In this document: positions 1 through 25,049 of the stretch, in pieces
Position numbering within the stretch: the first letter of the stretch is position 1
Layout of the letters: the number at the start of each line of letters is the position of its first letter
Virus record (IMG/VR): IMGVR_UViG_3300025110_000119
Coordinates: 1 to 25,049 of that record
DNA from: a virus
Lineage: Duplodnaviria > Caudoviricetes
Strand: one strand, 5' to 3'
Length of the DNA: 25,049 nt
Program-made: the position numbers and the translations under genes
Notes under the pieces: generated by a model
Databases searched by the model: none
What the model saw: the letters and a program-made list of their open reading frames with translations, nothing else
What the model was told of the DNA's origin: nothing

Positions 1-1
1 A

Positions 2-154
2 TATGAGCAAGGCGATCCTTTCAAAGGTAAGCCAGCAGAAGAAAAAGAGCCTGCTTGTGGTCTACCTCCAACTAAGCGAGATGATTACGGGGCGGACACT
101 GATATCGCGAGTGCTTCATCTAACAAAGATGAGATTGGCGACGACTGGAGCTGA
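2..154 (+). CDS. 3' end of a truncated gene; acidic tail typical of phage ssDNA-binding proteins
   Basis: Frame open from the window edge: YEQGDPFKGKPAEEKEPACG...DEIGDDWS*. An acidic tail with a near-terminal aromatic residue, upstream of an exonuclease, suggests SSB (inference). Confidence 0.5.
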   Translation, partial: YEQGDPFKGKPAEEKEPACGLPPTKRDDYGADTDIASASSNKDEIGDDWS

Positions 155-260
155 CCTATGTACCTTTTATACATACCAAATACAGGGGCTAGTATTGCTA
201 GTTCCTCTGTGTTATCTTCAGTTACCAGTTACGTGAGTCCTATCTCTCAAGGTAAGTAGA

Positions 261-560
261 TTGAAAGAACAAAACAACTTACCTCCTGAGGCAGCGATTC
301 ACTTCAATCCTGATTGTCTGTACACCCTCCAGCAAACGCCCTTCTTTCCTTTGCCGGGCGATAGTCTTAAATGCAAAATTGTTGAACTTCCATATAAATA
401 TGCAGATAACTGCATTTCAATAGTTACATGGACGGAAGTTCTAGAAGAATTAAAAGAAGATCACACAATTATTTCTTATAAATTTTTACCAGAACAATTG
501 CCAACTTCTATCCTTGTCGAATACCCATCATCCAGTTCTTGCAGCGCTTCAATCGGCTAA
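261..560 (+). CDS. hypothetical protein
   Basis: 99-aa ORF with TTG start in a co-directional overlapping run; no motif recognised. Confidence 0.55.
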   Translation: MKEQNNLPPEAAIHFNPDCLYTLQQTPFFPLPGDSLKCKIVELPYKYADNCISIVTWTEVLEELKEDHTIISYKFLPEQLPTSILVEYPSSSSCSASIG

Positions 561-711
561 AACTAGTAAAGAAGTCAAAGGACTTCTAGATGCTTACGGA
601 CACCAAATATGTAATGCTGCATGGAAAGAACTGTCCGAAATTGATAAAGCATCTTTACTTTTAGCAAAAGAATTTAACGGAACTATTATTCATGACATCA
701 AAGAACAATGA
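514..711 (+). CDS. hypothetical protein
   Basis: 65-aa ORF overlapping both neighbours in operon fashion. Confidence 0.6.
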   Translation: MSNTHHPVLAALQSAKTSKEVKGLLDAYGHQICNAAWKELSEIDKASLLLAKEFNGTIIHDIKEQ

Positions 712-1057
712 TGATCCAAAGAATCAGTATTCCTTGCATCTGGAGCAGGTAAAACTGCAACGTGAGACTAACCAATTACTAAAAGAATTAGTAAACACAC
801 TGAATGGTTTCACAAATAGTGGAGCTAGCTTGCAAACTGTAGTGCCAGATAATGCATTCCTTGCATACTTAAGTGTCGTTGGCCCAGCACTTGCGAGACA
901 TTTGGATAACACGATTGGTGCAGAAGAAATTAAAAAAGGTGGAGTTCATTTAGGGCAAAGCCTAGTAGATGAGTTCTCCGCCTTCAGCTCCTGCCAAAAG
1001 CCAGAAGATCAGATTTATAAGTCCCTTGAATTCCTCAACAAAGGAACTGACGACTAA
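692..1057 (+). CDS. hypothetical protein
   Basis: 121-aa ATG ORF, protein-like composition, N-terminal coiled-coil-like stretch. Confidence 0.7.
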   Translation: MTSKNNDDPKNQYSLHLEQVKLQRETNQLLKELVNTLNGFTNSGASLQTVVPDNAFLAYLSVVGPALARHLDNTIGAEEIKKGGVHLGQSLVDEFSAFSSCQKPEDQIYKSLEFLNKGTDD

Positions 1058-1330
1058 CTTATTGGGCTTCCATTTATAGGGTTTGCATGGCCTAAACGTA
1101 TACCTGCCTTATCAGAATGCCTCCTTTAGATCCTTAGTTATTCGAACCGATAATTAAGCTCAGTCACATTAGCCGTTTCTAATGTTGATCGATTGGAGCC
1201 AAAGTATTTGTTGTTCTGATTTGTGTTCTGTTCGCGGATAGCAAGTGGTTTCAGGGTTGAGATCCCCATTAGGGGCTTGCTATAAGGATGCATTAAATGG
1301 AGTAAGTCCCAACTATTATTGACTACTAAT

Positions 1331-1369
1331 CGTTACATTCTGTAAGAAAGCGTTACATTATATGTAACA
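1331..1369. promoter_or_regulatory. paired GTTACA direct/inverted repeats upstream of the exonuclease
   Basis: CGTTACATT at 1331-1339 and 1351-1359; palindrome GTTACAT-TAT-ATGTAAC at 1352-1368; TTACA-TTC-TGTAA at 1333-1345. Confidence 0.45.
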
Positions 1370-1382
1370 ATTGTCTTGCAAT

Positions 1383-2234
1383 ATGCCTGCTACACGCTTT
1401 GAGATTAATGGCGAACGGCATTATAGAACTGATAAAGCAGATAAAGCATATCCTTCGGTTACAACAATCCTTAGTAAATGCGCCACTGAAAGTAGCAAAA
1501 AAGCTTTAAAGAATTGGATACTTAAGAATCCTGGGGGTAGCGCAGCCGCAGCCAAGCGAGGTTCAGCGGTACACCAAGCCTGCGAGGACTATATTCGAGG
1601 GAAAGAAATAACAATAGAATCAGAATACCAACCATTTTGGAACGGAATTAGCCAACATTTAGATAAATACGATTCTTTTATTTGGAGTGAAATGCCACTG
1701 CGACCAGAGTGGTCTTATTGCACGGGAGAAGATGGAATTTCTAGAGTTTGGTCTCACAAGTATGGGTATTGTGGTTGCCCTGACTTGGTTGGAATTAGGA
1801 ATGGAACTTATATAATTGCTGACTTCAAAACTAGTAATCAACCCTATTCTCGGTATTATCCCAAAGCAAAAGCAGATCGTTCTAGGTTTACTGGTTGGAA
1901 TAAATTCAATAAATGTGCAATGCAATTAGCAGCATATGCACAAGCACTAGATGAAACTCTTGGTATCAATATTGACTGCGCTCAGATTATTGTTTCCACT
2001 CCAGAAATCGATCAAAGTTTTATTCTTACAAGAGAAGAATTAGATCGACATAGAACTAAGTGGTTGCAAAAAATTAGACGCTATCAAGAGATAAAAGAGG
2101 AAGAAGAACAAGCCAAACATATTCTTAAAGAACTAAAACAAGAGTTAGAAGATTCCGGGGATAATCTGCCCAGTAGTGAGGTAAGCACCGAGAAGGCCGA
2201 TAAAACCAATCATTGCCCAGCGACCGTTAGCTAA
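1383..2234 (+). CDS. PD-(D/E)XK family phage exonuclease
   Basis: Motifs YPSVTTIL, RGSAVH, GCPDLVG, ADFKTS, QLAAYA. ATG 1383 preferred over TTG 1371. Confidence 0.9.
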   Translation: MPATRFEINGERHYRTDKADKAYPSVTTILSKCATESSKKALKNWILKNPGGSAAAAKRGSAVHQACEDYIRGKEITIESEYQPFWNGISQHLDKYDSFIWSEMPLRPEWSYCTGEDGISRVWSHKYGYCGCPDLVGIRNGTYIIADFKTSNQPYSRYYPKAKADRSRFTGWNKFNKCAMQLAAYAQALDETLGINIDCAQIIVSTPEIDQSFILTREELDRHRTKWLQKIRRYQEIKEEEEQAKHILKELKQELEDSGDNLPSSEVSTEKADKTNHCPATVS

Positions 2235-2342
2235 TTCAGCTTCCTTGATATAACCCTTGTACTCTTCCACTAGTTGTGGCTGAGTTTCTTTGCCAAATAT
2301 ATTTTGCTTGCCGTATTCAGTTGTAATGGAAGAGTCAGTCAT
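2145..2342 (-). CDS. hli: high-light-inducible protein (HLIP), 65 aa
   Basis: AELANGRWAMIGF chlorophyll-binding helix and C-terminal TGQIIPGIF. Confidence 0.97.
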   Translation of the reverse strand: MTDSSITTEYGKQNIFGKETQPQLVEEYKGYIKEAELANGRWAMIGFIGLLGAYLTTGQIIPGIF

Positions 2343-2461
2343 TAGAAAACACCAGGAACAAGTTGACCACTAAATACGTAAGAAGCTGTCAATATCCAGA
2401 AGATCATCATGGCAGCACGGCCATTAGAGCGTTGCCAGATTTCTATGTTTGTATCCTTCAT
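2342..2461 (-). CDS. hli: high-light-inducible protein (HLIP), 39 aa; not in ORF track
   Basis: Manual translation MKDTNIEIWQRSNGRAAMMIFWILTASYVFSGQLVPGVF*; TAATG coupling to the next hli. Confidence 0.9.
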   Translation of the reverse strand: MKDTNIEIWQRSNGRAAMMIFWILTASYVFSGQLVPGVF

Positions 2462-2569
2462 TTAAAAAACTCCTGGGATAATTTGACCAGTAGTTACATA
2501 TGCTCCGAATGCTGCAACGATTCCAAGCATTGCGGCCCAACCATTAAACTTTTCTGCTTCAGGTGTCAT
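2462..2569 (-). CDS. hli: high-light-inducible protein (HLIP), 35 aa; not in ORF track
   Basis: Manual translation MTPEAEKFNGWAAMLGIVAAFGAYVTTGQIIPGVF*; stop abuts the next ATG. Confidence 0.96.
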   Translation of the reverse strand: MTPEAEKFNGWAAMLGIVAAFGAYVTTGQIIPGVF

Positions 2570-2687
2570 TAGACCCATCCTTGAATAATTCCTTTTTATT
2601 GTAATAGGTATTTATACTGTGTCGTTAGTCTTGCAATGTGAAAGCCGAACTGTTTAATAGAATTAAATTGACATCCACACAGTATTA

Positions 2688-2864
2688 ATGGACAAGCCAA
2701 AGCTTCTATATACAACTGACAAAGGCGGAACTGTTCATACCTATCAACTCACAGGCGGCAAAAGCGATTTCAACCGTTACTTAAGTTGCTATCTAGGTAG
2801 TTGTAAATTCAATAACGACTTAGATGAGGCAGCTAAACATTTAAGCACCGTTGAACCTGAGTAG
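2688..2864 (+). CDS. small picocyanobacterial-type hypothetical protein, 58 aa; not in ORF track
   Basis: MDKPKLLYTTDKGGTVHTYQLTGGKSDFNRYLSCYLGSCKFNNDLDEAAKHLSTVEPE*; TAGAAT at 2658-2663; stop abuts the convergent stop at 2865. Confidence 0.75.
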   Translation: MDKPKLLYTTDKGGTVHTYQLTGGKSDFNRYLSCYLGSCKFNNDLDEAAKHLSTVEPE

Positions 2865-3719
2865 TTACGAAGATATTTGGTTGTGTAATTGTCCAGTTAA
2901 TTTATAGCAAACGGAATTCTCGATTTTGTCTTGCAGTCCGACCAACTCATTAGGCATAGGTGTTTTACTCATTACTCTAAAAGTAGCAACTATGGGGCAT
3001 CTCCCATAAGCAGCGCCAAACTTTTCAACGATCTTTGCCGTTACAGGCATCTCTCCCGTGAGAATATCTTGTACATCATTAAGGTCATCCTGTTTGATAC
3101 CCTTCGCGTAATCTTGATCAGTAAATAATTGCCATACCTCTCTTGTGTTTAAGACCTCGTACTTACGTATAGCTTGAAAATGTTCTGCCAATAAAGAACC
3201 GAATTTCTTGAGTTCTTTCGCTGTAGGAACAGGTGGTGGAGTAACAACCTTCTCTTCTTCTTCTGATTCTTGCTTCTGGATATTCTTCTGACTAGCAGAC
3301 AATGCTGCAAGTATCCGAGGTAGATCTTTTGTTTCGCTTGTGCTCCTAATCCAACTCTCTACATCCTTAATAGTAAGAGTGTTTTTGTACTCACCAGTAT
3401 CGTAATAATCAAAAAGAGCATCAGGTGTTATTCCTAATAATCCAGCTAAGTTTCTTGTAATTCTTGTCCGTACATCAAAAGGATTAACTTCTCCTCTTAA
3501 ATATTTAGTAACAGTACCAATCGATACTCCCATTCTATCTCCAAGTTTTCTTTGTGAGATATCATGCATAACCATTGCTTGGTTAAGAGACTCAATAAAT
3601 CTTTGAACCTCTTTTGAGTGGTCTGGATTTATAAAGTTCGCATATTTATTTTTTGCTTTAGATATGCGTTCTTCTTGTTTATCCCCTTGGGGTGATTTTT
3701 TTACTTTTTTAGATTGCAT
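2865..3719 (-). CDS. XRE-family HTH transcriptional regulator (repressor-like)
   Basis: ISQRKLGDRMGVSIGTVTKYLRGEVNP is an XRE HTH; gene is divergent from the primase-helicase. No S24 peptidase motif seen. Confidence 0.85.
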   Translation of the reverse strand: MQSKKVKKSPQGDKQEERISKAKNKYANFINPDHSKEVQRFIESLNQAMVMHDISQRKLGDRMGVSIGTVTKYLRGEVNPFDVRTRITRNLAGLLGITPDALFDYYDTGEYKNTLTIKDVESWIRSTSETKDLPRILAALSASQKNIQKQESEEEEKVVTPPPVPTAKELKKFGSLLAEHFQAIRKYEVLNTREVWQLFTDQDYAKGIKQDDLNDVQDILTGEMPVTAKIVEKFGAAYGRCPIVATFRVMSKTPMPNELVGLQDKIENSVCYKLTGQLHNQISS

Positions 3720-4104
3720 GATTAGAGAAAAAGAATGTGGTGGAAATTGTTCTCCTCAGGTCGAAGTTCACTCCGTAGAAGTGACAGTTGGAGTATGCAA
3801 TGTGCGACCTTCATGTACGAGCGTATAGCACCTGTACACTTTTGTACGATTTGCTACACACTATCTACATAAAGCAGTGTACGTGTTCAATAATACGGAA
3901 AAGCTAGTCATAGCGCTAGCCTAAGTGTGCAAAACTAGTAAATATTCTGTCATTAGTAAGAAAAATTTATATTTTAATGGTGTTTTCCACAGAAAAACCT
4001 TCAATATTAGCGATTTAACATGCGCGTTTATACTTAATTAGTCATAATCTGTTACTTATAACAGGTCTCAAAAAACCTTAATTTGTTCTTTTCACGTACC
4101 GAAT

Positions 4105-4123
4105 ACCATAGAAGGTGTTAAAA
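4105..4123 (+). promoter_or_regulatory. putative operator upstream of the primase-helicase
   Basis: ACCATAGAAGGTGTTAAAA matches the reverse complement of 21009-21027 at 18/19 positions. Confidence 0.5.
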
Positions 4124-4181
4124 CTTGTTGTACCTTTTTGACAACCAAGGCACACTAAGTATCCGTAGAGCATTGTTATCC

Positions 4182-6524
4182 GTGAGCGAAATCAGCTTCA
4201 GTATTCATCCTTCAATAAAAAATAAGCCGCAACATTGGGAAAGTAAATTTGCTTTTAACTGGCAAAGACAAACAGGAACATTAGAAGACTTACGTAAACA
4301 AGTAAGCAACGGATCTGCTTTTGTTGCAGCAGCAATGAAAGGGGATCATCGAACTAGTGCCGCATTTGAAGGAAGTTCTCTAGCTGTTGTTGACGTTGAT
4401 GACGGTCTAACTGTTGAGGGTTTTTTAGCTAAACCATTAGCAGAGAAAGCAGCTTGGCTCTATACAACAACCAGTCATGATCCTTCTAATAGCAAGGAAA
4501 GGTTTCGTGTCATTTTTCAACTTCCAGAATTTATAGAAGATCCCGACTTATATAAGGAGATAGTTACTTTACTTGTTGCTCAAACTGGAGCAGACAAGCA
4601 ATGCACTGATTGCTGTCGTACTTTCTATGGCAACGATCAAGCAACTGAACCTCTATTCAATCAAGATGCTGTCCTAGATAGCAGCATTATCGATGAAGCA
4701 AGGAAAGCATTAGTCATCAGACGTAATACATACGACCGCCGTAAAGAAGATATTGATGATCATTCAATTCAACTTGCTATCTACTGCTTAGAAAATGTCA
4801 TTGAACCAACTAATGACGGTGAACGTGATAAGTTCCTGCGAATCACAACTGCTGCTCGAGCTGGTGGTGATGAAGTATTTCCATATTGGTCTGACTGGGC
4901 AAGTCGAGGACACCATGGAAGAAAAAGAGGACAGACTAGTGAAAAGTTTTTCCGTGGATTCAGAGGTGATCATTTAGGAGCAATCTTTACTGCTGCTACC
5001 GAAAGTGATTCCGAATGGAGAAAAAACTTACCGCCTGAACTTAAAAGTGATGGCAGTAATTATTTGACCGGTGTCTACGGCAAATCTTTTGCAGGCTATG
5101 AACACTCTGCTTTCTTAGGACTAGATGAAGATGACGACTTCACTCCTGCCGATACTGCTACTCAAGGTTTATTTAGCGAACCTGCTTGGAGTCGGACAGC
5201 AGTTATCGAGACAGAGGAATCTAGTGAAGGAATGGATTCATTCTTCGAGAGTCAAGAAGAAGATCCAGATTCTTTCGATCCTCCAGATGCAGGTCGAGGT
5301 CGTCGAGGAGAAAACCAAGTTGATCGCATAAGAGAAGTAATCACTAGAAACTTCAATGGCTTAAGACTTAATGTCATGAACCAGCAGTTGGAGTTCGGAC
5401 CAAAAGGAAGTCCACGTCCAATCCATGACCCGACGTTGATGTATCTCAATGTCAGCAGGACAGAAGGAACAGTCTTCCCGAAAACATTAGTCTTTGATAT
5501 TGCTACTGAGATTGCTTACGAAAATAGATACCACCCAGTTAAGAAGTACCTAACTGCTTGTGCTTCTTCCACTGATCCTTGTCCTTACTTTGACCGCCTA
5601 GCAACTGAGATATTGGGAGTCTCTCCCGATCCAGTACAAAATCCACTCATGCCTTGTGGTACTCGATTAGCCGATCTCATTCTTAAACGATTCCTTATTG
5701 GTGCTGTTAGTCGAGTGATGTCTGAAGGCTGCCGTCATGACTGGATGCCAATTCTTATTGGTAGTCAGAACTGCGGTAAATCAACTTTCTTCCAATACTT
5801 AACTCCACCAAATCCTATGGACGGAACTTATCCATGGGTAACAACAATGCAGCAGTCGATCGAGTATCTAAGTTCTAGACCTCATGCTCTTCATGCTGGC
5901 TTTATTGTTGTCATGGATGAATTTGAAAGATATACCAAACGCAAATTCTCTGAGGAATTAAAGAACCTTATCTCTGTCAGTGTCGATAGATCTGCTCGTA
6001 AATATGAAAACGAAAAGTCTTATCCCAGAGCTTTCGTATTAGCTGGTGCTACTAATAGTCCTGACTTCCTCTCTGATCCAACAGGTAATAGAAGATTCCT
6101 TCCTATTCAGGTGCTTGGTAAGGTTGCTTCTAAAGAAGACCCCAATATTAAGATCATTGATTTAGATCGTCTCAAAAAAGATCGTGATGCTATTTGGCAT
6201 GCTGCTTACAAGCATTACCTAGATAAACCAGAGAATGTATTTACCAGTCACGAGTTAAGTCACATCTCTGAGTACACCGATTCATTTACTAAGGACAGTC
6301 CTGTTGAACTTGCTGTATCAAATGTACTAGCTAGGGAAACCAGTGGTTGGCATCAGGGCGCACCTTACGTAACTCTTGCTGACATGTTTAAACATTTAGA
6401 CGTTCCTGTTACTCAGCATGGTCAGATGACTCAACAAATTACCGATTGCATGAAAAGAATGAACTGCAAACCTAAAAGAATTAAGGAGAATGGCTCTCCA
6501 AAACGAGTTTGGATGAAGTCTTAG
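4182..6524 (+). CDS. primase-helicase (N-terminal primase-like domain, PriCT-2, VirE/VapE NTPase)
   Basis: VVDVDD, YTTTSH and RFRVIF in the primase-like part; PriCT-2-like WSDWAS; Walker A GSQNCGKS, Walker B VVMDE, VirE-type ATN..FLSDPTGNRRF. GTG 4182 preferred (ORF opens at 4125). Confidence 0.9.
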   Translation: MSEISFSIHPSIKNKPQHWESKFAFNWQRQTGTLEDLRKQVSNGSAFVAAAMKGDHRTSAAFEGSSLAVVDVDDGLTVEGFLAKPLAEKAAWLYTTTSHDPSNSKERFRVIFQLPEFIEDPDLYKEIVTLLVAQTGADKQCTDCCRTFYGNDQATEPLFNQDAVLDSSIIDEARKALVIRRNTYDRRKEDIDDHSIQLAIYCLENVIEPTNDGERDKFLRITTAARAGGDEVFPYWSDWASRGHHGRKRGQTSEKFFRGFRGDHLGAIFTAATESDSEWRKNLPPELKSDGSNYLTGVYGKSFAGYEHSAFLGLDEDDDFTPADTATQGLFSEPAWSRTAVIETEESSEGMDSFFESQEEDPDSFDPPDAGRGRRGENQVDRIREVITRNFNGLRLNVMNQQLEFGPKGSPRPIHDPTLMYLNVSRTEGTVFPKTLVFDIATEIAYENRYHPVKKYLTACASSTDPCPYFDRLATEILGVSPDPVQNPLMPCGTRLADLILKRFLIGAVSRVMSEGCRHDWMPILIGSQNCGKSTFFQYLTPPNPMDGTYPWVTTMQQSIEYLSSRPHALHAGFIVVMDEFERYTKRKFSEELKNLISVSVDRSARKYENEKSYPRAFVLAGATNSPDFLSDPTGNRRFLPIQVLGKVASKEDPNIKIIDLDRLKKDRDAIWHAAYKHYLDKPENVFTSHELSHISEYTDSFTKDSPVELAVSNVLARETSGWHQGAPYVTLADMFKHLDVPVTQHGQMTQQITDCMKRMNCKPKRIKENGSPKRVWMKS

Positions 6525-6561
6525 TCGTCCAATATCACTGAGTCCTAATATTGTTTGCTTT

Positions 6562-6588
6562 AAGACTGCTGTAATAGTGGTCTTTTTT
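6562..6588 (+). terminator. intrinsic terminator after the primase-helicase
   Basis: Stem AAGACTGCT/AGTGGTCTT (two G-U pairs), 5-nt loop, then a T tract. Confidence 0.75.
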
Positions 6589-6596
6589 ATTGTCTC

Positions 6597-6849
6597 GGTA
6601 CCAGGCTTTTATCTTCAGGTACCACTATCGCCTCCTGAAAAGAGTTAATACAACATGAGTCTCGTTTAAGGTGCCAGAGTTCCAGACTTCTCTTAACCTT
6701 TATTAGGGAAATAAACAATCTGCTTTCTCTTTTTACCCTTTACAGATCCTCTATGATTAAAGAACAAATCGAACAGAAGGAATAAGAAAAGGAGAGGGAA
6801 TTACTCAGAAAGGTTAAGAAAAGCACGGTACCCCGGTTACCCTGGTACC
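6597..6849. other. candidate replication origin
   Basis: GGTACC at 6597, 6618, 6827 and 6844; 14/15 inverted repeat at 6687-6701 and 6809-6823; pyrimidine-rich then purine-rich core; directly follows the primase-helicase. Confidence 0.55.
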
Positions 6850-6886
6850 TTTTTAGACAAAATGTAAGATATAGCACGCACTAAAA

Positions 6887-7192
6887 ATGAATGGTTTGGC
6901 TTCTCATCCTATGCATCTTTACGATCGACCTCTTGTTGAGGAGATAGTTTCTAAAAGCCTCAAGGATTTAACCAAGCAGAATATCGTTGACCTAGCCAGA
7001 TTGCTCAATCGCTATAACCCAACGAACGATAATCTCAAAGATATCATCATTGCTTATTTGCACGAGAACCATAAAACACCAGAGCAGCTCCACATTAAAT
7101 CAAGGGAAATCTGGCAAAGCGGCTGGCGACCTACCTCGCTTGATTCTGACGAGGTTGGATCTGGTGCTGATGTAGAAGCCGGAGCTGGCTAA
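6887..7192 (+). CDS. DUF3288-family protein
   Basis: HP...DR..V, DLARLLNRY, SREIWQSGWRP and VGSG.D match the cyanobacterial DUF3288 pattern as recalled. Confidence 0.75.
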   Translation: MNGLASHPMHLYDRPLVEEIVSKSLKDLTKQNIVDLARLLNRYNPTNDNLKDIIIAYLHENHKTPEQLHIKSREIWQSGWRPTSLDSDEVGSGADVEAGAG

Positions 7193-7323
7193 TGTTTGTC
7201 TATTTCTAGAGGAGGTCCAAGAGATTTATATTCCAATTGCTTCTTTAGAAAACGTACTTCTTTTTCAAGTACATCATTCTCTTTCTCCAGCACATCAATG
7301 TGCTCTTGATAGATAATAATCAT
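7189..7323 (-). CDS. small coiled-coil protein, 44 aa; not in ORF track
   Basis: MIIIYQEHIDVLERENDVLEKEVRFLKKQLEYKSLGPPLEIDKH*. Confidence 0.65.
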   Translation of the reverse strand: MIIIYQEHIDVLEKENDVLEKEVRFLKKQLEYKSLGPPLEIDKH

Positions 7324-7367
7324 GGACCTAGTCTACTAATTAGAAAAGGCCAAAATCTTTTCTTAAG

Positions 7368-7520
7368 CTATTTGGATTTCAGACTATAGATTTCGACGTA
7401 GGATTTGCAGCCTTCGCAAATCAATGTTGTATGTAAATTGAATTCTCCATCGGGAAAATCTTCGGCACAATTACTTTCTGCTTTCCAGATTAATTGCCCC
7501 TTGCAGTGATAACAGTTCAT
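7368..7520 (-). CDS. small CxxC-CxxC zinc-ribbon protein, 50 aa; not in ORF track
   Basis: MNCYHCKGQLIW...LICEGCKSYVEIY; ATGA overlap with the upstream gene. Confidence 0.8.
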   Translation of the reverse strand: MNCYHCKGQLIWKAESNCAEDFPDGEFNLHTTLICEGCKSYVEIYSLKSK

Positions 7521-7729
7521 CTTCTTTTAGTTTCTAGTTTTCTCAGCCTGACCTCGTGATCTCTTAATTCTTCTTTTACAATAACGATATCTTTTGCTAC
7601 TTCACTTCTTAGTAATTGAACCTCTCGAAGTATTGCCTCCATTCCTCTCTTCATACTTCCTTGCGTGAAAGCAATCCGCCAGAGAGCTCCAGCAGTGGCG
7701 ACACCAACAACAGCAATTACTTCAATCAT
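7517..7729 (-). CDS. small membrane protein with coiled coil
   Basis: Hydrophobic N-terminus, heptad C-terminus, GGAGG RBS at 7738-7742. Confidence 0.8.
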   Translation of the reverse strand: MIEVIAVVGVATAGALWRIAFTQGSMKRGMEAILREVQLLRSEVAKDIVIVKEELRDHEVRLRKLETKRR

Positions 7730-7753
7730 TAATTAACCTCCCATATATATTCT

Positions 7754-8251
7754 ATGTCAAACCTGAAGCCACCTAAAGCACCAGCTCATTGGGATCAACG
7801 ATTCCTTGTTCTTGCTTCCAATATTGCTGGTTGGAGTAAAGATCCAAGCACAAAAGTAGGAGCAGTTGCTGTTAGAGATCGCAGAATATTAGCCCAAGGT
7901 TTTAATGGATTACCAGTTGGAATTACCGATAGCAATGCTCGCTTACAGGACAGAGATACTAGGTTGCTAATGACAGTTCATGCAGAGATGAATTGTGTTG
8001 CTTTCGCTGCTAAATCTGGAGTATGCCTAGCAGGAGCAACAATGTATATTTGGCCTCTAATGACTTGCAGCAACTGCGCTGCTGTTTTAATCCAAGCCGA
8101 TATCAGCAAGATCGTTGTTCCTGATTTTGTAGAACCTCTTCGCTGGCAGGAATCATTCGATGCAGCTCGTGAAATGTTCATAGAAGCTGGTATTGCGGTA
8201 CATCGAATTCCTATTCGTGGCCCCTTAGAACCAGAGGAAGATAACGACTGA
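7754..8251 (+). CDS. dCMP deaminase
   Basis: WSKDPSTKVGAV, GFNG, HAEMN and P..TCSNC zinc-binding motifs are intact. Confidence 0.95.
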   Translation: MSNLKPPKAPAHWDQRFLVLASNIAGWSKDPSTKVGAVAVRDRRILAQGFNGLPVGITDSNARLQDRDTRLLMTVHAEMNCVAFAAKSGVCLAGATMYIWPLMTCSNCAAVLIQADISKIVVPDFVEPLRWQESFDAAREMFIEAGIAVHRIPIRGPLEPEEDND

Positions 8252-8311
8252 TGCTTGCGAAATCTATTAGATTGCTTACTATATCTCGCAAGACGCAAGA
8301 TCAGCAATGCA

Positions 8312-8554
8312 ATGACAGACTTTAAGCTGGGGCATCGGGTTAAACATAAAGCAGATGGCCGCAGAGGAATGGTATTTGGACACCATGAAAGCACGGGTGT
8401 AAAAGATCTTTTATTTCCAGTTGCTTTAGAAGGTTCAACACGAAAAGAACTTTGGCCGATTGATCAAATCATTTTGATGCCAAAAGATCAGCAGCTAATT
8501 GCATTAGGTGGAAAATTTGATCCACCAAAAGGGTTTCCTCTCAACATTAAATAA
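8312..8554 (+). CDS. hypothetical protein, possibly an SH3-like barrel
   Basis: FKLGHRVKHK..GRRGMV pattern; ATG 8312 preferred over TTG 8255. Confidence 0.7.
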   Translation: MTDFKLGHRVKHKADGRRGMVFGHHESTGVKDLLFPVALEGSTRKELWPIDQIILMPKDQQLIALGGKFDPPKGFPLNIK

Positions 8555-8556
8555 CT

Positions 8557-9240
8557 ATGGCTCAATGGGCTCTGCCTCCTAATCTTCATTCGCATATTGA
8601 GGGTGGCCCATTATGTTTTCATTCCGATCACAACATCGGATCGAAAGATGGCAGAATTCCTCGCTATGCAGACAGTCATGCTTGCGTTAAATGTATTAGT
8701 GCATTAACTGAAGGACGACTAGCTCTAGATGTTCATCGCATTGAAAAACTATATAGAAGACGCTTCTTAGAATTCTGGTCTTTTGTTGAGATGGCTGGTC
8801 CTGACGAATGCTGGCCCTGGAGAGGTAAATATCATTCGCGTTGCAGGTCAAGTTACTTCTCAATCCCTAGACATTGGGGCTCTGGTCGTCAATATTCAGC
8901 AGCTCGTGTTGCCGCTTGGTTTACTTGGGGTGACCTCGGAAGACTTCCAATTAAAAATGTATGTGGAGATAACAACTGCTGTAATCCATTGCATATCCGC
9001 ATTAAAGGAGTACCTCATTATTTCCATAGGAGAACGATTGATTCAATTGATATTGACTTCAGTACACGTAAGTTAGAAAGCGAAACTCTATGTTTCCTCG
9101 AAACAACAGCCGATAAAGATCCAAGAACATTTGAACGATTAGAGAAGACAAATAAGATCTGGATCGATTGGCGGATGGGCAGCAACGAACCTGTTAACTC
9201 AATGATGGTTCCTAAATTTATGACTGAAAATAATTCCTAA
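8557..9240 (+). CDS. His-Me finger/HNH-like protein, catalytic residues apparently lost
   Basis: ECWPWRG ... SAARVAAW ... KNVCGDNNCCNPLHI scaffold; expected AHR and LHxC histidines are replaced; extra N-terminal Cys/His cluster. Confidence 0.75.
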   Translation: MAQWALPPNLHSHIEGGPLCFHSDHNIGSKDGRIPRYADSHACVKCISALTEGRLALDVHRIEKLYRRRFLEFWSFVEMAGPDECWPWRGKYHSRCRSSYFSIPRHWGSGRQYSAARVAAWFTWGDLGRLPIKNVCGDNNCCNPLHIRIKGVPHYFHRRTIDSIDIDFSTRKLESETLCFLETTADKDPRTFERLEKTNKIWIDWRMGSNEPVNSMMVPKFMTENNS

Positions 9241-9271
9241 AATAAAACTATTACTGTTCAGTTCAAGTTAG

Positions 9272-10030
9272 ATGACGTTCACGAAAGACAATGAAGCATA
9301 TTTAAGAAGTAAAGGATATTCTGGCACAAGATTCGACTCCCCTAGAGATGGTGATTTAGTCGAAAAAAATAAACATTTATACGACTCAATCATCAAAGCC
9401 GCTGGCGATGACGGTCAGTTAACACAAGCAGAGTACGAGACTATTTACAACGACCGTGGTCCTTGGGGTAAATATGCATACAATCAAGATTCAGTAACAG
9501 ATGCTTTGGCTAGGGCAGCAGCAGATAAAGGCTTTAAAATTGACCAAAATACTTTAGATAGACATGACCTCGCTTATGACGGCGATGACATCATGGCAAA
9601 AATCGAAGCAGGTGATTTCGCACCTAGCATGCAGGACAAAGACAAATATTCCTACGAAAGAACAATTGAAGATGGTGATGATCCTTACAATGTTTTTAGA
9701 TATAAAGCACAAGAACAAGAAGAAGAAAAAGAAGATGAAAAACCTGTTGAACCAGAAGTTCCAGAACCAGCTTGCCCTTCTGGACAAGTAAGAGGCACAT
9801 CAGGAGCATGCATCGAAGACAAGGAATATGCAGATAATCCTTGGGAAGAACCAAGAAAGATTCCAAAAGCAATAGATGATTTAAGGAAAGAATTGGATTC
9901 GTATTCAGGTACTGGAAGTATTGACTACCTCACTCCACACATGAGCGATCAATACAAGCCTAAAGTTGGTAGCGGTAAGTTCTCAGGCTTCTTAAGAGCT
10001 AATCAATATCAGCAAGATCGATCTAACTAG
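9272..10030 (+). CDS. acidic hypothetical protein
   Basis: 252-aa ORF, Asp/Glu-rich, with a Pro/Glu linker and a C-x10-C mini-loop. Confidence 0.85.
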   Translation: MTFTKDNEAYLRSKGYSGTRFDSPRDGDLVEKNKHLYDSIIKAAGDDGQLTQAEYETIYNDRGPWGKYAYNQDSVTDALARAAADKGFKIDQNTLDRHDLAYDGDDIMAKIEAGDFAPSMQDKDKYSYERTIEDGDDPYNVFRYKAQEQEEEKEDEKPVEPEVPEPACPSGQVRGTSGACIEDKEYADNPWEEPRKIPKAIDDLRKELDSYSGTGSIDYLTPHMSDQYKPKVGSGKFSGFLRANQYQQDRSN

Positions 10031-10065
10031 AATAAGAAAAAGTATTTAATTTCTGTAGATAAATA

Positions 10066-10716
10066 ATGTCAGCAATCAAGATAGACCCCGAAACCGAGAA
10101 GAAGTGGGCTAAAGAAAGAACCAAAACGTGGCTTCAAGAAACTTATAAAAACGAGCTTGGTCGCGATCTAGGTGATGAAGGAGAAAAATATTGGACAGCA
10201 GATATCCATGATCGAGGTCAAACAGAAGATCAAGTACTAGCAAATATCAGACGCAGTGATGAATACAAGGCATATCAAAGAGGCAAAGGAGAAGGAGATG
10301 CAACTCTTCCTGTAATTCCAGGTCCAATTATTGATGATCCAACAAAGCCAGTTCCAAAGCCAAAACCTCAAAAACCAAAATACGATTACACCCCTGACCC
10401 AGACAGGAAATACAACAAGTATTGGGATTCAATAGATGCAGCAGCAGACACTGGGAATCAGATGACTGATGATTATTATCGTCGCTTCCTGCCCCAGATG
10501 CGTAATGAAGTGCTTCTTGGAATTAATGAAATAGGCGCGGCTGATCGTTATCACGGAGATAGGTACGAGGGAAAACCTCCTACTTATTCAGATCCAAAGG
10601 AATTATTCGACTACTACAAAAGCAAAACAGGTGACTCCGACGACTCCAGCAACGATACAGTTAAAGAATTAGAAAAAAGAATTAAAGAGTTAGAGGATAA
10701 GTACACCATCAAGTAA
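10066..10716 (+). CDS. DUF4214-like domain protein with Pro-rich linker
   Basis: LQETYKNELGRDLGDEGEKYW...GQTEDQVLANIRRSDEY. Confidence 0.8.
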   Translation: MSAIKIDPETEKKWAKERTKTWLQETYKNELGRDLGDEGEKYWTADIHDRGQTEDQVLANIRRSDEYKAYQRGKGEGDATLPVIPGPIIDDPTKPVPKPKPQKPKYDYTPDPDRKYNKYWDSIDAAADTGNQMTDDYYRRFLPQMRNEVLLGINEIGAADRYHGDRYEGKPPTYSDPKELFDYYKSKTGDSDDSSNDTVKELEKRIKELEDKYTIK

Positions 10717-10755
10717 TAATCCTTGTTAAGGTTTATTAAGTATCTTGCGGAATGT

Positions 10756-10941
10756 ATGACTAAGCAGACAGTTTCGAATAAAGAATTTGTCACCGAATCA
10801 TATCGTAGTTTGCTGAATCGAGAGCCAGATTCTGAAGGATTGCAGTACTGGATTGATGATATAGAAAAGCGTGGGCAATCCCGAGACGATGTTGTTGCCA
10901 ATATCAAGCTCAGCGATGAATATCAAGCGATGGATTCTTAA
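10756..10941 (+). CDS. stand-alone DUF4214-like protein
   Basis: FVTESYRSLLNREPDSEGLQYWIDDIEKRGQSRDDVVANIKLSDEY; ATG 10756. Confidence 0.85.
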   Translation: MTKQTVSNKEFVTESYRSLLNREPDSEGLQYWIDDIEKRGQSRDDVVANIKLSDEYQAMDS

Positions 10942-11027
10942 GGATCAATTTATCTAATTTGCAAGATACAGCTTGCACTAGCTAACTAAGTGGTCTAACT
11001 TCCGCATAGAAGTTTAGGCTGTTCGTC

Positions 11028-11816
11028 GTGTCCTTCGATCAATTTGCTGTCCAAAGAATTGGTGGAGAAGAACAACCACAGAAGCTTTTATATTCAGTTT
11101 TTAAAACCTTAACCGATCGCACCCATAAACCAGTTGCAAATCTTCTTAAGGAAGATGACGAGACCTCCTTAGCAGAAGATGAAAGTGGTGATCTTTTTAT
11201 AAAGCAATGGGCACCAGCAATTAAAGAACAGACGAAAATAACCCAAGAAGCTTTTATCCCTTTCGATCATCCTCACTTAACTCTCCATATAAGAGGAGAT
11301 AGAACCACATTGTCTGATTTGAAAGAGATGTCTCAATCTCTATGTTTTAATTCCCAGTCGATATATGAGACTGCTGATAGCTATCGTAGACCTGTTAAAG
11401 ACTTCAACCATTGCCTCGAAGAATTTGTTTATTCAAGAGTGGTTGGTTTTTACTCGCCTGAAGATGAGGCTGATTTTAAATGGACTGAACAAGATAGAAA
11501 TGAACAATTAGCAGCCTCCTATTCACAATTAATTGACTTCAATGCCGCACGGGAGAAAGGGATTGCTAAAGAAGTCGCTCAGGAATCTTTGCCACAAAAT
11601 TTGTTAATTAACGCTACAGTAACTGCAAGTCTCGGCGATTGGCTACGTCTACTTGAGCGAGCAAGCTTGATGCGTAGCAGCTTCGAAATGAAGACGATCG
11701 TTGACAAAATTGCAGAAGAAATTCGCAAGTGGGTTCCCGAGATTTACAAGTGGTGGTATTCAGGATTTGAAAAGAAAAGAGCAAGGAAGAAGCAATCTAA
11801 ATCAATCGCAGCATGA
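11028..11816 (+). CDS. thyX: ThyX (flavin-dependent thymidylate synthase) homologue with degenerate active site
   Basis: PFDHPHLTL, FNSQSIYET, LEEFVYSRVVGFYS, GIAKEVAQESLP and KWVPEIYKWW align by eye with cyanobacterial ThyX; the (R/T)HR-x7-S-x-R signature is broken. Confidence 0.75.
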   Translation: MSFDQFAVQRIGGEEQPQKLLYSVFKTLTDRTHKPVANLLKEDDETSLAEDESGDLFIKQWAPAIKEQTKITQEAFIPFDHPHLTLHIRGDRTTLSDLKEMSQSLCFNSQSIYETADSYRRPVKDFNHCLEEFVYSRVVGFYSPEDEADFKWTEQDRNEQLAASYSQLIDFNAAREKGIAKEVAQESLPQNLLINATVTASLGDWLRLLERASLMRSSFEMKTIVDKIAEEIRKWVPEIYKWWYSGFEKKRARKKQSKSIAA

Positions 11817-11826
11817 GGCTTTCTCT

Positions 11827-12042
11827 ATGGAAAGCACCAACGATCTATTTGAATTACATTCATCCATCAGTTTATTAATTGATTCTTTTCTAGAAGATCC
11901 AAAATACAGGCAATACGTTCCCCTTCTAACCCAAGCGGAATACATAGCAGATCATTTGTTAGTTCAAACGCAGAACATGAATTTGCATGGCAAGACCGAA
12001 GCCTACAGAACTTTTAGTCAAGTTCTTTCCAGAACTCATTGA
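11827..12042 (+). CDS. hypothetical protein
   Basis: In-frame ATG 11827 within track ORF 11701..12042; fills the operon gap. Confidence 0.55.
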   Translation: MESTNDLFELHSSISLLIDSFLEDPKYRQYVPLLTQAEYIADHLLVQTQNMNLHGKTEAYRTFSQVLSRTH

Positions 12043-12442
12043 CAAGTCTGTACCGACCAAGAATAAAGAAGCATCTAAAGAATTAAACGTCAGAGTCTGT
12101 GAAGCAATTATTTCTGATCTGATCGGGAAGTTTGATTCCTTATTTAGTTACATGGGCGAAGGGGCTTTGATCGTCAAGCTCGCTACTCGTCACGGCAAAG
12201 AAACCATTCAAACGCAAAACTATATCAACCGATTCTCACTTGAGAGAGATCTAGCAGAAGCAAAGAAAGCAGGCGATGCAACGGTTGAGGAGTTCTTAAA
12301 AGATGTCTTAGCGAAAGTCAAGAAGTGCAAATTTGACGATGAAATCTGCATCCTCCTACTAGACAACTCTGGAGGATCTGCTGCAATTCTGCCAAGAGAT
12401 AATCCGGCGAAACGAATACAAACAATGATTGATGAGCTGTAA
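11987..12442 (+). CDS. hypothetical protein
   Basis: 151-aa ATG ORF with globular alpha/beta-like composition. Confidence 0.85.
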   Translation: MARPKPTELLVKFFPELIDKSVPTKNKEASKELNVRVCEAIISDLIGKFDSLFSYMGEGALIVKLATRHGKETIQTQNYINRFSLERDLAEAKKAGDATVEEFLKDVLAKVKKCKFDDEICILLLDNSGGSAAILPRDNPAKRIQTMIDEL

Positions 12443-12444
12443 TC

Positions 12445-13071
12445 ATGGCTCAGACAGAAAGACTTTATAAATGTGACTTAGCCCCACCAGCCCCAGTCAT
12501 TCAGGGAGCTCGTAGTGTTCTCGGCACGATTGATCTTGACCCCTACTCAACGAAAGACATTAATCGTTCAGTCATGGCTGCTCGATTCTTCGACCGAGAT
12601 AAAGAAACCTTAGAAAGCATTATCCATAAAACATGGGATACGCCCAATGAAGGAAGAGTCTTCGTTGGGGCTCCTACGGGTGCAGCCCTAACAAGAAGAC
12701 TCATCAATAAGACACTAGCTGAATATAGACAAGGTCGGATCAGTCATGCCGTGATTTGGATGGCTCATAACGAGGCAATCATTCGAGCGCCTTGGCTATG
12801 GGACTTTCCAATGTGCATCCCATTTAGAAGGCTTCGACCCCAGTGGTGGGATGACGAACTGGAAACATTCAGAGGGGTTTCTCCTTCTGATTGGTCCGCC
12901 ATCGCGTACCTACCACCGACTGATCCAAACAAATTTCATACTGCGCTATCGAGATTCCATAACGTCTTTAGCCCAATCGGCAGAGTTGTTTTCAACGAAT
13001 ACAGCGGTGAGGGTGACTGGGATGAGTCCTACAAAATTGCATTCGGGAAAAATTATGATTACCGAGGTTGA
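12445..13071 (+). CDS. phage N6-adenine DNA methyltransferase homologue lacking NPPY
   Basis: ARSVLGTIDLDPYS, AEYRQGRISHAV and WDFPMCIPFRRL match phage Dam-like proteins; GRVFVGAPT occupies the GRVxxNPPY position. Confidence 0.75.
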   Translation: MAQTERLYKCDLAPPAPVIQGARSVLGTIDLDPYSTKDINRSVMAARFFDRDKETLESIIHKTWDTPNEGRVFVGAPTGAALTRRLINKTLAEYRQGRISHAVIWMAHNEAIIRAPWLWDFPMCIPFRRLRPQWWDDELETFRGVSPSDWSAIAYLPPTDPNKFHTALSRFHNVFSPIGRVVFNEYSGEGDWDESYKIAFGKNYDYRG

Positions 13072-13495
13072 TACAGACAGAACGGAAGTAGATAGTTTCC
13101 TTGCTCCAGACGGAAACACATACTTAACGATTCGATCTGTTGTTTACGATTCGTGGATTATCTGGCAAGACGCGATTCCTTTTGAAAAAGATTTGCGCTT
13201 GATGTTAACTCAAGAGATCTACGACAACATCGTTGAGCTTGGTACTCGTGTGCATAAACTACATCAATCGCTTCCTGGCTATAAGGCTCTAACAGAATCT
13301 CCATTCGACTTTGTCTTATGGTTCGATCCTCTAGACTCAGATCCAGATTGGAACGAAGGTAAGAAATGTAGATTTATGATTAAGGATTTCACAGCAGATG
13401 AACTCGTCTACTTCAACACGCTAAAGAAAGCAAATAAACTAGAAGTCAAGCCGATGACCAGTCGTCTGGTCGAAGCAAAGATCCCTGTCAAGTAA
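13055..13495 (+). CDS. possible degenerate peptidase M15 (endolysin-like) homologue
   Basis: IIWQDA..R..TQEIYDNIVELGTRVHKL..PFDFVLWFDP..DWNEGKKCRF resembles the M15 scaffold (NI..LA..L..PF.ITSWYRP..S.H..G.AVD) without SxHxxGxAxD. ATG 13055 overlaps the previous gene. Confidence 0.5.
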   Translation: MITEVDTDRTEVDSFLAPDGNTYLTIRSVVYDSWIIWQDAIPFEKDLRLMLTQEIYDNIVELGTRVHKLHQSLPGYKALTESPFDFVLWFDPLDSDPDWNEGKKCRFMIKDFTADELVYFNTLKKANKLEVKPMTSRLVEAKIPVK

Positions 13496-13497
13496 CT

Positions 13498-13644
13498 ATG
13501 AATTGCTGGCATTGCAATACGGAGCTGGTCTGGGGAAGTGATTCGGATCTTCCAATTCCAAGCGACGAATATGATTTCGTTACTTTTCTGTGGTGTCCAA
13601 ACTGTGAGTCAGACACTGAGGTTTATCACAAGAAACAGGCTTAA
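13498..13644 (+). CDS. small CxxC-CxxC zinc-ribbon protein, 48 aa; not in ORF track
   Basis: MNCWHCNTELVWGSDSDLPIPSDEYDFVTFLWCPNCESDTEVYHKKQA*; starts 2 nt after the previous stop. Confidence 0.85.
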   Translation: MNCWHCNTELVWGSDSDLPIPSDEYDFVTFLWCPNCESDTEVYHKKQA

Positions 13645-13899
13645 TCAGGTTCCTAAATTTCCATACCTTGCTTCGAACAAGGCTTTTCTTGCGCCGTATT
13701 TCTCCAAGTCTTCTCTAAATAATTGATTATCTTCTCCTTGCTGAGCAGTTCGTTGATTCATAACTCGGATGCCACTTCCACCATCGAGAGATCTTCTTCC
13801 CCCAGTAGAACCTCCATAGTTCTGAGAGTCATGATTAAACTTCCTAGCCTTAGCCAGATGCCTTTTTACTAAAGCACTTTTTCTATTAGTCAATGCCAT
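13645..13899 (-). CDS. basic hypothetical protein
   Basis: 84-aa ATG ORF with GGAG RBS, overlapping the upstream gene. Confidence 0.75.
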   Translation of the reverse strand: MALTNRKSALVKRHLAKARKFNHDSQNYGGSTGGRRSLDGGSGIRVMNQRTAQQGEDNQLFREDLEKYGARKALFEARYGNLGT

Positions 13900-14134
13900 A
13901 TTCAGCTCCTAAAAGTAAAAGTTTTTCCGGCCATTGATCTCTGGGGATGTACTTGATCATTAAGTAGAAATGAAAGTTATGGATCAATGTGAACATAACA
14001 ATCACCAGCGTTGGATTAATCCCTCTTGATTCATTGAGAAGAGCATTGCATAACGCAAATCCCTCTAAGAGTTGACGCTCCATTACAGCAAGAGTCAGAA
14101 GCTTTTTCCTGTCTTTGTGATCTATGTCACTCAA
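13886..14134 (-). CDS. hypothetical protein
   Basis: 82-aa GTG ORF with one hydrophobic segment. Confidence 0.65.
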   Translation of the reverse strand: MSDIDHKDRKKLLTLAVMERQLLEGFALCNALLNESRGINPTLVIVMFTLIHNFHFYLMIKYIPRDQWPEKLLLLGAEYGID

Positions 14135-14191
14135 TACGCTTGATCTGTCTTACACTTAACACTATCCTAGGCAGAATAGAAGAGGAACTAA

Positions 14192-14581
14192 GTGAAGACT
14201 CGTTTTGATCTTGTGCCTTGGGATGCTGTTGCAGACATCGCTGATGTCCTCCAGTATGGCGCTGCAAAGTATGGGGCGCATAATTGGTGCAGAGGTGCCC
14301 ACTGGAGCAGATACTTCTCGGCTCTATGCAGACATGTATTCGCATGGTGGAGAGGAGAAGACAGGGATAGAGAAACAGGGAAAAGCCACCTTGCCCACGC
14401 TGGATGCTGCTTGCTCTTTCTAATGGAATACCAGCGAAATAGTTGGGGCACAGATGATCGTTTTACTGGTCCAGATGATCAGATATTCAACAAAGATGAC
14501 GGCCTCTCGAAAGATACATTTAGCATGGAATTATACGAACAAATTAGCAAAGCTGATCCCATCGATTTAGGTTTGGAGTAA
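14192..14581 (+). CDS. dATP/dGTP diphosphohydrolase-domain protein (DUF5664)
   Basis: KTRFDLVP, VLQYGAAKYGAHNWCRG, SRYFSALCRH, GEDRDRETGKSHLAHA. Confidence 0.9.
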   Translation: MKTRFDLVPWDAVADIADVLQYGAAKYGAHNWCRGAHWSRYFSALCRHVFAWWRGEDRDRETGKSHLAHAGCCLLFLMEYQRNSWGTDDRFTGPDDQIFNKDDGLSKDTFSMELYEQISKADPIDLGLE

Positions 14582-14583
14582 CC

Positions 14584-14748
14584 ATGAAATCAGATCATTC
14601 AAGCTGTCAATGTACACATTGCAAGGAGATTGTATGCCAACAAAAACGTATGGAGAACTGGCAATTAACTCGCAGAAAATTTAATTCATTCGTAGAAGAG
14701 AAGGCACTATCAGTAAGGCCAGATATTATTGCTCAGCTCTCTTCTTAG
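14584..14748 (+). CDS. small Cys/His-cluster protein, 54 aa; not in ORF track
   Basis: MKSDHSSCQCTHCKEIVCQQKRMENW...; GGAG RBS, 2 nt after the previous stop. Confidence 0.65.
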   Translation: MKSDHSSCQCTHCKEIVCQQKRMENWQLTRRKFNSFVEEKALSVRPDIIAQLSS

Positions 14749-14863
14749 AGAGTATTTGTATTTGTTTCCACCAATAATCTTTCTCGCCTTCTTCTATCCA
14801 GGGTGAATGGTACATCACGTATGCATTCTTTATCTGTTCGTAAATATTGGATTCTTCTTTCAC
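14726..14863 (-). CDS. small hypothetical protein, 45 aa; not in ORF track
   Basis: GTG start in a GTGA overlap with the upstream stop; KEESNIYEQIKNAYVMYHSPWIEEGEKDYWWKQIQILSKKRAEQ*. Confidence 0.55.
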   Translation of the reverse strand: MKEESNIYEQIKNAYVMYHSPWIEEGEKDYWWKQIQILSKKRAEQ

Positions 14864-15018
14864 TTCTTCTGCTTCCTAATCTCCACAGAAATTGGACTAT
14901 CTAATATATTGACGATTTTCATGTACGCATAGGCAGTAAATACCTGTGGAACGATGAAAGCAATCATTGCGATCACCCAAAACACGTAATAATAATTCTC
15001 CTTATTTTGTGTTCTCAA
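14860..15018 (-). CDS. small membrane protein, 52 aa; not in ORF track
   Basis: TTG start; MRTQNKENYYYVFWVIAMIAFIVPQVFTAYAYMKIV...; one TM helix. Confidence 0.7.
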   Translation of the reverse strand: MRTQNKENYYYVFWVIAMIAFIVPQVFTAYAYMKIVNILDSPISVEIRKQKK

Positions 15019-15024
15019 TGTTAT

Positions 15025-15495
15025 TTACTGGCGAGGCTTTCTACTTCTAGGCTTCATTTGCTTCTGTAACGCCTCCATCTGGGGAAGACTCATCTGTGTC
15101 TGAGCTGGTTGCTGGATTGGAGAGGATGCTTCTTGTATACGTGCCTCTAGCTCTTTCATTTTTGCTACGTTCTGCCTGTTTAATTCTTCGTATGCTGGCG
15201 GCATTGGAGGCATCTGAGCAGGAGCTGGTGGCTGCTGAACAGGGATCTGTGCAGTTAACTGAGCAGCCATTGTTGTTAGTTCTGACTGAACTTGCTGAGC
15301 TACTAAAGGAGGAACTTTGTTAATGACATCTTGTACTTCAGTTCTAGAAATGTAATCAGGTAAAACCTTCTCAACTTTCTCTATCCTTCTAGCTAGTTCT
15401 GGATCTTGCGTTGATCCTTTAAGACCGATCGTGACGAATTGACCTGTTGCTAAGCCAACAACAACCGCTGCCGCACTGGCAATGAGTACTTCCAT
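15025..15495 (-). CDS. membrane-anchored Gln/Pro-rich protein
   Basis: N-terminal hydrophobic helix followed by coiled coil and PQ-rich segments. Confidence 0.85.
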   Translation of the reverse strand: MEVLIASAAAVVVGLATGQFVTIGLKGSTQDPELARRIEKVEKVLPDYISRTEVQDVINKVPPLVAQQVQSELTTMAAQLTAQIPVQQPPAPAQMPPMPPAYEELNRQNVAKMKELEARIQEASSPIQQPAQTQMSLPQMEALQKQMKPRSRKPRQ

Positions 15496-15545
15496 AAACT
15501 ATGTCTTGCAGAATGTAATCTAATTGATACGCGCTCAAACTGCCA

Positions 15546-15878
15546 CTATTCGTCGTTTCCTAGGACAATCGCATCCATGTCTAGCTCAAAGTTGGTCGAA
15601 TCAATAATGTCCTGCAACGACTCTTCCTCTTCTTCACAGAAGGCTAAATCAGTATCATTATCTTCCATTATTCTTGACGGCAAGGAAGCTGTTCCTTCTG
15701 TAAATTTAAAAGCAAAACCAGCGTCCTTGCTAGCCATAAGAAAGACTTGCTTCTGTGTGAATCTCCCCTCCCAACAATCTAGTAATGCTGCGATCAAGTC
15801 TTCCCTCGAGTAGTCCCTGATCTCGATTGCAATCTTTTGAAGCAGGTATGCTTGCTCCATCGTTAGATCTGGGTTCAT
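15546..15878 (-). CDS. NblA-like protein with acidic C-terminal extension
   Basis: LTMEQAYLLQKIAIEIRDYSREDLIAALL resembles NblA L(S/T)xEQxF...SREQ; ATG 15878 preferred. Confidence 0.55.
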   Translation of the reverse strand: MNPDLTMEQAYLLQKIAIEIRDYSREDLIAALLDCWEGRFTQKQVFLMASKDAGFAFKFTEGTASLPSRIMEDNDTDLAFCEEEEESLQDIIDSTNFELDMDAIVLGNDE

Positions 15879-16263
15879 AATGAATCGCTCCTGATAAACA
15901 CCATAGATCAAATAGATCGTTATTCAGAGGTGTAACCCATTCCTTAATTCTGTCTGCTTTTTCCGAGCAATAAAAAGTTTGCTCTTTATACCAGACCAAC
16001 CAATCACGTTGAGAACCTTTTGCTGAATTACATGGTAGACATGCTGGCACAAGATTAGTGCGTAGACTGCTACCACCAAAAGCTTTCGGTTTTAAATGAT
16101 CAATCGTTAAGTGAATTTTAGCCCCTTTACTATCTACCCCGTTTCCGCAATAAGCACAACAGCCCCATTCGTCTTTGATTGACTGTCTAAAACGTCTCAA
16201 AGCAGCACCTTTGGAGATCTCTACCAACCCGAAACGGTAGCTCTCCCAACGATCTGGTATCAA
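15730..16263 (-). CDS. HNH endonuclease (McrA-like)
   Basis: CAYCG, LTIDHLKPKAFGG and NLVPACLPCNSAKG are intact. Confidence 0.92.
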   Translation of the reverse strand: MIPDRWESYRFGLVEISKGAALRRFRQSIKDEWGCCAYCGNGVDSKGAKIHLTIDHLKPKAFGGSSLRTNLVPACLPCNSAKGSQRDWLVWYKEQTFYCSEKADRIKEWVTPLNNDLFDLWCLSGAIHYEPRSNDGASIPASKDCNRDQGLLEGRLDRSITRLLGGEIHTEASLSYG

Positions 16264-16363
16264 GGAAAATATTCAGTTGATTCAACAATAACTAGTTTTA
16301 TACGTCTACTAATCGAGTTTAGATTTTAAAACACCTACAATTAAAAGTATCGCTCTAAATAGC

Positions 16364-16594
16364 ATGAAGGTTTTAAAGATCGTTGCTATCACTAGTATCG
16401 CCTTTAATATCTCAATTATTGGTGGAACTATTGGTGCATACTTTTACGTCAAGACACCAGCCGTTCAAGAAAAAATAAAGAAAGCATTAATCAAAAACTT
16501 AACGCCAAATATCGAAAGTCAAATTGGCAAAGCAATGCCAGTAATACCTGAGATTCCTGACTTTACTGGAGGGGTATCACCGCTTAAGTTCTAG
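16364..16594 (+). CDS. small membrane protein
   Basis: N-terminal TM helix, Pro-rich tail; TACAAT at 16336-16341. Confidence 0.8.
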   Translation: MKVLKIVAITSIAFNISIIGGTIGAYFYVKTPAVQEKIKKALIKNLTPNIESQIGKAMPVIPEIPDFTGGVSPLKF

Positions 16595-16596
16595 TC

Positions 16597-17382
16597 GTGT
16601 CTGAGATACGAGAGATAAAGCTTAGAGAAATTGACGTTCCTGAAATACCTAACTGGGCAATAAATGTACCGGAGAGCATTCCTGTCTTTTCGCCAATTAC
16701 TCAGCAGATTATTACAGGACAAATAGGTTTTCCTGTTATGGACGTTCCAGGCTGCGTAGAAGCCAGAGAGACGGCCAATAACGACAACCTAGTAATAGAT
16801 GCAGAGAATACAAATCTTTTAGTCTGTGATCCCGGTCAACAGCCATCGTTTAGTGCGATGAACTACAACCCTGACAGCACACCGCCAATCGGTAAGAACG
16901 TGATGCTGCCGCCCCCTCTAGATCAACCAAAGTCAGAGAGTAATCCAACTAATAGCAATACTTCTACCGGCGCTCCTGATCCATCTGGAGGACCACAATT
17001 ACCAGCACCTAGAACCCCCGAGCCATGTCCCCGCCCAGACGATCCTCCAGTAGGAAGTAAGGGGAAGTTTGGTACCGCTCGCGTTGAGTCCTATTACCGA
17101 GATGCTTCGGGAGAATGCAAAATAAAATGGACAGCAGAGAAGCCGCAGGACGTTGCTTTTACATATTTACCCCCACCGCCCGTCGCATTAACAACAGCAG
17201 CAATTGCAGCCACAGCAGTAACCAGTTCTGTGTTGATTAAGCCCCTATCGGATGCCTTGCTAAAGATCGTGAAACCCCTCACTAAAAAAGTAGTTAAAAA
17301 AGTGCTTAGTCGTCTAGGGAAGAAGCCCAAGGTGCTTTCCGTTCGTGAACGCCGATTAGAGCAGAAGGCTCTGAAGAAGTAG
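16597..17382 (+). CDS. Pro/Cys-rich membrane-anchored cyanophage-type protein
   Basis: PGCVEA, two Cys pairs, hydrophobic ALTTAAIAATAV segment and basic tail KPLTKKVVKK. Confidence 0.85.
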   Translation: MSEIREIKLREIDVPEIPNWAINVPESIPVFSPITQQIITGQIGFPVMDVPGCVEARETANNDNLVIDAENTNLLVCDPGQQPSFSAMNYNPDSTPPIGKNVMLPPPLDQPKSESNPTNSNTSTGAPDPSGGPQLPAPRTPEPCPRPDDPPVGSKGKFGTARVESYYRDASGECKIKWTAEKPQDVAFTYLPPPPVALTTAAIAATAVTSSVLIKPLSDALLKIVKPLTKKVVKKVLSRLGKKPKVLSVRERRLEQKALKK

Positions 17383-18268
17383 ATGCGTGTTGTTGTATCT
17401 CTGTATCTGGTTTGCTTGATTGGATTTGCTCTTGTCCTGTTATGGCTTCTCCTTTTTTGACATTGATTTTATGTGAATGATCTGGAACCGATGAAGGATA
17501 ATTAGCAACCTCAATATCCGAGCATACGGCAAAATATTGGGAATCTCTAGAATGAGATATCCCGCTCTGTTTCAGAGTTCCGCAGTGTTTGAGTCTTGAG
17601 ATTTCGTAGTCCAGTACCTTTAGATTCAGCTCTGCTTTACGAAGCGCAATCTCTGTACTGGCTGCTTCTTTGCACAGTCCTTGTAGCTTTGAATCTAAGG
17701 GCTTAGACCATTGAATTGTTAGACCATAGTTAAGTCCGTGATTATCTTTCTGCTGGGTTAATACATTTTTCTCGAATAAAATATTACCCGGATTATCTGG
17801 AGCACCGTCACCATCGATATCTCTCATGTCGTAGACAGGCTCTTTATACGATGTGACGTATGGTCTTTTAATGTTATGGCTTAGTCCTACATAGGGTGAC
17901 AATGTCATCGTTTCTGCTTGGCATACAACCCCGTTTTGACCAAACGTCGAGTTAATGAAATTTCCAGTCAACACTTGATATGCGTTCACAGTCGCTGACC
18001 CTGAACTGTTCGCGACAGGATTGGAAGTAGCAGACACGCCGCCTACATCTGCCAACGCATTTACAGGTAATAGGAATATACTGAGAAGCCCTGCGGCTAC
18101 TGACTGAATACGCTGCTTGAAACTATCGTGGTTTCTATTTCTTGTGACCTCGTGATGGTTGTGCGGTTCCGAAGTCCTGGTCCTTGATATGAACTCGTGT
18201 AAGTAAAGGTTCCGCCCGGTGTTGTTAGTGACCAATTTGGTGCCGTATCTAGATCTAAGCCTGTCCAT
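17306..18268 (-). CDS. secreted cyanophage-type protein; true start uncertain
   Basis: Signal-peptide-like KQRIQSVAAGLLSIFLLPVNALA near 18120-18050, then ATSNPVANSSGS, a DIDGDGAPD Ca-binding-like loop and four Cys. Confidence 0.8.
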   Translation of the reverse strand: MDRLRSRYGTKLVTNNTGRNLYLHEFISRTRTSEPHNHHEVTRNRNHDSFKQRIQSVAAGLLSIFLLPVNALADVGGVSATSNPVANSSGSATVNAYQVLTGNFINSTFGQNGVVCQAETMTLSPYVGLSHNIKRPYVTSYKEPVYDMRDIDGDGAPDNPGNILFEKNVLTQQKDNHGLNYGLTIQWSKPLDSKLQGLCKEAASTEIALRKAELNLKVLDYEISRLKHCGTLKQSGISHSRDSQYFAVCSDIEVANYPSSVPDHSHKINVKKGEAITGQEQIQSSKPDTEIQQHASTSSEPSALIGVHERKAPWASSLDD

Positions 18269-18537
18269 GTGGACGTACCACCTGAAGTCGTCGTATGACT
18301 AATTGTAGTTAAACCCGTGGGATTAATGTGACCAGTACTTGGCTTAATACCTGTCCCTGAAACAGAGTGAACAAATCCAGAATTATAATCTTCTGAAACG
18401 ATCACCTCCGATATCACTTGGCGTTGAGTGGTCGTGCTATCTAATTTTCCAGATGTATAATTTGGGACCACAGGCACACTATGACTAGGATCTGCCCAGC
18501 TAAGCAATAGAAATATTAAACCAACTAAACGTCTCAC
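18097..18537 (-). CDS. secreted Ser/Thr-rich beta protein
   Basis: Signal peptide, then VPVVPNYTSG and YQGPGL motifs. Confidence 0.85.
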   Translation of the reverse strand: MRRLVGLIFLLLSWADPSHSVPVVPNYTSGKLDSTTTQRQVISEVIVSEDYNSGFVHSVSGTGIKPSTGHINPTGLTTISHTTTSGGTSTWTGLDLDTAPNWSLTTPGGTFTYTSSYQGPGLRNRTTITRSQEIETTIVSSSVFSQ

Positions 18538-18538
18538 C

Positions 18539-19063
18539 CTAACGTATTGTCAGCTCTTGAACGTGTTGAGCAATCGCAGTAGTACCCGCTCCACCACCTA
18601 CGATCGCTGTTGTACCCCCACCTACGCTGGTCAAAGTTCCAGCCAACGTAGATTTAGTTCCACCAGCAAAAGTCGTAGTCTGACCATATGAAGGAATTGA
18701 CTGCACCTGCCCAGTCGTTGTGCTTACCGTTGACCCTGCATTCAAGGTAGCTATAGGGTCACCCTGCAAATATGAATTACTAAAACTGAAACTTTGTCCG
18801 GCGGTGTGTATTCCATAATTTCCCATAATTCCTGTCGGTGCAGCAGTTGCGGAACCAACAGTTAGTCCTGAGAAGGTATCGTTATTTCCTGAACCCACTG
18901 TAATATTACTTCCACTTACGGATATCGTTGACGGCACCCGTGTCGCAACTGAACTAGCCCCATCCACAGTTAATTGAATACTCGATTGAATCCGATGATG
19001 AACTTCGGAATTAGCCGGTCCACATATCGACAACAACCCAACTAAAACAGCGAACCGTTTCAT
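18539..19063 (-). CDS. secreted Gly/Ser/Thr-rich beta protein
   Basis: Signal peptide MKRFAVLVGLLSICGPANS; SSIQLTVD...GGGAGTTAIAQ. Confidence 0.85.
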   Translation of the reverse strand: MKRFAVLVGLLSICGPANSEVHHRIQSSIQLTVDGASSVATRVPSTISVSGSNITVGSGNNDTFSGLTVGSATAAPTGIMGNYGIHTAGQSFSFSNSYLQGDPIATLNAGSTVSTTTGQVQSIPSYGQTTTFAGGTKSTLAGTLTSVGGGTTAIVGGGAGTTAIAQHVQELTIR

Positions 19064-19118
19064 TACTTAAATACAACTCTCCCCTACACTTTAGAGAAAA
19101 ATATTTATCGAAAAATTT

Positions 19119-19328
19119 TTAGAGGTACGCTTTACTGATGTTAGTAGCAAATCCTACAACTGTGGTTCCAGCAGCAATAACAGCAGCAGCTCCAATTACC
19201 CACTTCTCTACGACCTTTAATCTCTCTCGAAGGTCTGCTTGCTTCTCCTCTAGACGCTCTATTTTTAGCTGCATCACTGTGATTTTGACCTCTTGTGAAG
19301 CATCAAGATTTAAACCAGAATCAGACAT
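19119..19328 (-). CDS. coiled-coil plus C-terminal TM protein (XhlA/holin-like architecture)
   Basis: KIERLEEKQADLRERLKVVEKW followed by a hydrophobic helix; function inferred from architecture only. Confidence 0.7.
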   Translation of the reverse strand: MSDSGLNLDASQEVKITVMQLKIERLEEKQADLRERLKVVEKWVIGAAAVIAAGTTVVGFATNISKAYL

Positions 19329-19800
19329 TATTTTCTTTAGTTGGCTTCTCTGATTTTACGAGTTCACCGCCAACGATGTGGATAGGTGTCTGCACACGAA
19401 TAACTTGTTCGTTACTGTTTTGCATGGCGAGGATTTTTAACAGTTTCTCTTCTGTTAAGCCTCCTCCACCGCCGTTATTCTTCTTCTGATTAGCAGCCTG
19501 AATGCCGAATCCAGCTAAAATCGAGCCCAGGAGCGAGGCCGGAAAAGTTGGATCAATATTTCCTTGCTCTGGGATTGGGATAATTGTCTGACCAAACGTC
19601 AACTTTTCAGGTAGACGAACGTAGGATAATGTCAACATGGTCATCGACCACCCAAGCACTAAGCATTTTATTGAGGCTGCCAAAAGATCATGCCATAGTG
19701 GCTCGTCTGCTTCTTCCTGTTTTCTCTTCTTAGCTTTAGCAGCTTCTGCCTTTTTCTTTTCTTTCTCAGATAGTTCCTTCTTTTCTTCGACTTCGGCCAT
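19321..19800 (-). CDS. two-TM membrane protein
   Basis: LVLGWSMTMLTLSYV and IDPTFPASLLGSILAGFGI hydrophobic segments. Confidence 0.85.
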   Translation of the reverse strand: MAEVEEKKELSEKEKKKAEAAKAKKRKQEEADEPLWHDLLAASIKCLVLGWSMTMLTLSYVRLPEKLTFGQTIIPIPEQGNIDPTFPASLLGSILAGFGIQAANQKKNNGGGGGLTEEKLLKILAMQNSNEQVIRVQTPIHIVGGELVKSEKPTKENNV

Positions 19801-19885
19801 TTTCAGTTTGCAAGATACTTATATATTAAGAAAGTTGCATTATGCAAGATAAAGCATACACTAGATAGACCAAGAGGTCGATTCA

Positions 19886-20122
19886 ATGGCAGAAGCTTGG
19901 ATAAGTAAAACGCAAGTATGCAAACATTTCGGAATTTCCGCGAAAACTCTAGAAAGGCGGTTTTACCCGATTGCATCCAAGGGAACTCATTACATCACGA
20001 AAGACCCTTTAAATGATGATTCTCAAAAGATCTGGAAATTATCAGAGGTTGAGCGTTTAGTTCGTCAATCGAGTGGCTCATTGCAAAGGCGCTTAGCTAA
20101 AAAGCAAGCGGCGGCAAGATGA
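19886..20122 (+). CDS. excisionase-like winged-HTH DNA-binding protein
   Basis: WISKTQVCKHFGISAKTLER HTH and GTHY..W wing; small, basic, about 1 kb from the integrase. Confidence 0.7.
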   Translation: MAEAWISKTQVCKHFGISAKTLERRFYPIASKGTHYITKDPLNDDSQKIWKLSEVERLVRQSSGSLQRRLAKKQAAAR

Positions 20123-20286
20123 CCAGCTCTAACTTCGAGGATCACAAGCCAAACAAAAAACGCAAGAGGCAATTCTCGAAATCTGGAATCCCGCTTCACC
20201 AATTAGATGACATTCAATACATGGAATTTGCAATGGAATTCCCAGACGAGATCGTAGACCCAGAGGATGACAATGGAACTGCATGA
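20119..20286 (+). CDS. small hypothetical protein, 55 aa; not in ORF track
   Basis: ATGA overlap with the previous stop; MTSSNFEDHKPNKKRKRQFSKSGIPLHQLDDIQYMEFAMEFPDEIVDPEDDNGTA*. Confidence 0.6.
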   Translation: MTSSNFEDHKPNKKRKRQFSKSGIPLHQLDDIQYMEFAMEFPDEIVDPEDDNGTA

Positions 20287-20512
20287 AGAATTTAGATTCT
20301 GGTCATTAATAAAAAAGGCCGAGAATATTAAAACCTTAATCAGAGATCAGCAGAATCCTTTGTTGAAGTTCCTCCTGAAGCTGTTTTACTACCGATCTTT
20401 TATGAATATTTGCCAAGCGATTCAAGATTGTTTCTGGTGTGGAGAGGAAGTAGCAGTATCCAAGCTTGATCAATTGCCCTCATTTATTCGCAGGGATTAT
20501 TTCTTTCATTAA
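20267..20512 (+). CDS. hypothetical protein
   Basis: 81-aa ORF in a co-directional overlapping run. Confidence 0.6.
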   Translation: MTMELHEEFRFWSLIKKAENIKTLIRDQQNPLLKFLLKLFYYRSFMNICQAIQDCFWCGEEVAVSKLDQLPSFIRRDYFFH

Positions 20513-20521
20513 TTATTTGCA

Positions 20522-20767
20522 ATGCCAAACCACGAAATTAAATTCATCATCAAAGATGGAATTGTCACAGAAGAAGTTCTTGGAGCGTCTGGACATATTT
20601 GCCAACGAATCACTCAACCAATCGAAGAGGCATTGGGAGAAGTCGTGAACCGAAAGCACAATGCTGCTTATTTCATCACTGATTCGAATCCGAATGAAGA
20701 GAGGATTCAATTACTAGAAGAGGAAGACTGGAGAGGTTGCTGCGGAACCTTTAATTGTGCTCTTTAA
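20522..20767 (+). CDS. DUF2997-family protein
   Basis: IKFIIKDGIVTEEVLGASGHICQRITQPIEEALG...YF pattern. Confidence 0.85.
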   Translation: MPNHEIKFIIKDGIVTEEVLGASGHICQRITQPIEEALGEVVNRKHNAAYFITDSNPNEERIQLLEEEDWRGCCGTFNCAL

Positions 20768-20949
20768 GGAAGCTGCAATTTCACTTCAACTGTTCTGGAT
20801 TCATGGTCAATTTCTCCATGAGAAAGTGATTCGATTTTGATACCTAATGTGTTCAACGCCTTGAGATAAGTTTTCACCTCTCCCTCGAATTTAATCACAT
20901 CTAGTTGTTCGTACATCTCATTTACCACGAGATCTTGCATTTGCCGCAT
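20764..20949 (-). CDS. hypothetical protein
   Basis: 61-aa ATG ORF converging on DUF2997 with overlapping stops. Confidence 0.6.
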   Translation of the reverse strand: MRQMQDLVVNEMYEQLDVIKFEGEVKTYLKALNTLGIKIESLSHGEIDHESRTVEVKLQLP

Positions 20950-21013
20950 TGGTTTGCTTTTCGTAATGCTTTGAGCAGATTAGCGTCAGTTCGTGACAAT
21001 ATGAGCATTTTTA

Positions 21014-21029
21014 ACACCATCTATGGTGT
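21014..21029. promoter_or_regulatory. perfect palindrome ACACCAT-CT-ATGGTGT, putative operator
   Basis: Intergenic, 25 nt past the integrase stop; near-identical copy at 4103-4123. Confidence 0.5.
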
Positions 21030-21054
21030 ATACCCTGAATTTGAGTAAATATAC

Positions 21055-22392
21055 TTAGGCTGCATACGGGTGTTGATGGTTTCTGATCATCGCCTTTTTC
21101 TCATCTTCTTTATCTAGCCAAAGCAGATATTCTTGCTTGTGAACAGCTAAGCCATGCCCCATCGCTTCAGCGCATTCTTCGATTGTCTTCAATCTCTTAA
21201 AGGCTGGATCAGTATGCATAAAGACTGCCCATGTATGTCGAAGGTCGTATGGTCGAACCTCTATTTTCTTCCTTGACCTTTTGACTGGAGATTTAACTAG
21301 TAGTGGAGGCATTGAGCGTTCTGCTCTCCCTTTCTTTCCGTAAGAGGTAGGTCCAGTTTTTCCAAATCTTCCTTTCAGTGTTCCGTATCTAATGTTTTGA
21401 TGTTTTATTCCTAAAGTGTTGCGAGTTAAATATTCCCCTAGCTCGTCGTTGTTATCCCCTATCCCATCAAAATAAATATCCTCATCATCAATCGAATAAG
21501 TTCGAGTGAGTGGATTTGCAATGCTTTTGATACGTGGCTTTCTTTTCCAGCGTAAATAAAACTGATGCTCATCAAAATTTTTAAATAATCCATATCTCTC
21601 ATCCCACTCAGCAAATGCAGGCCAGACTATTCGATCTACGTTTGACTTAGTAAGTCGCCTCGGTACCTCAATAAAAAGATTTCCCAGCTTTTTGATGTAC
21701 CACAGTTCATGATTTCTAAGGCCGTAACACATCATCATTGCAATAGCCCAGCACTGCCATGGAAACTCTTTGTAGTGCTTGTCTAAATATTTTTCTGCTT
21801 CCTCTCTCGAAACGATTCCTCGAACTTGTCTCAAATCTTGCTTATCTAAATTCCTAGTCAATTCTTTACGTTGTTCTGCATGAAGATCTCGAATTGCTCG
21901 ATACTGTTCATCTGTAAACCAAGCAGGATTTCCATAGAACTTTTGAAGTTGTCTAATAAATTCCAATCGGGTCTGGAAAGGTTTTGTTCCACATTGTTTT
22001 TCTTTTAACCATTCTTTAATTGCTTTATGAGATTGTTTGATTTGTTTTTCTTTTAATTGTTTTAATAAAGAAAAATAATTTTTATTCGTAGATCCTTTAT
22101 TTCTCTTTTGTAAAAATCCTTTAATTGCTGCTTCGTCTTTTTGCCAAATATTAAGTTCTTCTTCTTGAATATCATCATCACTCCAAACACCTTGATCAAT
22201 AATTTTGATTTTGTTGCAAACCCATTCACAATCTTGATCGCTATCTATCCTTCTTGGTTTGAGCGAAATTCTTGTGTTTCGATTTCTATTATCTCTCACA
22301 TAAATATATTTACTGTCTCCACGAGTAAGCATGCTCCAGCGGTAATTGCATTCCTCTAAAAAAGCAATGTACTTTTTGATGGGTAAATTCAT
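21055..22392 (-). CDS. int: tyrosine integrase
   Basis: YGLRNHE, TKS, YDLRHTWA and MGHGLAVHKQEY give the R-K-(H/Y)xxR-H-Y catalytic set; adjacent to a tRNA fragment. Confidence 0.95.
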   Translation of the reverse strand: MNLPIKKYIAFLEECNYRWSMLTRGDSKYIYVRDNRNRNTRISLKPRRIDSDQDCEWVCNKIKIIDQGVWSDDDIQEEELNIWQKDEAAIKGFLQKRNKGSTNKNYFSLLKQLKEKQIKQSHKAIKEWLKEKQCGTKPFQTRLEFIRQLQKFYGNPAWFTDEQYRAIRDLHAEQRKELTRNLDKQDLRQVRGIVSREEAEKYLDKHYKEFPWQCWAIAMMMCYGLRNHELWYIKKLGNLFIEVPRRLTKSNVDRIVWPAFAEWDERYGLFKNFDEHQFYLRWKRKPRIKSIANPLTRTYSIDDEDIYFDGIGDNNDELGEYLTRNTLGIKHQNIRYGTLKGRFGKTGPTSYGKKGRAERSMPPLLVKSPVKRSRKKIEVRPYDLRHTWAVFMHTDPAFKRLKTIEECAEAMGHGLAVHKQEYLLWLDKEDEKKAMIRNHQHPYAA

Positions 22393-22575
22393 ATCACGCG
22401 GCCCAGTTTTAGAGAATGAGCCCTACGGACTGGGCCAAAATCTGGGCAATTAGTGGGCCAACGGCCCAGTTTCTTGCAAAAAGTGGGCCAAAAAAGTCCC
22501 ATCAAGTACGACCTGAACTCATGAAGGCTTTGATCCATTTACATAAAATATTCCTTCAGATCCCTTTATAGCACT

Positions 22576-22602
22576 AAAAAAAGCCCAGCGCTAACTGGGC
22601 TT
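22576..22602 (-). terminator. intrinsic terminator behind the tRNA fragment
   Basis: Minus strand AAGCCCAG-ttagcg-CTGGGCTT then TTTTT, starting 6 nt after the CCA end. Confidence 0.85.
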
Positions 22603-22608
22603 AATATT

Positions 22609-22656
22609 TGGTGGCGGGGGGAAGATTTGAACTTCCGACCTTCGGGTTATGAGCCC
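22609..22656 (-). other. 3' 48 nt of initiator tRNA-Met (CAT); attP core, not a complete tRNA
   Basis: GGGCTCATAACCCGAAGGTCGGAAGTTCAAATCTTCCCCCCGCCACCA: GGG/CCC anticodon stem, T arm and CCA present; D arm and 5' acceptor strand absent. Confidence 0.92.
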
Positions 22657-22776
22657 TATGGTTGCGGGGCAAGAACCCAGTCCACCACTCGCTACGAAAA
22701 ACGACTGGGCCGTAAAAGTGGGCCAAACTGAGACTGTAACAATTCATCGGATGCATAGTCCGAAGTTTAACTTATT

Positions 22777-22944
22777 TCAGGTTGGATACCAAGCAGGCTG
22801 AAGCATACCTCTATCGTCATCATCGTCATCATCGTTCCGAGTGTCATAGCCCAGAATAAATGTCACTAATGCCACGCAAATTAGGGGCAAAAACGGGAAG
22901 ATTATGGCTAATTGAAAAGCCTCTGGATCGCTGAAAAAGTTCAT
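22777..22944 (-). CDS. small membrane protein with poly-Asp tail, 55 aa; not in ORF track
   Basis: MNFFSDPEAFQLAIIFPFLPLICVALVTFILGYDTRNDDDDDDDRGMLQPAWYPT*. Confidence 0.75.
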   Translation of the reverse strand: MNFFSDPEAFQLAIIFPFLPLICVALVTFILGYDTRNDDDDDDDRGMLQPAWYPT

Positions 22945-22948
22945 TTAG

Positions 22949-23081
22949 TTAATTGTTTGGATTGGATTTTCTTTTGAGCTTTTAGTTCTTTCTTTAATAA
23001 TTTCTTAGCTTCTTTTCTGGATGTACAAGCTTGAGCCTTCAGACTAAGTTTAATTAATTTGCGTAATTGTTTTTCGATAAT
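22949..23081 (-). pseudogene. small basic ORF lacking a canonical start codon
   Basis: IIEKQLRKLIKLSLKAQACTSRKEAKKIIKERTKSS...*; only ATT/ATC after the upstream in-frame TAG. Confidence 0.4.
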
Positions 23082-23083
23082 TG

Positions 23084-23833
23084 TTAACTAACAGCTTGTG
23101 CTAATAATTCAGCAGCAGCTAATTTAGCTGCCTCGTCTTCATCAATTGGAGCTGGCATTCGCTCTGCTTGATTAGCAGCAATCACATCATCTAAAAGAAC
23201 ACCAGCACTTGTACCTGTGATTAAAGGTATTAACAATTTGCCCAATCTCATTGCCATTTTATTACCACCAACTGACCTAGGAATCGGTGTTGATTCAATC
23301 TGTTGAATAGCTCTTTTGACGCTTGGTATATCAGCAGGTCGGTTGAATTCTTCTTGTTTTAATGTATTAACTATGCCTTTTGGATTATTTATCGAAAGAT
23401 TTTTTAAATAATTTTCTACAGTTCCGTCATAAAGTATTTTTTCATAAGGAATGCCTGCCTGTAGTGCATCTTTTTTTAGGTATTCAATTTGATCACGAAT
23501 ATAGTTGCTTTCTATCTGTTGAGTATTTGATTGTACTGGCAGCTCTCTTTGTAATGGCCTGTTTGATAATGAAGTCGATCTGTACTCAGGTACATACAAA
23601 CCCAGAGCCTTCATCTGATCTATTGATAAATTCTTTGGATCGTTTGTTCTTCTTAAAGAATCTAATAATTCCGCTGTATTAATTTCATTTAGTGAAAGTT
23701 GTCTGGGTTGTTTTTGTTCTTCAATACTTCTTGCGGTTTCTCTGAATTGTTCTAGAAATTTTGCTGCCTGAGCAGCTCTTAGTGCTTCACTTCTTGGATT
23801 TCTTCTTTCAAACTCTTCTTGACTCCAAGCCAC
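23084..23833 (-). CDS. hypothetical protein
   Basis: 249-aa ORF with a hydrophobic segment near the C-terminus; coupled to the upstream gene. Confidence 0.85.
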   Translation of the reverse strand: MAWSQEEFERRNPRSEALRAAQAAKFLEQFRETARSIEEQKQPRQLSLNEINTAELLDSLRRTNDPKNLSIDQMKALGLYVPEYRSTSLSNRPLQRELPVQSNTQQIESNYIRDQIEYLKKDALQAGIPYEKILYDGTVENYLKNLSINNPKGIVNTLKQEEFNRPADIPSVKRAIQQIESTPIPRSVGGNKMAMRLGKLLIPLITGTSAGVLLDDVIAANQAERMPAPIDEDEAAKLAAAELLAQAVS

Positions 23834-24147
23834 TAGACAAGACCTCCAGTTAATGGAATTTCCGCTTTCAATTTTTCTTCGTTACGTCTGAGTATTTCTC
23901 TGATATCCATTAGGTCTAATTCTGATGGTTTCGTAAAGCCACCTTGTCTAATGGTGCTTTTATCAAAGACCTTATTTTTAATACCACCTGTCTCAGCCTG
24001 CTGAAAAGGATCACCTATGTCAAAACACTTAGGAGGATTTGATTGCAGACAAATTTGATTCCGCTCTTGCATTGGTTCAGATTGTCCAAAGTCGGGACCA
24101 ATTCCCAGTAATGGTCCAATTTCTGATCTACTTCCAGCAAATAACAT
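23833..24147 (-). CDS. hypothetical protein
   Basis: 104-aa ORF with 1-nt stop/start overlaps on both sides. Confidence 0.75.
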   Translation of the reverse strand: MLFAGSRSEIGPLLGIGPDFGQSEPMQERNQICLQSNPPKCFDIGDPFQQAETGGIKNKVFDKSTIRQGGFTKPSELDLMDIREILRRNEEKLKAEIPLTGGLV

Positions 24148-24524
24148 CAGAAGCTAGCCCCAAATTCAGACTGAATAGTTGGACCGCCAGTGCCGTAATT
24201 AACATTTAGTCCTACGTTCTTATTTCTCCAGCCAGCATTTAATTGAGTATTCCCTGGAATCTGCATTGGTCCCATGAAAGGATCATCAATAGCACTAGGC
24301 AATGTATAAGTTCCGCCTACATTGAGATCACCTCCGAACAAAGGAGTCGAATAGTCTCCACCAATTGACTTCACTTGGTCTTGGTCTAAGTCAACATTGA
24401 TATTTAATGGAGGTTTATCGCTGTTCATCTGTAGAAGTTGTTCTACTAACGGGTTTTCCCCTGCCTTTCTAATACCTGAATTTTGCCCTGCCCCCAGTAA
24501 AGCTAATTGCTCTTGTAAATCCAC
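24147..24524 (-). CDS. hypothetical Gly/Asn-rich beta-strand protein
   Basis: Alternating strands LNVGGTY, LNAGW and VGLNVNY, C-terminal Phe; TAGAAT upstream at 24550-24555. Confidence 0.8.
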   Translation of the reverse strand: MDLQEQLALLGAGQNSGIRKAGENPLVEQLLQMNSDKPPLNINVDLDQDQVKSIGGDYSTPLFGGDLNVGGTYTLPSAIDDPFMGPMQIPGNTQLNAGWRNKNVGLNVNYGTGGPTIQSEFGASF

Positions 24525-24558
24525 TACTACGACAAGACACTATTCAATCATTCTAGTC

Positions 24559-24777
24559 TTATTCTTTTCCTAAAAGTTTAATTAATAGGGGTCGCAACTC
24601 ATGTGCTGGAGGGTAATGTCTCATTATTGCTCTTGCTTCTCTTCTGACTTCTCTAGGAATCCTTGGTGTTTCCTTTGTATCAGTTAAACGAAGCAAGAAC
24701 TCCCTAGCACCAACCATTGCTTCTATTTGTTGATTGGGTTGACTAATTCTGAGCTTCATCTTTTTGCTCGAAAACAA
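24559..24777 (-). CDS. BPSL0761-like small phage protein
   Basis: AREFLLRL..TPRIPREVRREARAIMRHYP pattern; the true start may be the internal MKLRIS. Confidence 0.7.
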   Translation of the reverse strand: MFSSKKMKLRISQPNQQIEAMVGAREFLLRLTDTKETPRIPREVRREARAIMRHYPPAHELRPLLIKLLGKE

Positions 24778-25036
24778 TCTTCTTGGCGTTGTCTCTGACT
24801 TCTAACCCATCTCTTACATTTTTAATATGCCAATTATTCGACATGTCTTGGACAATTTCTCGACCCAACTCCAAAGCAAAGTCCTCTGCTAGCCCTGTAA
24901 AAACAGCATGGGGGTGCTGGCCTTTTGGTAAATCATGACGACCAGAGCGATCATATAGATAATTAATAAAATCACAGCGGTTCTGCTGCTGCCTGACTTC
25001 TCGTTTTGCTTGTTCTCTTTGGTCAATTAATGTCAT
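24743..25036 (-). CDS. hypothetical protein
   Basis: 97-aa ATG ORF with LYDRSGR...H..FTGL motif. Confidence 0.8.
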   Translation of the reverse strand: MTLIDQREQAKREVRQQQNRCDFINYLYDRSGRHDLPKGQHPHAVFTGLAEDFALELGREIVQDMSNNWHIKNVRDGLEVRDNAKKIVFEQKDEAQN

Positions 25037-25049
25037 GCGAGACTTGGCT

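Follow-up and report, generated by a model that had tools for sequence, protein, structure and literature searches.

Four conserved enzyme homologues without canonical catalytic residues in a lineage of likely marine cyanophages: probable pseudoenzymes that likely lost their chemistry at different times

Why would a phage keep four open genes with enzyme folds that lack the canonical catalytic residues? The question is raised by a stretch of 25,049 nucleotides (the window; positions 1 to 25,049 of IMG/VR record IMGVR_UViG_3300025110_000119) from an uncultured tailed phage whose hosts are likely marine cyanobacteria. A sequence-only reading of the window had described four uninterrupted, co-directional ORFs, related to His-Me/HNH nucleases, ThyX, m6A methyltransferases and M15 peptidases, each keeping the scaffold of its family without the catalytic residues (Table 1). 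This description holds: all four frames are open on the + strand, the folds are recovered, and the canonical residues are missing in all four, so that the proteins likely act as non-enzymatic binding proteins. The reading that we hold, with moderate confidence, is that these are four conserved pseudoenzymes, likely with binding or scaffolding roles, whose chemistry was likely lost at different times and not as one module. Alternatively, at least one protein may have stayed catalytic, through a rebuilt site or on a new substrate; examples would be a SAM-dependent transferase without NPPY, a nickase that relies on His154 and a metalloprotein built on H67, H70, D91 and E140. This is rather unlikely, and the evidence on it is weighed below, protein by protein.

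Table 1. Features of the gene block and its surroundings in the window.
Feature	Position	Strand	Remarks
dCMP deaminase	7754..8251	+	motifs intact in window
His-Me/HNH-like gene	8557..9240	+	227 aa
Three ORFs in between, evolving faster; DUF4214 in two	9272..10941	+	context
ThyX-like gene	11028..11816	+	262 aa
71-aa ORF inside the run, no assigned function	11827..12042	+	close relatives only
151-aa protein, no known family	11987..12442	+	directly upstream of methylase-like gene
PF05869-type (PCIF1-like) methylase-like gene	12445..13071	+	208 aa
Gene with predicted M15A/Hedgehog DD-peptidase fold	13055..13495	+	146 aa from ATG; 17-nt overlap with methylase-like gene
dATP/dGTP diphosphohydrolase (PF18909), conserved	14192..14581	+	context
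Second HNH nuclease, control	15730..16263	-	DH..N..CN motif intact

The window belongs to a lineage of ~85-kb phages related to Synechococcus phage S-EIV1 (KJ410740), which is similar in genome size and has the HNH-like, 151-aa and methylase-like genes in common with it. S-EIV1 carries a family A DNA polymerase, whereas the lineage does not (0/15 records, most of them nearly complete, versus 5/6 sister-lineage records). The nblA/integrase cyanophage lineage of Flores-Uribe et al. (bioRxiv 10.1101/325100) is likewise similar in genome size, but it has a family A DNA polymerase; membership in it was dropped, the split form of that polymerase being found in 0/15 lineage records, and the available part of its main text makes no mention of the block's genes. 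A search of GTDB with the methylase-like family gave eight short contigs from MAGs of mixed taxa and indicated no host, and two sequencing runs of uncertain type gave five short contigs at low depth, which were left out of the evidence on expression. Within the window no tRNA was called, and a promoter and terminator scan did no better than chance.

Gene order is kept in most lineage loci, with tight spacing and some overlaps. The methylase-like gene adjoins the M15-like gene in 58/60 loci, and in 58/60 it has the 151-aa gene at a distance of at most 300 nt; the 151-aa gene is directly upstream of it in the lineage, the sister lineage and S-EIV1. The last three of the four ORFs had been taken for a single tight run; the tightness stands but the number does not, since the 71-aa and 151-aa ORFs lie between the ThyX-like and methylase-like genes. 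Three ORFs separate the HNH-like gene from the ThyX-like one. In a complete relative (G001), the block adjoins the primase-helicase and lies away from the terminase and tail genes.

How far has each protein departed from its family? The ThyX-like ORF matches PF02511 (E 6.8e-10; 39.5 bits against a Pfam cut-off of 24.8), a profile match that it shares with known ThyX (T. maritima TM0449, PDB 1kq4). Unlike these, it lacks the FAD-, dUMP- and folate-binding and catalytic residues, having no equivalents of T. maritima H53, H79, R80, R90, Y91, R147, N163, R165 and R174. The RHR-x7-S motif (R/T-H-R in intact relatives) reads E100-M101-S102, with S111 kept; the R90 and Y91 positions are Y113 and E114, and those of R174, R147 and H53 are A212, Q185 and A75, each of the last three being kept in 0/46 eroded sequences. 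As a set, the H53, H79, R90, Y91, R147 and R174 equivalents separate 25/25 intact from 0/46 eroded ThyX sequences. H53 belongs to the folate site, and R147, like R174, to dUMP activation. The roles of S88, R90, Y91 and R174 are taken from PMC8316439. (With the ThyX alignment, PDB sequences gave E 0.07 at best, and a literature search turned up no phage ThyX described as inactive.) The loss had also been said to focus on active sites, without frameshifts. The frames are indeed open, but in ThyX the focus fails: 10 of 15 ligand or catalytic columns are kept in <20% of 16 eroded representatives, and so are 32 of the 61 other columns conserved in intact ThyX. Eroded ThyX has acquired new invariant residues, but no conserved set of substitute ligands, which speaks against a rebuilt enzyme.

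Of 61 lineage loci, 29 carry an intact and 24 an eroded ThyX, and in eight none was found; it is missing from five loci that span its place (L064, L066-L068, L163), and in L065 its motifs are intact around an insertion. The eroded genes are nested among intact ones in the same slot of related phages; their erosion may have a single origin (support 84), and their stem branches in the tree are long. The many lost columns and long stems also fit a phase of relaxed selection. Eroded ThyX is confined to low-GC, often psbA-bearing branches. GC is 37-49% in the 24 eroded and 49-66% in the 29 intact loci, and psbA occurs in 6/11 ThyX-eroded records (the five others being 32-76% complete) and 0/13 ThyX-intact ones, links that represent two or three evolutionary events, not independent loci. 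The closest named relatives of the lineage psbA sit in Prochlorococcus phages, an affinity that could come from low GC alone. A shift of one branch to a host of low GC, probably Prochlorococcus, likely made ThyX catalysis dispensable. This host encodes a ThyX itself and reportedly excretes surplus thymidine. The eroded protein would have kept its fold, and with it the contacts through which it partners other proteins of replication or nucleotide supply.

Does another gene cover for the lost chemistry? In close complete relatives eroded ThyX is the sole thymidylate synthase homologue found, and cover by a duplicate was rejected: a second ThyX was found in 0/22 records with a match and ThyA in 0/5. 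Uracil-DNA as a cause of the loss was likewise set aside; dUTPase exceeded its cut-off in 0/16 records, which is uninformative because the same is true of ThyX-intact records.

The methylase-like ORF has no Pfam match of its own, and its alignment gave nothing significant among PDB sequences. Its family aligns with 19 phage proteins, all PF05869 (HHalign 99.5%, E 2e-22), and its AlphaFold model (pLDDT 91.8) has the m6A methyltransferase PCIF1 as best Foldseek match (E 2e-4, TM 0.42-0.47). Fold, N-terminal motifs and a full-length profile alignment are common to the window protein and the PF05869 phage N6-adenine methyltransferases and PCIF1 (CAPAM). The lineage differs from them in lacking the Asn and the aromatic residue of motif IV and in adding a conserved NE..PWxWD segment; N109-E110 is near-invariant. 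After strand 4, the catalytic NPPY is replaced by GAPT in the window, and [NDS]PP[YFW] occurs in 0/104 homologues; the motif IV Asn is present in 0/52 lineage and 0/16 sister-lineage sequences against 20/20 canonical relatives. The 52 lineage sequences hold 21 different four-residue strings at motif IV, with no N, D or H at its first position, and such free variation argues against a surviving enzyme. On the other hand, this family, like the HNH-like and M15-like ones, has polar residues that are near-invariant although they lie outside its canonical motifs, which argues for such an enzyme. D30 is kept in 103/104 methylase-like homologues, and D32 and N40 in 102/104 each; with S35, also kept in the window, they make up a DLDPxS..N motif that we take to be SAM-binding, by analogy with PCIF1-type enzymes. 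The protein would bind SAM and nucleic acid without methylating, probably together with the upstream 151-aa protein, its candidate partner, for which a PDB sequence search gave nothing significant and ESM Atlas no usable match. A backup PF05869 methylase was rejected (a PF05869 match in 0/5 records). PMC4738411, from which the mechanism of NPPY-type motifs is taken, also describes inactive PCIF1-derived domains in DIRS1 retrotransposons, a precedent for an inactive domain of the same broad clade in a mobile element.

The His-Me-like ORF matches phrog_1872 (PHROGs, E 1e-9), and its protein also aligns to two annotated phage HNH proteins; its alignment gave nothing significant among PDB sequences. 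It is of the His-Cys box type, sharing the CWxWxG, xxR and C..C.NPxH scaffold with such His-Me nucleases and with the annotated phage proteins, and differs from them in the lack of the helix Asn, a polymorphic general-base His and an extra N-terminal Cys/His cluster. Unlike mobile His-Me nucleases, the gene is single-copy and syntenic. C85, C136, C141, N143, P144 and H146 are invariant in 60/60 sequences. The likely Zn ligands, all of them invariant, form two groups, C20, H25, C43 and C46, and C85, C136, C141 and H146. The catalytic loss ascribed to this protein is real in the window, where Asn134 takes the place of the general-base His that closes the first strand and Tyr155 that of the helix metal-ligand Asn, but the general-base substitution is not fixed. 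The helix Asn is found at the aligned position in 0/120 homologues; the general-base His is present in 43/120 and missing in 77/120, being kept in 13/14 sister-lineage sequences, and His154, one residue ahead of the usual metal-ligand position, is present in 119/120. Some relatives could therefore still cut, and the persistence of the general base makes the nuclease the weakest of the four cases. A retained activity is also made easier to envisage by His-Me nucleases with another residue in place of the His, known from PMC5714182. The same text gives the Smad MH1 domain as a derivative of the fold that is inactive but binds DNA, and by analogy the His-Me-like protein may be a zinc-stabilised DNA-binding factor.

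Recovery of the families by profile, expected for all four, thus succeeded for ThyX, HNH and methylase; the M15-like protein was recovered through its predicted structure, not by sequence. No significant sequence-level match was obtained in Pfam, PHROGs or PDB, the PF08291 profile matched 0/52 family members, HHalign against four intact M15 domains gave a probability of 0.2%, and ESM Atlas had no usable match. The predicted model (pLDDT 91.9) has the M15A/Hedgehog DD-peptidases as its best matches among PDB and viral models alike: first the Zn DD-peptidase 1lbu (Z 9.7, rmsd 2.9, 109 residues aligned), then Hedgehog (Z 5.8), and a viral M15A model at TM 0.63. It differs from M15A in lacking both the canonical Zn ligands and significant sequence similarity. 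The ligand positions, His-x6-Asp...His, correspond to W99, R106 and E140, in a register set by weak profile alignment and motif reading and not by superposed coordinates; across the 52 members, W stands at the first His in 50, the Asp position has no Asp and the last ligand is never His. H67, H70, D91 and E140 are conserved, but distant members lack H67 and H70, which tells against a new metal site. M15 is the only one of the four with an intact counterpart found, on the endolysin of three relatives. The M15-like protein may be a soluble domain binding peptides or proteins, with lysis left to the intact M15 domain on the endolysin.

Are the neighbours intact, as had been supposed? The second HNH nuclease and the window's dCMP deaminase do keep their motifs, and the dGTP diphosphohydrolase is far over its Pfam cut-off. 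The second HNH remains a sound control, its motif being intact in every one of the 44 loci found to carry it, but the deaminase does not, since it is eroded in 12/49 relatives, in one other clade. ThyX is eroded with the deaminase intact in 16 loci, the reverse holds in 12, both are intact in 17 and both eroded in none. No backup deaminase exceeded the cut-off in 5/5 deaminase-eroded records. This mirror image suggests that, where the host supplies the chemistry, genes of the block may be retained for contacts that do not involve catalysis. The products of the block might even assemble physically, for replication and nucleotide supply in a polymerase-less cyanophage, with enzymes kept as structural subunits after their chemistry passes to the host, and with a disarmed ThyX that co-assembles with the host ThyX tetramer to redirect or tune dTMP synthesis. 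Such an assembly would account for ThyX being disarmed in one clade and the deaminase in another; we regard it as speculative and unlikely.

The general process is already known from poxviruses and single domains. Orthopoxviruses have 16 exapted inactivated enzymes with folds kept and catalytic sites disrupted, according to bioRxiv 10.1101/2022.11.22.517515; here, by comparison, the virus is a tailed phage, and intact and eroded orthologues occur together, which makes the succession of losses traceable. Because such orthologues occupy the same slot, in mirror image for two enzymes of one pathway, the origin of viral pseudoenzymes becomes testable by paired assays. Genes for thyX, dCMP deaminase and methylases are often scored as phage metabolic or anti-restriction genes by profile match alone, and the window's ThyX, clearing the Pfam cut-off without its catalytic residues, illustrates how naming by family can wrongly credit metabolic activity.

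Could all four products, or the final three plus the 151-aa protein, have co-evolved as a single undescribed module, for instance as a component of the virion or as an array of decoys for host defence? The conserved order, the pairings in 58/60 loci and the tight, overlapping spacing would suit this proposal of the sequence-only reading, which we nevertheless consider improbable. The losses differ in age: the sister lineage already lacks the methylase motif and the nuclease metal ligand, and loss of the peptidase ligands extends across the whole lineage. ThyX ranges from intact to eroded, and in some loci has moved or was not found, with no matching change in the other three, which are eroded throughout. 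Together with the erosion of the deaminase itself, this leaves the single module unsupported. In the sister lineage, 22/22 loci carry the HNH-like gene together with the 151-aa and methylase-like ones, with no match to the M15-like gene in the flanks covered for these 22; the block's place is in the replication region and apart from the structural genes; and synteny is no weaker for the intact dCMP and dGTP enzymes.

As to selection on the separate pseudoenzymes, pooled dN/dS in ThyX-eroded clades is 0.013 for HNH, 0.127 for ThyX, 0.068 for the methylase and 0.12 for M15, with 0.151 for intact ThyX elsewhere, in pairs that share sequences and with many synonymous distances saturated. Purifying selection thus acts on all four (0.01-0.13). 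Frames are full length in 52/53 loci for ThyX, 60/61 for the methylase, 53/61 for M15 and 47/51 for HNH, where the four misses fall at most four residues from the cut-off. Co-option of enzyme folds, as first proposed, is borne out by the recovered folds, the absent catalytic residues, the full-length frames and dN/dS far below 1. That the genes are decaying remnants which have yet to acquire stops or frameshifts is most improbable: ThyX does outpace the neighbouring genes in divergence (44-65% identity, against 86-90% for the deaminase) and is missing from the five loci spanning its place, but dN/dS is low at the tips, nearly all frames are full length, and the eroded ThyX has its new invariant residues.

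The four genes are real, conserved and pseudoenzyme-like. All four lie open on the plus strand, and none encodes a hydrophobic stretch suggestive of a membrane anchor. The sequence-only reading held that the ORFs are intact and without frameshifts, and this is borne out by full-length frames in nearly all loci and by dN/dS ratios far from 1. Pooled over pairs with dS <1.5 (Nei-Gojobori, 12 pairs from the ThyX-eroded clades), the ratio was 0.013 for the HNH-like gene, the lowest in the block, 0.127 for ThyX, 0.068 for the methylase and 0.12 for M15, alongside 0.024 for the deaminase, 0.065 for the primase and 0.094 for the dGTPase as comparison genes; intact ThyX gave 0.151 (12 other pairs). 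Although the method is a simple one applied to overlapping pairs, every value is far from 1. Among the relatives, some blocks are rearranged: ThyX is moved or inverted in loci L057 and L058, and L058 and L059 have the M15-like gene ahead of the methylase-like one.

Coordinates of features in the window and in loci of its relatives (L-numbers)
Feature	Position	Strand	Remark
Small protein, presumed high-light-inducible	2145-2342	-	
dCMP deaminase slot	7754-8251		eroded, with open frames, in L077-L082, L084-L088, L096
DUF4214 domains	10066-10941; L194:1828-3306; L195:1998-3623		in the block and in the G001 structural region
71-aa ORF	11827-12042	+	follows ThyX stop at 11816
151-aa ORF	11987-12442	+	upstream of methylase-like
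Methylase-like	12445-13071	+	
M15-like	13055-13495	+	
121-aa protein, weak NblA match	15546-15911	-	conserved lineage-wide
445-aa protein	21055-22392	-	tyrosine-recombinase-like HxxR..H..Y tail
580-aa ThyX	L065:7818-9557		insertion in conserved HYG/CLEH motif

The ThyX-like ORF passes PF02511. Across 61 lineage loci, the ThyX slot holds intact motifs in 29 and eroded ones in 24, and is empty in eight (at contig ends in three of the eight). Equivalents of H53, H79, R90, Y91, R147 and R174 are kept in 25/25 intact and 0/46 eroded sequences, counts that include near-duplicates and omit L065 and three side-branch sequences. (Numbering is that of T. maritima through alignment to 1kq4, with a 12-residue tag assumed so that S88, R90, Y91 and R174 fit the available text of PMC8316439.) The same six-residue result was obtained among 16 representatives below 80% identity, all of which keep H59 and E182, and 12 of which keep S88. 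Loss was supposed to be confined to the active site, but for ThyX this does not hold, since the loss extends to 32 of the 61 other conserved columns. The eroded gene is the sole PF02511 match in each tested record, including the relatives G001 (100% complete) and G006 (95% complete), and no ThyA was found in five records. Mapped onto a tree built from six other genes, the eroded state marks one large clade (support 1.0) plus a small side branch, and a third group has lost the gene. The erosion may have arisen once or twice, because the ThyX tree, a quick one with long branches, joins the eroded groups weakly (84). No inactive phage ThyX was reported among the literature matches listed, or in the available part of PMC7824862. 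By eye, the insertion in the L065 ThyX appears intein-like.

The window makes up an entire virus record of 25 kb; complete relatives are 82–94 kb, and gene order over 10–20 kb is common to the IMG/VR relatives. Its genes include an exonuclease, a repressor-like gene, a VapE-type primase-helicase, dCMP deaminase, dGTP diphosphohydrolase, a second HNH and an integrase-like gene; the 445-aa protein had no integrase match in Pfam or PHROG. One relative, G002, is classified as a provirus. G001, a close relative whose record is complete, carries psbA, a ferritin-like gene, SSB, and terminase and tail genes (126 of 147 called ORFs scanned). Family A DNA polymerase was found in 0/15 lineage records versus 5/6 sister-group records; the polymerase-less phages (G001, G006, G010-G018, G023-G025), of ~85 kb, have a primase-helicase and SSB, and no other polymerase family was seen in a Pfam scan of G001. 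S-EIV1, a Synechococcus phage, and the sister group both have three genes in common with the block. From psbA, nblA (a weak match in the window, E 0.038) and this kinship, we infer that the host is a cyanobacterium. One small protein of the window we take, by eye and from its motif, to be high-light-inducible. DUF4214 domains occur inside the block, and repeats of them lie in the part of G001 with the structural genes. Literature searches found no paper on this lineage.

Why did ThyX erode in this branch? Locus GC is 37–49% where ThyX is eroded (21/24 at or below 42.2%) versus 49–66% where it is intact, and psbA was found in 6/11 ThyX-eroded records versus 0/13 intact ones; the single ThyX-less record tested also has it. 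The nearest named relatives of the G001 psbA are Prochlorococcus phage genes. According to the available texts, ThyX is the enzyme that Prochlorococcus would be expected to use (PMC5954106), and the organism excretes thymidine equal to almost half of the amount put into DNA (bioRxiv 10.1101/2024.02.09.579562). In a host with surplus dTMP, the chemistry of a phage ThyX would become dispensable. This account, based on two or three events, would leave the retention of the protein unexplained; the ThyX-like protein might be kept through a non-catalytic contact.

A mirror-image loss affects the dCMP deaminase, which is intact in the window; in 12/49 loci its HAE and CxxC motifs are gone. These loci form one high-GC clade (support 0.986) with ThyX intact and a dN/dS of ~0.05–0.2 (pairs of the selection analysis), and five deaminase-eroded records tested had no second deaminase. 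No locus has both ThyX and deaminase eroded, a count with few evolutionary events behind it. The idea that the four genes form one module is not supported by the timing: the methylase and nuclease changes occur in the sister group too, that in the peptidase spans the whole lineage, and that in ThyX is recent. Gene order, the proposed check, is indeed conserved, but that of the intact enzymes is equally so. Inactivated enzymes kept for other roles, as proposed here, are a known phenomenon, described in the available accounts for orthopoxviruses, for Smad MH1 and for PCIF1-derived domains, of which inactive copies are known; what stands out in these phages, the pseudoenzyme function being putative, is that the losses are traceable and mirror-image.

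Over most of its length, the methylase-like family can be aligned to 19 proteins of phages, all PF05869, and the best PDB match of its predicted model is PCIF1. In such enzymes the [DNSH]PP[YFW] motif primes the target amine (PMC4738411, available text). The motif reads NPPY, NHPF, NPPS or NHPY in 20/20 canonical relatives, and FPPT or FPPN in 16/16 sequences of the sister group, S-EIV1 among them; the 52 lineage sequences show 21 different strings, none with Asn. Since the sister group also lacks the Asn, its loss is likely older than the split between the two. D30, D32, S35 and N40, which presumably line the SAM site in this clade, are kept. The upstream 151-aa gene is present in the lineage, in 22/22 sister loci and in S-EIV1, and by position these two genes appear to be the firmest association in the block. 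Close methylase-like homologues also lie on contigs L211-L218, binned in GTDB MAGs labelled archaea, Flavobacteriales, Planctomycetes and others; these contigs likely come from this phage lineage.

Two phage proteins annotated as HNH can be aligned with the His-Me-like scaffold. For catalysis, a His-Me enzyme must have a His on its first strand and, on the helix, either Asn or His (PMC5714182, available text), and the window protein is likely inactive because Asn134 and Tyr155 stand at these positions. Among 120 homologues, 12 different residues occur at the first position (His in 43) and Asn never occurs at the second, with His154 nearly invariant; some relatives may be catalytically active. 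Eight Cys/His positions are invariant across 60 sequences. The M15-like family went undetected by sequence methods. Its predicted model (from 52 orthologues) matches 1lbu with Z 9.7, and Hedgehog domains and other M15 enzymes rank well below; Foldseek returned weak Hedgehog domain matches (best E 0.04) and phage M15A models. The three Zn-ligand positions are occupied by W, by R/L/V/I and mostly by E. An intact M15 domain is found on the endolysin of three relatives, and the scanned ORFs of G001 include a lysozyme with a fused M15 domain.
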